DNA of 64,000 bases from Thermoproteota archaeon (GTDB lineage: Archaea > Korarchaeota > Korarchaeia > Korarchaeales > Korarchaeaceae), in contig JALSOH010000004.1 of assembly GCA_026986575.1 (NCBI GenBank), positions 224,001-288,000 on the forward strand, in the 5' to 3' direction. A program made the translations under genes and the position numbers. How positions within the stretch are numbered: the first letter of the stretch is position 1; each line of letters opens with the position of its first letter. Shown here one piece after another: positions 1 to 64,000 of the stretch. The notes below the pieces were generated by a model. The model worked only from the letters and a program-made list of their open reading frames with translations, made no database searches and had not been told where the DNA came from.

Positions 1-261
1 ATTAGGGACATCAGAGAGCTGGGGGGGATTAGAGTAATAGGCAGGACTTTTATCATACTTACGGATTTTGATACGGAAGGCTCAGCTTTACACGATAGAT
101 TGAAGAGAATAATCACAGAAATGGGAGGAAAAGTAGATGAGTTTTCCAGAAGTTACTATAAGTCTATAGGTCTTCCCCCTTTGGTGGAGGAGGTAAACGG
201 CTTCCTGAAGAGGAGGGTCGTGGATTGGAGCATACCTACCGAAGATTGGCGATCAGAGTAA
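1..261 (+). CDS. Toprim-domain protein (small primase-like / RNase M5 family), 5' partial
   Basis: Frame 1 is open from the window start (IRDIRELGGIRVIGRTFIILTDFDTEGSALHDRLKRII...) to TAA at 259-261; IILTDFDxEG Toprim DxD motif. Not in the ORF track. Confidence 0.7.
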   Translation: MRDIRELGGIRVIGRTFIILTDFDTEGSALHDRLKRIITEMGGKVDEFSRSYYKSIGLPPLVEEVNGFLKRRVVDWSIPTEDWRSE

Positions 262-731
262 CACTGGTAGCTGAAGTCTACCCGACTGAAGACATCAAAA
301 GGGTTCTCCAAGCTATGAACACTATAATCCCGTTCAGCGAGGAGGTCGACGATGTCGATATAGAGGAGGAAGGACAAAGGAAGCTGATAAGGGTGAGGAA
401 GGAGGGTTATGAGGCACTAATTAAACTGAGATCGGCATTCAGAAATAACAGAATATTAGATACTGCGAGAAGTCTGCTAATGACGAGGAGAGGTAACCTG
501 AGAGCTTTGAGATTCCACAAACAGGCAGCATACGTCGGTAAGGTGAGACTTTGCGATGAAGACGAGATGTCCCCCTTGGGTGTGATATCACTCATCATAG
601 ATTACGAAGGGGATGCCCAAATACTGGCCGACTGGCTCGCCCCCAAAACGGAGAGAGGAAGGCCCATTAGAGAGGCCACCACTCATGAACTGCTCTACGG
701 AAGGACTAACCCATCAGAGATCGACAGCTAG
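225..731 (+). CDS. UPF0201/DUF54 family RNA-binding protein
   Basis: AEVYPTED..KV..A, RILDTARSLL, FHKQAAYVG and SPLGVI motifs; true start may be slightly downstream. Confidence 0.8.
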   Translation: MEHTYRRLAIRVTLVAEVYPTEDIKRVLQAMNTIIPFSEEVDDVDIEEEGQRKLIRVRKEGYEALIKLRSAFRNNRILDTARSLLMTRRGNLRALRFHKQAAYVGKVRLCDEDEMSPLGVISLIIDYEGDAQILADWLAPKTERGRPIREATTHELLYGRTNPSEIDS

Positions 732-1643
732 AAAATCCCGAGCAGCAATAACTTGTCCACCATAAGCTTTAGCGGCCTCCTCTTCGAACCTAACTAGATC
801 CCCCCCCCTATATCTAGCGCTGAAGTGCGTCAGGATTAACTTCTTGACGCCAGCAGCCTCCGCAATCTTACCAGCCTCCAGTGCGGTGCTATGTCCGGTA
901 GCTACAGCCCTATCCCTCAACTCATCGAGGTAAGTGGCCTCGTGTATCAGGGCATCAGCTCCCTTTGCCGCAGATATGACCGATTCGGTAGGCCTAGTAT
1001 CGGATGAGTATACGAGGATGGCTCCCCTGCGGGGCGGGCCCATAACGTCTTGAGGCCTCACAATTCTACCATCGGGCAGCTTTACAGAGAATCCCCTCTG
1101 GAGAACGCTTCTTAATACTAAAGGAACGCCGAGCTCATCCGCCTTCATGGGATCGAATTTTCCCGGCCTATCCCTCTCTCTGATCCTGACTCCATAGGTC
1201 TCGAATCCAGCATGGTCGACGGGAAAGAACTCTACGGTGAACTTACCTAGTTCTATGGCCTTGGAGGTCTCTATCTCTCTGAACACCACTTTGAACTGCG
1301 GTTTAGAGCCGGTCTTCTCCTCAACCTGCTCCAGTATATAACGCAAATCCTTAGGTCCGATTACTAGGAGCTCAGAGCCCTTCCGCAGTATGCTCAGGGA
1401 CTGGATCATAGGCATGAGCCCGAAAAAGTGATCCCCATGGAGATGAGTTATGATCACCTTGTTTATCTTCATTAAGCTCTCCTTGGCCCTGATCAGCTGC
1501 CTCTGGGTGCCTTCACCGCAGTCCAATAGAAGAGAATCCCCTGATGTCTTCACAAGGATGGCAGGCAACCCCCTGTCGTCAGTAGGTACCGCTGAACTCG
1601 TTCCGAGGAACCTCACCCTCACTCTCTCAGCCTCACTACCCAT
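714..1643 (-). CDS. rnz: Ribonuclease Z
   Basis: FLGTSSAVPT, DCGEGTQRQ, THLHGDH, exosite GP motif, SDT, HEAT, HST, LTHFSARY. Confidence 0.95.
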   Translation of the reverse strand: MGSEAERVRVRFLGTSSAVPTDDRGLPAILVKTSGDSLLLDCGEGTQRQLIRAKESLMKINKVIITHLHGDHFFGLMPMIQSLSILRKGSELLVIGPKDLRYILEQVEEKTGSKPQFKVVFREIETSKAIELGKFTVEFFPVDHAGFETYGVRIRERDRPGKFDPMKADELGVPLVLRSVLQRGFSVKLPDGRIVRPQDVMGPPRRGAILVYSSDTRPTESVISAAKGADALIHEATYLDELRDRAVATGHSTALEAGKIAEAAGVKKLILTHFSARYRGGDLVRFEEEAAKAYGGQVIAARDFLAVDL

Positions 1644-2656
1644 ATCCTCCTAGTGAGGGACCTGTGCTCCCTCACATCAAAATATTCAACTACCTCAAAT
1701 CCGCTACAGCTGAAATCGTCCTCGCTTAGATGATCCACGGGGACCGAGATCGCCATCCATCCGTTCTCCTTCAGGTATACTGGGGCCTTTCTTACAAAAT
1801 CTTTGGCCAAATCTTCAGGCGATCTACCTACTGCCGAGCTCATCCGCCCATAGGGCGGATCCGTAACTATACGATCAGCTCTCTCCTCCAACTGAAGGCT
1901 TAACGCATCTCCGACCATCAGCTTGAAACCATCTAGAAAACCATAGGCTACGAGGTTGTTCTTGGCCTCTATAACTCTACTCTCGCTTATATCGGCACCC
2001 ACCAAGCGGGCACCAACAGATAATACTTCAAGAGCTATGCCCCCAACCCCCAAGAAAGGATCCAGTACCAGATCTCCCTCACGAGTCCTCGCTAGATTCA
2101 CCATAGCTCTAGCTAGAGTAGGTCTCATGGAAGCCGGATGGACGAAAGGTCGCGCAGCAACCTCCTTTATCTTGAAAGATGTTCTGTCCACCTCAACCTC
2201 CTTAACGTAGATCACTAGCAGCCCAGAGGTCATCACTATCACTACCTCGGAATTGGGATTGGTAAGGTCAACCTTGGAATGGGGATTCCCCCTCAGCACC
2301 CAACCGCCGACCTCCCTCTCCACCTCCACCCGTTTTAGTTCACTGCAACATCCCCTTACTCTAATGGCGGTAGCTCTGAACCTCCCACCGACTTTGGGCG
2401 GGTCGAATCCTTTCAACCCCTGTGGAAAGTCGGCTGGGTTGAGAGCTGCTAGGAACCTCCCCATGGATCTAGTGTATGCGAGTCTAGAGGCCGCCTTCCT
2501 CATGAGTGAGCTAAAGAGACCGCTCACCTCTAAGACCAGCACTGAGTCCAAGTCCAGATATGTCTCGAATCCAACTTCTAATGACTCTAGAACGGCCTTG
2601 ACTTCGGCCTTAGGGAGGGACGGGTGCTCACCCGATAAGTGAAACGCTATCTTCAA
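1619..2656 (-). CDS. tRNA (guanine(10)-N2)-methyltransferase, THUMP + Rossmann MTase (Trm11/TrmG10)
   Basis: LSGEHPSLPKAE N-terminus, RPFVHPASMRPTLARAMVNL, LDPFLGVGG, TDPPYGR, HRSLTR. Confidence 0.88.
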   Translation of the reverse strand: MKIAFHLSGEHPSLPKAEVKAVLESLEVGFETYLDLDSVLVLEVSGLFSSLMRKAASRLAYTRSMGRFLAALNPADFPQGLKGFDPPKVGGRFRATAIRVRGCCSELKRVEVEREVGGWVLRGNPHSKVDLTNPNSEVVIVMTSGLLVIYVKEVEVDRTSFKIKEVAARPFVHPASMRPTLARAMVNLARTREGDLVLDPFLGVGGIALEVLSVGARLVGADISESRVIEAKNNLVAYGFLDGFKLMVGDALSLQLEERADRIVTDPPYGRMSSAVGRSPEDLAKDFVRKAPVYLKENGWMAISVPVDHLSEDDFSCSGFEVVEYFDVREHRSLTRRIWVVRLRE

Positions 2657-3677
2657 TCTGCCTCCCTCCTAGCTTTGATCCGACGATTCTCAGCAGTTTT
2701 TCTATACCGAAACCGCTCTCTGCGGATATCTCCACGAATTCGGCTCCTTCTCTTTCTAAGAAGTTTCTGATCTCTGAGAACTTAGCTGTATAGTCTTTTT
2801 CCAGATCCCTCTTGTTGATCACGGCTATGATCTCCTCGGAGAAGTTAGTCACGATCTCCTTGAACAGGGATCTCTGCTCCTCCAGCGTATAACCACAAGT
2901 CTCGGTGGGATCGAGCAAGTACAGGACTAGGCCACCTACATGCTTGAGGGCCGCTATAGCCTGCATCTCTATCCTATTCCTCTTGGAGATGGGTCTATCC
3001 AGCAAGCCAGGAGTGTCAATGAACTGGACCTTCCCAATACCCTCTAGGTCCCGGTGTCCTATTATAATGCCTTTGGTGGTGAAGGGGTAGGGAGCTATCT
3101 CGGGTTCCTTGGTGGTAATCTTGGAGAGAAGAGTGCTTTTTCCCGTATTGGGCATACCAGCTATTATTACAGAGGGGAGAGTGGGATCCAAATCCGGCAA
3201 ATTCCTGAGCTTAGGTACTACCTCCCTCAAGAAGTCCACTTCTGGTCTAACCCTCTTCAATACGGATGATATCCTACCCGCCGCCTCTCTCCTGAGGGTC
3301 GCCATGCGTTTAGGGTCTTCTGTCCAATTTATCTTAGAGATATAGGATCTGGAGATCCTCGAGATCGTCTTAGAGGCCCATTTAACGGCGCCTAGAGCGT
3401 GCCTTACTTGATCCACATCAGCTAAGACGTTCAAAAGTTCTCTATAGAAGGGATCTAACCTTTCAACGCTGGGAAAGGATTTCACCACCCTATCCAGCCT
3501 GCTGACCACTGTGTCAGAGATCGTCTGGATTCTGGATATTTCCCTAGATCTGTAGATCACTATCCTGTCTCCCCTCCTCGACACAGGCTTGGGTTTCTTG
3601 AAAGCCCTCCTGAAGGAGATGTCTAGCAGTTCATCCACGTCTAGAGGGACTACGGCCCTCCTGAAGGGGTTAGGCAA
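2628..3677 (-). CDS. NOG1 family GTP-binding protein
   Basis: FPSVERLDPFYREL helical domain, GMPNTGKS, PYPFTTKG, DTPGLLDRP, NKRD; start placed at TTG 3677. Confidence 0.9.
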   Translation of the reverse strand: MPNPFRRAVVPLDVDELLDISFRRAFKKPKPVSRRGDRIVIYRSREISRIQTISDTVVSRLDRVVKSFPSVERLDPFYRELLNVLADVDQVRHALGAVKWASKTISRISRSYISKINWTEDPKRMATLRREAAGRISSVLKRVRPEVDFLREVVPKLRNLPDLDPTLPSVIIAGMPNTGKSTLLSKITTKEPEIAPYPFTTKGIIIGHRDLEGIGKVQFIDTPGLLDRPISKRNRIEMQAIAALKHVGGLVLYLLDPTETCGYTLEEQRSLFKEIVTNFSEEIIAVINKRDLEKDYTAKFSEIRNFLEREGAEFVEISAESGFGIEKLLRIVGSKLGGRQIEDSVSLIG

Positions 3678-3682
3678 TTCTA

Positions 3683-4819
3683 TCAACTCAGGAAGAATAG
3701 AAGGACATTGTATATCAGCATTAGCGCGATAGGTGCTGACACGGCCCATGTTAGCTTGCGGGCCATCTCCTCATCGCCCAAGTACATGGTAAGTATCTCT
3801 GAGAGGACCAACCCTCCATCCAAAGGTAACATGGGCAGGGCATTGAGGCCAGCCAGTCCCAGATTGAACATTATCAGGAACCCGAATAGCTCTATCAGTT
3901 GGATCGCTATCCCGGTCGGCATAGGGACTATGGGGTCGAAGTAAGGCACCCTCGATAGCATCACCCCCAAGAAGGGTGAGCTTTGGTTGTCAGGCCTAGA
4001 TCCCAGCCTCACCCTGTAGGTGCCTCTATCAGTGACGACATCCACCTCCTGACCGGGTCTCAGCTTTTCAAGTGCCTTCACCAAACCCGCGAAATCCCTA
4101 ACCCTGTAACCATCTATCTGCCTTATGACAACTCCATCCGGGAGTATTCCGTAGGATGGCCCACCTTCTATAACCTCCTGAACATACACCCCAGAAGGAT
4201 GGGACATCCCTGGGAATATCGAGAAACCCGGGAATATTATCATGGCTAGAAGTAGGGCCACGAAGAATGTAGTGAAGTTCATGAAGATCCCCGCCGAATA
4301 AACACCCATCCTCTTAAGAGGCTCCAGCTTCTTGATTATCTCCTCATCTGGCTCGACAAAAGCACCTAACAGGACAAATAGAACGAAAAAAGCTATCTTC
4401 TTGATAGGAACCCCGAAGTACCAGCTAGCAGCGGCATGTCCAAATTCATGCACGGCTAGTATCACGAATATGGAGATCAGGAGAGGAGCGGATATGTCGA
4501 AGGTGACCCCTGGTATCACAGGGGCTATCTGGGCGACCTTCGGACCGAATAAAGTGTCTATGGTTATTTTGACGAGAAATATAAGAAATAACATGGAGGA
4601 GATCAGGAGAGCGCCGATCCCGACCTTGTATAGAGGACCGACGAACCTAGCCAGTCCTCCTATGATTCCTCTGAAGCTTTCTGGCTTGAAAGACAACTCC
4701 AAGTAGAAGACGCCTATCTTAGCCTTCTCTCCCCCGAGATAACGGTTCAATAAGAGGCCAACAACGTAGGCCACAGCCCAAAATATGAGGAAGTTCACTA
4801 GGAAACCTTGGGATATCAA
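3683..4819 (-). CDS. Site-2 protease (M50) with PDZ domain
   Basis: HEFGH, GAFVEPDEE, AGIFMN, NALPMLPLDGG, several TM segments and a PDZ-like insert. Confidence 0.9.
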   Translation of the reverse strand: MISQGFLVNFLIFWAVAYVVGLLLNRYLGGEKAKIGVFYLELSFKPESFRGIIGGLARFVGPLYKVGIGALLISSMLFLIFLVKITIDTLFGPKVAQIAPVIPGVTFDISAPLLISIFVILAVHEFGHAAASWYFGVPIKKIAFFVLFVLLGAFVEPDEEIIKKLEPLKRMGVYSAGIFMNFTTFFVALLLAMIIFPGFSIFPGMSHPSGVYVQEVIEGGPSYGILPDGVVIRQIDGYRVRDFAGLVKALEKLRPGQEVDVVTDRGTYRVRLGSRPDNQSSPFLGVMLSRVPYFDPIVPMPTGIAIQLIELFGFLIMFNLGLAGLNALPMLPLDGGLVLSEILTMYLGDEEMARKLTWAVSAPIALMLIYNVLLFFLS

Positions 4820-4825
4820 GACGGA

Positions 4826-5935
4826 TCAACCTTTCAAGAGGTGCGCCAAGAACTCCGCCATCTCATACACGGAAGGGAGTTTGACGTACTCATCCGCTGA
4901 GTGGTGATTACCTCCCTCAGGCCCCAGTATGACTGGCTTGATGCTGGCCATCTTGTAGAGGTAATTGGCATCAGAGACCGTCCTGTAAACATCCGTCTCA
5001 AGACGCCCTCCCAACACATTCTCTGCAACTTCTTGCACTTTCTTAACGAAGTCGTCGTCCTCAGGAAGCTCGTAAGGCTCCATGAAGGGAGTAGGCCTCT
5101 TCATTAAGGATATCTTGATTTTGGCCTTCAACTCCGGTGTTTTCCTTAGATGATCCATGAACTTCTTCCTTATAACACCCGGATCGTTACCGGGCGGGTA
5201 ATGCCTATCCAGCCTGACCAGGCATCTGTCCGGATGGGCCATCACTAGCTCCGGGGACTTTATACTCAAGGGAGCTACGCTACCACCTATTCCATCGACC
5301 TTGGGCAGGTCCACGGCCCATAGAATGATCTTGGCCGCTTCTATAACGGCGTTTATACCGGCCTCCTCAGTTCCAGGTGCTGCCAATCCCTTTATGTCGA
5401 CATCGAATACGAACCTGCCGAATGCTCCCCTGAAGAGCTTCTTATTGGTAGGTCCGGCAACAATGGCCTCACTGACTCGTGGAAGGATGCCACTCTTCAG
5501 GAGCTCGTAGGTCCCCCTGCTGAAACCCTCGGCATCGCATACAGCAGCAAAGACAACTCCCCTACTATCATCCCATTTTGAGGCAGCTATGAAGGCCTCT
5601 ATCATCGCAGCCAGCATTCCCTTGTCGTCAAAAACCCCCAGCCCATAGAGTTTGTCTTCTTCCAGCTCTCCCCAAGGATTCTTGGTCCAATTAGAGTATA
5701 TCTCGAATGTATCGGTGTGGGCAAGGAACAGCAAGTTATCCTGATCTTTCACGTTGAGGAAGGCCACGACATTACCTGCGCAGTCCTTGACCGGTTGGTG
5801 GACGACCTTGTCAGCGTACCTCGATAGAGTATCCGTTATATAGTAAACGGCCTCGCCTTCCCTGCCCCTCAAGCTCTTTATACCGACTAGATCTATCAGC
5901 AAATTGCGCGTCCTTTCCTGATCCGTGAGGCCCAT
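4826..5935 (-). CDS. M20 family metallo-hydrolase (ArgE/DapE-like) with a degenerate active site
   Basis: AHTDT, YGLGVFDDKG, HSADE; CDAEG and VAGPT replace the usual DEE and xEP(T/S) motifs. Confidence 0.8.
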   Translation of the reverse strand: MGLTDQERTRNLLIDLVGIKSLRGREGEAVYYITDTLSRYADKVVHQPVKDCAGNVVAFLNVKDQDNLLFLAHTDTFEIYSNWTKNPWGELEEDKLYGLGVFDDKGMLAAMIEAFIAASKWDDSRGVVFAAVCDAEGFSRGTYELLKSGILPRVSEAIVAGPTNKKLFRGAFGRFVFDVDIKGLAAPGTEEAGINAVIEAAKIILWAVDLPKVDGIGGSVAPLSIKSPELVMAHPDRCLVRLDRHYPPGNDPGVIRKKFMDHLRKTPELKAKIKISLMKRPTPFMEPYELPEDDDFVKKVQEVAENVLGGRLETDVYRTVSDANYLYKMASIKPVILGPEGGNHHSADEYVKLPSVYEMAEFLAHLLKG

Positions 5936-5946
5936 CTGATCCCCCC

Positions 5947-6543
5947 TCATGCCGCTCTCAGGGGGATATACAGCTGCCTAGCACCCGATTCGGTAATCAC
6001 CAGCAGGTCCACACCATCTCCTGACAAGGCGTCCCTCGATATGGCCTCCTTCATCGCCTTCTCAGCTAGAGAGAGGGCTTCCTCTTCACCCAAGTCCTCC
6101 TTATATTCCCTCTCCAAGATACCCGTGGCTATCTGAGCTCCAGTGCCTACAGCCGCGAACTTTTCCTCCATAAGTCCTCCGGCAGGATCTAAGACCAATA
6201 TCTTGGATTCTCCATCCTCTAAACCACCTACTATAAGCTCAGCGTAATAGATCCCCCTGAATCTCCCCTGATAGAGAAGCAGGGATAGCAGCTTGGCGAC
6301 ATTCGTGGGAGAAGCTTTCTTATCCAAATCCAGCTCATACAAGGTCATATTGAACTTCACGACATCGATCAACTCTTGGAAGTCGCCAGGGAGTCCGGCA
6401 GTAGAAATGCCGACCCTATCATTAACTAGGAATACTTTCTTGGCGGACTTGCTGAGGACGAATGTACCGTAAGATACTCTCCTGTCCGCCGCGAGAACAA
6501 CACCGCCCTTGAATTTCAAGCCCAGAGCAGTAGCCAGAACCAC
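5947..6543 (-). CDS. psmB: Proteasome subunit beta (beta1-type, ATA N-terminus)
   Basis: ATALG..GVVLAADRR, SAKKV, AAVGTG, RDALSGDG; the ORF-track N-extension runs into tRNA-Thr, so the start is moved to GTG 6543. Confidence 0.9.
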   Translation of the reverse strand: MVLATALGLKFKGGVVLAADRRVSYGTFVLSKSAKKVFLVNDRVGISTAGLPGDFQELIDVVKFNMTLYELDLDKKASPTNVAKLLSLLLYQGRFRGIYYAELIVGGLEDGESKILVLDPAGGLMEEKFAAVGTGAQIATGILEREYKEDLGEEEALSLAEKAMKEAISRDALSGDGVDLLVITESGARQLYIPLRAA

Positions 6544-6564
6544 TGTAACACCCCTCAAGTTAAA

Positions 6565-6642
6565 TGGAGCCCCGGGCGGGATTCGAACCCGCGGCCTCCG
6601 CCTTACCAAGGCGGCGCTCTAACCGAGCTGAGCTACCGGGGC
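6565..6642 (-). tRNA. tRNA-Thr(GGT), CCA encoded
   Basis: Reverse complement GCCCCGGTAGCTCAGCTCGGTTAGAGCGCCGCCTTGGTAAGGCGGAGGCCGCGGGTTCGAATCCCGCCCGGGGCTCCA folds as a cloverleaf. Confidence 0.95.
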
Positions 6643-6680
6643 CCACCTCAAACTGTATCCTGATCTCTTTATAAATGCTA

Positions 6681-8333
6681 TCAGGTAACCCTCCTAGCTC
6701 TTATGAGGGCCGTTAGGGAGATGATCGTGACGAGCATGATGGCTAGGTATGGGATGTACTCTAGGTAGCCATGACGCCTCTTGAGCTCGATCTTCACGCT
6801 CGTGATCTCCTTAAAATACCCAGTAAAGCTCGAGGAAAGGGTTGATACATAGATGAATAAACCCTCTTCATCTTCGTACCACTTAAAGTAAACGGAGGGG
6901 AGGTCTACCTCAACATAGGGAAGGAAATCCCCTTCATCAGGCAATTGCAGCCGAAGGTATATGACCGGAGTGGCCTTGGAGATGCTCACTCTGTACATGT
7001 AACCATTCCTCTCTATGATATAGGGGATTTCGTGGGATGCCAGGCTCAGGGTAGGATCACCCAGCAGGACCTCATAGGCCGCTTCTCTAGGACTTATCCC
7101 TTTCTCCGTGGCCTCCTTTATGTGCAAGTTGTTCACTGTCATAACAGCCTCTCCCAGCGTGCGGCCTGTTAGGACCATCATCAAGATGAGATCTGGATAG
7201 GAGGTACCTGCCTCAGATCCTATGCTGAACTCCACCCTTGTGGCTCCTATATATGCAAACGCCCCGGCATCTAGAAAGGAATAGGCTATGGAACTCTTGG
7301 GATCATCGAGATTTGGGAACCTCAGGGTATCGCACGACAAGGTGATCACTATAGCTCCCAACGGTCTAGCGGACCTCACTATGGAAGGTGTGATGACCAC
7401 GTTACCCTCAGTCTTCAGGGCCATGACGTAGGGGTTCCCGTGCAGGTTGAGATAGATGATACCATTTCTTGCTTCTCTGAGTATCTTAGCGGAATCTTTC
7501 GCCGTCAGGTTGGAATATCCTACATCGGGGTGCAGAATCTTCGTGCTCAATCCGTAGGATGATGCTATGAATTCCACTTTCCTAGCTAAAGGAAGATCCT
7601 CGACGAGGGAGATGCCTCTAAGCCTGTTGATTAAACCCATTGAAGCAGCATCGTCTGCGAGCAGCATTAGGAAGGGTGTAGCCACATCGGGGCCGGTCAG
7701 GACTCCTAAAGAGGTGTCTAGATACGGATCATCGTCTATACCGATTAGGAAGTCTATAACATTCAGGTATCTCTCATAGTTTCGGGAGGTGAGAGGTTTG
7801 GTCAATAAGATGACGTACCTAACCCCCTTCAAGAGTTCTCGGCTCAGTTGAACCGAATCTAAATCAATTAACTTAGCTCTTTTGAGGAAGGCTGCATAGG
7901 CCGCCAGTAAAGAGTAATTCGGACCATCCGAACTGTAGAACAGGACTGCAACCTCACTCTCCATAGAAGATAGCTCTTGGGATATGAGATCCAACTTCTT
8001 TAGGAGGGGTCCAAAGTCAGCTCCTTGGAGACCCTTCTCTTTAGAGTAAAGCAGGAGGTAGGCGAGTTCATGAGGAGTCATCTTTTCAGGGATAGCTTCA
8101 TAAGATCCAACTTTTGCAGGAAATCCCATCTCCCTGAGCCGATTGCTCGTATAGGAGGCGTTCCGGGCCACTACTATCCTCTCTCCCGGGCCCATCGAGA
8201 GGAAGAACGCTGAAGCCGACCTGTAGTCCTCGAAGACGTGAACTAGAGGAGGGCTACCCGTTTGAGCAGGTGTTAGGATCGGAACATCCGACATTACCAC
8301 CAGTAAAACGATGATGGGAAGGAAAGATCTCAA
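6681..8333 (-). CDS. Secreted, C-terminally anchored protein with a C25 (gingipain-like) cysteine peptidase domain
   Basis: N-terminal signal peptide, IIYLNLHGNP, ITLSCDT, FAYIGATR, YEVLLGDPTL, C-terminal TM helix followed by a basic tail. Confidence 0.65.
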   Translation of the reverse strand: MRSFLPIIVLLVVMSDVPILTPAQTGSPPLVHVFEDYRSASAFFLSMGPGERIVVARNASYTSNRLREMGFPAKVGSYEAIPEKMTPHELAYLLLYSKEKGLQGADFGPLLKKLDLISQELSSMESEVAVLFYSSDGPNYSLLAAYAAFLKRAKLIDLDSVQLSRELLKGVRYVILLTKPLTSRNYERYLNVIDFLIGIDDDPYLDTSLGVLTGPDVATPFLMLLADDAASMGLINRLRGISLVEDLPLARKVEFIASSYGLSTKILHPDVGYSNLTAKDSAKILREARNGIIYLNLHGNPYVMALKTEGNVVITPSIVRSARPLGAIVITLSCDTLRFPNLDDPKSSIAYSFLDAGAFAYIGATRVEFSIGSEAGTSYPDLILMMVLTGRTLGEAVMTVNNLHIKEATEKGISPREAAYEVLLGDPTLSLASHEIPYIIERNGYMYRVSISKATPVIYLRLQLPDEGDFLPYVEVDLPSVYFKWYEDEEGLFIYVSTLSSSFTGYFKEITSVKIELKRRHGYLEYIPYLAIMLVTIISLTALIRARRVT

Positions 8334-8671
8334 TCATTACCCCCGCATTCCTTCTTGAACAGTATCTGATACTGCAGACTGGTAAACCCGTAGTTTTGAA
8401 GCACCCTTTCCAAGTCTGAGGAGAAACGACACGGGATGGAGCAAACAGGCGTTCTCTTCACGTAATACGCTATGTATTTCCATTCCTGATCCTCATCATC
8501 TAGAAGATCTGCTAGGGACCCGAGCCTCCTCTTAGAGGAGAGCACAGATCTAATGAAGGCGAGAGTGAGGTCAACCACTAAATCTAACGACTTACCTGAC
8601 TTGAAACCTTCCCTCCTCGCAAGCTCCCTTACTGCAGAAGATATGACCTCCTCCAGTTTCTCTGCTGTCAA
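8330..8671 (-). CDS. Hypothetical protein
   Basis: Coding-like ORF coupled to the C25 gene; start moved to TTG 8671 (AGGTG SD) so it does not overlap tRNA-Gly. Confidence 0.55.
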   Translation of the reverse strand: MTAEKLEEVISSAVRELARREGFKSGKSLDLVVDLTLAFIRSVLSSKRRLGSLADLLDDEDQEWKYIAYYVKRTPVCSIPCRFSSDLERVLQNYGFTSLQYQILFKKECGGND

Positions 8672-8691
8672 GACGCGACACCTGTATATTA

Positions 8692-8768
8692 TGGTGCGGC
8701 CGCCGGGATTTGAACCCGGGTCTCCGGCTTGGAGGGCCGGCATCCTGTCCAGGCTAGACTACGGCCGC
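8692..8768 (-). tRNA. tRNA-Gly(TCC), CCA encoded
   Basis: Reverse complement GCGGCCGTAGTCTAGCCTGGACAGGATGCCGGCCCTCCAAGCCGGAGACCCGGGTTCAAATCCCGGCGGCCGCACCA; anticodon loop CC-TCC-AA. Confidence 0.9.
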
Positions 8769-8989
8769 CAGCTGTCTATGCTGCCTCTTGGATCTAAAAA
8801 CTTTAGCTCAGCGCCTGCGCTGGGGAAATCGCAAAATGAATTGGTAAATATATTGTAGAGAGTATGATATACTGTAAATAACTGGTTTAACTCTAAATGA
8901 AATCAGAAGAATCTGTCCATAGTAGTTTGTTATGATGCAGCGACCCCAGAGGATAATGGGGTCGAGGGACCCGACCATTGATAAGTTTA

Positions 8990-9006
8990 GCGAAACTTTT
9001 ATATAT
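8990..9006 (+). promoter_or_regulatory. BRE + TATA box upstream of tfb
   Basis: GCGAAACTTTTATATAT matches archaeal BRE-TATA and lies about 50 nt before a GGGGTGG SD and CTG. Confidence 0.6.
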
Positions 9007-9057
9007 GCATATGGGGGTCTACACTTCGGCAATTTACTAAAGGGGTGGTGGGTTTTC

Positions 9058-10065
9058 CTGTCTCGGGAGAAGAGAGATTATCCTAAGGCTGATGAACTTT
9101 CCTCTCAGGAAGAGGAGGAGCTAAAGTGTCCCAGATGCGGGAGCACTAACATAGTGGAGGATCCTGAAACCGGGGATCTGGTTTGCCAAGATTGTGGTCT
9201 CATTATAGATTCAAGCGTTCTGAACTTCTCGAAGGACTGGAGGGCCTTTGATTCAGATGAGTACATGGAGAGGGCTCATGCTGGTGCTCCGGTTACTCCA
9301 TTAAGACCGGGCTTCGGTCTTGACACTGAGATAACTCTTACTAGGGGGCTAAGCAAGAAATCCGTGAACCAGTTGAAGAGGACCCAGAAGCATGTGGCGG
9401 ACTCCAAGGAGAAGACCGTGGAACCTGCCCTAAGGAAGATAAGAGATGCTGCCGAGTCTCTAAATCTACCTCAAGAGACTGTCGAGGATGCGGCCACTCT
9501 CTACAGGATGGCCGCACGAGCTGGACTCGTTAAAGGGAGGAGTATGGATGCCATGGTAGCCGCGGTCATCTATGCCGCCTGTAGGAGAACCGATGTTCCT
9601 AGGACCTTAGAGGAGGTATCGAGGTACTTCTCTCTGGAGGAGAAAGAGGTCGGGAGGAGTTTCAGGTTCCTGTTCAGGAAGCTAGGGATACAAATACCTC
9701 CACCGAAACCGGAGAATTTCGTATATCTCATATGCTCTAAGCTGAACCTCCCTGAAGAGATCGCGACACAGGCAATAAGGATAATCAAGATAGCCAAGAA
9801 GAACGGAGCCACAATGGGAAGAGAGCCGGTAGGCGTGGCCGCAGCAGCGGTCTACATGGCCTGCCAAGAGTTAGGTATACATAGGACTCAGAGAGAGTTA
9901 GCTCAAGCAGCTAACGTTACTGAGGTCACTGTAAGGAATAGGTACAAGGAACTCATCCAGAAGGCCCGCAAAGAATGGTTAGATGAGATAGGAGAGGAAC
10001 GATTGAACGAAATAAAGAAGAGAATAGCCGAGAAAGTGAAAGCAGCCTCGCAGGTGAAAGAATAA
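9058..10065 (+). CDS. tfb: Transcription initiation factor IIB (TFB)
   Basis: Zn ribbon CPRC..CQDC, DWRAF B-reader, two cyclin repeats (GRS, VTEVTVRNRYKEL); start uncertain (ORF track 8932; CTG 9058 favoured). Confidence 0.95.
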   Translation: MSREKRDYPKADELSSQEEEELKCPRCGSTNIVEDPETGDLVCQDCGLIIDSSVLNFSKDWRAFDSDEYMERAHAGAPVTPLRPGFGLDTEITLTRGLSKKSVNQLKRTQKHVADSKEKTVEPALRKIRDAAESLNLPQETVEDAATLYRMAARAGLVKGRSMDAMVAAVIYAACRRTDVPRTLEEVSRYFSLEEKEVGRSFRFLFRKLGIQIPPPKPENFVYLICSKLNLPEEIATQAIRIIKIAKKNGATMGREPVGVAAAAVYMACQELGIHRTQRELAQAANVTEVTVRNRYKELIQKARKEWLDEIGEERLNEIKKRIAEKVKAASQVKE

Positions 10066-10105
10066 TCTTTTTATTCCCCCTTCAACGGCTCCATGGTGAG
10101 TGGGA

Positions 10106-10249
10106 ATGTATCAGTGCCTGAGGTGCGGTTACATCTTCACTAAAGAGGAGATGGAGGAATATTTCAAGGACTTCAAATGTCCGAGATGCGGGTACAGGAT
10201 CCTGAGGAAAGTGAGGAAAGAGGAACCCAAAGTGGTAAAGGCGATCTGA
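10106..10249 (+). CDS. rpoP: DNA-directed RNA polymerase subunit P (Rpo12)
   Basis: 47-aa ORF below the track cutoff: MYQCLRCGYIFTKEEMEEYFKDFKCPRCGYRILRKVRKEEPKVVKAI; GGTGA SD. Confidence 0.92.
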   Translation: MYQCLRCGYIFTKEEMEEYFKDFKCPRCGYRILRKVRKEEPKVVKAI

Positions 10250-10250
10250 G

Positions 10251-10829
10251 TTGCCAGCCGATCAGGCGAACGAGTGGTTAACAAAGGAAATACTCACACT
10301 GGCCGTACTATTCCTGATCTTCTTAGCCTTTTTCAAGGTAGCCCTACCCCTACTGACGGGTGTGGACTCCCCATTTACCGTGGTGACATCGGGATCGATG
10401 AGACCCACCTTGGAGGTGGGGGATCTACTCATAGTGGTAGGCGCTGATCCTTACGATCTAAAGGTGGGGGACATAATAGTGTTCAGAGTCCCTTGGTCGA
10501 GCTCGCTAATAGTTCACAGGATAATCCGAATAGATATGAGCACAAACGGGCCAGTCTTTTACACTAAGGGAGATAACAACGCGCTTCCTGATCCTGGTTT
10601 CAGGACCCCTAAGGACATATACGGCAAAGTGGTTCTCAGAATTCCCTACTTGGGTTCCGCTCTGGAGCTGCTCCAGTCTCTTCCAGCCAAGCTGGCAATC
10701 GTCGGAATTATTGCAGCATATCTCCTATATGAGTATTCCAATATGTTAGGAAGAGGGAGTACCGATAATGGGTCGTATGAGCTTTACACAACCGAGCAAG
10801 ACGATAACTTGGAAGAAACTCGAGATTAA
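10251..10829 (+). CDS. Signal peptidase I (Sec11-type)
   Basis: VVTSGSMRPTL..GDL, IVHR, TKGDNN..PD, IPYLG. Confidence 0.92.
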   Translation: MPADQANEWLTKEILTLAVLFLIFLAFFKVALPLLTGVDSPFTVVTSGSMRPTLEVGDLLIVVGADPYDLKVGDIIVFRVPWSSSLIVHRIIRIDMSTNGPVFYTKGDNNALPDPGFRTPKDIYGKVVLRIPYLGSALELLQSLPAKLAIVGIIAAYLLYEYSNMLGRGSTDNGSYELYTTEQDDNLEETRD

Positions 10830-10938
10830 AGTGATTAGAGGCATCTAGTGGGAGATACAGGGGACCTCAGCGAGGAAGGTAACTGCCTCTCCTTTATATA
10901 TAACGGGTCACCCGGATAGTAGTGAAACGGGGAAAACT

Positions 10939-11574
10939 ATGTCATTCGACGATAGCGAAAGCGAAGTAATGGAAGAAAAATCCACGGAAAAGGAAGATGT
11001 GGAAGAGATTTTAAGAAGGCTTAGGGAGCCCGAGATAACCATCCAGAACGTCGTGTCATCAGCGGACATAAGGCAGAGGCTCGATCTACACGAGATTGCC
11101 AAGAAGATAAAGAAATCAAGGTATGATCCGGAGAAGTTCCCCGGATTAGTGCTCAAGCTCGATGAACCCAAGGCTGCCCTCCTGCTCTTCAGCAGTGGGA
11201 AGTTCGTATGCACTGGCACTAAGTCCGTAGAGGAATCGGCTAGAGCTATAAATGCTGCAATAGAGGTCCTCAAGAAGCATGGGATAGAGGTCAAAAGGAG
11301 ACCCCTCATCAAGGCTGAGAACATAGTTGCATCGGCAAAGCTCTTCATCAAGGTGGACATAGAGAAGCTGGCTTTGGAGCTTCCTAACACTCTCTACGAG
11401 CCAGAACAGTTCCCAGGTCTAATCTTCAGGATGAAGGATCCTGACGTCGTTTTCCTAATATTCGCCTCCGGAAGCTTAGTTTGTACCGGTGCGAAGAAGG
11501 AGTCTGACGTAAAGAGGGCAGTCTACAAACTGAGGAGGATCCTAGCCGAAGGAGGATACCTAGTTTTCGATTGA
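10939..11574 (+). CDS. tbp: TATA-box-binding protein
   Basis: Two TBP repeats: IQNVVSS/YDPEKFPGL/FSSGKFVCTG and ENIVAS/YEPEQFPGL/FASGSLVCTG. Confidence 0.97.
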   Translation: MSFDDSESEVMEEKSTEKEDVEEILRRLREPEITIQNVVSSADIRQRLDLHEIAKKIKKSRYDPEKFPGLVLKLDEPKAALLLFSSGKFVCTGTKSVEESARAINAAIEVLKKHGIEVKRRPLIKAENIVASAKLFIKVDIEKLALELPNTLYEPEQFPGLIFRMKDPDVVFLIFASGSLVCTGAKKESDVKRAVYKLRRILAEGGYLVFD

Positions 11575-11639
11575 ATACTGGTTCTCCCGACTCCAGCCCT
11601 TTTTATTTTAGTCAGGCGTTAGCTGTGGGGGGTGGGTCC

Positions 11640-12737
11640 ATGGTAAAGACAACAGTCTCGGTTATTAAAGCCGATATAGGGGGCCTGGCTGGGCATCACG
11701 TGGTTCACCCTAAGCTCAAGGAAGTAGCTGCTCAGGAGCTGTCTAGAGCCAAAGACTCTAGGCTTATAGAGGATTTCTACGTGACAGCAGTGGGAGACGA
11801 TCTTCAGCTTATAATGACACACAGGAAGGGAGTAGAGAACCCTGAAATCCACGAACTAGCTTGGAATGTTTTCAAGGAAGGTACTGAGGTGGCGAAGGAG
11901 TTAGGACTCTATGGCGCGGGACAGGACCTCCTGAAGGATGCGTTCTCAGGGAACCTAAAGGGTATGGGGCCTGGAGTGGCTGAAATGGAGTTCGAAGAGA
12001 GACCCTCCGATCCTGTAATTGTGTTCATGGCAGATAAGACCGAACCGGGCGCCTTCAACCTTCCCATGTTCCGGATATTCGCGGATCCCTTCAACACGGC
12101 TGGCTTGGTTATAGACCCTAGGCTCCACGACGGTTTCATATTCGAGATAATGGATGTGATGGAGAGCAAGGTCGTGGAGATGTCCTCTCCGGAGGAGATG
12201 TACGACATTCTCTCCCTAATCGGTACCCCCGGCAGGTATGTGATACGCAGGGTGTTTAGGAAGTCCGATAGAGAGATAGCGGCCGTGGTCAGTACAACTA
12301 GGCTGAACCTGATCGCTGGTAAGTACGTGGGTAAGGACGATCCTGTGGCTATAGTTAGGGCGCAAAGCGGATTTCCGGCGCTAGGAGAGGTGCTAGAACC
12401 TTTCTCGTTCCCCTTCTTGGTGGCTGGCTGGATGAGGGGATCTCATCACGGTCCCCTCATGCCCGTCTCCGAGGCCGACGCGAGGCCCAGTAGATTCGAT
12501 GGTCCTCCCAGAATAGTCGCCTTAGGATTCCAAGTGCAGGACTCTAAGCTAATAGGACCGAGCGATCTCTTCTCTGATGTGGCCTTCGATGAAGCTAGGA
12601 GAATGGCTAACATGATAACTGACTACATGAGGAGGCACGGTCCCTTCATGCCACATAGGCTCGGACCCGAGGAGATGGAGTACACGACCTTGCCCAAGGT
12701 ACTGGAGAAATTAAAGGACAGGTTCAAGCCCGAGTGA
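11640..12737 (+). CDS. fbp: Fructose-1,6-bisphosphate aldolase/phosphatase (class V)
   Basis: SVIKADIG, GDD, LYGAGQDLLKDAFSGN, DKTEPGA, YVGKDDP, GWMRGSH; ATG at 11640. Confidence 0.96.
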   Translation: MVKTTVSVIKADIGGLAGHHVVHPKLKEVAAQELSRAKDSRLIEDFYVTAVGDDLQLIMTHRKGVENPEIHELAWNVFKEGTEVAKELGLYGAGQDLLKDAFSGNLKGMGPGVAEMEFEERPSDPVIVFMADKTEPGAFNLPMFRIFADPFNTAGLVIDPRLHDGFIFEIMDVMESKVVEMSSPEEMYDILSLIGTPGRYVIRRVFRKSDREIAAVVSTTRLNLIAGKYVGKDDPVAIVRAQSGFPALGEVLEPFSFPFLVAGWMRGSHHGPLMPVSEADARPSRFDGPPRIVALGFQVQDSKLIGPSDLFSDVAFDEARRMANMITDYMRRHGPFMPHRLGPEEMEYTTLPKVLEKLKDRFKPE

Positions 12738-13413
12738 TTTCCACGAAAGGCCTCACTAACTCCTCCATTTTTTCGTAGGGATTCGGGCTTTTGGCTACAG
12801 CAGAGGCAACAAGCACTCCATAGCTACCGAGTCTTATCGCAGCTCTTACATCTTCTCCACTGGTGATTCCCGCACCGCAGAGGAGATCAACGTCAGGATT
12901 GACGTCTATCACGGCCTTAAGCGAGTTCTGAACGACTTCCGGCTTAGCCTTGGACACGGGAATGCCCGTTCCGATGAGCTCAGGAGGTTCTATGGCGACC
13001 GCGTCTGGGGATAAGGCCGCAACGGCCGCCGACTCTTGAGGCGTTGGAGCGCAGACTATGGGCGAGAGACCCAATTCCTTCAGCTTTGTAACGGCCACGC
13101 CTATATGATGAAGTTCTATCTGCTTCTCAGAATGGTTCAACAGGGAACCTCTAGCACCAGACTTCTTTACGAGTTCAGGCGGAATTTGACCCGTGTGAGC
13201 CCCCGGGTCTATAGGATCCACATGCTGAGAGTACACTGGAATATCAACGCTTTCCGCCACTACTTTCAAATCCAGTAAATTCGGCGCGACGCCGATGAGA
13301 ACTCCAGTTTCCCTCCATACTCTCTCCGCCTGCCTAGCTATCTCCACAGCCTTCTCTCCTGAAGCCTGTGAGTATGCCTTCAGGTTAACCAGCAGCCTAG
13401 GAACATCTGTCAT
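12724..13413 (-). CDS. tpiA: Triosephosphate isomerase (archaeal type)
   Basis: NLKAY, QHVD, LNHSE, EPPELIGTG, GAGI, GVLVAS. Confidence 0.96.
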   Translation of the reverse strand: MTDVPRLLVNLKAYSQASGEKAVEIARQAERVWRETGVLIGVAPNLLDLKVVAESVDIPVYSQHVDPIDPGAHTGQIPPELVKKSGARGSLLNHSEKQIELHHIGVAVTKLKELGLSPIVCAPTPQESAAVAALSPDAVAIEPPELIGTGIPVSKAKPEVVQNSLKAVIDVNPDVDLLCGAGITSGEDVRAAIRLGSYGVLVASAVAKSPNPYEKMEELVRPFVEITRA

Positions 13414-13471
13414 AATTTAGTCGCCCTCCCAAATCTTAATCAGCTTTTTGTAGGTGAGAGTCTCGATTGAA

Positions 13472-14335
13472 ATGAAGCTGGATTACAGGTGCCCCGCTTG
13501 TATATTGAAAGTGGCAGCTAGAGAGGCTACATATGTACCGACCGACAAGAGACTTCCCTTTATAAGGGATGTAGTGCGCGTCCTACACTCTATGGTGGAC
13601 GAGGCGCCTACCCCCGCTCACATAGCGGCCGAGAGGGAGAAGCTCCTCAGATCCTATTCTGGATCGGAAGATCCCTATGCGACCAGAAAGTGGGAGCTAA
13701 TCGAACTAGTTCGAAAGGATCTAGTTCCCCTGATAGAGGAAGAGCTAGTCAACCTTCCTGAGGGCTACCACAAGTTTAGATGGCTTGCCCTGAACTCTGC
13801 ATCGGCGAATGGGTACGAAGTCCCACTAATGGGAGGGAAGGACCTAATAGATAGGTTCACCAAGGTGGTAGCTAGGGATCTAGAGATAGACAGCACCGAG
13901 GAGGCGTTCGATATAATAACCAAAGCTGGTCCAGGGGACATAATATCCTTCATCTTCGACAACGCCCACGAAGCTCCAATAGACCTAATCTTAGTCAGGT
14001 ACCTAGAACAGATGGGCAAGACCGTATATCTGTTTGCGAAAAAGTCTCCCGTGGCTGATGATCTGACCGTAGAGGAATTACGATCACTACACAGGTCACC
14101 CTATATCTTCGGCCTAAGCTCCCCGCTTGGAGTCATGCCTGAGAAGGAGACGGAGGTTAACATGAACATCCTCAGATCCTCGAAGCTAATTATAGCCAAG
14201 GGGATGGCCAATTACGAGACCCTCACCGAGGTAGACTTAGGTGTAAAGGTGTTACACTTGCTCACACTAAAATGCGAGGCTGTTGCAGAACATGCTGGTG
14301 GAAAGCTGGGGAGTCCAGTAGCTATAATGAGGTGA
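13472..14335 (+). CDS. DUF89/ARMT1-like metal-dependent damage-control phosphatase
   Basis: CPAC N-terminus, DPYATRK, DNAHE, KGMANYE, KCEAVA. Confidence 0.8.
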   Translation: MKLDYRCPACILKVAAREATYVPTDKRLPFIRDVVRVLHSMVDEAPTPAHIAAEREKLLRSYSGSEDPYATRKWELIELVRKDLVPLIEEELVNLPEGYHKFRWLALNSASANGYEVPLMGGKDLIDRFTKVVARDLEIDSTEEAFDIITKAGPGDIISFIFDNAHEAPIDLILVRYLEQMGKTVYLFAKKSPVADDLTVEELRSLHRSPYIFGLSSPLGVMPEKETEVNMNILRSSKLIIAKGMANYETLTEVDLGVKVLHLLTLKCEAVAEHAGGKLGSPVAIMR

Positions 14336-14339
14336 TAGG

Positions 14340-14954
14340 ATGGCGGAGTTCTCTATGGAGGATGGAGAATACCTAGTCAAGCTAGCTAGAAAATCCATAG
14401 AGCACTATATGGAAAGAAGGTCAGTTCTCGAGGTCGATCCTCCCTATTACAAACTGAAGAGCCCTTATGGAGCCTTCGTAACCCTGAACAAATACCCAGA
14501 GGGGGATCTTAGGGGCTGCATAGGTTATCCGGAACCCGTTCTACCCCTTTACAGGGCCGTCATAAGAGCAGCAATAGCGGCGGCTTTCGAGGATCCGAGA
14601 TTCCCTCCTCTAGCTAAGGAGGAGCTCGATAGGGTCACAATAGAGGTCTCAATACTGACCCCTCCTGAGAGGATAGACGACAAAGTGGAGAGCAGACTCG
14701 ACCTATGGAGGCTAGTGACAGTGGGAAAGCACGGGCTGATAGTTCGCCGTGGTATGTATTCCGGCCTCCTGCTTCCACAGGTTGCCGTGGAATACTCTTG
14801 GGACTCCGAAGAATTTCTAAGCCAGACTTGTATCAAAGCCGGAATGTGGGTGGACTGCTGGCTCAAGGAAGGAACTGAAGTATATAGATTCACTGCAGAG
14901 ATCTTTGAGGAAGAGGAACCTAAGGGACGGATCGTCAGGAAGGAGATAGGATAA
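14340..14954 (+). CDS. AMMECR1 family protein (TIGR00296)
   Basis: GAFVTL, LRGCIG, DPRFPP, EVSILT, GLLLPQV. Confidence 0.92.
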   Translation: MAEFSMEDGEYLVKLARKSIEHYMERRSVLEVDPPYYKLKSPYGAFVTLNKYPEGDLRGCIGYPEPVLPLYRAVIRAAIAAAFEDPRFPPLAKEELDRVTIEVSILTPPERIDDKVESRLDLWRLVTVGKHGLIVRRGMYSGLLLPQVAVEYSWDSEEFLSQTCIKAGMWVDCWLKEGTEVYRFTAEIFEEEEPKGRIVRKEIG

Positions 14955-14965
14955 GGTTTGATCGC

Positions 14966-16147
14966 ATGCCGAGGGCCTACTTCTCACCTTTAGGCATAGG
15001 GTACGGACACGCGTCTAGGTCCTTGAACCTAGCTATGAGGCTGAAGAAAGAGGGATTCTCCATCTTCTTCTCAGCCTACGGAGACGCCATCTCTTATCTG
15101 ATGGGGGCGGAGGGAGTGGAGGTTGTGGATTGTGGTGACGAGATGGTATGGAAGCAGAAGCCGGATGGAAGCCCTGACCTCTGGGGGACGCTCAAGAGCT
15201 TATCTGAACTAAGGAGGTTCCTCCACCACATAAAGAAGGAGAAGGAGAACATAGAAGTGGCATCTCCAGATGTCGTAGTATCCGACTCCAGAATATCGAC
15301 ATTGATCGCAGCTCAGTACCTAGGAGTGCCCAGCGTCGTGGTGCTAAATCAACCTAAGTTACTTCTCTCGCCCCTCATGAGGAGGAACGCGCCTCCAGAT
15401 GATCTGAGTGATAGCGAGGGTTACAGCGTACTATCCACAGTGGTGGAGAAGCTACTTAACACAGCGATAACTAGGTTCTGGGGGCTCTCCCAAGCGTCAA
15501 TAATAGCAGATTTTCCTCCACCCTTCAGCATATCCAAGTACCACACCTCGGATCTCCCGAAACCCCTCATGGACAGGATAGTCTTCTCAGGCCCCCTGAT
15601 AGAGCCCAACTGCAGGCCGGACAGGGAAGAGGATGTGATCCTGATAATGATATCCGGACCAGGCGCCGAGAGAAAGTCCCTAGCGGGTGTTATACTGAAA
15701 CTCCTGAATAACATACCAGAGGACTTCAAGGATTACGAATTCATAGTATCCTTGGGTGAACCGTCCAATCCCGGAGATGAGGAGGTTCGGGACAACGTGA
15801 GGATATACAACTGGTTGCCTGATAAGTGGAGCGTCTTGGAGAGGGCTAGGCTGGTGGTTTCCAGAGCTGGGCATACGACTATCGCAGAGGCTCTCATGTG
15901 CGGGAAGCCTCTCCTGTTGATACCCGTTCCGGGACAGACGGAAAAAATGGAGAACGCTCGCTCCATAGAGGAGATGGGTCTGGGCAGGATGGTCAGGCAG
16001 TCTGAGGTGGAGGCTAGGTTCTTTGAGATGTTGAGATTCCTGCTTAAGCAAGAGTATGAGAAGAGGGTTAAGATATTCAGGGAGAGATTTAAAGACTGGA
16101 ATTTCCTAGATAGGGCAGCTGGGATAATAGAGTCAGTTCTCTATTGA
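14966..16147 (+). CDS. GT-B glycosyltransferase (GT28/MJ1255-like)
   Basis: GIGYGHASR, SRAGHTTIAEAL, P.PGQTEKMENA. Confidence 0.85.
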   Translation: MPRAYFSPLGIGYGHASRSLNLAMRLKKEGFSIFFSAYGDAISYLMGAEGVEVVDCGDEMVWKQKPDGSPDLWGTLKSLSELRRFLHHIKKEKENIEVASPDVVVSDSRISTLIAAQYLGVPSVVVLNQPKLLLSPLMRRNAPPDDLSDSEGYSVLSTVVEKLLNTAITRFWGLSQASIIADFPPPFSISKYHTSDLPKPLMDRIVFSGPLIEPNCRPDREEDVILIMISGPGAERKSLAGVILKLLNNIPEDFKDYEFIVSLGEPSNPGDEEVRDNVRIYNWLPDKWSVLERARLVVSRAGHTTIAEALMCGKPLLLIPVPGQTEKMENARSIEEMGLGRMVRQSEVEARFFEMLRFLLKQEYEKRVKIFRERFKDWNFLDRAAGIIESVLY

Positions 16148-16632
16148 ACTAAAGATTTGGTTACTGCCCATCTCAGTGCTCTGAAGATCCTCTCCAAATT
16201 CTGCGGTTCTTCGACTTGGATCCTTATTGCTCTGAGTCTGCCGTCCGGATACTCATCCACTTCGCATCTCCCCCCGTACTCCTCAACTTTTCTCACGAGG
16301 AACGAGCTTATAGGCCTCTCTCTGGCATCTATCACCACGTTTTCGGTCGGTACGAACACAATACTGCCCGTTCTCTTGTTAACTCTGGCGATACCGATCA
16401 AAGTACCGGCATCCGAGGTGAGCCTCCTCTCCTCCACATCCTTAGGCTGCTGAATCTCAGGTTCCGGCTTAAGTTGATCCGCAGTCACCAAGGTCTGCTC
16501 CAGCAAGACCTGATCAAGGGCCTCGACCATCTCCCTCAACTGGAGGAGTTCACTCTCCAACTTTTCGATCCTCTTCTTCAAGAACTCCCTGAGCTTGAGT
16601 AAATTCTTTATCCTCTCACTCCTTTCGGACAA
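16141..16632 (-). CDS. Hypothetical protein with N-terminal coiled coil
   Basis: Heptad-rich N-terminus followed by a globular C-terminal part; translationally coupled to lysS. Confidence 0.65.
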   Translation of the reverse strand: MSERSERIKNLLKLREFLKKRIEKLESELLQLREMVEALDQVLLEQTLVTADQLKPEPEIQQPKDVEERRLTSDAGTLIGIARVNKRTGSIVFVPTENVVIDARERPISSFLVRKVEEYGGRCEVDEYPDGRLRAIRIQVEEPQNLERIFRALRWAVTKSLVQ

Positions 16633-18238
16633 CCCTACCTTCCTCCAAGGATTTCCTGTACAGGTCCTTAAATCTGTTCACGCCGACCCTCGAGATGAGG
16701 GGGCCTAATTTGGGGCCCTGTGGCTGACCCAATAGTATCATGTATAGGGCTCTGAAGAACTCCCTTACTGGTACACCCTTGCCCCTAGCGGTCTCGAACG
16801 CCAGGTTCTGTATGTCTTCGTCGCTCATATCCTCAGAAAGACTGTCTATAAAGGAGTTCACTGCTTCAAGAACTTTACCGTTTATCTCCACAGTTCCGAG
16901 CTCTCTACTGCCGAAGTTCTCCACGTAATTCTTGGCGTAATACACGTATCTCCTGAAGATGTCGTCGCTCAGCAGGGAATCGGGATCCACGCCGTAGTAC
17001 TTTGAGATGAGGTCAGCAGCCACCCTCAGCAACTCTTCGAAGCCTATATCTCTCGGAAGCATCGATACGACATTGAGGACCGCGGAGTACCTGTAAGGCC
17101 AAGGCTCAGGGACGCCCTCCATCAAATAGGTGAACTCCATGAGCCTCTTCAGAGTGATGCGATCTCTTTCACTCCTTATCCTCTCCAAGTTGTGATACTT
17201 CCTAACGTTGTTTTCCAGCTCGTTTATGTAGAGAGGAGAGCTCTGCAGAGATATGCTCCTAGTCCCGTGGTATCTCTTGAACATGAGCATCCTCAAGGCC
17301 TCAGGTGGGGAGAATTCCATCCACATCTGGGGTGTTATGACGTTACCGGCGCTCTTACTTATCTTCCTCTTAGTGGAATCTAGGAACATCTCATACATTA
17401 CCGTGAGTGGTGGCTCGTACCCCAAGACTTCCCTAGCTATCCTCTCGTTCACCCTGAACGAGTCGGTTATGTCCTTCCCGTGAGGTTCGAACACTATCCC
17501 TAACGCAGCCCACCTGGCTGCGAACTCTCCCTTCCAAGAGAGCTTACCATCTCCCCTCAGATATGAGGCCTCACCGACATACCCGCATCCCTTTATCCCC
17601 TTGAACTCCTGATCACAGGCGTAGATGACCTTGCCCTCCTCGGGAATAACCTTCAGCACCCTAGTTGTATATATCCTACCGCATCTCTCGCATCTAGGCC
17701 AGTAATGAATCCATCCCTCCGGTTTACTCGATCCTACCTCCTCTCTGATTATTCTGTCGACCTTACTGTTATTCTTCAATAGTTTAGAGACCTGCTCGTC
17801 CAACAAACCGGATTTATAGGCCTCGGTCCCGGAGATGAACGTGAACTCTATGCCCAACTTCTCCAAGGCGTCTATCAACATGGAGCTCATGTGTTCCCCG
17901 TAGCTGGAATGGCATCCCCAAGGATCGGGGATCTCACTCACCGGCATTCCCAAGTACTTGGAGTATTCCTCGGGCACTCCTGCAGGTACCTTTCTCAGCC
18001 CGTCTCTATCATCGCTGTACGCTATCAACTCGCTCTTGTATCCCAGCTCCTCCAGAGCCAGCTTGACCCCATAGGCCCTGAGCGAATCTCCTACAGAACC
18101 TATGTGAGGAAAGCCGCTTGCCCCTATCCCTGATTCCACTCTCAAAACATCTATCTTCCTTCCGAGCCTCTCTTCCCTCTCTATTATATCCCTAGCTATT
18201 TTATCCAGCCAGAAGTGAGGCCTCCTCTCTGAACCCAT
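16616..18238 (-). CDS. lysS: Lysine--tRNA ligase, class I
   Basis: ESGIGASGFPHIGS (HIGH), KISKSAGN (KMSKS), Zn-binding CERC, GPKLG anticodon domain. Confidence 0.95.
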   Translation of the reverse strand: MGSERRPHFWLDKIARDIIEREERLGRKIDVLRVESGIGASGFPHIGSVGDSLRAYGVKLALEELGYKSELIAYSDDRDGLRKVPAGVPEEYSKYLGMPVSEIPDPWGCHSSYGEHMSSMLIDALEKLGIEFTFISGTEAYKSGLLDEQVSKLLKNNSKVDRIIREEVGSSKPEGWIHYWPRCERCGRIYTTRVLKVIPEEGKVIYACDQEFKGIKGCGYVGEASYLRGDGKLSWKGEFAARWAALGIVFEPHGKDITDSFRVNERIAREVLGYEPPLTVMYEMFLDSTKRKISKSAGNVITPQMWMEFSPPEALRMLMFKRYHGTRSISLQSSPLYINELENNVRKYHNLERIRSERDRITLKRLMEFTYLMEGVPEPWPYRYSAVLNVVSMLPRDIGFEELLRVAADLISKYYGVDPDSLLSDDIFRRYVYYAKNYVENFGSRELGTVEINGKVLEAVNSFIDSLSEDMSDEDIQNLAFETARGKGVPVREFFRALYMILLGQPQGPKLGPLISRVGVNRFKDLYRKSLEEGRVVRKE

Positions 18239-18312
18239 GTAGATCGGTCCTACCGGTCGGGGAGCAATAAGAAATTTACCCAAAAATTAGAGGGGGTTTT
18301 CTCCCCCCGGGC

Positions 18313-18594
18313 TCACACCTGGGTGAGCTCGATCTCTATTACGCTTATGTCCCTCCTGCTACCGTTTTCGTCGATGATCTCCTCAGTGCCAGTTCTGAGG
18401 TCAGTTATCTTGATCTTGCCAGGGAAGTACTTGAGCCTAGTTATCTCAGCCACATCGACAGCCCTAGATATGGACCTACCCCTGGCCTTTAACACGATCT
18501 TCTTCACACCCCTGTTTATCTGGAGAGTGGTAGCCATAACGTAGTTGATAGCAGGCTTCTTACCAACATAGACGATTCCTTCTTCAGCCACCAT
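18313..18594 (-). CDS. albA: DNA/RNA-binding protein Alba
   Basis: YVGKKPAINYV, KARGRSISRAVDVAE, ISVIEIEL. Confidence 0.95.
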   Translation of the reverse strand: MVAEEGIVYVGKKPAINYVMATTLQINRGVKKIVLKARGRSISRAVDVAEITRLKYFPGKIKITDLRTGTEEIIDENGSRRDISVIEIELTQV

Positions 18595-18689
18595 GCGTAT
18601 CACCTCTCTATCCTCTGTAGGCCCGCCTCTTTCACTGGGGAGCCTGGAGGGCGAGCTGTGTCTGACTCACCACTCAGCAATTAAAAAAG

Positions 18690-18950
18690 TTACTCTCGCT
18701 TCAGAAGCTTCCTAACATCTAGGAGGGAGATCTTCTCCCCTTCCCTCCTCTCCAAGATGAGGGGCAACTTTCCCTTCTCCAGCTCCAATTTAGCTAGCTC
18801 GACGGGATCGGTCAAACCTTCGGGTATCTCGTTCTCATCTAAAAAGAGGGGAGAGCCAGCTGCGATCTGCTGGGCCCTAATGGATATTATCCTTATGCGT
18901 TCGAACTTGGTAAGCCTCTTGGGACCCAGCAGATCGCTATTAGCTGTCAC
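18690..18950 (-). CDS. rpoK: RNA polymerase subunit K (Rpo6)
   Basis: LTKFERIRIISIRAQQIAAGSP, LAKLELEKGKLPLILER. Confidence 0.92.
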   Translation of the reverse strand: MTANSDLLGPKRLTKFERIRIISIRAQQIAAGSPLFLDENEIPEGLTDPVELAKLELEKGKLPLILERREGEKISLLDVRKLLKRE

Positions 18951-18951
18951 C

Positions 18952-20592
18952 TCACTCCTCACCCTTGCCCTTACCGCCCTCGAATTTCTTACCAGCAGCA
19001 GCTATTATATCATCGATCTTGAGCACGGTGGTCGCGAACTCGGCTGCGGACTCTATGGCCCTCCTGATCACCCTCTCAGGCTCTATTATGTCCTTCTCAT
19101 ACATGTTCTCCACTTCTCCGGTGTATATGTTGAAGCCGTACTCCCTCTTGCCCTCGGCATGTGCCTTCCTCAGCTCAGCCAGCTTGACTATCGGGTCATG
19201 GCCGGCGTTCTCTATCAGGGTCTTGGGTATAGACTCGAGGGCCTCAGCGAACTTCTCCACCACGTTCTGCTCCTTTCCACCGAGCTGGACCGCGTAGTCC
19301 TTGAGCTTAAGCACCAGATCCGTCCAAGCGGCACCGGCGCCCACGACTATCTTCTCATCCTCTATGACGTTCCTAACCACGCTTAGAGCGTCGTGAAGGT
19401 TCCTCTCGGCCTCGTCTATGACCTGCTTCTCTCCACCTCTTATCAGGATGCTAACGGCCCTAGGATCCTTGCATCCCTCGACGAAGACCATCTTGTCTTC
19501 TCCGACCCTTCTCTCCTCAACGAGCTCCGCGTAACCGAGGTCCTTCTCGGATATCTCCTTAACGTTAACGACTATCTTAGCGCCAGTGGCCTTGGCGAGC
19601 TTCTCCATATCGGACTTCCTTACCCTCCTAACGGCCAGTATGCCGTGCTTCGCTAGAAAGTGCTGGGCGACGTCGTCGATGCCCTTCTGGCAGAACACCA
19701 CGTTCGCTTCGGTGGCGGCTATCTTCTCCACTAGCTCGGCCAGCATCTGCTTCTCCTGGTCCAAGAACTCCTTCACCTGAGCCGGTGAGGTTACTCTTAT
19801 CTTAGAGGAGAGCTCAGGCTTCTTTATCTCGAGGGCGCTCTCTATGAGGGCTATCTTGGCGTTCTCTATCCTCCTGGGCATTCTGGGATGCACGACCTCC
19901 TTGTCGATCACTATGCCCCTGATGAGCTTGGTGTCGAACAGGGAACCGCCCTCCTTCTTCTCCAGCTTTATGTTATCGAGATCAACGATCCTCTTACCGT
20001 CCCTCTCCTCCACGACCTGTAGGGCAGCGTCAACGACTAGATCGGCCAGATAGTCTTGTGCCACCCTAGCGGACTTGCTGCTCATGGCTATCTTGGCTAT
20101 CTTCTTCAGCAACTCCCTATCGTTCCACGAGACCTTGATCGCTATCTCATTCAAGTACTCCACTGCCTTTTCCGCGGCCTTCCTGTACCCGGAGATTATC
20201 ACCGTGGGATGTATGCCCAAGTCCAATAGGTCCTCCGCCTTGGCCAGTAGTTCGCCTGCTAGGAGAACTACGGTAGTTGTACCGTCTCCAGCCTCCTGCT
20301 CCTGGGATTTCGCTAGGTCCACCATCATCTTGGCCGTGGGATGCTCGACCTCTATCTCCTTCATTATGGTGGCACCGTCGTGCGTGATTATCACATCCCC
20401 GAAGGGGTCGACGAGCATCTTCTGCATGCCCTTAGGACTGAGAGAAGTCCTTATGGTATCAGCTATGGCCTTTGCAACGGTTATATTCAGTCTCAGAGCT
20501 TCTCTACCCTTAGTTCTAGAGGTTCCTTCCTTTAATATGAGAACGGGGATTGCTCCGGCTCCCTCACCACCTGCACCACCTGCGACAGCCAT
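18952..20592 (-). CDS. ths: Thermosome (group II chaperonin) subunit
   Basis: PVLILKEG, GDGTTT, ITHDGATI, VVGAGA, LKIDD. Confidence 0.97.
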   Translation of the reverse strand: MAVAGGAGGEGAGAIPVLILKEGTSRTKGREALRLNITVAKAIADTIRTSLSPKGMQKMLVDPFGDVIITHDGATIMKEIEVEHPTAKMMVDLAKSQEQEAGDGTTTVVLLAGELLAKAEDLLDLGIHPTVIISGYRKAAEKAVEYLNEIAIKVSWNDRELLKKIAKIAMSSKSARVAQDYLADLVVDAALQVVEERDGKRIVDLDNIKLEKKEGGSLFDTKLIRGIVIDKEVVHPRMPRRIENAKIALIESALEIKKPELSSKIRVTSPAQVKEFLDQEKQMLAELVEKIAATEANVVFCQKGIDDVAQHFLAKHGILAVRRVRKSDMEKLAKATGAKIVVNVKEISEKDLGYAELVEERRVGEDKMVFVEGCKDPRAVSILIRGGEKQVIDEAERNLHDALSVVRNVIEDEKIVVGAGAAWTDLVLKLKDYAVQLGGKEQNVVEKFAEALESIPKTLIENAGHDPIVKLAELRKAHAEGKREYGFNIYTGEVENMYEKDIIEPERVIRRAIESAAEFATTVLKIDDIIAAAGKKFEGGKGKGEE

Positions 20593-20744
20593 ACATATCA
20601 CCTCTTTTACTGGGTCTCTCAGAACTTGTCGCTGGGATTACCCATGTTAGGGTCGATAACCGAGTTAAAAAAGCTTATCAATCTATCCAGCCCTCCCGTT
20701 AACTTGAGGGCCTTCAAAAGAGATTAAAATGGTGAAATATTTGA

Positions 20745-23639
20745 ATGACAGGTGAAGATTTCACCAATCTATTGCCTGATTGCCTGAAATCAGCTATGAA
20801 AGATAGAGGGATTGAGAGGCTAACGGAGATACAGGAGATGGCGATTCCGCTCATTCTCTCGGGTAAAAATTCCCTCCTGATAGCCCCTACAGGGTCTGGA
20901 AAGACTGAAGCAGCCCTATGGCCCGTCCTCGCGATGATGAAAAGGGAAGAGGTGTGGGAGGGATTCATCACGCTTTATGTGACCCCTTTAAGGGCCCTGA
21001 ACAGAGATCTAGAGGAAAGGATAACCTACTGGTCCTCTAGATGTGGCTTTGATGTTGGGGTGAGGCACGGTGATACCTCTAAGGCGGAGAGGGCTAGGCA
21101 ATCGAGATCCCCTCCCCATATCCTCATAACGACCCCGGAAACCCTTCTGATCATAATGTCCGGACCTAAGATCTCTAAATGGCTTAAAAACGTAAGATAT
21201 GTCATTATAGACGAGGTCCACGAGCTACTGGACGACAAGAGGGGTACACAACTCTCCTTATCCCTAGAGAGGCTTGAGAGGATACGAGGGGGGGCATTCC
21301 AGAGGATAATGCTCTCTGCCTCCTTGGGCAACCCCGCGATGGCTCTAGAATACTTCTCCTACAGGAAAGACGGGAAGATCGCATATTCACGAGAGAGTCG
21401 TGTAATGGAGATTTCAGTGGTCTATCCGGAACCATCTCGAAGAGATATCGAGCTATCCAAGACCATGCTCTTGGAACCGGGAGTGATAGCTAAGATCAGG
21501 CTACTGGCTGACCTGATAAGAGAGGCCAGATCGGCCATAGTCTTCACAAACACCAGATCCATGGCGGAGGCCCTTGGCTACAGGATGAAGAAGGCATTCG
21601 AGGAGCTGAAGATACACGTCCATCACAGCTCACTATCGAAGGACGCTAGAGTGGAGAGCGAATCACTCCTCAAGAGAGGAGAGCTCTCTGCGGTGATCAG
21701 CACGAGCTCGTTGGAGCTAGGAATAGATGTAGGGTATGTCGATTTGGTAGTACAGTATGGCTCCCCTAGGCAGGCGATGAAACTGCTTCAAAGGGTCGGT
21801 AGATCCGGGCACGGTCCAGGCAGGGTGGCCAGAGGGGTGGTTGTGGCTCAGGACTCCGACGACTATCTGGAGTCGATAGTGCTAGCTAAGAGAGCCCTCT
21901 CGGGCGATCTAGAGGAATTAAGGCCTTTGGAGAAGTCCTATGATGTGCTCTATCACAGCACCATCGGGCTCCTCTTGGGCGAGAGATCCATCTCACTGCC
22001 GGATCTGGTGAGCATGGTCAAGCGATCATGGCCGTATAGGGAGATAACCATCGATGAGGTTAGGGAGGTCTTCTCCTTCATGTCCAAGGCTTGGCCCAGA
22101 ATTATCTGGTACGATGAAGTAGAGGATAGAATCAAGAGATACGGAGGCGGACTGGCTCACGAGTACTTCTTTTCGAACATCTCTACGATACCCGACACCA
22201 CATCCTACCCGGTGATAGATGACACCACCGGATTCTACATAGGTCAGCTGGATGAGACCTTCGTCTTGGAGTATCTGCTTCCCGGCGTTAAGTTCGTCTT
22301 CAGGGGATCGGTCTGGAAGGTCAAGAGGATAGAAGGCGGTCGAATTTTCGTGGAACAGGTCTTCGACCCGGTCGGTGCCATACCCAGCTGGATAGGGGAG
22401 CAGTTACCCGTGGCAAGGGAGACCGCAATTGAGGTGGGGGCAATCAGGAGGCTCGTGGAGGAGGCTCTATCCAAGGGCACATTGGACGAACTCGCAGATA
22501 GGTTGGTGAGGGAGTATCCCTTCACCACGTCGGAGGACCTCAGGAGAGCCCTAGCCACAGTAGTAGACCACGTGAAACAGGGCTATCCGCTTCCTACAGA
22601 TAGAAGGATCGTGATAGAAGGGATAACGGGCTCGGACGTCGTGATTCACTCCACTCAGGGTAGCTTGGTTAACAGGACGTTAGGGAGAGGTCTATCCTTC
22701 GTCATCTCTAGGGACTTCAAGGTCGCTGTGAGGGTAACTGAGGACCCCTACAGAATAGTGATAATGGGCGTAGGTAAAGAGGCGGTGACCAAGACCCTGC
22801 ATCGTCTCTCCAGAGAGGGTAAAGATACCTTAGTGAAGGCTGTAGCCAATAGTTCATTCTTCAGGATCAGATTACTTCACGTGGCTAAGAGGATGGGCCT
22901 AGTAAGAGATACGGCGAGCTCTAGGATCGTGAGCTTGGCTAAGCTGGCTAAGGCTTACGAAGGTACTCCCATCTACGAGGAAGCTCTAAGAGAGTCCCTC
23001 ACGAAGGACTTCGATGTGGATGGGACGCTGGACCTGCTCAGGTCAATATCCTCGGGGAAGATGGAAGTGGTCATGTCTGAGAAGCAGGGTCCGAGTCCCC
23101 TGTCTCTGCTGGGATTGGAGAGATCAGGTCTCCCTCTAGAGATAATCCCTCCCTCGGAATTGAGTAAGAGGTTGCTGGAGAGCTTCAAGTACAGGATACT
23201 TTCACAGCAGATCACGCTGGTCTGCTCCAACTGTTGGAGATGGAGCATGGACACTACGGTATCGAGCCTCCTAGATCTGGGAAAAGTGCCCAAATGTCCG
23301 GTGTGTGGAAGTAGCAGGATAGCCGCCCTCTCTGGGTATTGGGCATCCGAAGCGAAGGAATATGTGGAGGAATCTAAGAGAAGGGGGAGACCCTCGGTAC
23401 CTAACTGGGAGCTGGCTAACAGGGTCTATGAACTCGGCTCACTCACCGAGAGGTATGGGTTACCAGCAGTAGTCGCGATGGCCGCTAGGGGAGTGGATCC
23501 CATGGACATCGAGTGGCTGGTAACGAGGCGGACCGAGTTGGACGAGGATTTCATGGCTGAACTCGCTAAAGTTGAGACCGAGGCCGTAAAAAGGAGGCTG
23601 ACTGGGAAGAAGAGGAGAAGGAGGAAGAGGTCTGGTTAG
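20745..23639 (+). CDS. Lhr-like SF2 DEAD/DEAH helicase with C-terminal Zn finger
   Basis: APTGSGKT, PLRALNRD, DEVH, HHSSLS, SSLELGID, QRVGRSGH, IPSWIGE, CSNC/CPVC. Confidence 0.92.
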   Translation: MTGEDFTNLLPDCLKSAMKDRGIERLTEIQEMAIPLILSGKNSLLIAPTGSGKTEAALWPVLAMMKREEVWEGFITLYVTPLRALNRDLEERITYWSSRCGFDVGVRHGDTSKAERARQSRSPPHILITTPETLLIIMSGPKISKWLKNVRYVIIDEVHELLDDKRGTQLSLSLERLERIRGGAFQRIMLSASLGNPAMALEYFSYRKDGKIAYSRESRVMEISVVYPEPSRRDIELSKTMLLEPGVIAKIRLLADLIREARSAIVFTNTRSMAEALGYRMKKAFEELKIHVHHSSLSKDARVESESLLKRGELSAVISTSSLELGIDVGYVDLVVQYGSPRQAMKLLQRVGRSGHGPGRVARGVVVAQDSDDYLESIVLAKRALSGDLEELRPLEKSYDVLYHSTIGLLLGERSISLPDLVSMVKRSWPYREITIDEVREVFSFMSKAWPRIIWYDEVEDRIKRYGGGLAHEYFFSNISTIPDTTSYPVIDDTTGFYIGQLDETFVLEYLLPGVKFVFRGSVWKVKRIEGGRIFVEQVFDPVGAIPSWIGEQLPVARETAIEVGAIRRLVEEALSKGTLDELADRLVREYPFTTSEDLRRALATVVDHVKQGYPLPTDRRIVIEGITGSDVVIHSTQGSLVNRTLGRGLSFVISRDFKVAVRVTEDPYRIVIMGVGKEAVTKTLHRLSREGKDTLVKAVANSSFFRIRLLHVAKRMGLVRDTASSRIVSLAKLAKAYEGTPIYEEALRESLTKDFDVDGTLDLLRSISSGKMEVVMSEKQGPSPLSLLGLERSGLPLEIIPPSELSKRLLESFKYRILSQQITLVCSNCWRWSMDTTVSSLLDLGKVPKCPVCGSSRIAALSGYWASEAKEYVEESKRRGRPSVPNWELANRVYELGSLTERYGLPAVVAMAARGVDPMDIEWLVTRRTELDEDFMAELAKVETEAVKRRLTGKKRRRRKRSG

Positions 23640-23643
23640 GTTG

Positions 23644-24270
23644 TCAAGTCAGGAGGCCCGCACCCTTCAGGATTCTAATAGCGGCACTCCTCGGATCTTC
23701 CGACTTCGTTATTGCCCTCCCCACCATGACGAAATCGGCTCTTTTAGCTACTTCCCCTATGGTAGACTCGTTTATACCCCCGGCGACACCTATCTTAACT
23801 CCCAGCTCTTTGGCGGAGTCCAGCAACTCGTATTCGGAGAACACCCCCTCATCGACTCCCCTGTGCAGGCATATCCTGTGTATACCGAATTCTATGATCT
23901 CCTTCAAACGGGGCACCACGTTTCTAAGACCTAAAGTGTCCACCAATACCTCTCCTCCGGATTCCTCGGCTCTTCTGACCGCTTCCTTTATTGTCTCATC
24001 CGGTGACACGGCCATCACGCTCATCAGATCGGCACCGGAGGAGAAGGCCAAATCAGCCTCTAGGTACCCCGTGTCCATGGTCTTAGTGTCAGCAAACAGC
24101 TTAACCTCAGGAAATCTCTCCCTGAGTTTTCTCACAGATCTCATTCCTTCAGCCTTTATCAGTGGAGTCCCGACCTCAATCTCCGTGAAGCCAGCTTCCA
24201 CCGCCAGCTCAGCTATCCTAATAGCCCTATCCAAGGATGTCAGATCGAGCGACAGGAACACCTCTACCAT
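23644..24270 (-). CDS. hps: 3-hexulose-6-phosphate synthase (OMPDC/HUMPS family)
   Basis: LSLD, EVGTPLIKAEG, ADTKTMDTG, HRGVD, VAGGI, VGRAIT. Confidence 0.85.
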   Translation of the reverse strand: MVEVFLSLDLTSLDRAIRIAELAVEAGFTEIEVGTPLIKAEGMRSVRKLRERFPEVKLFADTKTMDTGYLEADLAFSSGADLMSVMAVSPDETIKEAVRRAEESGGEVLVDTLGLRNVVPRLKEIIEFGIHRICLHRGVDEGVFSEYELLDSAKELGVKIGVAGGINESTIGEVAKRADFVMVGRAITKSEDPRSAAIRILKGAGLLT

Positions 24271-24542
24271 TCCGAGCCCCCCATCCATCTCCTGACCACG
24301 TAAATGAGTGCCAGAATTAAAACTAGAGAGATGAGGATCAGCGCCACGGTGATGTGTAGGGGGATGTTCTCCCCAGCGGCGAAGATGAAGGGACCTATTA
24401 TCACCACGAAACCTCCACCGGAACCAGCTTCGGTGGAGTGAGAGACCATCAGGGCCATAAAGCCCATCATGACGAGGGACACCCCCATGAAGATCAAGAA
24501 CACTCTGACGAAAATCTTCTCATCTATCTCACTCATGACCAA
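24264..24542 (-). CDS. DUF131/TIGR00304 family membrane protein
   Basis: Two TM helices flanking GGGFVVIIGPFIF. Confidence 0.7.
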   Translation of the reverse strand: MVMSEIDEKIFVRVFLIFMGVSLVMMGFMALMVSHSTEAGSGGGFVVIIGPFIFAAGENIPLHITVALILISLVLILALIYVVRRWMGGSEW

Positions 24543-24772
24543 GCCCCCATGAGAACTACCATGGTCAGCATCAGCAGGATGGATGTCGCTACTAGTACGA
24601 TTAGAAGCGATGTCTTAATGTTCTTACCGAACACTATGGGGATAGGCCCTATTAGTATTACCCCACCAACGCTGTAGTCCCCGAACTTCCGGGATGGCAG
24701 TAGCAGCGCCAGCACGATTAGCACAAGTCCCATCACTATTAGGAGAATACCCATGAGGTCTAGAGGGCTCAA
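24533..24772 (-). CDS. DUF131/TIGR00304 family membrane protein
   Basis: GGVILIGPIPIVFG signature between two TM helices. Confidence 0.82.
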   Translation of the reverse strand: MSPLDLMGILLIVMGLVLIVLALLLPSRKFGDYSVGGVILIGPIPIVFGKNIKTSLLIVLVATSILLMLTMVVLMGAWS

Positions 24773-26166
24773 GATCTCATCCCCCCGACCAACTTAGCGA
24801 GCTTGGGATAATTCGACGGATCCCCCCTGACCCTAACTATCTCTCCATCCATTAAAGGCGTGCTTGGGCTAAAGGGTAGGGGGAAACCGGACGGATCGTA
24901 TATAGAAATGACCTCGTATCCGGTAATCTCTATGAATTGGGAAACGGTCATCCCTCTGGACTTGGATCTCCTCTCTACTTTAAAAGCCACATAGTGCGGC
25001 GAACCTCCCTTGAAGTAGGGTGATTCGTGCCTCAGGGACCTGAGGTCCCAGATCCTCCGGAGGACCTCGGCTATCATCTTGGATGCTGTACCATCCCCGA
25101 ACGGATTGGGGAGGCTCTCTATCCTTTTTCTAACCTCCTCCTCGTAGAGGAACCTCCTAACCGCTGACACTATGGAGGATGGATTGGCGCCCGCTATCTC
25201 GCCGAATCCAAGTTCAACTATCTCAGGCCTCTCCGTGTTATCCCTCAATATGATGCAGGGCTTCTTCAGGGTGGCTGACTCCTCCTGAACCCCGCCGGAA
25301 TCGGTAGCCACCACATCTGAAGCCGATAGAAGCCTCAAAAAATCTATGTAGCCTAGGGGCTCTATCAACATCACATGCTCCAACTTCCTCAGTTCGCCCA
25401 ACAGACCGAAAGCCTTCAGTCTCTTGTAAGTTCTCGGATGCAGAGGCCACACTATGGTCAGCTCATCCAATTCCCTCAGGGCTTTCACTATCCCCAGCAT
25501 CCTGTACTCCCTGTCGGCATTTTCCTTCCTGTGGACTGTGATAGTCATGAGGGGCTCACCCTCTATTACGCCCAATTCCTTCAGGATGTTGGATCGTCTA
25601 ATGGTACTCCACATCTTCTCAACGACGTCAACTATGGTATTGCCGCTCAATACAATTCTCTCAGGGGGATAGCCCTCCTCATTGAGATTGGAGAAAGCTC
25701 TGGGGGTGGGGGCGAAGTTCAGCGAAGCGAGGTGATCGGCGACCCTCCTGTTTATCTCCTCCGGCATCGTGAAATCGTAGCTCCTGAGCCCTGATTCTAT
25801 GTGTATGAAGGGAATCTCTAGTTTAGAAGCAGCCAAAGCAGTTCCAAGCACGGAGTTCGTATCGCCCACCGACAGGACAGCATCTGGTTCGTAGTTCTCC
25901 ACAACCTTTCCCATCTCATGTAGAACTCTAGCAGTCTGACCCACCTGATCTCCCGATCCTATGCCCAAGTTGAGGTCTGGCTCATCAAGTCCAAGCTCGG
26001 AGAAGAACACATCGCTCATTTCCCAATCGTAGTGCTGTCCGGTATGCACTAGAAACAGCTCTACATCCTTTATACGCGATAGAGCTTCGTATATGGGTGC
26101 CATCTTGATGATCTCAGGTCTAGTGCCCACCGACAGAAGCAACCTCATGTTCCTTCGCTTCTTCAT
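24769..26166 (-). CDS. wecB: UDP-N-acetylglucosamine 2-epimerase (non-hydrolysing) with C-terminal TrkA-C-like extension
   Basis: GTRPEIIK, TGQHYD, GDTNS, HIESGLRS, PEEINR, HRKEN, TDSGGVQEE, TERPE, NPFGDG. Confidence 0.92.
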   Translation of the reverse strand: MKKRRNMRLLLSVGTRPEIIKMAPIYEALSRIKDVELFLVHTGQHYDWEMSDVFFSELGLDEPDLNLGIGSGDQVGQTARVLHEMGKVVENYEPDAVLSVGDTNSVLGTALAASKLEIPFIHIESGLRSYDFTMPEEINRRVADHLASLNFAPTPRAFSNLNEEGYPPERIVLSGNTIVDVVEKMWSTIRRSNILKELGVIEGEPLMTITVHRKENADREYRMLGIVKALRELDELTIVWPLHPRTYKRLKAFGLLGELRKLEHVMLIEPLGYIDFLRLLSASDVVATDSGGVQEESATLKKPCIILRDNTERPEIVELGFGEIAGANPSSIVSAVRRFLYEEEVRKRIESLPNPFGDGTASKMIAEVLRRIWDLRSLRHESPYFKGGSPHYVAFKVERRSKSRGMTVSQFIEITGYEVISIYDPSGFPLPFSPSTPLMDGEIVRVRGDPSNYPKLAKLVGGMRS

Positions 26167-26227
26167 GACCTGTAATCATTTTTAATAAACGGAGGTGGAC
26201 CTACCAGACACCTGAAAGGTGATCTAC

Positions 26228-28639
26228 ATGCTCAAGCCGGAAAAGGTAGTCCGATTCTACGCTTACACAACCAAACTGCATGTAGACGATATGGCAGAAG
26301 CCCTCATGGAGTTCGATGATGTCCATGTAGAACCCCCAGAGGGACTCCCTGGAGTTAAACCTCCGGAGGGCCTGGAAACTCCGGATTTAGATGCTTATGA
26401 GGAGATGGTTAGGGCTGTAGAGAGAGTCAGCGCGCTGACGGGCATACCTATTGAAGAGATACTTGAAGAGGCTAAGAAAGGCAAACTACCCGAAGGGTCA
26501 GGGACTGACAACTACAGAGAAATGATATCGAAGCTAGATGACATTGTAGGTAAGTATCTAGCGTTAAAAAAGGAGATAGAACTGTCAAAGAAGGCTAAAT
26601 CATTACTGAAAGAGAGATCTAGAAGATTAGAGGAACTTGAAATCAAGATATCGGAAATAGAGGCTAAGATAAGGGAATACTACTCGACAGCCTTAGAGAT
26701 AACCGAGGAAGATCCATCCAAGCTGCGGCTCGGGAGAATGATACTGCAGGTGGACAGAAACCTGATAAGAGCCTCCTCCCTAGTTAACATGGCCGCTGAC
26801 CCATCGATGACTGTAAGTGACGTAGATGAGATAATGAAGAATGCTTTAGACGCCTTAGAAGATGCGGACATAACGCTAGAGGACCTGAGTGAAGAAGTTA
26901 GGGAGGAGCTCCTCGTAAAGATAAAATCCAAGTTGGAGGAGCTTAAAGATCTCATAAAGGATGTCAGGAAGGACATAGTGGAATATTCTTCCATTCAAGA
27001 CAGGCTGTCCGAGTTCAAGGCCATAGAAAGCATGTGGAGCAGCATAAAAGACACCATAAAGAGCTTGCCAGAGCTAAGCCCGCTTCTGGCAGAGAAAGAA
27101 CCAGCAATCACTAAGGTAACTCAAAGGATCTCAGAGCTGGAGGAAGAGGTGAAACGCAGAGAGATTGAGATTAGGAATAAGGTTCTAGAGGTAAAGAAGT
27201 TAGCGTCCCAGGTGAGGAGCCTCTATGTAGAATTCAGGGACAAGCTCCTCACCATAAAGGAGGTAGCTGCCGGCGAGGCGGAAAGAAGGGTTTCAGAGCT
27301 CATAGAAGAAGCTAAACCTGTGATAACGGAGAAAGGGAAGCTAGAAGAGGAGATAGAGAAGTTGAAGGCTCTTTCAAGGAAGGAAGAGGTCGGTAGGCTG
27401 AAGCAGGAAGCTGAAAAGTTCTTACAGCTTGTGAGAGAGCAAGCAGCAGAAGTAGCTGCCTTAGCTCTCAATATAAAGCCAAGGGCACTGGTTCAGAAGC
27501 TGAAGACCCTGACGTACGTCGGAGAGGAGATCGCCGTCACCTCTGGATGGATACCCGCCTCTAAAAAGGAGGATTTCGAGAGCCGCATGAAAGACAGACT
27601 AGAGAATTACTTGGCAATGGAGTATGAGGAGCCGAAGGAAGCTAGTGAAGCACCTTCTAAGGTTAAGCTACCCAGCTTTCTCAAGCCCATTAGCCTACTC
27701 ACGCACAAGCTGTACGGATTTCCGTCCATATTCGAGGTGGATCCCACTGCCCTCACCGCGATATTCTTCCCGATAATGTTCGGCATGATGTTCGGAGATG
27801 TAGGGCACGGCCTGACGCTGGCCTTATTCGGCGCGTTCCTCTATGCTAAAACGAGAGGTGGAATGAGAGATCTGGGGGGTATACTGGTCTACTCAGGAAT
27901 AGCTGCCGCTTTCTTTGGATATCTGTACGGGATGGTGTTCTTCATCGCCTTCACCGAGCACCCCATAATGAGCCCCCTTCATGACACCTTCCAGCTCATA
28001 GCCGTCGCGCTGCTTTTCGGTGCCTTTGAACTGATGGTGGGATTCGTCCTGAACACGGTGAACAAGATACTGGAAGGGGATGTATTCGCAGCCCTCTTCG
28101 AGTATAAAGGACTCGCGACTCTAGTAATGTACGCCGGCGCCGTCTATGCCATACTCAGAAACAATGCTCAAATAATGCTCGTGCTGAAGGACCCCTTGTT
28201 CCAGGCCATGGTCATTCCCCTGCTAATCACGGTCCTATCTCCGATATACAGATCGATCAAGGAGGGCCACGGTATCGGACTGGGCGCCACGGAAGCAGTA
28301 GAGACCTTCTTGGAAAGCGTCTTAGCCCTGCTTAGCAACTCTCTGTCCTACGTCAGGCTGGCCGCGTTTGCTGTAATCCACGAGGTGTTCGGTGTCTTAG
28401 CGGCTCAGCTCATCGCTGGCCAAGAGGTGGTCTCTATAAGCAATATAGGTGTCCTCCTGTCTCCTGTCGCCCTAGTATCCTTCATCTTCGTGAACGTGGC
28501 TGTGATGGGATTGGAGGGCATGCTGTCCTTCATACAAGCGACTAGGCTCACCTTCTACGAGTTCTTCACCAAATTCTACAAAGCCGCGGGGAGGCAGTTC
28601 AAGAGGGTCTCTGAGCTCCTAGGACCGGTCCTCTCCTGA
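26228..28639 (+). CDS. atpI: A1A0 ATP synthase subunit I (a)
   Basis: GWIP, EVDPT, FPIMFGMMFGDVGHG, SNSLSYVRLAA, RLTFYEFFTKFY. Confidence 0.93.
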   Translation: MLKPEKVVRFYAYTTKLHVDDMAEALMEFDDVHVEPPEGLPGVKPPEGLETPDLDAYEEMVRAVERVSALTGIPIEEILEEAKKGKLPEGSGTDNYREMISKLDDIVGKYLALKKEIELSKKAKSLLKERSRRLEELEIKISEIEAKIREYYSTALEITEEDPSKLRLGRMILQVDRNLIRASSLVNMAADPSMTVSDVDEIMKNALDALEDADITLEDLSEEVREELLVKIKSKLEELKDLIKDVRKDIVEYSSIQDRLSEFKAIESMWSSIKDTIKSLPELSPLLAEKEPAITKVTQRISELEEEVKRREIEIRNKVLEVKKLASQVRSLYVEFRDKLLTIKEVAAGEAERRVSELIEEAKPVITEKGKLEEEIEKLKALSRKEEVGRLKQEAEKFLQLVREQAAEVAALALNIKPRALVQKLKTLTYVGEEIAVTSGWIPASKKEDFESRMKDRLENYLAMEYEEPKEASEAPSKVKLPSFLKPISLLTHKLYGFPSIFEVDPTALTAIFFPIMFGMMFGDVGHGLTLALFGAFLYAKTRGGMRDLGGILVYSGIAAAFFGYLYGMVFFIAFTEHPIMSPLHDTFQLIAVALLFGAFELMVGFVLNTVNKILEGDVFAALFEYKGLATLVMYAGAVYAILRNNAQIMLVLKDPLFQAMVIPLLITVLSPIYRSIKEGHGIGLGATEAVETFLESVLALLSNSLSYVRLAAFAVIHEVFGVLAAQLIAGQEVVSISNIGVLLSPVALVSFIFVNVAVMGLEGMLSFIQATRLTFYEFFTKFYKAAGRQFKRVSELLGPVLS

Positions 28640-28714
28640 TAACAAATTTTTTAATTACCCCGTATCCTCACATCCGGTGGCTTTAGGAGACCCAGATGAT
28701 CCAAGGGTGATCGT

Positions 28715-29035
28715 ATGGTGAGCATGAAGACCAAGAAGATGCTTTCCTATGTGATCTTAGGACTTCCTCTGATCCTAATCCCAATGACCGTGATCGGAGT
28801 AGCTGCTGCACCTCAGGAAGCCCCTCAGGAGGGTTCTGGGCTCAAATACATTGGAGCCGCGCTAGCTGTGCTCGGTAGCACCATAGGTGCGGGAATAGGG
28901 CTCTATGGAGTTGCCATAGGTGGTAGTGCCTTATTGGCCGAGAATCCCAATGCGTTTACTCAGGTACTGATATTAGGAGGTCTCGCTGAAGGAGTTGCCG
29001 TTTACGGGCTGTTGGTCGCCTTCCTCCTCATATGA
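28715..29035 (+). CDS. atpK: A1A0 ATP synthase subunit K (c, proteolipid)
   Basis: IGAALAV..GAGIG, AENP loop, GLAEGVAVYG carrying the conserved Glu; single hairpin plus N-terminal hydrophobic extension. Confidence 0.92.
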   Translation: MVSMKTKKMLSYVILGLPLILIPMTVIGVAAAPQEAPQEGSGLKYIGAALAVLGSTIGAGIGLYGVAIGGSALLAENPNAFTQVLILGGLAEGVAVYGLLVAFLLI

Positions 29036-29037
29036 GG

Positions 29038-29057
29038 GGGAAGCCTTCCCTATTTTC
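29038..29057 (+). terminator. Possible terminator after atpK
   Basis: GGGAAG-C-CTTCCC inverted repeat followed by TATTTTC, between convergent genes. Confidence 0.3.
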
Positions 29058-29162
29058 TAATTCTACACTCACGTCTTCTCTAGATGAGAGGAGTTACCAT
29101 CCATCAGCGTTGCAGAAGAAGGTGACTGCCAAGGGAGGAGAAGTAAAAAGTAGAAAGAACTC

Positions 29163-30212
29163 TCATCCAGATGGAGGAGCAAGTAGCTTGTATAACACTT
29201 CTGGGTCGACCTTGCTTGCCCGGCCCAATAGGACTGTTTTTATGCTCTGTGATTCCCACTCTGAGGCCACTAGATACATGATTATATAGGCAAGGGTCAT
29301 AGATCCCTTTAAGGAGATCCTTAAGCCATCCATGTAAGCCCTCTTCCCGATAACATGCTCGATCACCCAAGGTTCACCGACTTCCTTCAAGGCATTCCTG
29401 ATCTCTACGGCTAGGGCCTTATATGGGGGCAGATTAATGAGCTCGTCGAGGAACTCGGGCAGAGTCCCCGTCTTATCAGATATCCTTAGCAATCTCTTGA
29501 AGGGAATCCTGCGGAACGCTATTGATAGGAGCTCCCTGTCCACCTCTAGATACTTAGCTTTCAGCAACGTCCTGAGGAACACATTCTCGGCATAAGAGTA
29601 GACGATCTGATATATGGGGGACTGCTTCCCAGCCTTTATCTCCTTCAAGTGGGAGAAGAGCTTGTCTATGTAGTACCTGTCGAGGGCGAGATCGATCTCC
29701 GTGACCTCACGGCTACCGCTGAGCCATGTCGAGAGGAGCCGTTTCAACCTCTTGTCGTCCAGCATCTCGAGCAGATCCTCGAATCTTTTAGCCTTTGAGA
29801 GCTTGTCTACATCGATTACGCCAAATCTAGCAGGAAGTAGCCTAAGCTCCTCCTGCTTCCTTCCAAAAAGTAGGGAGAACACAATCCTCCTGAGGTTTTC
29901 TATATCATATTTGCTCATGAAAGTTGTGATCAGTCCCTCGATCCTAGTGCCTCTAGATAGGGACATTACCCTCCTAGCCCTGAATGAGTTGACCTTGATG
30001 CATACGTCTTCCACCTTGGCCACATTGCTCAAATCCTCGGGTCCCTCGAAGAAACTACCGTAGAGAGTCGGTGACAGCTTATCGAACAGGCTTTCATCGC
30101 TCTCAACAAAGACCCATGATCTTATGTCCTCGGGATCCAACAAGTGGGACTTTAGACCATGAGTTCTGACTACCAGATACTTCTCCTTAGCTCTCTTAAG
30201 CATCTCAAGCAC
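29163..30212 (-). CDS. atpC: A1A0 ATP synthase subunit C (d/AC39 family)
   Basis: YLVVRTHGLKSHLL, KYDIENLR, LALDRYY; position in the ATP synthase operon. Confidence 0.82.
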   Translation of the reverse strand: MLEMLKRAKEKYLVVRTHGLKSHLLDPEDIRSWVFVESDESLFDKLSPTLYGSFFEGPEDLSNVAKVEDVCIKVNSFRARRVMSLSRGTRIEGLITTFMSKYDIENLRRIVFSLLFGRKQEELRLLPARFGVIDVDKLSKAKRFEDLLEMLDDKRLKRLLSTWLSGSREVTEIDLALDRYYIDKLFSHLKEIKAGKQSPIYQIVYSYAENVFLRTLLKAKYLEVDRELLSIAFRRIPFKRLLRISDKTGTLPEFLDELINLPPYKALAVEIRNALKEVGEPWVIEHVIGKRAYMDGLRISLKGSMTLAYIIMYLVASEWESQSIKTVLLGRASKVDPEVLYKLLAPPSG

Positions 30213-30828
30213 CCCTCTTCAGCTGCCTATACTTCTTCACGCGGAGGAATTCTTCTAGAGCGTCCTCTTCCAGCGCCTCCTCTATGTACTTTATGGCGGC
30301 CTCGTGATCAGGTATTATTATCTTTTCTAATGCATTCACCTTCCTCATTGTATCGGCAAGGGCCGCAGCCAGCCTTTCAAACTTGGCCTCGGAGTTTACT
30401 AGCGGCATAAGCTCCTTTATCGCCTCTGAGAACTTCCTAGCAGCGGCTATTACCACTGCGTTCAAGGATGGAGATGTAGCCAAAGCGAACTCCCTTATCT
30501 CTATCTCGGGTATCTCCACGCCAATGACGCTCCGCACCTTCATTTCCGTGAGGAGGGGCATAGTCAACAAGGCCGCTTTCCTCATCTCATCGGGTCCGGC
30601 AGCGGCGTAAGCCAGCCTTAGAAGCTTGTAGGCCTCCTCTAACTTCTTCTCGACCTCGCTCCTCCTCCTAAGATCTGGAAGCAAGTTCTGACTTTCCTTG
30701 ACCAGCTGGTCTCTCTTCATCTTGAGGGCGTCAACTCCCGAGCGGAGGAGACGCGTTCTCTCCCTTAAGCGGATCAAGAATCCCTTGGTGGGGAGGACCC
30801 TCCCCACGGAGCGGAAGCTCAATCTCAC
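30205..30828 (-). CDS. atpD: A1A0 ATP synthase subunit D
   Basis: [30 protein letters not shown]. Confidence 0.92.
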
Positions 30829-32231
30829 TCACCCTCTGCCTGGGCTGCGATCCTCCTCTTCGGGTGGAACTTGTTAAGGGTCTTCTCGCTTATTCTCGTC
30901 AGTTCAGCTTCGGGCAGTATGGACAGTATGTCCCAAGCGATGTCCAGAGTCTCCTCTATACTCCTCCTCTCCCTGAAGCCTTGAGCCACGAACTCTCTCT
31001 CGAACCTCCTAGCGAACTCCAAGTACAGCTTCTCCCTCGGGCTCAGTCCCGCCTCACCTACTATCTGGACGAGCTCCCTAGCCTTGGTACCCTGGCTGTA
31101 AGCGGCGTAGAGCTGATCTGAGACCTCCTTGTGGTCTTCCCTAGTCTTTCCTGGACCTATACCGTCCTTCATGAGTCTGCTAAGACTTGGCAGGACGTTG
31201 ATCGGTGGATAGATGCCCCTGTTGTGGAGATCCAAGTCTAAGAATATCTGACCTTCGGTGATGTAGCCCGTCAGATCAGGTATGGGGTGGGTCAGGTCCC
31301 CGCCGGGCATGGTGAGTATGGGCATGAAGGTTATCGAGCCGGACCTGCCGATTATCCTGCCTGCCCTCTCGTAGATGCTCGCTAGATCGCTATACATGTA
31401 GCCGGGATATCCCTTCCTGCTGGGTACCTCCTCCCTAGCGGAGCTGAGCTCCCTCAGCGCCTCGCAGTAGTTGGTCATGTCCGTGATTATGACTAGAACG
31501 TCCATACCCAAGTCGAACGCTAGGTACTCGGCAGCAGTCAGGGCGACCCTCGGGGTGGTTATCCTCTCTATGACCGGGTCGTTGGCTAGGTTTAGGAAGA
31601 GCACGGACCTGCTCAGCGCCCCGAATTCCTCGAACTGCCTCCTGAAGAAGAGGACGTCGTCGTACTTCAGACCTACTGCCGCGAAGACTATGGAGAACCT
31701 CTCAGCCTTTCCGGGGACGACCGCCTGCCTCGCCACCTGAGCGGCTACCTCGTTATGAGGCAGTCCGGACTCGGAGAATATTGGAAGCTTCTGGCCCCTG
31801 ACCAAGCTCAGCATTCCGTCAATGGCGGATATACCTGTCTCGATGAACTCGTCCGGGTAGTCCCTCTTGGCTGGATTTATGGGAGCGCCGTTTATGTCCC
31901 TATAGTCGTCCGCCCTTATCTTAGGGCCTCCATCTATCGGCTCACCTGCGCCGTTGAACACTCTACCGAGCATCTCATCCGACACAGGGATCTTCAGGGT
32001 CGAGCCGGTGAACTTGACCATGGCGTTGGAATCCAGCCCCTCAGTGTCGCCCAGCACCTGTATGACGACCTTATCCCTGCCGGCCTCCAGCACCTGACCG
32101 AACCATTCTCTGCCGTCCTCGGAGTAAATCCTGACCACTTCCTCGTAAGCAGCCCCGGGAACGCCCCTCATTATGACGAGGGGCCCCTTCACCTGATCAA
32201 TCCCCTTGTAAGTCAGACCATACACGGACAT
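30825..32231 (-). CDS. atpB: A1A0 ATP synthase subunit B
   Basis: [48 protein letters not shown]. Confidence 0.97.
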
Positions 32232-32232
32232 C

Positions 32233-34020
32233 TCATCTCACCTCCGCGAGAAGGGAGGATATCTCAGCCTCAAGTTGCGCTATAGCCTCCTTGACAGCGT
32301 TCTCGAATTCCTCCTCGGGCACGAACTTGAGCCTCCTGAGGAGACCCAGTGATCTCATCTCGGCTATCCTAGATACGGGGACTCCTGCATCTATCATGGG
32401 TCTGGCTCTATCGTAGAACTCCAGCAGCGTCTTCAGGAGGAGGGCCTGCTTCTTCGGGGAGCAATAGGTATCTACCTCGTGGTAGGCGTTCTGCACCAAG
32501 AACCCCTCCTTGATGAGCTCAGCAGACAGGAGGACGAGCCTGTTCTCATCGGAGAGAGCCGCCTCCCCCACTACTCTGGCCACTTCCTCCAGACTGGAGG
32601 CCCTCTGCAGAAGGGCCATGGCCTTATCCCTGTAAGCCATCATGTCATGTCCGGTGTTCTTGATCCACCACTCCTTCAATCCACCGGTATACTTTGAGAA
32701 GCTCCTCAGCCAGTTTATGGACGGGAAGTGCCTCTTGAACGCCAAGTCCTTGTCTAGAGCCCAGAAGGCGCCCACGTATCTCATAGTGTGTTGAGTGACG
32801 GGCTCGTTGAGGTCCCCTCCGGAGGGACTCACGGCCCCTATAACAGCGACGGACCCTAATTCGTCCCTCCTACCTTGGACCTTAATCCTACCAGCCCTCT
32901 CGTAGAACGAGGCTATGTAGTCAGGTAGATAGGCTGGATATCCCCTCTCAGATGGTATCTCCTCAAGCCTAGAGCTGAGCTCTCTCAGCGCCTCGGCCCA
33001 TCTGGAGGTAGAATCTGCCGTAAGGACTACATGAAGCCCCATGTCTCTGTAATACTCAGCGTAAGTGATTCCCATGAAGATGCTGGCTTCTCTAGCGGGG
33101 ACGGGCATGTTGCTGGTGTTGGCTATAAGGACGCTCCTCTCGAGCAGGGGTCTCCCGCTCTTGGGGTCTACCAGCTTCGGGAAGGTGTGGAGCAAATCGG
33201 TCATCTCATTACCTCTCTCCCCGCAACCCACGTACACCACAACATCTGCATCTGCCCATTTCGAGATTTGATGGAGGGTAACCGTCTTACCGGTACCGAA
33301 GCCACCAGGCACGGCGGAAGTGCCTCCCTTAACTATGGGAAAGAAGGTGTCTATCACCCTCTGCCCGGTTACTAGAAGCTCCACGGGGGCTAGCTTCTCC
33401 CTGAAAGGTCTAGGTGTCCTGACAGGCCATTTATGATACATCTTAACCTCTTCCTTACCGCCTATGTGCTCCACCACGACTACAGGCTCCTCTATAGTAT
33501 AGTCCCCCTCAGGAAGGACCTCTATGACCCTGGCCTTCTCTATGGTCGGCGGGAGCATTATCTTATGAGTGACGGATCCCTCTGGGACGGTTCCTAGGAC
33601 ATCCCCAGCGACGACATCGTCTCCAGGCTTGACCAAGGGGGTCCACTGCCACTTCTTATCCCTAGGGAGGGTGGGCGCCTTAATTCCTCTGGTGATGAAT
33701 GGACCACCAGCTTTCTCGGCTATGACTTCTAAGGGCCTGCCCAGTCCATCGAGAACCTGTCCTAGTAGTCCCGGCCCTAATTCAGCTGAGAGAGGCTCCC
33801 CAGTCCTCTCGACAGGTTCACCCGCCTTCACTCCACCAGTAGGCTCGTAGACCTGTATTATCGCTTTGTCTCCTTCTATCCTGACTATTTCACCTATGAG
33901 TCTCTCCTCCCCGACGTAAACGACCTCCCTGATCTTGGCACCCCTCATTCCCTCGGCTTCTACTACGGGACCCTTTATGTGGACGATAACACCTTTACCC
34001 TCATAAACTAACTCGGACAA
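32233..34020 (-). CDS. atpA: A1A0 ATP synthase subunit A
   Basis: GGFGTGKT Walker [33 protein letters not shown]; no intein. Confidence 0.97.
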
Positions 34021-34023
34021 GCT

Positions 34024-34641
34024 TTACACCCCCTCAAACAACTTACCTATTAGCTCTATTTCCTTGGCCTCTCTGTAGGCCCTCAGCCTACCATCGAAGG
34101 TGTTGTAGTACCTCCTCTCATCCCCGCTGTCCCTCACCACAACCCCTCCTATGACTGGAACCGTTCTCTTGTCAACGGAGGCCTTTATACCTTCCTTCTC
34201 CAACTTCTTAGCTACCTTTTCGAGCAGAGACCCATCCTTCTCTCTACCCATGAGGAATACCTCCTTCTCTCCTAGGATCTTCGCTCCCTCTAGTGAGTAT
34301 TTCGTCAGTATCTCCTCGTAGTTCCATCCCGGCTCTTGGCCATCGGCTGTAGCGGCTAGCTTCTCGTGCACTCTCCTGAAGAATTCCCTTAGCATCTCGG
34401 ATTTGGTCATGAGAACTATCTGATTAGCCTCTACCTCAGCAGCGCTTCTCTTCCTCGCAATTTCTTCCCTCATCTCCCTCTCTGCCCTTTCCCTCCTAGA
34501 TCTCAGTATCTCCTCCGCCTCTCTCCGAGCTGACTCAATGATCTCCTTAGCTCTCTTCTCGGCCTCCTTCCTGATGGCATTAGCCCGGTCCTCGGCCATC
34601 TTGAGGATAGCCCTGACGATGGCCTCGGAGTCCTTATCCAC
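34024..34641 (-). CDS. atpE: A1A0 ATP synthase subunit E
   Basis: Charged N-terminal helix, IGGVVV, YNTFDGRL, LF C-terminus. Confidence 0.88.
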   Translation of the reverse strand: MDKDSEAIVRAILKMAEDRANAIRKEAEKRAKEIIESARREAEEILRSRRERAEREMREEIARKRSAAEVEANQIVLMTKSEMLREFFRRVHEKLAATADGQEPGWNYEEILTKYSLEGAKILGEKEVFLMGREKDGSLLEKVAKKLEKEGIKASVDKRTVPVIGGVVVRDSGDERRYYNTFDGRLRAYREAKEIELIGKLFEGV

Positions 34642-34642
34642 A

Positions 34643-34954
34643 CTAACTACTTCCTCCCCACTCACCCTCGAGCACCTCCCTAACGACTTCATCGACTAGG
34701 GAACTCATCCTCTCGGATGCAACCCTCTTTAGCTCCTCAGCTTTCACCTTAGCTCTATCAACAATCTCCTTAACTTCTCTCTCTATATCTTCCATTACAG
34801 CTACCTCTACTGGCGTGTTCTTGGCTTCCTCGACTATTTTCTTTGCCTCCTCCTCGGCCTCCTCAATTATCCTTTTGGCTTCCTCCTCTGCCTCCTGAAT
34901 AATCTTGGCAGCCTCCTTCTCGGCCTCCATAATTGCCTCAACTAATCTTGGCAT
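34643..34954 (-). CDS. atpH: A1A0 ATP synthase subunit H (G)
   Basis: IMEAEKEA plus repeated EAEEEAKRIIEEA helix; operon position. Confidence 0.8.
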   Translation of the reverse strand: MPRLVEAIMEAEKEAAKIIQEAEEEAKRIIEEAEEEAKKIVEEAKNTPVEVAVMEDIEREVKEIVDRAKVKAEELKRVASERMSSLVDEVVREVLEGEWGGSS

Positions 34955-34970
34955 TTCTCTCACCTCACGA

Positions 34971-35315
34971 TCAGAACTTCAGCTCCTCGCTACCTAAAGC
35001 CCTAGCCAGCAAGGATGCCAGCTCCTTCAACCTCACACCTCTTGCACCTTCCATGTCGGGCACCACTGCGAACACAGGGCTCACTTTACCCCTTCTGAGT
35101 AGATCTTCCCTGTAATCTCTGATCTCCTCAGCTACCCTCTCGTTGATGAATACCACATGTGGTAACTCACTCTCGTTGTCCCTGAAAAATCTTATCAGAT
35201 TCCTGCGACCCTTGATTACCTTCGCAGGCACTCCGATCATCTCGAATCCCAGAGCGAGCACTTCGTCGTCCGTCACAGCTATAGGGGAGCTGGCAATCCT
35301 CGTCCGTTCGCTCAC
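34971..35315 (-). CDS. atpF: A1A0 ATP synthase subunit F
   Basis: IAVTDDEVLALGFEMIGV, P.FAVVPD, LARALG. Confidence 0.85.
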   Translation of the reverse strand: MSERTRIASSPIAVTDDEVLALGFEMIGVPAKVIKGRRNLIRFFRDNESELPHVVFINERVAEEIRDYREDLLRRGKVSPVFAVVPDMEGARGVRLKELASLLARALGSEELKF

Positions 35316-35340
35316 CGAAGCACCCCATGCCCGAAAGTTG

Positions 35341-35355
35341 GAAAATTATAAAAAG
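35341..35355 (+). promoter_or_regulatory. BRE/TATA element between divergent atpF and tRNA-Leu
   Basis: GAAAATTATAAAAAG about 25-30 nt upstream of tRNA-Leu. Confidence 0.45.
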
Positions 35356-35376
35356 CCATATAGCCCGCTTACCCTA

Positions 35377-35463
35377 GCGGGGGTGGCCGAGCTCGGACCA
35401 AGGCGGCGGACTTAAGATCCGCTGGGCGTCAGGCCCGCGTGGGTTCGAATCCCACCCCCCGCA
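35377..35463 (+). tRNA. tRNA-Leu(TAA), CCA not encoded
   Basis: GCGGGGG acceptor stem, GCGGA-CT-TAA-GA-TCCGC anticodon arm, long variable arm, GGTTCGAATCC T-loop. Confidence 0.95.
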
Positions 35464-35496
35464 CTAGGGCCCCGCCGCCTTTCACCCCTTCATGAG

Positions 35497-36078
35497 GTGA
35501 GCATCTGCTTGGGAGTGGAAAGGGAAGTCAAGCTGAAGATCCCCCATAGCGAATTTCTGAGCCTTTTGAGGAGGAAGAAGATTTCTTTCAAGATACTTGA
35601 AACTATAGAGCAGGAGGATTTCTATGTAGATACTCGCTCCTGTGACCTCCTCACCTCAGGAAGGGTATTGAGGGTGAGGGTCATGGGAAATCTCGTTAGA
35701 GTCACTTACAAGGGGGGAAGGAAAAGCGGAGGTATAGAGAAGGTTAGGGAGGAGATTGAAGGGGAATTAGGGGATGAGAAATGCGGGAAAGCCCTATCTA
35801 AAGCAGGAATAAATGTAAATTGCCCGTCCGAACTCGACGAGCTGATGGACCTGCTCTCCAATGAAGGTTATGAGGTGAAGATCGTTGTGTGGAAGAGAAG
35901 GACGCCTGTCCTTTTGGATGGATTCGATGTAGAAGTCACACTGGATTACGTGAGAGATTTGGGAGAGTTCGTGGAGGTGGAGGGAGACGACGCAATGGAT
36001 TTAGTGCGACTACTCGGCGTAGCATGCAGAGCAGTTATACCCAGCTACGCTGATCTAATCCACGCCCTTAAGCAGTGA
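35497..36078 (+). CDS. cyaB: CYTH domain protein (class IV adenylate cyclase-like)
   Basis: EREVKL (ExExK), QEDFY, LRVR, TYKG, REEIE, KRR, LGEFVEVE. Confidence 0.85.
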   Translation: MSICLGVEREVKLKIPHSEFLSLLRRKKISFKILETIEQEDFYVDTRSCDLLTSGRVLRVRVMGNLVRVTYKGGRKSGGIEKVREEIEGELGDEKCGKALSKAGINVNCPSELDELMDLLSNEGYEVKIVVWKRRTPVLLDGFDVEVTLDYVRDLGEFVEVEGDDAMDLVRLLGVACRAVIPSYADLIHALKQ

Positions 36079-37374
36079 TTTAACGCCTGATTTCTCAAGC
36101 AAATCCAGAGAGGCCCTCTCTGCCTCAGCAAAGATATCCTCCTCGTCCCTCCTGGTAAATTTGCCGTCTTCTAAGATCACCTCGCCATCTATAAAGACAT
36201 ACCTCACATCTGTGGATCTAGCGGAGTAGACCAGATGGGACACTACGGAGTGAAGAGGTACCCACCAAGGTACTTTGACGTTCAGAAGAACAACATCTCC
36301 CCTGTATCCCCTACGGATCCTACCGATCTTCCATCGGAGGAAATCTCCGGGTATTTTAGTGGCCATGTCCAGCGCCATTTGAGCCGGAATTGCCTTAGGA
36401 TCCCTTTTCGAGACCTTGTGAATGAGAGCGGTCACCTTCATGGTCTCAAACATATCTAGGGTGTTGTTGCTGGCCGGTCCGTCGGTACCAAGGGAAACCC
36501 TAGCCCCCCTCTCCACTAGATCTGGGACCGGGGAGATCCCTGAGGCCAGCTTAAGATTGCTCACTGGATTGTGAGATACTAAGGTGGATGTCTCCCTAAG
36601 GAGAGCGATCTCCCTCTGGCTAGGCCAAACTACGTGCGCAGCGACAGTTCTATCACCCAATATACCGTATTCATGGGCCAGCTCTATCACCCCCTTCCCG
36701 TACCTCTCTTTGATATCAGACACCTCCTTCTCGGTCTCCGCTAGGTGAATCTGGATGATGGACCTATTCTCCCTCGCCTTCTCTGAAATTTCCCTCATCC
36801 TCTCCGGAGAGACCGTGTAGGGAGCGTGAGGACCATAACCCGGCTCGATCAATGGGTGATCATGCCACTTCTGAACGAATCGTTCCGCCAAAACCATACA
36901 CTCGTCTACATTCTTGCATTCCGGCGTTCCAAAGTCTATTATCGCCTCGCTCAACACACCCCTCATCCCCAGATCGCTTAGGACCTCAGCTACAATGTCC
37001 TCAAAGAAGTACATATCGAAGATCGTCGTGGTACCAGTTCGCACCGCCTCTAGCACTCCCAGAGCTGTTCCGGCCCTTATGTGATCCGGTCTTAGATGAG
37101 ATTCCATGGGCCAGATCTTCTCCTGCAACCACGGGAATAGGTCCATGTCATCGGCCACTCCCCTCAGAAGGGTCATCGGTATGTGGGAGTGTGTGTTAAT
37201 CAACCCGGGAATTGCCACCATGCCGCTCCCATCAATCACCTCATCGACAGGCCCCTTCACATCACCCACATCCTCGATCGCTCCGTCCTTTATCAGGATG
37301 CTTGCTCCCTTCAGGATCCTCCTCCCATCGTCCTGAGTGATCACATACTCCAGCCCCTTGATGAGCACTTCCAA
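36055..37374 (-). CDS. mtaD: 5-methylthioadenosine/S-adenosylhomocysteine deaminase family amidohydrolase
   Basis: PGLINTHSH, LRGVADD, PHAPYT, HLAET, HNPVSNLKLASG, GTDGPASNN. Confidence 0.85.
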   Translation of the reverse strand: MEVLIKGLEYVITQDDGRRILKGASILIKDGAIEDVGDVKGPVDEVIDGSGMVAIPGLINTHSHIPMTLLRGVADDMDLFPWLQEKIWPMESHLRPDHIRAGTALGVLEAVRTGTTTIFDMYFFEDIVAEVLSDLGMRGVLSEAIIDFGTPECKNVDECMVLAERFVQKWHDHPLIEPGYGPHAPYTVSPERMREISEKARENRSIIQIHLAETEKEVSDIKERYGKGVIELAHEYGILGDRTVAAHVVWPSQREIALLRETSTLVSHNPVSNLKLASGISPVPDLVERGARVSLGTDGPASNNTLDMFETMKVTALIHKVSKRDPKAIPAQMALDMATKIPGDFLRWKIGRIRRGYRGDVVLLNVKVPWWVPLHSVVSHLVYSARSTDVRYVFIDGEVILEDGKFTRRDEEDIFAEAERASLDLLEKSGVKSLLKGVD

Positions 37375-37442
37375 GGAAATCCCCCTCACCAGCAGCCGGA
37401 TAAATTAAATAGACGTTACTGGATTCCAGCTCGGTATCTCAA

Positions 37443-39074
37443 ATGAAGTGGAAGGTCCTTGTCCTATTGACGATTGTTCTGACGTTTCCTGCAGTGATCC
37501 CCTCGACTCAGCAGGAGGGGAGTGGGCATTACACCTACATATACACGGTAAAGGAGAGCGGCTGGATAGACATAGTGACTCGGTTCAACTCGACAGTAGA
37601 GGGAAGTACCTGGGTCCTTGTGCCGAAGTTCAGGGACTACAACTTCACGGTCCTCTCAGGGTCCATTAAGGATAAGAAGCTAATAAGAGACACATCCTAC
37701 TACTTCTACTCGAACCTCACGTTCTCATATACACCAGGAACTAGTGTGGAGATCTCTTGGAGTTACAGATTCGGCGCTCTCATCGTAGAACCCAACGGAG
37801 CGTTCTTCTCCACGCAGATAGCCTTCTCTCGGGGAGATGATGCGACCATACTGGTGAAACTTCCAACAGGCTTCATTCCTCAGGGGATCGAGCCGAAGGG
37901 ATACGAGCTTCGGAGAGAGGGAGACTACAATGTGGTGGAGTACGATGTGGATGGGAGCAAGAACAACACGATGAGGGTCCTCATATCGTTCAAGGTGAAG
38001 AATGGTCAGGAGTTCAGGAAAAGGGAGGTCGGCAAGCTCACTATAAGCTACCCGCCCAGATACGAGGACGTTGTCGACAATATAACCAAGTACTACGAGG
38101 CCACTCTACCCTTAATAGAGGAGTACACATCTGTTAAAGAGGAGATACCTGTCAAAGTCAAGTTGTTCGTGCCGGGGACCATGGAGGAGATAACAACCCT
38201 AGGATACACGGGACCTAGGTTCACTTCTGATGTGATAACTCAAGGAGAGATAAACCTGAACATGATGCTGGTCAGGATGCCCGATTACGAGCTGCCGAAC
38301 ACCTTCGTACACGAACTCCTCCACCAGTACATGCAGGCAGCAGGACTCAGTGTGGACCTGAGGTGGGCTCACGAAGGTTTGGCCCAATATTTAAGCTCTG
38401 TGATAGTTGAGAAGGCGCTTAAATTCCACGTTCCCTACGATAAGGAAGCTGAAAGAGCCGTGATGATGCAAACCGGTGGAGACCTCAGTTTCATCTTAGG
38501 ATGGAAGGGCGGAGGCCTCCCGGGCAATCCCGGTCTATACTACGCGGCTAGTGAGGTCCTGATAAGGAGGCTGGCGAACAAGTACGGAGGACCCGACCTC
38601 TACAAGAGGTTCTTCCAGCTTATCAGGAGAGACAGGGTCATCGTCAAGGAGCCAGGGGACTTCGTCAGGTACCTCAGCGAGGCAGCTGGTCAGGACATCT
38701 CCGACTTTCTCAAGTCATTCGGCATAGACGTAGAATCGATAGATGAGACGACCCTAGCTCTAGTGAGAACAGCTAGGGAGTATGCGGAGGCCACCTCGTG
38801 GTTCAACCCATTTTCAAAGGAGGCGCTCGAGGTTCTGAGCGAGAGCAGGACTAAGGAGGCGGCCATACAGGCAATGGCAATAGTGGCGCTTGGACTTGTC
38901 ACCGAGGCCTTAATCGCCGCGGTGGTAATTTCAGGCGTCGCATTCCTTCTAAGAGGCAGGAACATTCCTTATGAACATGGATCAATCACAAACGAAAGGG
39001 AAGGGGACGGAGAGGATCTCAGAATACCCTCTCCGACTTCTCAAGATGAAGCAGGAAGTTCCACTTCTCCATGA
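37443..39074 (+). CDS. Secreted membrane-anchored zinc metallopeptidase (gluzincin, M1/MA-like)
   Basis: Signal peptide, HELLH..WAHEGLAQY, downstream Y motif, C-terminal TM helix. Confidence 0.75.
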   Translation: MKWKVLVLLTIVLTFPAVIPSTQQEGSGHYTYIYTVKESGWIDIVTRFNSTVEGSTWVLVPKFRDYNFTVLSGSIKDKKLIRDTSYYFYSNLTFSYTPGTSVEISWSYRFGALIVEPNGAFFSTQIAFSRGDDATILVKLPTGFIPQGIEPKGYELRREGDYNVVEYDVDGSKNNTMRVLISFKVKNGQEFRKREVGKLTISYPPRYEDVVDNITKYYEATLPLIEEYTSVKEEIPVKVKLFVPGTMEEITTLGYTGPRFTSDVITQGEINLNMMLVRMPDYELPNTFVHELLHQYMQAAGLSVDLRWAHEGLAQYLSSVIVEKALKFHVPYDKEAERAVMMQTGGDLSFILGWKGGGLPGNPGLYYAASEVLIRRLANKYGGPDLYKRFFQLIRRDRVIVKEPGDFVRYLSEAAGQDISDFLKSFGIDVESIDETTLALVRTAREYAEATSWFNPFSKEALEVLSESRTKEAAIQAMAIVALGLVTEALIAAVVISGVAFLLRGRNIPYEHGSITNEREGDGEDLRIPSPTSQDEAGSSTSP

Positions 39075-39906
39075 CTATTTTCTCCAACTCCTCAATTTCC
39101 TCATCACTTAACCCCCTGAATCTGTCCTGAAGCTCCAAGAACTCCTTAAGGGGTCTCTTCCTCGGTTTCACCGTTATCCTCAATTTCCCATTCTCTATCT
39201 CGTACAGAGGCCAGAAGTATGTATCTACCGCGAGCTTGGCCACTTCAGCGGTTTTACTTACTGGGGAATTCCAGCCAGGCGGACAGGTCGAGAATATGTG
39301 TATGTACCTGAATCCCTTTATTCTCTTGGCCTTCTCGAACTTGTTCGCTAGATCAAAGGGATATCCAACGCTGGCGGTAGCTACATAAGGAACTCTATGC
39401 GCCGCCACTATCATGGGCATGTCCTTAGGCATCTCCCTCTTACCAGTCGGAGTGGTCTTGGTCCAAGCCATGAGAGGTGTGGCGCCTGACCTCTGAATAC
39501 CCGTGTTCATATATGCTTCATTATCGTAACATACGTAGATTATGTCCTCTCCCCTCTCCGCGGCCCCTGATAGGGCCTGTATGCCTATGTCAACGGTTCC
39601 TCCGTCCCCTGCCCAGACGACAACGTTCACATTTCTCCCAATCATCTTATAAGCCCTGTACACCCCAGATGCCGTGGCAGCAGCTGCTGGGAATGCTATA
39701 TTGTAGAGAGGTGCCGAGATGGCGCTCTTGGGGAACGGTGACTGAATGACACTGAAGCATGAGGCAGGGACCACGTATATGGTGTTTGGTCCCAGCACCC
39801 TGGAAGCTATCCTGAACGCTAGAGTCGCTCCGCAGCCGGGACATGCTGCAGATCCCGGAAGATAGGAACCAGATTCCTTCCTCAGATCGTGTATGGTCAA
39901 TGTCAT
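39019..39906 (-). CDS. porB: Pyruvate/2-ketoisovalerate-type 2-oxoacid:ferredoxin oxidoreductase beta subunit
   Basis: ACPGCG, GDGGTVDIG, YDNEAYMNTGIQRS, CPPGW; substrate not determinable. Confidence 0.9.
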   Translation of the reverse strand: MTLTIHDLRKESGSYLPGSAACPGCGATLAFRIASRVLGPNTIYVVPASCFSVIQSPFPKSAISAPLYNIAFPAAAATASGVYRAYKMIGRNVNVVVWAGDGGTVDIGIQALSGAAERGEDIIYVCYDNEAYMNTGIQRSGATPLMAWTKTTPTGKREMPKDMPMIVAAHRVPYVATASVGYPFDLANKFEKAKRIKGFRYIHIFSTCPPGWNSPVSKTAEVAKLAVDTYFWPLYEIENGKLRITVKPRKRPLKEFLELQDRFRGLSDEEIEELEKIVMEKWNFLLHLEKSERVF

Positions 39907-41132
39907 AACCTCACCTCCTCCGAGAGCTCTATCTTCTCATACTCTGGCTTGAGCTTGTACCAGTAGTAGGGTCTCCCTAGCCGATCGGAAGTTATCCTCC
40001 CAATCCCATCTTTGGTCATCTTAACTATGTCCTCATACGTTACGTCCCTGCCTCCTAAACCCGTAACGTAGTTGACTATGGGAGGACTGCCAGATCTGTT
40101 GTAAAGCGAAGATCGTACCTCTATCCCAATGGGACCGCCAGAGCTGAAGGCAATGCTCCTGTCTATGATGATCGCTCCCTTCCTGTCCTGCAGAACCTCA
40201 GCCATGTCCCTATGGGGAAACGGCCTAAACGCTCTCACCTTCAAGAGGCCGACCTTCATTCCCTCCTCCCTGAGCTCGTCCACCGCAACCTCGGCCTCAG
40301 AGGCCATGGTACCGGCCGTTACTATGATGTAGTCGGCGTCCTCCACTTTGTACTTCCAAGTGGCCCCTCCATGGTACCTGCCGAACTTCTGGAAGAACTC
40401 CTCAGCGACATCCTCGATGAGGTCGAGAGCCCTCCTCATCGAGAGGTCCATGGACCACCTCATCTCCTGATACTCATCTGGAAGCGCCAGATTGCCGAAT
40501 GTTATAGGATTCTCAGGATCTAGCTTCCAGTGAGGTGGGCTGTACTCTGGGAGGAACTCATCGACATCCTCCTGCCTCGGGACATTGACGGGCATGTAGG
40601 TGTGACTGAGCACGAATCCGTCCAAACACACCATGAACGGCAGGAGGACATCGGGGTGTTCAGCCACCTTGTACATCATGAGTATTGTATCCAACACTTC
40701 CTGATTTGATGATATGTAGACTTGGAGCCAGCCAGTATCCCTCTGGGACATGGCGTCTTGGTGATCGACATGAATGTTCCAAGGGGGGCCCACCGCCCTG
40801 TTGACGACGGCCATACCTATCGGCAGCCTAGAGCCAGCCGCCCAGTGGAGAACCTCCGACATCAGCAGCAATCCTTGACTGGCGGTGGCCGTGAAGGCCC
40901 TCACCCCGGCTGCTGACGCCCCTATAGCAGCGGCCATGGCACTGTGCTCGCTCTCAACCCTTATATACTCGGCATCCATGTGGCCTGACTCTATGAACGA
41001 AGCTATGTACTCCACTATGGTCGTCTGAGGGGTAATAGGATACGCTGGAACGACCTTAACACGAGCAAGCTTAGCTGCTATGGCTGCGGCATGATTACCA
41101 GTTATTATCTCCCAAGTTCCCTCGACCGCCAT
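39903..41132 (-). CDS. porA: 2-oxoacid:ferredoxin oxidoreductase alpha subunit
   Basis: AYPITPQT, VESEHSA, TASQGL, DGFVLSH, FRPFP, GLGGRD. Confidence 0.92.
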   Translation of the reverse strand: MAVEGTWEIITGNHAAAIAAKLARVKVVPAYPITPQTTIVEYIASFIESGHMDAEYIRVESEHSAMAAAIGASAAGVRAFTATASQGLLLMSEVLHWAAGSRLPIGMAVVNRAVGPPWNIHVDHQDAMSQRDTGWLQVYISSNQEVLDTILMMYKVAEHPDVLLPFMVCLDGFVLSHTYMPVNVPRQEDVDEFLPEYSPPHWKLDPENPITFGNLALPDEYQEMRWSMDLSMRRALDLIEDVAEEFFQKFGRYHGGATWKYKVEDADYIIVTAGTMASEAEVAVDELREEGMKVGLLKVRAFRPFPHRDMAEVLQDRKGAIIIDRSIAFSSGGPIGIEVRSSLYNRSGSPPIVNYVTGLGGRDVTYEDIVKMTKDGIGRITSDRLGRPYYWYKLKPEYEKIELSEEVRL

Positions 41133-41133
41133 A

Positions 41134-41403
41134 TCACTCCTCCTCCTTGGTCATTTGTATGGCCTTCGTGGGGCATACGTCAGCGCAGACACCGCATCCC
41201 TTGCAGAATGTATAATCTATCTGCGGGAACCCGTTGGGTCCCTCGGTTATCACATCCTCAGGACAGTAAAGCCAGCACAGCCAGCACTTTATGCACTTAT
41301 CCTCATCAACTACGGGCTTCTCGACCCTCCAAAGACCAGTTTTACCAGCCGATCCTTTAGACGGCTTAGATACTGGGATGATAATCGGGACACCTAGGCC
41401 CAT
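41134..41403 (-). CDS. porD: 2-oxoacid:ferredoxin oxidoreductase delta subunit (2x[4Fe-4S])
   Basis: KTGLWR..KP, CIKCWLCWLYCP, CKGCGVCADVCP. Confidence 0.92.
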   Translation of the reverse strand: MGLGVPIIIPVSKPSKGSAGKTGLWRVEKPVVDEDKCIKCWLCWLYCPEDVITEGPNGFPQIDYTFCKGCGVCADVCPTKAIQMTKEEE

Positions 41404-41504
41404 CTAACAGGCACCAAGGACTCTTACAAGAAAACCTCTATAAACATTGTTAAGCATAGATCGGTCGGAAAAAGCCCCTCCTAAAATAAGGAATTTGTAG
41501 GGGC

Positions 41505-41759
41505 TCAGTAAGCCCCCGCACCGGCTCTAGCAGGCCTCCTCTCGACGGCCTCCTCCTTTACTATGAGCCTCTTGCCCTCGAACTCGAGCTCAAGGGTCTC
41601 CCCAGCAAGAGCACCAGGCTTCACGCTCACCTCAATGGGCTGCTCGTCTCTCATGGGGTAAAAGATCTTCCAGACGTTGGCCTTGAGTCCAGGCCTCTTC
41701 TCCTCAAGGAATTCAAGTATCCGGTCCGTCATGGGAACTCCAACCCTTCTCGTTACCAT
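41505..41759 (-). CDS. Small hypothetical protein
   Basis: GAGGTGA SD before ATG 41759; host-like codon usage; no family recognised. Confidence 0.7.
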   Translation of the reverse strand: MVTRRVGVPMTDRILEFLEEKRPGLKANVWKIFYPMRDEQPIEVSVKPGALAGETLELEFEGKRLIVKEEAVERRPARAGAGAY

Positions 41760-41881
41760 ATTGCTCACCTCTCGCACTGCCCGTTATGGGGCCAGTCTAC
41801 TCCCTCGTGCTACTGTCCATTTAAAAATATAATCTCTGGAAAGGTCGCATGCTTATTAGCGTTGGATGGTCTTACCCTAGG

Positions 41882-42845
41882 ATGGACGAGTCCGAAAGGT
41901 TGGAGGGGCTGCCTCCTTGGGCCATAGATACGCTAAAAACACTCGCACTCAGCAAGTCTCTTAAGGAGGGAACTACCAGACGAGTGGAGACATGTGAAAG
42001 TGAGACTGAGACGAGGAGAAATCCGCGATAAACTCCTCACCAGAGAGGAAGCTCATTGAGGCAGCTCCCTCAGCGAAGGCTAAGGCCCTAGTTGCGGCTG
42101 TCTATGATGGAGCTCTGAGGATTTCCGAAGCTATCTCGTTAAGGGTGAAGGATTTAGTGCCCTTTCATCATGATGGCGCCGTTGTGGGTTATATCACTTC
42201 AGCTAGGGGGGAAATGTGGGAGAGAACAATTCTGTTTGTCGACTCCTATCCTTATTTGAGGGAGTGGTTGTTAGTGCATCCCCTACCAGACCCAGATATG
42301 CCCCTCTTTCCCTCTTCCCTTAACATCTATAGACCTATGAGTAGACGAACCGCAGAGGACTTGTTTAAAACCATTAGAAGGAGAGCGGGATCAGAACATG
42401 TGACATGGCATTGGTTGAGGCATACACGACTCACTGAGCTAGCTTCGAAGCTTATAGAGAGCGAATTGAGACTCGTTGTGGGCTAACACCTAACTCGAAG
42501 ATGGTGGAGACCTACTTGCACCTCTCAGGGCGAGATGCCGTCTCAGCGATGGCAAGGAAGGTTTACGGCCTCGAACCAGAGGGTGAGGAACCAATCACAT
42601 CATCCATAGCTCCCAGAGTCTGCCTCGTATGTGGGTATACGAATCCTACAACAGGGAGGCTTTGCCTTCAGTGTGGCGCTGGGCTGGTCCTGAGTGAAGA
42701 GGAGAAAGTAGAAGTTGTAAAAAGGGAGCTGCTCGTGGATAGTATCATGTCCGCCGTAATGAGCGATGAGGAGGCTGCATCACTATTGAGAAAGGCCGTA
42801 GAGATAGCAGTGAAGCGAGGGCTTATCACATTGAGATTAAACTGA
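41882..42845 (+). pseudogene. Tyrosine recombinase/integrase with C-terminal double Zn ribbon, frameshifted
   Basis: KLLTREE / LIEAAPSAKAKALVAAVYDGALRISEAISLRVKD (box I Arg), HWLRHTRLT (HxxR), GGC-TA-ACA-CCT-AAC-TCG-AAG-ATG (GWTPNSKM with a 1-nt loss), catalytic Y in ETYLHLS, CLVC..CLQC. Confidence 0.85.
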
Positions 42846-43578
42846 AAATCCCGCTTCTTCCTCTTCTACCCCAATTGTATATTTTATAACAGCATTTTTC
42901 TTAGCTCATTCCACATGAGAAGAACACTCTCCTTGCTTATCGAAAAACTAGAAAAAATTTGCACTTCAATAAAGTAAGCCCTCTCCTTTGAGATTCGGGG
43001 AAAATAATCTATTTTGAAGGACTTAAGAAAACTGTCAATGGAGGGGAGGGTAATAAAAATAAGAGGGGTATTAGGGGGCTGGTACTTGCTAACACAAAGA
43101 GAAAGGAGAAATGAGAACAACTTAAGACCCATTCTCTCCTCTTCTTGATCATTAAATTAGGATACCTCCTTCTTGGTACTCTATATAATCTTCCCTCCTT
43201 GCTTCTCTTTCTGGTAGAGAAGGGAAGAGAGCAGCCTCGTGGAGAGTGAAAGAGAAGGGGTTAGGAACACCACGCCCATCACATGAAGATGAAAATGGAA
43301 GAGAGCATCACTCACTCTCATAAAGAGGATGAAAGAGATGTTGTTACCTCAAAGAGCACGCAGAAGAACAGGTATCTTCAAGAAAATGAAAAAGAGGGGG
43401 CTGTAACCACTCCCACCGCGTATAATTCCCATCAAGAGGCTAAAAAACACTATTACAGAGAACGCAGAAAGTGACCTGAGCCCAAGTGAGAACCCAGAAG
43501 ATGTGGAGTAGCCTCGCCCATTAAGAGATCAGGGTAAAGGGAAAGAGAATGAGTAATTTTCACTTTCTACTTTCTGGT

Positions 43579-43995
43579 TTAGTATAGCGTCCTCTCTTTG
43601 AAAGTGCCTAACATGTTTAACACTACTTTGATGGGGATCACCTCCAGCTGACCTTCCCTTCCAGTGAGAAGAACCGGGTAACCCCTTTTCAAGCCTAGAG
43701 CGTTGAAGAAGGGCTTGGGAATTGTGTATCTGACCGAACCGTCTCTTTGTTTGACTACCTTTACTTTCTTGACATTCCACCCCCGCCCCCTCAGTATTTG
43801 AACTGCTTTTTGCTTGCCGAGCTCTGAGTCTAGGTTAGTGAAGAGGATGCGATCCTTCCCTAAAATGGCCAGTACGAAGTCACCTATACGCGAGATGATG
43901 TGAGATGTTTGGATGAAGTAGGAATCACATCGAGGTCTCTTCTGAATCAGAACCACACTGTAGTAGGTATGATCGTCCCTTGTGTACGGCGTCAT
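43579..43995 (-). CDS. AbrB/MazE/SpoVT-like DNA-binding protein with N-terminal extension
   Basis: C-terminal KVVKQRDGSVRYTIPKPFFNALGLKRGYPVLLTGREGQLEVIP fits the swapped-hairpin pattern. Confidence 0.7.
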   Translation of the reverse strand: MTPYTRDDHTYYSVVLIQKRPRCDSYFIQTSHIISRIGDFVLAILGKDRILFTNLDSELGKQKAVQILRGRGWNVKKVKVVKQRDGSVRYTIPKPFFNALGLKRGYPVLLTGREGQLEVIPIKVVLNMLGTFKERTLY

Positions 43996-43998
43996 AGT

Positions 43999-44042
43999 AT
44001 CCTATATAGGCTTTTTTCTATTAAATAATTCCTATATAGGAT
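43999..44042. promoter_or_regulatory. Twin palindromic operator/binding sites in the divergent promoter
   Basis: CCTATATAGG at 44001-44010 and 44031-44040; overall 12-bp inverted repeat ATCCTATATAGG...CCTATATAGGAT around an AT-rich spacer. Confidence 0.65.
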
Positions 44043-44075
44043 CTACAAGGTTATATTGGAATTCCCACCACCCCA

Positions 44076-45143
44076 ATGGCGGAGGGTACGAGTGTGAAGA
44101 TAGCCATTGACAAGATCGTCGTTAACCCGGATCTCATAGCTAGGTCGAGTTTAAACGACGAGTACCTTGAAATGCTTGCAAAAAGTCTTGATGAGGATGG
44201 TCTCCTCCATCCGATAACAGTCAGACCACTAAGTGACGGTAGGTATGAGCTAATTGATGGTCTTCATAGGCTAAGTGCGGCAAAAAGGCTTGGTTGGAAG
44301 GATATAGAGGCTAATGTAATCGATGCAGATGACCTAGAGGCGAGGTTTCTCTCCCTCAAGGCGAATCTCGTGAGGAGAAGCTTAGAACCTGTTGAGGAGG
44401 GAGAGGTAGTCTATAGGATAATGGTCAAGCATGGTCTTACTGAGAAGGAGGTAGCAAAGAGGCTGGGGGTCACTACCAAGTGGGTATCTGAGAGGTTGGC
44501 CTTGGTGCTCAAGGTTCCAGAGGAAGTCAAGAAGATGGTTGCTGAAGGTAAGCTCGGTTTAGGACACGCGGTTGTTATCTCCAAGATAGAGGAAAAGGAG
44601 AAGCAGTTAAAGTTCGCCAGACTAATAGTTAGAGAGGGCTGGTCAGTCAAAGAAGCAGAGAGAATGCTACCAGAGTTCTTAAACGACACGATCTACACTA
44701 TAGGCTACGATGGGAGAACTTTCGAGGAGCTACTCTCCATCCTCAAAGAGAACGGCATAGTCATGGTGCTCGATGTGAGACACGATGTGGAGTTCGTCAA
44801 ACCGGAATTTTCGATAGAGGTTCTTAAGAGACAGCTTCCAGCCAATGGGATAAAGTATGTGCACGTTAAGGAGCTCGGAGTCCCCAAACTAATTAGGGAG
44901 CCGTATGTAAAGGGTAAAATGTCCTATGAATGCTTCAGACAATGGTATGAGTGGTGGTTAGAGGAAAACTCCGAAATCCTCGAAAGGGCTTTGAGAGAGG
45001 CAAAATCCACTGGTCCAACAGCTTTACTCTGTCAAGAGAGATATCCTACTCCGAAGAAGGGTCAGAAGCACTACTGCCATAGACATATACTCGCTGAGGT
45101 CGCCTTGGAGTTAGGTATATTTGAAAAAAGACTCGATTTATGA
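44076..45143 (+). CDS. ParB (ParBc + HTH) - DUF488 fusion protein
   Basis: N: GLLHPITVR, YELIDGLHRLSA, ANLVRRSL, HTH EVAKRLGVTTKWVSERL. C (from about 44685): IYTIGY, LDVR, GIKYVHVKELG, LLCQE, CHRHILAE. Confidence 0.85.
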   Translation: MAEGTSVKIAIDKIVVNPDLIARSSLNDEYLEMLAKSLDEDGLLHPITVRPLSDGRYELIDGLHRLSAAKRLGWKDIEANVIDADDLEARFLSLKANLVRRSLEPVEEGEVVYRIMVKHGLTEKEVAKRLGVTTKWVSERLALVLKVPEEVKKMVAEGKLGLGHAVVISKIEEKEKQLKFARLIVREGWSVKEAERMLPEFLNDTIYTIGYDGRTFEELLSILKENGIVMVLDVRHDVEFVKPEFSIEVLKRQLPANGIKYVHVKELGVPKLIREPYVKGKMSYECFRQWYEWWLEENSEILERALREAKSTGPTALLCQERYPTPKKGQKHYCHRHILAEVALELGIFEKRLDL

Positions 45144-46026
45144 GAGGGTATGTAAGCTGCCGAGGGAAAAGATAATAGTTTTGGCAAAAACTTATCCAGA
45201 AGTAAGCTCAAAGTACGGGCCACTTGTCTGCGTTGCAGGAGTTACTCTGAAGGGAGAGTGGAGGAGGCTCTATCCCATCCAGTTCAAGCTTTTCTATGAT
45301 AAGGAATTCGAGCATGCGAAATTCAAGAAATGGGATATCATTGAAGTTGAAACTACCACAGCGGAACACGATCCGAGGAGAGAGAGCAGAAAGGTAGTGG
45401 ATTGGAGAGCTATCAGACCCATTAGTCACGTGAGAGATTGGAGTTTGAGGCTTTACATCACATCGAGATTCTTAGATCCTAGTATCGAGGATATAGTAAA
45501 TAGTGGTAAGAGTCTCGGGATAGTTAAGCCTAGATCTATCAAGAAGTTCTACAGAAAAGAAAGAGCTAGGATCAGAGATAGAGGTGAACTTCAAGTTCTT
45601 GAGAGGATGGAAGCTGTTAGTCTCACCCAATATATTGAGATGGGGGACGAATATTTGCTTCCCGAAGTTAAACGCCGAGAAGTGATTCCCGAAGAATTAC
45701 CTTGGTTGGGATATAGATTCGTGTGTGAGGGTGAAGGTTGTAAGGGACATGACATGATGGTAATAGATTGGGAAATTCAAGAGCTTTACAGAAAATTAAG
45801 ACAGGAGAGGAATGAAGAGGAAGCTTTCGAAAAGACCAAAGAGAAGGCTATGTGGATGGCCACAGAGAGGAACTTATACTTCGTCGTTGGAAACACTTGG
45901 AGATATCACAAAAGCTTCATGATCATCGGCCTTATCTACCCACCGAAGGATGTAAAACCAGTAAATCCATTGGAGGACCTCTTTGAGCAGTCAGAAGAGG
46001 AGGTGCTAACACGGTTTCTTGAGTGA
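45121..46026 (+). CDS. Conserved-looking hypothetical protein of a type recalled next to DUF488 genes (possibly dual OB-fold)
   Basis: LAKTYPEVSSKYGPLVCVAG, WRRLYP, FKKWDII, DPRRES, SLGIVKP, C..C..H, IDWE, FVVGN, FMIIGL.YPP; overlaps the upstream gene by 23 nt. Confidence 0.7.
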   Translation: MKKDSIYERVCKLPREKIIVLAKTYPEVSSKYGPLVCVAGVTLKGEWRRLYPIQFKLFYDKEFEHAKFKKWDIIEVETTTAEHDPRRESRKVVDWRAIRPISHVRDWSLRLYITSRFLDPSIEDIVNSGKSLGIVKPRSIKKFYRKERARIRDRGELQVLERMEAVSLTQYIEMGDEYLLPEVKRREVIPEELPWLGYRFVCEGEGCKGHDMMVIDWEIQELYRKLRQERNEEEAFEKTKEKAMWMATERNLYFVVGNTWRYHKSFMIIGLIYPPKDVKPVNPLEDLFEQSEEEVLTRFLE

Positions 46027-46119
46027 ATTCATCTTATCTGCAGATGGAGAAATTTCCGTGACCGCTAGAGGTTATCTCGCGCTAATAAGGAGATTAGTCT
46101 AAAGTAGTTTTCCCTCATA

Positions 46120-46659
46120 TCCGTATCTCAGTGCTGGTATGTGCACCCTTCACGATCTCAAGGATTCTCTCAACGTCATCCTCCCTACACCATCACGATT
46201 TTCAATCCGAGGGGAACCACCTTTTCTATGTTCCCCTTCACCTGACCGGGCTCATTCCTCACCTCTCCGGGGACTTGACCTCTATTGAGACTGTATCCTC
46301 TAAATCCCAAGTCCATTCTTCTAGAGGGATGGCTAGGAAGTCAGGTTGGAATTCACCCTTCTGCATTAGTGTAACCACTAAGTATCCAGCCTCCTGTAGT
46401 GCATAACAGCTTCCTCGGCCACCGATGGTGACACTTTCCTCACGTTAATCTGTGATCTTAGATATCTCCTTCCCGATCCCGTCGTCTCTAATATCTTTAT
46501 TCTACCCCTCTCCACTTCCTTCCCGGCCTTCAGCCTCATAAGGCCCTGATCTAAGAACTTCTTGATGCGTTTTGGTACATCAGCTCTGCTCAAACCGAGA
46601 CTCTCCTCCATCTCCATCACGTAAGCCTTTTCTCCCAGCATGTCTATGAGATTTAACAC
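46120..46659 (-). pseudogene. wHTH + PD-(D/E)xK nuclease-like remnant, frameshifted
   Basis: 46378-46659 is wHTH-like (ETTGSGRRYL); after a frameshift it reads GYLVVTLMQKGEFQPDFLAIP...SIEVKSP. Confidence 0.45.
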
Positions 46660-46719
46660 TGCATAGTCCTTTGGATCGGGGAGTTTCTCGACATCTATTA
46701 GATAGATCTAAAAACAGAG

Positions 46720-48700
46720 CTACTCTATTCTCATCTCCCTCTCTGATGCCTTGTACGTCTCCCTCATCCTCCTCACTATTTCCATAGCCTCCTCTCTATC
46801 TCTCAAGGCTCGGGGAGGTGGGCTCATCCTCACTCGATATAATAAGAAGGGCTTTCTTGGATCCGAGGGCCTAATCCCCACCAAAGCGACATGGTTCGGT
46901 AGGCTCACCAAATCGTGGCGTATGTCCTCCTTCATACTTGGGCCTATTATGCTCGCTAATCTACTCGCATCCTCTCCTGAAACGCGAAACATTATCTGGG
47001 TAGCTGTATTAGTGAGAATAGAGGCTATTAATTCATCTAAGAGCTGCTTGAGGTTCTGATGAATGTGTGTGCGTAGTAGCTTATATTTCCTACTTTCAGA
47101 AAGTAGAGAGGTTTTGCAGGTTCTGGAACTCATCAACGAATAACAGGATAGGTGTCCTCTCCTCATAAAGGTATTCCCTAGCCCTAGACAGGACAGCGAA
47201 CCATATGGAAAGCGCTACGGCAGCACTCCCAGCTCAAGCACCTAGCCCGGTAGGTCGGCCTTCGAAAATCTCCAGATTACCAATTTACCATCCTCTAGGA
47301 GCTCCTCCATTCTCACAGTACTCTTTCTCCTTGAGAACGTCCCCCTAAGGAGAGGAGATGTAGCGAAAGCCTGTAACTTGTTTAGAGCTGCTGCAAATGC
47401 ATCAGAAGGAAGCCTCTGTATGAATTCCATGCTCTCTTTTATCGCCTGCTCGTCCTTCAGAACCTGTTGCATCTCCATCGTGAGCATCAAACCCTTCTTT
47501 CTAAGCCTCATTATCACGTTATAGAGATCCCTAAACGTTGGCCTATCACTCTTCAAGTAAAGTAGCGTAGACATGTCTGTAAAACCTAAGTTAGTCTAGG
47601 TGCTTTTTGTGTTGCGATGCTAAATAATTGTTCGAAGATCTTCATCATTTCGGAGATTTTCAGCTCAACAAGAATATCACATTTCTCCTCATCCTCATAC
47701 GGAGCTAGTTCGAGAGGATTCGGTGAGTAGCCGACTTCGATTATATCGAAGTAGTAGAGTGAGCTGGGATCCAGATCTACCTCTAGAAGTTCTCTCGCTA
47801 AATCACTATGTGGATCAATTACATGTATGGCAGCCTTATATCTCTTCTTTCTCAGTCCAACTATGAGATTTTCAGTATTGTGCTCTTTCCGTGCCTGAAG
47901 CCCCTATTACATATGTGTGTAGCTCTAACGCGTAGAATGGGAGCTTAAACAGGTCTCATCTCCTCACTGAGAACCTGCGTCAACTCTTCCTTAGCCTCCT
48001 TAACCAGAGTTTTCAACCTCCCTAAACGTTCCATACTTACAAGATCACCCCCGACGCTATGCTGTCTTCTTAGGGGGATAGCTAGCAGCCCTAACTGAAC
48101 TCCGCAAGCCACTTTAGAGGAAGAGACTCGTCATCGGGTAACCTCACGAAATCAGTGATCTCTTGCGATGTCGCTGGGATTGTGAGTAAATGCTTCATAT
48201 CCAGCCTCTCTTCAATCCTCTTCTTCAATGAGCCCCTATTCACCTTAATTCCACGATATGCGATCTCCTTTATATATCCTTCTAGCTAGGAGACCCTTCA
48301 CGACATATAGTTGAAGAGACTCATAATCCCCTCTCTGTGCCCATGCATCCTTCAAAAGAAGGGAAGCCATCTTCCTAGCCATCTCTCGCCAGTCATATTC
48401 AATTACCAATATCTGGAGCAGGGCCCTTTCTGCTGTGGAGAGGGAACGGAGTGCGTTGTTTATCGAATTCACTCCGCTAGGCTCAATAAACGTAAAACCG
48501 TTCCCTACTGAAAAGGCCAACGATAAAGATGACAGCAAGTGGGTTAGGAGGTACCCAGATCCTCACCTTCCTAAAGCTAACATTCCTATACACTCCTCTC
48601 AGCAGATCGACCATCTCTCTACGCGAGGGAGAGAAGATCCTCGTCCTTATCTTCCCACCCTCAATATGATACTCTATACACCCCCTGAAGCCACTGGCTA
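46720..48700 (-). pseudogene. VirD4/TraG/HerA-like (DUF87) ATPase, multiple frameshifts and stops
   Basis: HTYVIGASGT[fs]KS Walker A (about 47885-47920), IHVIDPHSDLA, NPLE, LLFVDEFQN Walker B (about 47120-47150), SESRKY, HQ, NTATQIMFRVSGEDA. Confidence 0.8.
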
Positions 48701-48759
48701 GTTGGAGTGCCTCCTCTTTTCCAATTCAACTGGTGGATACTCTATCTCATATCCAAGAA

Positions 48760-49255
48760 CTACCGTTTCCTCTTCACCTCCACTTCAACATCTGAGAAGA
48801 CGAGTACGGTGTCTCCCTCCAATTCACCCTTCAATAGCACGCGTGTACCCTTATACGAGGTGAAAACACGCGTGAGATTGACGTAATTCTTCCCTTTTCT
48901 CACTGTATAATCCGTGATGGGGCGTACGGCCACCTCCACATTGTATTCTCCCCTCTCCTTCTCTTCTATCTCTCCCTCATCTTCAACAGTGAAAGATACA
49001 GTCAGAGGCATCGTCTCCAAGAGAGGGAAACTTGACAGCTCTCAGCCTCGCAGGTCTGAAAACCAGCTTCACAGTGCACCTTCCATCCTTCATGTATGTG
49101 TACTCCTCGATCGCGAAGAGTAGCTTCTCCTCCGCCCACTTTCCTAACTTGATACCTCTCTTCTCCACCTCCTCTCTCAGCTTCCTGAAAGCCTCGTTCC
49201 TTACTTCATTGTAATCCTTTCCCTCTAGGAGGACGGCTATCTTTTCATCGCTCAC
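48760..49255 (-). pseudogene. Hypothetical protein, probably one gene split by a frameshift (48983-49255 + 48760-49020)
   Basis: Two overlapping coding-like ORFs in different frames. Confidence 0.4.
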
Positions 49256-49545
49256 TCGCGCGCGATGCCTCGATCGGTATCACAGGTACCTCCTCCCTCT
49301 CCAGTGAAGTGATCCTCCAGCCTATGGGTATGAACCTCCTTTGCAGATACTCTACGACCTCCTCCACTATACACCCATAATGGCGGATTGAACATCTTAT
49401 CATCTAGCACTTCACCGCTAGGACCCTTAACGATCAATCTCAGGGAAGGATTGTGGACGTACTCATCAGGTCTCCTAGTAAACATAAAAATACCAGCATT
49501 TGTTGCCGTATACTCACCATTCCTACTTGTTACGCGCGCTTTCAC
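49252..49545 (-). CDS. Hypothetical protein (element-borne)
   Basis: Coding-like ORF coupled to the downstream ORF by a 4-nt overlap. Confidence 0.45.
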   Translation of the reverse strand: MKARVTSRNGEYTATNAGIFMFTRRPDEYVHNPSLRLIVKGPSGEVLDDKMFNPPLWVYSGGGRRVSAKEVHTHRLEDHFTGEGGGTCDTDRGIARE

Positions 49546-49557
49546 CGTATAAAGAGG

Positions 49558-49945
49558 CTATTTCATCAGTCTAGCCTTCCTTGTACTTGAACCCATCCTC
49601 AGGTAGACGTCATTCCCAAATACGTAGATCTTATTCTTCTCAGGTGTGACTTTTATCACGAATACTCTCTTATCATCGAGAAATACCCACTCATACTCCA
49701 GACGGGGTTTAGGCTGGAGTGAGTTAAGGAAGTTAGTTAGCTTCTCCACACTATCATCTGGGCCCCCCAACTTCTCCTGAATCGTTAACACCAACAAGTA
49801 CAATCCCTCCTTCCCTATTTGCAAGAGCACAGATAGCCTGCATCAGCTTTTTATTCACCCTCTCCTTGAATTCTAATCGAGGGCCTTCTCCCCTCTTTAG
49901 AAGAGCTACTAACTCCTCCTTCTCTACATACGTACCATGATACAA
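49558..49945 (-). pseudogene. Schlafen/AlbA_2 domain protein, frameshifted in a G6 run
   Basis: GEGPRLEFKE, ICALANREGGIVLVGVNDSG, continuing in another frame as ...QPKP...VIKV...YLRMGSSTR. Confidence 0.8.
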
Positions 49946-50129
49946 AACATAAACATATATAAATGCAGACGAAAAGTATGCGAATGTTTGAAATAGATTT
50001 GGGAACTTTCCACATGATTTTATATAATATAAGCAGTATAATAGACATAACTTCTAATTATCCCACGATCATATTACATTATCTTACCTACGTTTAATTT
50101 GTCTTCCTACCCAAAGAGAATAGGAATAT

Positions 50130-50560
50130 CTGAGAGAGTTAGGTTTCTCTGTATCATTTACAGCTACCTACGCATCGCTGCACGAGCTGGGCCATTACCT
50201 CGCTAGGATAATATCGAAGTTGAGTCCAAGCGACATGGCCTTGATGAGGATGTTTATCCAAGGGCCTGTCAAGCCGTCCGATGTACCCATAATCCTCTCG
50301 ACGGGAACTATCTTCTCTCTCGCAGTCGTCCTGATCTTCCTCATAGTCGCCAAGGCTTCGGGTAAGACCTTCCTAGTCTACGCCGGTTTCGCTGCTAACG
50401 CGGCCTTCAACCTCCTGACGCCTGTGGGCGACGCTCTGTGGCCGATCCTCGACTTGGACACGTCTGCCCTCCTGTTCTACCTCAGGCATGCCCTCCTGTT
50501 CCTCCTGATCCTGTCACTCATCAACGATATGAAGCTCTTCACAACGGATCGCGCGCGGGA
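50130..50560 (+). pseudogene. M50-like membrane metalloprotease fragment
   Basis: In frame upstream of the track's TTG: ASLHELGHYLA (HExxH); then AGFAAN and hydrophobic helices. Confidence 0.45.
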
Positions 50561-51430
50561 ACTCGCTTCTTTCCGCGTTGTCGGGGAGGAAGAGAACATG
50601 AAGCTCGCTCTGGCTTCAATCTTCACGAAAGATTTGGAGAAGGGACACTAGGTCAACGTGATAGCTCTGGGGCCCTCAGGAAGCGGAAAAACGACGATAA
50701 TAAAGGGCGCCCTCTCCGTTTTACCTCAAAATCACTACAAGGAGATAGTCCGCGCAACTGACGCGGCGTTCGAGTATGCTGCAGAGGAGCTGAAGCACAA
50801 GGTCATAGCGTTCATACAGATGCCAGCTGGACAGTCGAAGAGCGACACGATACATGTCCTAACGAGCGAGGGAGAGCTGAGGATACTCATAACGGTGAAG
50901 GACGAGGAGACGGGCACTAGGAGAACGGTGGAGAGGAAAGCGAAGGGCCCCGTCGTCTTGCTGGGGGCGATAGTGGACGAGAAACTTGTCAGGATCGACG
51001 AGCAGATGAAAACGAGGACCCTCTTCATCTCCCTCAACCCCTCTGGGTCCCAGACGATCGAGATAATCAGGAACAAGAAGTTACAGTGATGCATGTTCTA
51101 CCTCAACTCGATCTACGAGGATCAGCTCAGGGAGTTCAGGGAGTGTTATGAGTCTTTTTCCGCCGGCGCAATAAGGTAGGTCTATAATCTCCTCTTCCCG
51201 CTCATCGGAATAAACCCCGGGCTGGGGAGAGGGTGAGGAGGGACGTAGCCAAGGTCGAGAGCATCATAGATGTGCTCGCTTACCTGAGGCAGGGTAGGAG
51301 GTACATACTCAGGCTGAAGAAGAGGATAAGCGACAACGGTAAGGAGGAGAGGGTCTGGATGTCATCCCGCCTTCTGTGCAAGACCTGATGGATGCTGTAG
51401 ATATCGTCAAGTCAACACTTGAGAAAATAA
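50560..51430 (+). pseudogene. MCM-like AAA+ ATPase/helicase of mobile elements, in-frame stop and frameshifts
   Basis: VVGEEENMKL..[TAG 50649]..NVIALGPSGSGKT, SEGEL, KGPV, QMKTR; later RVRRDVAKVESIIDVLAYLRQ. Confidence 0.65.
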
Positions 51431-52168
51431 TTTTTTAGAATATTCTCCATACTTAAAGAAAATTCTGGAAGCGCGCGAATTATTAAGAATATTAGGCACT
51501 ATATTCACAGTTTTCAACTCGGTGAATTCATGAAAAAGAGTAGAAACACTATCCTTCGAAAAAGAAGGTCGAGGAAGAGGAAGAAAAGGGCCATTTTAGA
51601 ACAGATTAAGAGGGAAAAGATGAAAGAGGTGATCGTATGAGCGAGAATAACGAACTAATGCGTTTAGTTTAAGAGAGTGTGGTAGGGGTAAAAGAAATCC
51701 CGGTAAAATCTCGAAAGACCTTCTTAATGCTGATTTTGTCTCTCTTGTCTCGCTAAGGGAGGAGAAAGTTGTTCTCCTCGATGAAAGGGACAAAAACGAA
51801 CTCACCAAATCTCTAGGATTAAAAATGAGCTATAATTCGCTTGAAATGAAGAAGAAAGAAGGGAATGGCACTAATTTCGAAGAGAAAAGTGTCTTTGTGA
51901 TCGGAGACCTTCATGTCGGCAACAAGCTTTTTGATCATCCTGCTTTATTCTCTGCTCACTCAAATTCAAGAGAGTGAGGAAAAGATAGATGAAATCGCAC
52001 TCGGTTTATCTTGCGAGAATGAAGCAGAAGAAGGCACGTATTTATATAACGGAGAATGTTGCTCTAATAGTGGCCTACTTGCCTCCCCCTCCCCCCCACT
52101 TCTCCTTTCTAAAAAGGAAGTTGTTGGATCTAAACGCAACTAAGTTGGCAGAATAACTAGTGATTTTT

Positions 52169-52660
52169 TTACATATTCTTTCCCGACTTTGTATTAACTT
52201 TCACAAGTTCATTTATAATTTGATTTATTTGACTGGTTTTATGTCTGTTAATCCTGAAGGATGCTAAAAAGATCATAGCAAACGCCAAAATAGTGATGAA
52301 TATATCTAAATTATATTTTTCAGTAGCAAAAGAATATATAGCCAATAGTAGAAGAGAAATGAGCGAGGATGAGCAGATGGATCCTCCTATATGTCGGATG
52401 TATATAACCCGTTCCAATCCTACAACGACACTTTTCCCATATTTTCTTTCTATAAAGAAGATGGCCTTAAAGAATGCTCCATACCCCTCACCGAATTCAT
52501 GAGGAGGCTTAACTCCCACATCAGTTATCTTGAGAGCTGCAACAGTCTCGCTGGAGAGTATTCCTAAAAAGTAAGATACCATGATAACTTCTAGGAATGA
52601 ATATATGTCAGATGCGGAGATTTTATATATAGACCCAGTCACCTGAGTAGATATATCCAA
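52169..52660 (-). CDS. AT-rich membrane protein (possibly a fragment)
   Basis: Three hydrophobic segments; atypical codon usage. Confidence 0.4.
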   Translation of the reverse strand: MDISTQVTGSIYKISASDIYSFLEVIMVSYFLGILSSETVAALKITDVGVKPPHEFGEGYGAFFKAIFFIERKYGKSVVVGLERVIYIRHIGGSICSSSLISLLLLAIYSFATEKYNLDIFITILAFAMIFLASFRINRHKTSQINQIINELVKVNTKSGKNM

Positions 52661-52918
52661 TTACAGATAAGATATTGAAACCTCCCATTATATATGTTAG
52701 ATCTCTCATAATGAAGGAAGTGTACAACCTATCTCCCAACAAATCTCCACTGCTGACCAAAGGATCACACCCGAATTGATCCCTCACTATCTACTAATAA
52801 CTTCAGCCTTACTTAGTTGAAATGGTTGAGCGTCGTTGAGGATTATTCCTAAGATATTTGTTAAATGTGCGATCTTCTCAATGTTTAATATAACTGCGAG
52901 AGTTATCCTGTCGGACAG

Positions 52919-53833
52919 GTGGTTTCCCTGAGCGGTCTTGAGGGTAGTATTGTCCCGTATAGCTTTCTAGGGATTCAGGAGAGCTACGAGGATTCGAGTT
53001 ACGTTATAGTAGGTGTCCCTTATGATGCAACTTCCTCTTGGATGCCTGGCTCCAGAGCGGGACCTCTAGCCATAATCGAGGCGTCTCGCTACATGGATCC
53101 CTACGATATGGATCTAGGATGTATACCTGCTGAAGCTGGCCTGCATACCATCACTGAACTCTCAGTGCTTGAATCTACCCCAGAGTCTATGGTGAATACG
53201 GTGAGAGAGGCAGTAGACAAGATAGTAAGCGATGGGAGGGTCCCCATTTTACTGGGAGGAGAGCATACCTTGAGCTTAGGAGGCGTGCAGGGGGTCAAGG
53301 ATGAAGCTGATGTTTACGTGACCCTAGACGCCCATGCAGACTTTTATGATGACTATGAGGGGCGAAGAATATCTCACGCGACAGTCTCCAAGAGAATCAG
53401 CGAGCTAGTGAGGGAGGTAATTATTTACGGGGTGAGGACCTTAGGATGGGAGGAGAAAGAGGAACTAGACTCCTCAGACAATGTTACTCTGATTCCTCTA
53501 CTCTCTCACGGGGGTGAAGGCGTAGACACTTTCCTTAGGAAGATAGAAGGGAAAAAGGTGTACCTGAGCGTGGATGTGGATGTGCTAGACCCATCTGTGC
53601 TTCCGTGCTTGGGAACACCGGAGCCTGGGGGAATGAGCTACAGAGAAGTAATAACGGTTCTCAAGGAGGTCTTCAGGAGGGCGAGCGTCATGGCGATGGA
53701 CTTCGTGGAATTCTCCCCGTGCCCGGGCATGAGGTCCGATGCTTACACCGTGGCTAGGCTAGTCTACAAGTCCATAGGGTATCACATCCTTTACTCTGGG
53801 AAGCAAGACCTCAGATGCGGCGCCGATGAGTAG
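52919..53833 (+). CDS. speB: Agmatinase (ureohydrolase family)
   Basis: GVPYDAT, GGEHT, DAHAD, SHAT, DVDVLDPS, GTPEPGG. Confidence 0.93.
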   Translation: MVSLSGLEGSIVPYSFLGIQESYEDSSYVIVGVPYDATSSWMPGSRAGPLAIIEASRYMDPYDMDLGCIPAEAGLHTITELSVLESTPESMVNTVREAVDKIVSDGRVPILLGGEHTLSLGGVQGVKDEADVYVTLDAHADFYDDYEGRRISHATVSKRISELVREVIIYGVRTLGWEEKEELDSSDNVTLIPLLSHGGEGVDTFLRKIEGKKVYLSVDVDVLDPSVLPCLGTPEPGGMSYREVITVLKEVFRRASVMAMDFVEFSPCPGMRSDAYTVARLVYKSIGYHILYSGKQDLRCGADE

Positions 53834-54316
53834 TATCTCTATCCACGCCTTTATCAGTATCCCATAAATCACCGCGTCATCGATCCATCCAGATGCTTGG
53901 GGAGCTATCACCGGAATCCATAACTCGAAGCTAGCCCATGTGAAGATGGACTCTGGGATATATCCCACCAGTAGAGCTAGGAGTGGGTGACTCGTTTTTT
54001 TGGCTAGCAGTCCGGTGAATAGACCGGTTAAGGCCTTCCCTGGGAATATCAGGGATCCCGCTAGAGGTCCCAGCCAACCTAGCAGTCCGAATCTGACGAA
54101 GGGCACTAGAGAGATTATCGCTCCCACTAGGGCGGCGTCAACTGGGCCTAGCATGTAGGCAGAGAATACGGTAGCGATATGCGATAGATCCACCGCTATC
54201 TGGGGGTGTAAATTACCTAAAACCATCGAAAGTAGAGCAAGCACGTTACCTAGGGCCCCGAACATCGCTACAGCGGCAACTCTCTTGCTCTCGTCACGGA
54301 CCACCAAGGTAGCCAC
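53759..54316 (-). CDS. ECF transporter S-component-like membrane protein
   Basis: AMFGAL, DLSHIA...LGP motif, about five TM helices. Confidence 0.65.
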   Translation of the reverse strand: MATLVVRDESKRVAAVAMFGALGNVLALLSMVLGNLHPQIAVDLSHIATVFSAYMLGPVDAALVGAIISLVPFVRFGLLGWLGPLAGSLIFPGKALTGLFTGLLAKKTSHPLLALLVGYIPESIFTWASFELWIPVIAPQASGWIDDAVIYGILIKAWIEILLIGAASEVLLPRVKDVIPYGLVD

Positions 54317-54361
54317 CAGTGCGGCTATGTTTTCAAAAATAAAAATATTTCTAAAATGAAA

Positions 54362-55468
54362 TTACTCAGCTATCTCTAACTCCGGGGCCCGGACTATCGC
54401 TCTAACGAGTTCTCGGAGTCCTTCCCCACTCTTAGCCGATACTGGGATTATGGGAACCCCATCACCTAGCATTTCCCTAATGACTTCCTCTCTCGCATCG
54501 TACTCGTAGTCCTCTAGCCTGTCCACCTTGTTAGCGGCTATCACCAAAGACTCCCTTCCTTTACCTAGTTCGGATAGGATCTTCAGACTCTCAGCGAGCT
54601 TGACCCTCATGAGGTCCAGCTTGTCGGATACGTCCACCACCAGCACCTGCCTGTGGGAATGAGTTATGTCCAAGAGGTTCAACTGGAAAGAAGCTATCAG
54701 TCGCGGGTCCAGATCTAGAACGAACCCGATGGTGTCCACTAAATAGGTATTCTCTCCCTCTATTCCCCCATATTTGGACGAAAGGGTGGTGAATGGCATG
54801 TCACTGACGGGCTTCTCGAACCCCGTCAAAGCATTGAATAAACTCGTCTTCCCCGCGTTGTAGTAGCCGGTCAATACCGCGATCCTCGCCCCTCCCTCGA
54901 TCCTCTTCATTATTTCGAGCTCCTTCTGCCTGCTGAGCTTGTCTATCTTCCTCCTCAAGATCTTCATCCTCTTCTGTATGGCCCTGATCTGCTTGTGATA
55001 GGCGTACTCACCTCCTCCCCTGAAACCAGCCCTCATCTTCTTGTACTTTATCGATGCCGACAGCTTTACGTAGGGGAACGCCTTCTCTAAGGTGGCCAGC
55101 TCTATCTGGAGCTTCGATAGTATGTCGCTGGCGGCCTCTCTGAATATCATCAGGGTGACATCGTACCTGTCTATGACCTCAACACCTAGTTTCCTCTCCA
55201 GATTCCACTTCTGCTTGCTGGTTAGGGTGTTATAGACGACAAATACGTCAGGATTTATCCTCTTGATCCTTTCACGAATCTCCTCGACCTTACCCTTCCC
55301 GAATACATAGTCCACGGTCTCCTTGGGCCTCACCTGAATTATTCTCTCCACTATCCTGTAACCGAGAGCCCTGAGTAGGGACTCCAGCTCGCCCATCCTT
55401 ATCTTGTACATGTGGTGGTCGTGGACATTCGTCTTGACCATTCCCGTTACGGCCCTGTATCCGGCCAC
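54362..55468 (-). CDS. hflX: GTPase HflX
   Basis: ELESL, GKGKVEEI, KLQIELA, GGGE, GYYNAGKTS, FTTL, DTIGF, NKVD. Confidence 0.92.
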   Translation of the reverse strand: MAGYRAVTGMVKTNVHDHHMYKIRMGELESLLRALGYRIVERIIQVRPKETVDYVFGKGKVEEIRERIKRINPDVFVVYNTLTSKQKWNLERKLGVEVIDRYDVTLMIFREAASDILSKLQIELATLEKAFPYVKLSASIKYKKMRAGFRGGGEYAYHKQIRAIQKRMKILRRKIDKLSRQKELEIMKRIEGGARIAVLTGYYNAGKTSLFNALTGFEKPVSDMPFTTLSSKYGGIEGENTYLVDTIGFVLDLDPRLIASFQLNLLDITHSHRQVLVVDVSDKLDLMRVKLAESLKILSELGKGRESLVIAANKVDRLEDYEYDAREEVIREMLGDGVPIIPVSAKSGEGLRELVRAIVRAPELEIAE

Positions 55469-55530
55469 CTACTCTTTCCTCCCTCTCTGTGCATCTGGGT
55501 ATCGAGTAAATAAACTGTTCGCTCTCGAGG

Positions 55531-56856
55531 CTACAGGTAAGGATTACAGGGTCTCTCCGTAAGTTCCTTCGGACCCTTAACAGTGGCATCTATTATCATT
55601 TTGCCTTGAGGGAGTTTGATAAGTCTCTTTTCACCATTCAATTCTATCTCCCTCAGGTTACTGTGATCTAGGGAGGACCCCTTAATCCCGGAGATCACCT
55701 TGAAATCGTCGGGTATATGTGCCCTCTGCAGTATGGCCCTCATGACCTCAACGTAGTCCGACACGTCCACATCATCGTCGACCACAATGACCCTCTTCAG
55801 GCTTTTATGGGCGGATATGGCCATCAACCCCACTAAAGCGGGTTGATCAGGTGAACTCTTCCTTATGGAGATCGCAGCCTCGATCCAGCCAGCCCCGCCG
55901 GGGGTCATTGCCACATCCACCACGTCTGCTACCTCGGAGACCCTGTCCTCGATGAGTGGTTCAACAGGAAGGCCCATCAGGAGCTGATGCTCGCTCCCAG
56001 CTGGAAGTATCGCCTGGTAGAATCCGTCGGGCCTCGCATAGATTTCCTCCACTTCAAAGACCGGTTGTTGTCTAACGATGTCCTTTCCCAATATCTCATA
56101 GAAGGGGCCTTCGGGGGCCATCTCCCTGGCCAGAATCTTTCCACAGATGACTATCTCCGATCTGGAGGGGGCCCACGCTTCAACTTCTTCGCACGGGGAA
56201 ATGCTTACGGACTCTCCAGCTATCCCTCCCGCCAGTGCTATCTTATCCATGTTCTCCGCCGGCACCGCCGAGGCTATCATCACCTCGAGGGGGCTCCCAA
56301 CGGAGATCGCCGCCGGCAAGTCCTCACCTCTCTCCGAAAACCTCTCTATGGTTCTACTGAGTTTTCTGCCCTCAACAGCTCTCAGAACGAGCTTTTTATC
56401 TCCGATAGGCATCATCCTGTGGTAAGATGATGAGAAGACGCCATCCTCGCCCTTGAATACGACAATAGAGGCCGTCATATAAGGACCGGGTTCACCTGTA
56501 TAGTGCTTCAGTATGGGAAGCTCTGATAGGGTTATACCTGCTCTAACCCATTCAGGATCCCCTTCTACTGGTGAGATGGGATTCTTGAGGGCCCTCCTTA
56601 TCCTACTTCTCATCTTCCTCATATCAGAGATGCTGAAGGAAGTAAGGAGGGTCTCCCTCGATGTCGCCACGCCACCCACTACCCGGAAAGCGCTCCTCCT
56701 TCCATCAACTAACAGGGGCTTTTCGAAGAGAACCGCCTTCTTGCCATCCCATTTCTTAAGGTGAGCCGCCATCTCATACTCTACGGAAGTTTCCTTGTCG
56801 ATTACGTGCAGAAGATCTCTTTCCTCCAGTCTTTTTAAGGCAAGCCTGAGATCCAT
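55531..56856 (-). CDS. UbiD family prFMN-dependent decarboxylase (possibly anhydromevalonate phosphate decarboxylase)
   Basis: LPILKHY, SYHRM, EGPFYE, EHQLLMGLP, HKSLKRVIVVDDDVD, GSSLD, KMIIDAT. Confidence 0.85.
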   Translation of the reverse strand: MDLRLALKRLEERDLLHVIDKETSVEYEMAAHLKKWDGKKAVLFEKPLLVDGRRSAFRVVGGVATSRETLLTSFSISDMRKMRSRIRRALKNPISPVEGDPEWVRAGITLSELPILKHYTGEPGPYMTASIVVFKGEDGVFSSSYHRMMPIGDKKLVLRAVEGRKLSRTIERFSERGEDLPAAISVGSPLEVMIASAVPAENMDKIALAGGIAGESVSISPCEEVEAWAPSRSEIVICGKILAREMAPEGPFYEILGKDIVRQQPVFEVEEIYARPDGFYQAILPAGSEHQLLMGLPVEPLIEDRVSEVADVVDVAMTPGGAGWIEAAISIRKSSPDQPALVGLMAISAHKSLKRVIVVDDDVDVSDYVEVMRAILQRAHIPDDFKVISGIKGSSLDHSNLREIELNGEKRLIKLPQGKMIIDATVKGPKELTERPCNPYL

Positions 56857-56927
56857 AAGCCTCCCCCTACCCGACCCTAACATCTTTTTATTCCCTACTC
56901 CGGATTCCCACCGAGGTGTCCTTCCCC

Positions 56928-58226
56928 ATGTGGAAATTCGGTGAAAGGACTCACTTCATAGGAGAGCTGCGAGACCTTCCCGAGGGAGAACGCGTTAGGA
57001 TAGCGGGTTGGGTGTACAGGAAGAGCGAGTTGGGAGGTGTGGTGTTCATACGACTTAGAGACTCCACAGGCGTTGTCCAAGTGGTGGTGAAAGAGGGAGA
57101 AGTTGGGCAAGACGATCTAGAGCGCGCCAGGAGTGCTGGCATCGAGGCATCCTTGGTTGTGGAGGGCATGGTGAAGAGGGATCCGAGGTCCCCTACAGGA
57201 GTCGAACTTATCGCCTCCAGCATCAAGATAGTTGGTTCCTCTCACGACTTCCCGATAAAACCCGACTCCGGCGAGGAATTCCTGCTGGATAACAGGCACC
57301 TCCATCTCAGAACCACCAAGATGAGGTACGCCCTATTGGTCAGGAGAGAGATCGTGAGGGCCGTGGAGGAGTGGTTCATAACCAACGGCTTCGTCAGGGT
57401 CGAGGGCCCGACCTTTGTGGGGGCGGCGGTCGAGGGAGGAGCCACGCTATTCGAGGTCCCTTACTTCAACAGGAAGGCATATCTAACCCAGAGCTCTCAA
57501 TTCTACCTAGAGGCCGCCATATTCGCGTTCGAGAATGTGTATACGGTGCAACCCAGCTTCAGAGCGGAGAAGTCTAGAACTAGGAGGCATCTGACCGAGT
57601 TCTGGCACGCCGAGGCGGAGATGGCTTGGGCCGATCTCAATGGCATGATGGACGTGGTCGAATCTCTTCTCAAATATGTTTCCCAGAAGGTGGTGGAGAG
57701 AGCTGGCCATGTGTTAGAAGCTCTAGGCAGAAGATTCGAGCCTCTGGAAGGAAACTTCCCTAGGATCACGTACGATGAGGCATTGGACATCGCCAAGAGA
57801 AAGGGCGCATCCATAGAGTGGGGGGAGGATTTCGGGACTGAGGTGGAGAGGGCCATCTCGCTCGAATTCGATCTACCTGTATTCGTGACCCACTATCCGA
57901 AGCAGGCCAAGGCTTTCTACCACAAACCAGATCCTGAAAGACCTGAAGTGGTCCTCTGCGCTGACCTATTGGCACCAGAGGGGATAGGTGAAATAGTGGG
58001 AGGAGGTCAGAGGATAGAATCCGAGGAAGAACTCCTTAGGAGGATAAGGGAGGAGGGACTGAATCCTTCGGACTACAAGTGGTATATAGATCTCAGGAAG
58101 TACGGTAGCGTACCCCACTCCGGCTTCGGCTTGGGAATAGAGAGGACGATAAGGTGGATAGCCGGCCTACCGCACATAAGGGATGCGATACCCTTCCCGA
58201 GGACTCCGACAAGGCTCTATCCCTGA
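56928..58226 (+). CDS. asnS: Asparagine--tRNA ligase
   Basis: AVEGGATLF, YLTQSSQFYLE, FRAEKSRTRRHLTEFWHAEAE, GEIVGGGQR, PHSGFGLGIER. Confidence 0.9.
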   Translation: MWKFGERTHFIGELRDLPEGERVRIAGWVYRKSELGGVVFIRLRDSTGVVQVVVKEGEVGQDDLERARSAGIEASLVVEGMVKRDPRSPTGVELIASSIKIVGSSHDFPIKPDSGEEFLLDNRHLHLRTTKMRYALLVRREIVRAVEEWFITNGFVRVEGPTFVGAAVEGGATLFEVPYFNRKAYLTQSSQFYLEAAIFAFENVYTVQPSFRAEKSRTRRHLTEFWHAEAEMAWADLNGMMDVVESLLKYVSQKVVERAGHVLEALGRRFEPLEGNFPRITYDEALDIAKRKGASIEWGEDFGTEVERAISLEFDLPVFVTHYPKQAKAFYHKPDPERPEVVLCADLLAPEGIGEIVGGGQRIESEEELLRRIREEGLNPSDYKWYIDLRKYGSVPHSGFGLGIERTIRWIAGLPHIRDAIPFPRTPTRLYP

Positions 58227-58864
58227 TCCCTCACATCCTCCAACTTCGCCTCTTTCACCCGCTTGAAGGGCGTGTTCAGGACCTCTTGGAGTTTCCTAGC
58301 CTTGGCCTCACCCACTACCCTTCTTAACCTGTGGAAATCGGCGCTAAAAACATCCCTTAGCGTTCCAAATTCATTCAACAACTTCTCGGCTGATTTAGGA
58401 CCTATGGAGGGAAAGCTCACGAGGATCGCATAGGCCTCCTCCCAAGACTTGGGCTTCCTCCTCCTCTTGACGGGTATTATTGAGGGTCTGTCCCCCTCGA
58501 CCTTCCTAGATAGGTAGGCTAGGAACCTAGCCGTGTCCTCGGGAGATATGACGTGGATTACTGAGATGCCCCTCAGGGCTAGGGAGGAGAGGGCCCCTAG
58601 GTAATGAGGGACGGCGTCTCGTTTGATGTGGAAGTGAGGCTCCTCTATGATTATTATGATTATCTCACAGTTAGTCCTCATTTGCTCGACCTGATCGAAC
58701 AGTCTACCGTCGTAGATGGACCTGATGAAATCGTTCAGCGATTTTCTTTCCACGCAGACGTTAGTGCCTATCAGATAGTCTGATACCTCTATCCTCCTCC
58801 TCTCAACGATCATCCCCTGCTTTCTAAGCAGTTTTTCTATTAGTTCTGGCTCCCTATCATCCAT
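58217..58864 (-). CDS. xpf: XPF/ERCC4 structure-specific endonuclease (short form, no helicase domain)
   Basis: DDRE, SDY, VERKSLND, DGRLFDQ, HhH2 (PSIGPKSA). Confidence 0.9.
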   Translation of the reverse strand: MDDREPELIEKLLRKQGMIVERRRIEVSDYLIGTNVCVERKSLNDFIRSIYDGRLFDQVEQMRTNCEIIIIIIEEPHFHIKRDAVPHYLGALSSLALRGISVIHVISPEDTARFLAYLSRKVEGDRPSIIPVKRRRKPKSWEEAYAILVSFPSIGPKSAEKLLNEFGTLRDVFSADFHRLRRVVGEAKARKLQEVLNTPFKRVKEAKLEDVRDQG

Positions 58865-60563
58865 GATAATCCTCAATGTCCTCACCGCTGAGCCATACAC
58901 CCCTTATTTCCTTAATTAGTTCCCTACTCTCCTCAGCTGAGTTAGCGTACTCCATCTCATCCAGTACCATCCTAACGGCACCGCTCTCCAAGTAGGTGGC
59001 CCTTCCCCTGACTATCACTTCCCGACCCATCATCTCTCCCGCTATCTTATCGGTTGGTACGGAATGGGAGGGCTCTCCTAACTCGTCAGCTGCTTTTATC
59101 ACGTCCTCGGTGCTCATTCCTAGTATCCTCTCAGCCCTATCCCTGAAGGCCACGACCCTCGCTATCCCCGTGCCATCATCTATTGTGAATGTGAGGTAGA
59201 GCAGCGGGGTGGCCCTCTCCAACTCACCGCAATTGGGACAATGAAATCTACCGTACTCAAACTCCACACGCGCACCGCAGTTAGGACAGTGCCAAGTCAC
59301 CCTCGCAGTATCTGAGAACGAGATGACGGTCCCCCTGAACTCCCTTAGGCCATCGGATGACTCGCCTATCCACATCCTCCTGTACTTTATCTTCTTAGCC
59401 GCCTTTTCCAGTTTAGTAGGAATTGGCTGCGAAATCTTCTCGAGAATCTCGACCGTTCCGGACCTACTAAGGACGATTAATCCATCATCATCGGTGTATA
59501 CTGGCCCAAACCTGAGCCTGAAGGGAGGACTCTCTTCGGACAGCAGATCTGCCCAATCTCCCCAGACCCTCAGGATCTCTAAGGAACCATCGATCTCAAC
59601 CAGTAAGTCGAGGAATTTCCTACCCTTGGTTCCTATCTCCTCCAAAGGGAATGAGAAGAGAACTGTACCCTCCAGCATTCCGCTGCTACCCTCTTCTAGG
59701 ACTTCCAATTTAGTGCGCGGCGTGGAGTGCAGCTCTAGTGAGTCGTCCCTCATGACTACCCTAGCATCGGTGAGGATAACGGTAGATCCCTCCACGATTC
59801 TATCCGTCAGGGGGGCCCTGTCTCCCCAGAGAACAACTCTCACCACGTCTCCTTCCTCGTCCCTTATTAGGAAGGAGCCCCTCCTGCCGATACTGCCATC
59901 GCTTCTAGTGAATTCTGAGACAGGATAGACCCTAATAACCGTCCCCTTGAAATCGACCACGTCACCATCTTTGTCGTAGAGTTCCCTCACCTTCAGGATT
60001 TTTCTCTCCTCCACCGGGAGATCCTCATAACCGCTGGGTAGGACCTCTATGTCCGAACCGGAGTCGAGGTGCAGGGCGACCCTACCGAACCTCTCCGAGA
60101 CTCTCGCGTTGGTCACCTTGATCACGTCGCCCTCTCCTATCTCCCCCCTGCGTATCCTGTCGACCAAACTCTTCGACCAGACAATGACATCTATGTGCCC
60201 AGTCTCATCTGCTAGTTTGAACTCGGCCCTCTCAGATGGCTCCCCGCTTCTGTTGACGTAGTTGAGTATACCGTACATCCTCACTATCTTTCCTTGTACG
60301 GTGGCCTTCCTCATACCGGGAACTAGCTTGCTAATCTTGATGGTTGGGTAGTGAACCTGTTCATCCTTGGACACCTGACCTACATCGAGCTCGACGGCTA
60401 TGAGGGAGAGGGCGCCATCGGGTTTAACGAGACCCTTCATTTCCTCCACATACCTCCTTACCCTCTCCAGCACATCCTCTACTGTAAGGCCAGCTTTGGA
60501 AGCCACTAATCTCACTTTCTCCATGAACTCCTCGTCAAAACCCTCATCATGTCCAGTCTCCAA
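58857..60563 (-). CDS. rpa: Replication protein A (multi-OB fold + Zn finger)
   Basis: Repeated OB folds (LADETG...VW; IRDEEG...LWG; IDDGTG), CPNC..CPNC. Confidence 0.85.
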   Translation of the reverse strand: METGHDEGFDEEFMEKVRLVASKAGLTVEDVLERVRRYVEEMKGLVKPDGALSLIAVELDVGQVSKDEQVHYPTIKISKLVPGMRKATVQGKIVRMYGILNYVNRSGEPSERAEFKLADETGHIDVIVWSKSLVDRIRRGEIGEGDVIKVTNARVSERFGRVALHLDSGSDIEVLPSGYEDLPVEERKILKVRELYDKDGDVVDFKGTVIRVYPVSEFTRSDGSIGRRGSFLIRDEEGDVVRVVLWGDRAPLTDRIVEGSTVILTDARVVMRDDSLELHSTPRTKLEVLEEGSSGMLEGTVLFSFPLEEIGTKGRKFLDLLVEIDGSLEILRVWGDWADLLSEESPPFRLRFGPVYTDDDGLIVLSRSGTVEILEKISQPIPTKLEKAAKKIKYRRMWIGESSDGLREFRGTVISFSDTARVTWHCPNCGARVEFEYGRFHCPNCGELERATPLLYLTFTIDDGTGIARVVAFRDRAERILGMSTEDVIKAADELGEPSHSVPTDKIAGEMMGREVIVRGRATYLESGAVRMVLDEMEYANSAEESRELIKEIRGVWLSGEDIEDYHG

Positions 60564-60565
60564 CC

Positions 60566-61606
60566 TTAAACACCCGAGCCCTCCACCTCCACAACCGACG
60601 GCCTATTCAACCCACCCTCCACTCTAAACTTAACCGGTAGGAATTTCTCCACCAGCCATATATTACTTTCAGCGTGCAAAGTCAGCCTCGAGATGCCTAT
60701 CCTCGACCTCCCCGAGGCTATTGCCAAGTAGGGAATTATCATATCCCCTGAATGGTTGTCAAAAGCCATCTCGGTATCCAACTCCTCCAATAACTTGGTT
60801 GCAGCGTTCTTTCCAACCATCTCACTAGGCTTACCCCTCTCTCCAAGATCATCAGCGCCTATAACTGGCTCACTTTCAGTCCAGAGGACTATGCCAGCAC
60901 CCGGACCTAGGTGCCCGTCCTGGGACCAGTCCTCCTCTATTAGCACTTTGAACCCCCTGCCTTTCAATAACTCACTCGCTGCCCTGATCATCCTCCTCGT
61001 GACATGCCTGGGTAGCTTTACCGCGTGTGCTCTTCCCCTGATTAGAGAGATGTCATCCCTCTTCACCTCATCGAGACCTGAGAGGTCCGATGGCTGCACC
61101 CTCAGCTCCACCATTCCGCCGCCCTTTGGATAGTGGCCTCTCTTGATCAGTCTAATTTCCGCATGGGCTCCCATCATAGCGATATTCGGGAGGAAGACCT
61201 CTCTCATGTAGTCGATGGGAGGTGCCATGGGAACATCCGTTCCTCCCCTGATGAGGAACCTCACTCCGCTGTCAGATGTCAGGCAAGCTGGCAGCAACGC
61301 TTGAATCACAAGAGTCACGCTTCCAGCCGTACCTATATCTACCTCAAACGCCCCTCCTCTCTTATTCCTAGGTACGAAGAGCACTCGAGTGGAACCCACC
61401 CTAGCTCCTTCCACATGCGCTTCCGTTAGCTTAGCGAGGGCCATCACAGCATTGAGATGCTGTGGCCTAAGGCCCGGTTTCTTCCTCTTGGCCCTTATAT
61501 TGTACACCTCAACAGGCTTGAGCGTGACGGCGGACAAGGATAAGGCGTATCTGAGTATGGACCCCCCACCCTCTCCGTAACTTCCGTCGATCCTTATAGG
61601 CTCCAT
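60566..61606 (-). CDS. rtcA: RNA 3'-terminal phosphate cyclase
   Basis: DGSYGEGGG, RAKRKKPGLRPQH, TAGSVTL, GGTDV, GHYPKGGG, TLH. Confidence 0.95.
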   Translation of the reverse strand: MEPIRIDGSYGEGGGSILRYALSLSAVTLKPVEVYNIRAKRKKPGLRPQHLNAVMALAKLTEAHVEGARVGSTRVLFVPRNKRGGAFEVDIGTAGSVTLVIQALLPACLTSDSGVRFLIRGGTDVPMAPPIDYMREVFLPNIAMMGAHAEIRLIKRGHYPKGGGMVELRVQPSDLSGLDEVKRDDISLIRGRAHAVKLPRHVTRRMIRAASELLKGRGFKVLIEEDWSQDGHLGPGAGIVLWTESEPVIGADDLGERGKPSEMVGKNAATKLLEELDTEMAFDNHSGDMIIPYLAIASGRSRIGISRLTLHAESNIWLVEKFLPVKFRVEGGLNRPSVVEVEGSGV

Positions 61607-61673
61607 ACAGATGGGAAGGCCCTGTGTTCCCCTTTAAATAGCATTCCCTTGTCCTTTAGACCGGTGAAAGGGG

Positions 61674-62315
61674 ATGGCGGGGACGAGGATAAAGTTCGTC
61701 ATAGAGGAGGTGGACGGTAGGTACGTGGGAATAGGAGTCGGCGGAAGGGAGCTCTACTGCAATACGATCCCCCTTCCCTCCAAAGAGGAGGCGGAGGCCG
61801 ACCTGAGAGCTACCTGCTACTCAGCTTGGGGAGATTCATTGGATCTAATGCCTGAATACCACATACCCTCGGCCTACAGATTGGCCCTCCTGATAAGTAA
61901 GCTATTCTCCGGAGAGAGCGTAGATCTCTCCGGGATCAGACTGGCCCGCCATCCCCGGGAGAAATTTTGGAACGCCATTCTGCTGATGAGCTCCATCCCG
62001 AGGGGCATGGTAACAACTTACGGGGAGCTTGCGAGGGCTTTGGGCACATCACCGAGGGCCGCCGGAAACTACGCCTCTCGAAACCCGTTTCCACTCATAG
62101 TCCCCTGCCACAGGGTGATAAGGAGCGACATGAGGATAGGAGGCTACAGCTACGGCCCTATACTGAAAGCGTCACTGTTAATTGCTGAAGGTGTGAAGGT
62201 GGACTTCGACACCGGCAAGGTAGATCCCTCAAGGGTAATCAGATCCGAGGAATTACTGTCCCTTAAGGAGGTGCGGGGAATTGTCAGTTACCACCAAACC
62301 CATCTTCGCATCTGA
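61674..62315 (+). CDS. ogt: Methylated-DNA--protein-cysteine methyltransferase
   Basis: IPRGMVTTYGELA, NPFPLIVPCHRV, GGY. Confidence 0.9.
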   Translation: MAGTRIKFVIEEVDGRYVGIGVGGRELYCNTIPLPSKEEAEADLRATCYSAWGDSLDLMPEYHIPSAYRLALLISKLFSGESVDLSGIRLARHPREKFWNAILLMSSIPRGMVTTYGELARALGTSPRAAGNYASRNPFPLIVPCHRVIRSDMRIGGYSYGPILKASLLIAEGVKVDFDTGKVDPSRVIRSEELLSLKEVRGIVSYHQTHLRI

Positions 62316-63564
62316 CTTCGGTACCTCATACTACAAGTTCGGGCCTTGGTGGCTCATGAAGACCGGGCCCGACATGGTGGAGAACAGGGGGTACTTTCCC
62401 AGAATATCGAAGCTCTCTGCCGAGGTCAGGGGCATTAAATCGAGGGAGGTAGTTGTAGGTAATGAGGTAACAGAGTACTTGGAATCTAAGGCTGACCTAT
62501 CTAGGCTCTACTACCCCATGAGAAACGGCATAGTGGAGAGGGGAGATGAGAGGGGTTGGAAGGTAATAAAGGAGCTCGTGAGATACGGGCTTCTCAAATA
62601 CCACCCTGGGAGAACGGACTCTACCGGAGTTCCCTTCCACGGTTTCTTCGTAGTCGCATCGCTAGCTGCACAAGCACCGACATACATGTACGAGAGGCTG
62701 TTTGAGATTCACAAGGAGGTGAACGCCGAGGAAGGAGGTGGCCTTGTAAGGGCGGTTACCATAATACCGCAGCCGTTAGCGGTTGCCATAGCGGAGAAGG
62801 CGGTGACGTGTGTTGTGGTTGAGGCAGGGCACGGAAACACCCAGATAACGCCCATAAGCAGGGACGTGATTAAGGCTGCCTTGATCCCCCTCAACAGGGG
62901 AGGAAGCGATTCGGACAGGATCGCAGCTCAGATCCTGAAGGATCTCGGTTACTCCGACTTAGCTAGGGAGGAGAAATTCGTCCGCATATTCAAGGAATCC
63001 GTTGGTCTCCTCCCCTTAGACGTGGATAAAGCCATATCTTGGGCTAAGGATCATCCTAGCGCGCTACAATCAGTCTTCCGCATTCCCGGTACTACAGTGG
63101 AGGTGGACATGGGAGATAAGGCGTGGCAGAGGTTCCTCATAGGCGAGTTCTTCTTCAATCCCGGACACGAGATCTTCGAGAGCTACTACTCTAGGGGCTT
63201 CACACCACCCAAGGACACTCTCGTGGGAGGTGAAGTGATCCCAGGGGACGTGAGTCTGGCTGAAGCTATAAGGGAAGCCATTTCTAAGACCCCAGTGGAG
63301 CTTCAGTCGTCCATAGTGAGGCACATTATCCTATCGGGAGGGGCCTTCAACTGGCAAGTCCCCAAAGGGTTGGAGGGAATAGCCACGGACTCGCCGACCA
63401 AGCTTAAGGTGATGATGAAATCCGTGGGGCTGGAAACCGATCCCAAGATGGTCTCGGATCCCCAGTTCAGCGTGTGGAGAGGGGCCATAGTCTACGGATT
63501 GGCGGTCGGGGAAGGAATTAAGTGGGACTGGGGAAAGATGGAGGGCTGGTTCTATGTGGAATGA
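62281..63564 (+). CDS. Crenactin (archaeal actin homolog)
   Basis: SDFGTSYYKFG (phosphate 1), YPMRNG, IPQPLAVAIAE, VEAGHGNTQ (phosphate 2), LSGGA, SVWRGA; AGGAGGTG SD. Confidence 0.9.
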   Translation: MSVTTKPIFASDFGTSYYKFGPWWLMKTGPDMVENRGYFPRISKLSAEVRGIKSREVVVGNEVTEYLESKADLSRLYYPMRNGIVERGDERGWKVIKELVRYGLLKYHPGRTDSTGVPFHGFFVVASLAAQAPTYMYERLFEIHKEVNAEEGGGLVRAVTIIPQPLAVAIAEKAVTCVVVEAGHGNTQITPISRDVIKAALIPLNRGGSDSDRIAAQILKDLGYSDLAREEKFVRIFKESVGLLPLDVDKAISWAKDHPSALQSVFRIPGTTVEVDMGDKAWQRFLIGEFFFNPGHEIFESYYSRGFTPPKDTLVGGEVIPGDVSLAEAIREAISKTPVELQSSIVRHIILSGGAFNWQVPKGLEGIATDSPTKLKVMMKSVGLETDPKMVSDPQFSVWRGAIVYGLAVGEGIKWDWGKMEGWFYVE

Positions 63565-64000
63565 ACCATCTCTTGGAATTGAATGGCGTTTTCGAAGCTG
63601 AAATAGGAGTTATTGAACAGCACGTAGTTCTCCCTCAAGGACCACCCCTCCACAATCTCTCTAAGCCTTTCTAACTCTTCCTTCCCGTACTTGTGGGAAT
63701 ATATGATTTTCTTCCCCTCCCTCCTACCATGCAACCTGTAGTATCGGATCTTACCATAAACGGGAGCTTCGTACATGGGATCCACAACGTGAGAGATCCC
63801 TAGGTCCTCCAGAAGGTCCCTGAACTTCGGGCTCTTGAGCCAACCAGCCTCTCTGACCTCCCATGCCAGTAGAAAGCCCCCCGAGATGGTGGAGAAGAAC
63901 TCTCGCGCGTTGGCGAGATTGACCTCGTTGAATTCGAAGGAGGGCGGGCTTTGAAAAACTACAACACTTGCTCCTAGCTCCTTCACCGGAACTTCGAATT
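63552..64000 (-). CDS. DUF72 family protein, 5' partial
   Basis: VFQSPPSF, WEVR, VVDP, YYRLHG, YVLFNN. Confidence 0.85.
   Translation of the reverse strand, partial: FEVPVKELGASVVVFQSPPSFEFNEVNLANAREFFSTISGGFLLAWEVREAGWLKSPKFRDLLEDLGISHVVDPMYEAPVYGKIRYYRLHGRREGKKIIYSHKYGKEELERLREIVEGWSLRENYVLFNNSYFSFENAIQFQEMVHST

Follow-up and report, generated by a model that had tools for sequence, protein, structure and literature searches.

An archaeal ParB–HTH–DUF488 fusion gene and its tandem-OB partner on mobile DNA: a possible ParB-fused form of the PDC-M19 pair

ParB-type CTP switches are known as clamps that act in DNA segregation, nucleoid occlusion and gene regulation. Regarding their chemistry, the accessible part of a study of M. 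xanthus ParB assigns the catalysis of CTP hydrolysis and ring opening to Q52 and E93, covers the role of R95 beside them, and reports that poorly hydrolysing variants still close rings and spread further (bioRxiv 10.1101/2021.05.05.442810). A survey of the ParB fold has brought a more closely related protein to light. In its available text, one line is devoted to an archaeal protein with the same three domains as the one described here, i.e., ParB, HTH and DUF488 ('DUF488-HTH'), which bound CTP in DRaCALA, the negative controls being GxxR Arg-to-Ala mutants of the positive binders (PMC12704722; bioRxiv 10.1101/2025.10.10.680097; PNAS 2025;122:e2527592122). The same available text describes archaeal ParB-HTH proteins as seldom located beside ParA and unlikely to act in segregation, and nucleotide preference as not predictable from sequence; in that text and the supplements as searched, no DUF488 activity, partner gene or DNA-loading test is reported (PMC12704722). 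The other described system of relevance is PDC-M19, a phage-defence candidate of the PADLOC catalogue with PDC-M45 as a relative, which pairs a DUF488 protein with a partner of ~250 aa. PDC systems have been predicted by 'guilt by embedding' (Payne et al., bioRxiv 10.1101/2024.01.29.577857), and no mention of PDC-M19 by name was found in the literature searched.

The window analyzed here, a stretch of 64,000 nucleotides from an archaeal contig, contains on its plus strand an ATG-start open reading frame of 355 aa (44076..45143) in which Pfam and NCBIfam matches delineate such a ParB_N–HTH_ParB–DUF488 architecture. The ParB N-terminal nucleotide-binding (CTPase-fold) domain occupies residues 8-98 (44097..44369, plus strand; PF02195, 54.7 bits for a cut-off of 26.3, E 1.1e-14) and is followed by a ParB-type helix-turn-helix DNA-binding domain at residues 102-200 (44379..44675, plus strand; PF17762, E 3.6e-21). 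Residues 203-355 (44682..45140, plus strand) form a DUF488 domain with an alpha/beta fold that may be Cys-phosphatase-like, the PF04343 match spanning residues 216-342 with 62.8 bits for a cut-off of 22.2 (E 6.3e-17). The protein also matches TIGR00180 parB_part (E 2e-29), and its N-terminal part matches solved Noc, Spo0J and ParB chains at E ~1e-25 in a sequence search of the PDB. An earlier note, made from the letters alone, had described residues ~1-200 as ParB-like with an HTH, and the C-terminal part as a DUF488-type domain with intact DVR, LLCQE and CHR motifs that replaces the canonical ParB dimerisation domain; these assignments are all borne out. The motifs are located at residues 59-65 (LIDGLHR), 97-100 (NLVR), 233-235 (DVR), 317-321 (LLCQE) and 334-336 (CHR). 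In an alignment of 34 sequences, with relatives at 37-69% identity, G62, R65, N97, D233, R235, C319, E321, C334, H335 and R336 are present in all 34. The AF2 model of the protein has a mean pLDDT of 91.7, and at E ≤0.001 Foldseek with the whole model retrieved no chains other than those of the ParB family.

The fusion is far from being a one-off due to a lost stop codon, an eventuality raised in the earlier note together with that of a C-terminal part not scoring as DUF488. Among the 120 homologue clusters listed, 118 contain all three domains, giving at least 118 archaeal clusters with the fusion architecture, and the remaining two, which are short fragments, have HTH and DUF488 alone; in a profile search, the fused DUF488 domains all matched PF04343 (19/19). 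When placed in a tree with five stand-alone DUF488 domains, the fused ones all fall on one side of a branch with support 92/99, a split which is consistent with a single fusion origin. A search for longer proteins (623-2000 aa) containing the DUF488 domain of the fusion returned none at E ≤0.001, a result of little evidential weight, and among IMG/VR viral contigs five loci were found, each matching the ParB part alone, with no full-length fusion. A Streptomyces plasmid match (H35) was considered as a further fusion on account of its 86% query coverage, but was taken as an ordinary ParA-ParB pair and not counted.

Regarding the ParB module, fold comparison by VIA places it close to Noc (7nfu, Z 19.4), CcParB (6t1f, Z 19.0) and KorB (8qa9, Z 17.8; Foldseek E 6e-10), and the HTH domain close to the DNA-binding domains of DNA-bound ParB and Noc (6s6h and 6y93, Z 12.0-12.3). 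With the ParB, Noc and KorB clamps, the fusion protein shares the nucleotide-binding fold with its GxxR motif, the Box III N/R and the HTH. Indeed, the nucleotide-binding residues R23, G62, R65 and N97 are kept in the window protein and in 34/34 relatives, Box III R100 is kept in 31 of the 34, and the motifs align with GERR and ENLQR of solved ParBs. It differs from these clamps by the lack of a C-terminal dimerisation domain, of a linker, of ParA and of conserved equivalents of Q52 and E93. A canonical ParB C-terminal dimerisation domain was not detected by Pfam, residues 203-355 being DUF488, and in the AF2 model two residues only (203-204, pLDDT ~97) lie between the last HTH helix and the first DUF488 strand. 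No ParA-family gene was found among the scanned ORFs of the surrounding island, nor adjoining the fusion in 17 of 18 archaeal loci, the sole ParA-like gene (locus L016) being 1.3 kb away on the opposite strand. On inspection, the N-terminus of the fusion, MAEGTSVKIAID, contains no LG[KR]GL-type ParA-binding motif (as defined in PMC12704722). Finally, in an alignment to Noc, Spo0J and the MxParB Q52A/E93A chains, the equivalents of MxParB Q52 and E93 in the window protein are I21 and L63; at these catalytic positions, Gln occurs in 0/34 and Glu in 5/34 relatives.

As for the DUF488 domain, Burroughs and Aravind are said to have placed it, in 2023, in a 'RapZ-C-DUF488-DUF4326' clade within the rhodanese-phosphatase superfamily and to have predicted DNA-end processing. 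DUF4326 has been assigned to this superfamily in the literature. Within the fused domains, T208, G210, D233, R235, P243, G268, Y291, C319, E321, Q330, C334, H335, R336, F349, R352 and D354 are invariant. By VIA, the modeled fold resembles that of the laforin DSP (4r30, Z 8.5, rmsd 3.0, 115 aa), a Sulfolobus PTP (2dxp/3ro1, Z 8.4-8.5), the RNA 5'-phosphatase BVP (Z 7.7-7.8) and, at Z 7.7, chain M of 8p4c, a structure of the human capping enzyme. Matches to PTP and DSP chains were numerous, with Z 7-8.5 and rmsd ~3 Å over 100-115 residues, middling values that possibly reflect a common arrangement, and the N-domains of tetrapyrrole and diphthine methylases are mixed into these matches (Z 7.4-9.0). 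With Cys phosphatases including PRL, laforin, Sulfolobus PTP and BVP (Z 7-8.5 over 100-115 residues), DUF488 may share the alpha/beta fold, with an invariant Cys ending a central strand and an invariant Arg starting the next helix. However, the HCX5R(S/T) loop of classical PTP and DSP is missing from DUF488, which has C319-x16-R336 and C334-H-R336 instead. An hhalign comparison of the DUF488 alignment with a PTP of the same genome (HCLAGCGRT) gave a probability of 1.4%, a profile search for sequence relatives among solved structures gave chance-level matches only (E ≥0.1), and the ESM Atlas, queried with residues 203-355 for proteins lacking PF04343, returned no usable match. The earlier note knew of no characterized fusion of this kind. 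This holds for the enzyme-like domain, no report of a DUF488 activity having been found in the literature searched, but not for the architecture as a whole, whose CTP binding is published in the available text of the survey (PMC12704722).

The fusion gene is overlapped by 23 nt by a second gene of the same strand (45121..46026, plus strand), coding for a tandem-OB (DuOB-like) predicted DNA-binding protein. Its length is 301 aa from a TTG start; this start is doubtful, as conserved sequence is first seen near residue 13. This conserved double-OB neighbor and the mobile-element setting of the pair were absent from the earlier note. The AF2 model of the partner (pLDDT 85.4) comprises two OB folds, at residues ~10-105 and 116-278, and among the 50 VIA matches listed nearly all are OB-fold nucleic-acid-binding proteins or domains. 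Taken together, the fold searches matched RecO, RPA, PriB, HIN-200 and LEF-3. Foldseek retrieved the tandem OBs of HIN-200 and RPA70-AB (E 4.5e-4) and, in BFVD, LEF-3; the modeled arrangement would be of the same tandem type as in RPA70 DBD-A/B, HIN-200 and baculovirus LEF-3. Three residues, C202, C207 and H210, are invariant or nearly so and could form a metal site. At the sequence level, the partner matches PHROG 25907 (E 1e-41), and no Pfam family was matched by this protein, which measures 250-300 aa in the archaeal loci. Regarding DuOB (PF22557), a link indicated by an Atlas lead of score 0.85, the window partner has no match, 2 of 19 relatives match at E 0.02, and a phage homologue and the pSOG2 homologue match weakly at E 0.002, all of them below the 27-bit cut-off.

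The association of the two genes is widely conserved. In the window and in 17 of 18 archaeal loci, the partner adjoins the fusion on the same strand; it lies downstream of it in 11 of these loci and upstream in the other 6, and the loci with the pair span Thermoproteota, Bathyarchaeia, Promethearchaeota (Asgard), Halobacteriales and methanogens. The pair is carried by the plasmids pSOG1, a Saccharolobus shibatae plasmid and Haloquadratum PL100, and integrase, transposase, Rep or primase genes adjoin the fusion in five loci (L004, L005, L006, L007 and L018). On pSOG1 and PL100 and in Pyrococcus, public annotation calls the fusion a 'ParB/RepB/Spo0J family partition protein', and no paper treating pSOG1 together with ParB was found in the literature searched. 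The one locus without the partner, L011, is a contig of 3.7 kb, whose downstream ORF was tried as a partner and rejected (hhalign probability 0.6%). On pSOG2, the partner is kept and the fusion is gone, and therefore the two genes can exist apart. On bacterial plasmids and in Gordonia phages, the partner is located beside a stand-alone DUF488 protein without ParB, the pair adjoining the immunity repressor in the phages.

This two-gene organization is that of PDC-M19. The partner matches the PADLOC model PDC-M19B over almost its whole length (E 4.3e-45), its residues 15-278 aligning to positions 5-243 of the 252 in the profile, and the fusion matches PDC-M19A by residues 192-343, on profile positions 137-281 of 294 only (E 7.1e-22); the other partners (12/12) and other fusions (4/4) tested match the PDC-M19 models as well. 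The N-terminal part of bacterial PDC-M19A is Panacea-like, whereas the archaeal fusion has ParB_N and HTH in its place. Indeed, a SocA/Panacea-type protein in locus L007 (Pfam E 7e-08) matches PDC-M19A positions 7-115 at E 3.9e-08. Defence-like neighbors were found at only ~5 of the 18 loci, so that it is chiefly the PADLOC catalogue, together with the mobile setting, that speaks for a role in defence.

In the window, the pair is intact within an otherwise decayed island of low GC (approximately 41800..52900), interpreted from its composition and gene remnants as a decayed integrated mobile element. The GC content is 0.454, versus 0.514 and 0.526 in the flanks, and the island sits between pyruvate-oxidoreductase-like genes and an arginase-family gene. 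It contains fragments of integrase (42145..42845) and P-loop ATPase genes, as well as an AlbA_2 gene that is split at 49558..49945. None of the 20 same-genus and 4 same-family genomes searched yielded the fusion; no att-type direct repeats were found flanking the island, and no tRNA gene lies at its edge, the nearest ending at 35464. Divergently from the fusion, a gene on the minus strand (43579..43995) codes for a protein of 138 aa with an AbrB/MazE-like C-terminus. The window copy has no Pfam match; the homologues that take its place in L001 and L002 (43-45% identity) match PF04014 MazE_antitoxin (E 1.7e-07 and 6.6e-07), and to judge from these relatives it is probably a small regulator of the module. 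In the divergent promoter region of 80 nt (43996-44075), the palindrome TCCTATATAGG occurs twice at a distance of 30 bp (44000..44041); there is no other exact copy in the window or in the whole 1.9-Mb genome. With at most one mismatch, the palindrome occurs 7 times in the window versus 2.0 expected, and 0/100 shuffles reached 7. These twin palindromes are a candidate operator or loading site. They overlap a TATA-like sequence, and they may as well be promoter elements or the operator of the AbrB-like protein. Palindromes upstream of the fusion in L001 and L002 were considered as a conserved site and dismissed, as their sequences differ and they lie in AT-rich promoter DNA.

How, then, should the pair be understood? 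The earlier note had proposed a CTP-gated sliding clamp carrying a Cys-dependent enzyme along DNA. Of this proposal, the ParB nucleotide-binding and HTH module stands, as does CTP binding by the architecture in the available text of the survey (PMC12704722). A true closed clamp, in which a DUF488 dimer would provide a second gate and the enzyme would travel along DNA once the ring had loaded at a site, appears improbable to us. It would suit the closeness of the ParB_N–HTH module to ParB, Noc and KorB, which form clamps, and also the persistence of ring closure and wider spreading in poorly hydrolysing ParB variants, as given in the accessible part of the M. xanthus study (bioRxiv 10.1101/2021.05.05.442810). 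However, the canonical dimerisation domain was not detected by Pfam, the conserved Gln and Glu are lost in all and in most relatives, respectively, and there is no flexible linker for a DNA lumen because the HTH and DUF488 are ~2 residues apart; moreover, the candidate site consists of two side-by-side copies in the genome, which an operator fits equally well. Quite a low probability is likewise granted to a partition protein of a plasmid or element, that is, a centromere-binding ParB with DUF488 and the OB protein as adaptor or structural parts. Such a role is what public annotation and the TIGR00180 match imply, and it agrees with the location on plasmids. Yet ParA does not adjoin the fusion in the window or in 17 of 18 loci, the LG[KR]GL-type motif is missing from the N-terminus, and the survey, in its available text, sees archaeal ParB-HTH proteins as unlikely in segregation (PMC12704722). 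The catalytic-looking DUF488 residues, kept in 34/34 sequences, would be unexpected in a mere adaptor, and the DUF488 and OB pair exists without ParB in bacteria and phages.

The twin palindromes in the promoter of the pair, found nowhere else in the genome, together with the likeness to KorB (VIA Z 17.8, 8qa9; Foldseek E 6e-10), the adjoining AbrB-like gene and the immunity repressor beside the pair of Gordonia phages, could also point to CTP-dependent control of transcription in the mobile element by a KorB- or VirB-like regulator, with the sensing or modification of a small molecule falling to its enzyme-like domain. We consider this unlikely: it leaves unexplained the near-obligate tandem-OB partner and the invariant set of Cys, His and Arg, the palindromes overlap a TATA-like sequence and may serve the promoter or the AbrB-like protein, and those upstream in L001 and L002 are of different sequence. 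Very unlikely, in our opinion, is an addiction pair of the toxin-antitoxin type, in which one of the products would poison DNA metabolism and be neutralized by the other. The match of the N-terminal part of bacterial PDC-M19A to an antitoxin-type protein (SocA/Panacea, L007) and the tight overlap of two genes that stay intact on decayed mobile DNA are in its favor, but the Panacea domain is swapped for ParB-HTH in the archaeal fusion, the two proteins differ from typical antitoxins in being large and conserved, and the OB partner occurs without the fusion on pSOG2.

The reading we prefer, and to which we give somewhat less than an even chance, its proposed working included, is that the window pair is the archaeal, ParB-fused form of a widespread pair of DUF488 enzyme and double-OB protein (PDC-M19) residing on plasmids and integrated elements. 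In such a pair, the N-terminal ParB domain of the window protein would bind CTP, as published, in the available text of the survey, for the same architecture (PMC12704722), and the HTH would direct the fusion to specific DNA, with the twin palindromes of its own promoter as the candidate site. The ParB part would most likely function as a nucleotide-gated DNA-docking switch with slow or no hydrolysis, and probably not as a canonical partition clamp, because the CTP-hydrolysis positions are unconserved and no canonical C-terminal dimerisation domain is present. The rigidly joined DUF488 domain, to judge from its fold and conserved residues, would be a Cys-phosphatase-fold enzyme in which C319, E321, C334-H335-R336, D233 and R235 act on a phosphate-bearing group, its substrate being most plausibly the end of a DNA or RNA molecule, or else an ADP-ribose or nucleotide-derived adduct. 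The tandem-OB partner, from its predicted fold and conserved adjacency, would bring single-stranded or end-DNA binding. The role would most likely lie in the conflict of the mobile element with rivals (defence, exclusion) or in the establishment of the element, chromosome segregation being unlikely. More specifically, and with rather little confidence, we propose that the ParB CTP switch licenses an enzyme and not segregation: after CTP binding and docking at a site on mobile DNA, DUF488 would chemically process, with the tandem-OB binder of single strands or ends, the DNA ends or the phosphate-linked DNA adducts of a replicating or invading element.

The discovery itself is of limited reach, the architecture and the gene pair each having been catalogued already. 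The adjacency of the OB partner, the PDC-M19 match, the likeness of the DUF488 model to Cys-phosphatase folds, the kept nucleotide-binding versus lost catalytic residues and the mobile low-GC setting are new in this analysis. An enzyme hard-wired to a ParB CTP switch in many archaeal phyla, and nearly always accompanied by an OB-fold binder, would broaden the uses of CTP switches. If the licensing proposal is true, the fusion would stand as the first DNA-processing enzyme to be tethered to ParB and gated by a nucleotide, and would represent a mechanism of immunity or exclusion specific to archaea. The locus brings together the survey of the ParB fold, the list of PADLOC candidates and the classification of the phosphatase superfamily, and points to substrates and mutants. 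It would also offer a handle on DUF488, which is very common, 7 of 14 control genomes (E. coli included) having a match to this domain; within PADLOC, the DUF488 domain of the fusion matches M45B and M45C too.

The locus is best described as an archaeal, ParB-fused variant of a mobile-element-borne module that pairs a DUF488 protein with a double-OB protein (PDC-M19, one of the PADLOC phage defence candidates). Tentatively, we consider its likeliest role to be the processing of DNA ends or nucleotide adducts when mobile elements come into conflict. The fusion architecture and the gene pair were each previously in public catalogues; what is new is the linking of the two, together with an altered ParB switch.

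The fusion gene occupies 44076..45143 (+), exactly as the earlier note had delimited it, starts with ATG and encodes 355 residues in which three Pfam-A domains exceed their curated cut-offs: ParB_N (residues 8-98, E 1.1e-14), HTH_ParB (102-200, E 3.6e-21) and DUF488 (216-342, E 6.3e-17), the last bearing out the proposed identity of the C-terminal part. Likewise, all the motifs quoted in that note (LIDGLHR, NLVR, DVR, LLCQE and CHR) are found in the translation. The general ParB model TIGR00180 (NCBIfam) matched the protein with E 2e-29, and solved Noc, Spo0J and ParB chains matched residues 1-200 by sequence (E about 1e-25). In an alignment of 34 relatives (37-69% identity), G62, R65, N97, D233, R235, C319, E321, C334, H335 and R336 are each conserved in 34/34, and the AlphaFold2 model computed from this alignment has a mean pLDDT of 91.7.

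When 5.8 billion clustered proteins were searched with the fusion protein, 235 matches fell in the length band 195-622 aa at E <= 0.001. Among the matches listed, 118 of 120 clusters possess all three Pfam domains, the remaining two being short fragments with HTH and DUF488, so that the architecture is conserved rather than a one-off; where the source named an organism it was archaeal in every case, including Pyrococcus kukulkanii (69% identity), Saccharolobus shibatae, Thermoplasmatota, Bathyarchaeia, Baldrarchaeia and Heimdallarchaeota. Across GTDB (one genome per species), the full-length fusion occurs at 18 loci, all of them archaeal, and the other 61 loci retained are bacterial, with a match limited to the ParB part. 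A branch with support 92/99 separates the DUF488 domains of 19 fusions from five stand-alone DUF488 proteins, which in this small sample is consistent with a single origin of the fusion. The full-length fusion was not found in IMG/VR viral contigs, and the fusion was found in none of 20 further congeneric genomes and in none of four from the family's other genera; the host genome has one DUF488 gene.

The earlier note missed a conserved partner. Its gene (45121..46026, +, 301 aa) shares a 23-nt overlap with the fusion gene, and 17 of the 18 archaeal loci have a homologue adjoining the fusion on its own strand (downstream in 11, upstream in 6), the single locus without it (L011) being a 3.7-kb contig. 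No Pfam family was matched by this protein, nor by its homologues in any of the 120 clusters listed of 354, and the partner family matched Pfam DuOB ('dual OB') weakly. Two OB folds are present in its AF2 model (pLDDT 85.4). In a structure search independent of Foldseek, nearly all of the 50 rows were OB-fold nucleic-acid-binding proteins or domains, with modest yet mutually consistent Z scores, including RecO (Z 7.3), RPA (7.2), PriB and SSBs, as well as the RPA70 trimerisation core over residues 117-278 (Z 6.9). Foldseek retrieved tandem-OB HIN-200 and RPA70-AB modules (best E 4.5e-4) and, in a viral library, baculovirus LEF-3 (E 1.3e-4). Invariant C202 and H210, with the nearly invariant C207, suggest a putative metal site. 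In a Promethearchaeia contig (L014:1788-4331), three tandem OB-partner paralogues precede one ParB-DUF488 gene, with a HEPN (Hypoth_Ymh) gene downstream. A Bathyarchaeia locus (L009:2325-7812) holds two consecutive modules, in the order PAPS-reductase-like gene (BrxP/SspD-like in PADLOC), second M19B-like OB protein, ParB-HTH protein without DUF488, one ORF, ParB-DUF488 fusion and its partner.

PADLOC-DB searches matched the fusion, through its DUF488 part, to PDC-M19A (E 7.1e-22) and with weaker scores to PDC-M45B and M45C; the partner, over its full length, matched PDC-M19B (E 4.3e-45); the same models were matched by 12/12 other archaeal partners and 4/4 other fusions tested. These 'phage defence candidates' are predicted systems, put forward because they lie within BREX, DISARM or type I RM loci (bioRxiv 10.1101/2024.01.29.577857); PDC-M19 had no mention in the literature searched. 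The fusion covers positions 137-281 of the 294 in the M19A profile and nothing outside. The N-terminal part of this profile resembles a SocA/Panacea-type protein, which implies that bacterial M19A proteins would be Panacea-DUF488 fusions, a make-up linking them to toxin-antitoxin biology. Since the fusion leaves this Panacea-like N-terminus unmatched, the archaeal form has ParB_N and HTH in its place. One archaeal locus encodes a separate SocA/Panacea-domain protein matching that part of the profile (L007:3671-4330, -). A Pseudomonas plasmid and the Gordonia phage Eviarto also have partner homologues adjoining stand-alone DUF488 genes, and three more bacterial plasmid matches have a DUF488 gene listed under the match. 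In Eviarto the pair lies between immunity repressor and integrase, the order at 3024-5271 being repressor gp44 (HTH_31), OB homologue gp43 and convergent DUF488 gp42. In Methanosarcina, a second small DUF488-like gene (L018:5166-5591, -; Pfam 'DUF488-N3a', PDC-M45C-like in PADLOC) is encoded divergently to the fusion; a ThiF/E1-like gene, an integrase and a DUF927 primase-type gene are close by.

Regarding the DUF488 domain, no solved structure related to it by sequence was found. The best fold matches of residues 203-355 are Cys-dependent phosphatases: the laforin DSP domain (Z 8.5, rmsd 3.0, 115 aa), Sulfolobus PTP (Z 8.4-8.5), a DUF442 phosphatase (Z 7.9), the RNA 5'-phosphatase BVP (Z 7.7-7.8), chain M of the human co-transcriptional capping structure 8p4c (Z 7.7), and PRL, KAP, PTPMT1 and Tk-PTP. 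Tetrapyrrole and diphthine methylases were also matched, through their N-domains (Z 7.4-9.0). As a Z near 8 may mirror a common arrangement, a caveat of the search tool itself, the phosphatase-like fold is a lead at the level of the predicted fold and not membership. The HCX5R loop of classical Cys phosphatases is lacking in the fused domain: in the model, the invariant C319 ends a central strand and is followed by a 14-residue loop, after which C334-H335-R336 starts the next helix. An hhalign comparison with the host genome's own PTP was non-significant. Burroughs and Aravind (2023) reportedly grouped DUF488 with RapZ-C and DUF4326 in a rhodanese-phosphatase superfamily that is said to include diphthine-synthase-like methylases, and reportedly predicted DNA-end processing in conflict systems; a paper from their group states this placement for DUF4326 only. 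Weak cross-matches of fused DUF488 domains to DUF4326 (1/19, E 0.007) and to Pfam 'DUF488-N3a' and 'DUF488-N3i' fit this grouping.

In the ParB part, alignment with solved ParBs revealed QPR replaced by IAR, GERR by GLHR and ENLQR by ANLVR. A study of M. xanthus ParB gives Q52 and E93 as catalytic residues; Q52A and E93A variants keep CTP binding and ring closure, hydrolyse poorly and are retained on DNA, and R95A loses binding (bioRxiv 10.1101/2021.05.05.442810). Aligned chains 7bnr (Q52A) and 7o0n (E93A) place I21, L63 and R65 of the fusion at Q52, E93 and R95, respectively. Because the nucleotide-binding residues R23, G62, R65 and N97 are kept in 34/34 relatives while Gln at position 21 occurs in 0/34 and Glu at 63 in 5/34 (Glu at 96, 0/34), the family looks built for nucleotide binding without turnover by the canonical route, as judged from residue conservation. 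One ParB-HTH-DUF488 protein bound CTP in vitro, according to a study that also calls nucleotide preference unpredictable from sequence (PMC12704722). The earlier note had envisaged a CTP-gated sliding clamp carrying a Cys-dependent enzyme. This interpretation is partly supported. The protein may fairly be called a CTP-binding ParB module with a Cys-enzyme-like domain tethered to it, but the sliding clamp stays a hypothesis, several canonical features being missing: the C-terminal dimerisation domain and linker of canonical ParB are both absent, and DUF488 begins two residues past the last HTH helix in the AF2 model (pLDDT about 97). A closed clamp would need DUF488 dimerisation.

A possible DNA site lies in the 80-nt divergent promoter region between the fusion gene and a small AbrB/MazE-like gene (43579..43995, -), where the palindrome TCCTATATAGG occurs in two copies 30 bp apart, with no other exact copy in the window or in the whole 1.9-Mb genome. 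The twin palindromes could serve as an operator or loading site, or just as well be promoter elements containing a TATA sequence or a site for the AbrB-like protein. Relatives have palindromes of other sequence at the same position.

An approximately 11-kb island (about 41.8-52.9 kb; GC 0.454, flanks 0.514 and 0.526) surrounds the fusion gene; within it the fusion and its partner are intact and the rest is full of pseudogene pieces. These include P-loop ATPase fragments (46720-47574 and 50658-51089) and an AlbA_2/Schlafen-type gene split into two overlapping ORFs (49558-49945, -; PF04326 positions 1-47 and 54-117). At 42145-42845, a tyrosine-recombinase gene, probably the island's dead integrase, appears to have been split in two: one ORF is a Phage_integrase fragment (profile positions 77-143 of 172) and the adjacent ORF a 114-aa piece with weak zinc-ribbon matches. 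At the right edge lies a stretch of very low GC with short ORFs only (51500-52500, 0.377-0.384), just before an arginase-family gene at 52919. Among the 18 loci, integrases (L004, L018), transposases (L005, L007), a Rep protein (L006) and a DUF927 primase-type gene (L018) are neighbours, about five loci have defence-like neighbours, and a ParA-like gene is near the fusion in one (L016). Two plasmids, S. islandicus pSOG1 and one from Saccharolobus shibatae, carry the full-length fusion with the partner after it; on Haloquadratum plasmid PL100 the partner comes first, with DNA methyltransferases and a DUF262 gene nearby. The related Sulfolobus plasmid pSOG2 has the partner, directly preceded by an integrase, without the fusion, and so forms with pSOG1 a natural deletion variant at the fusion gene.
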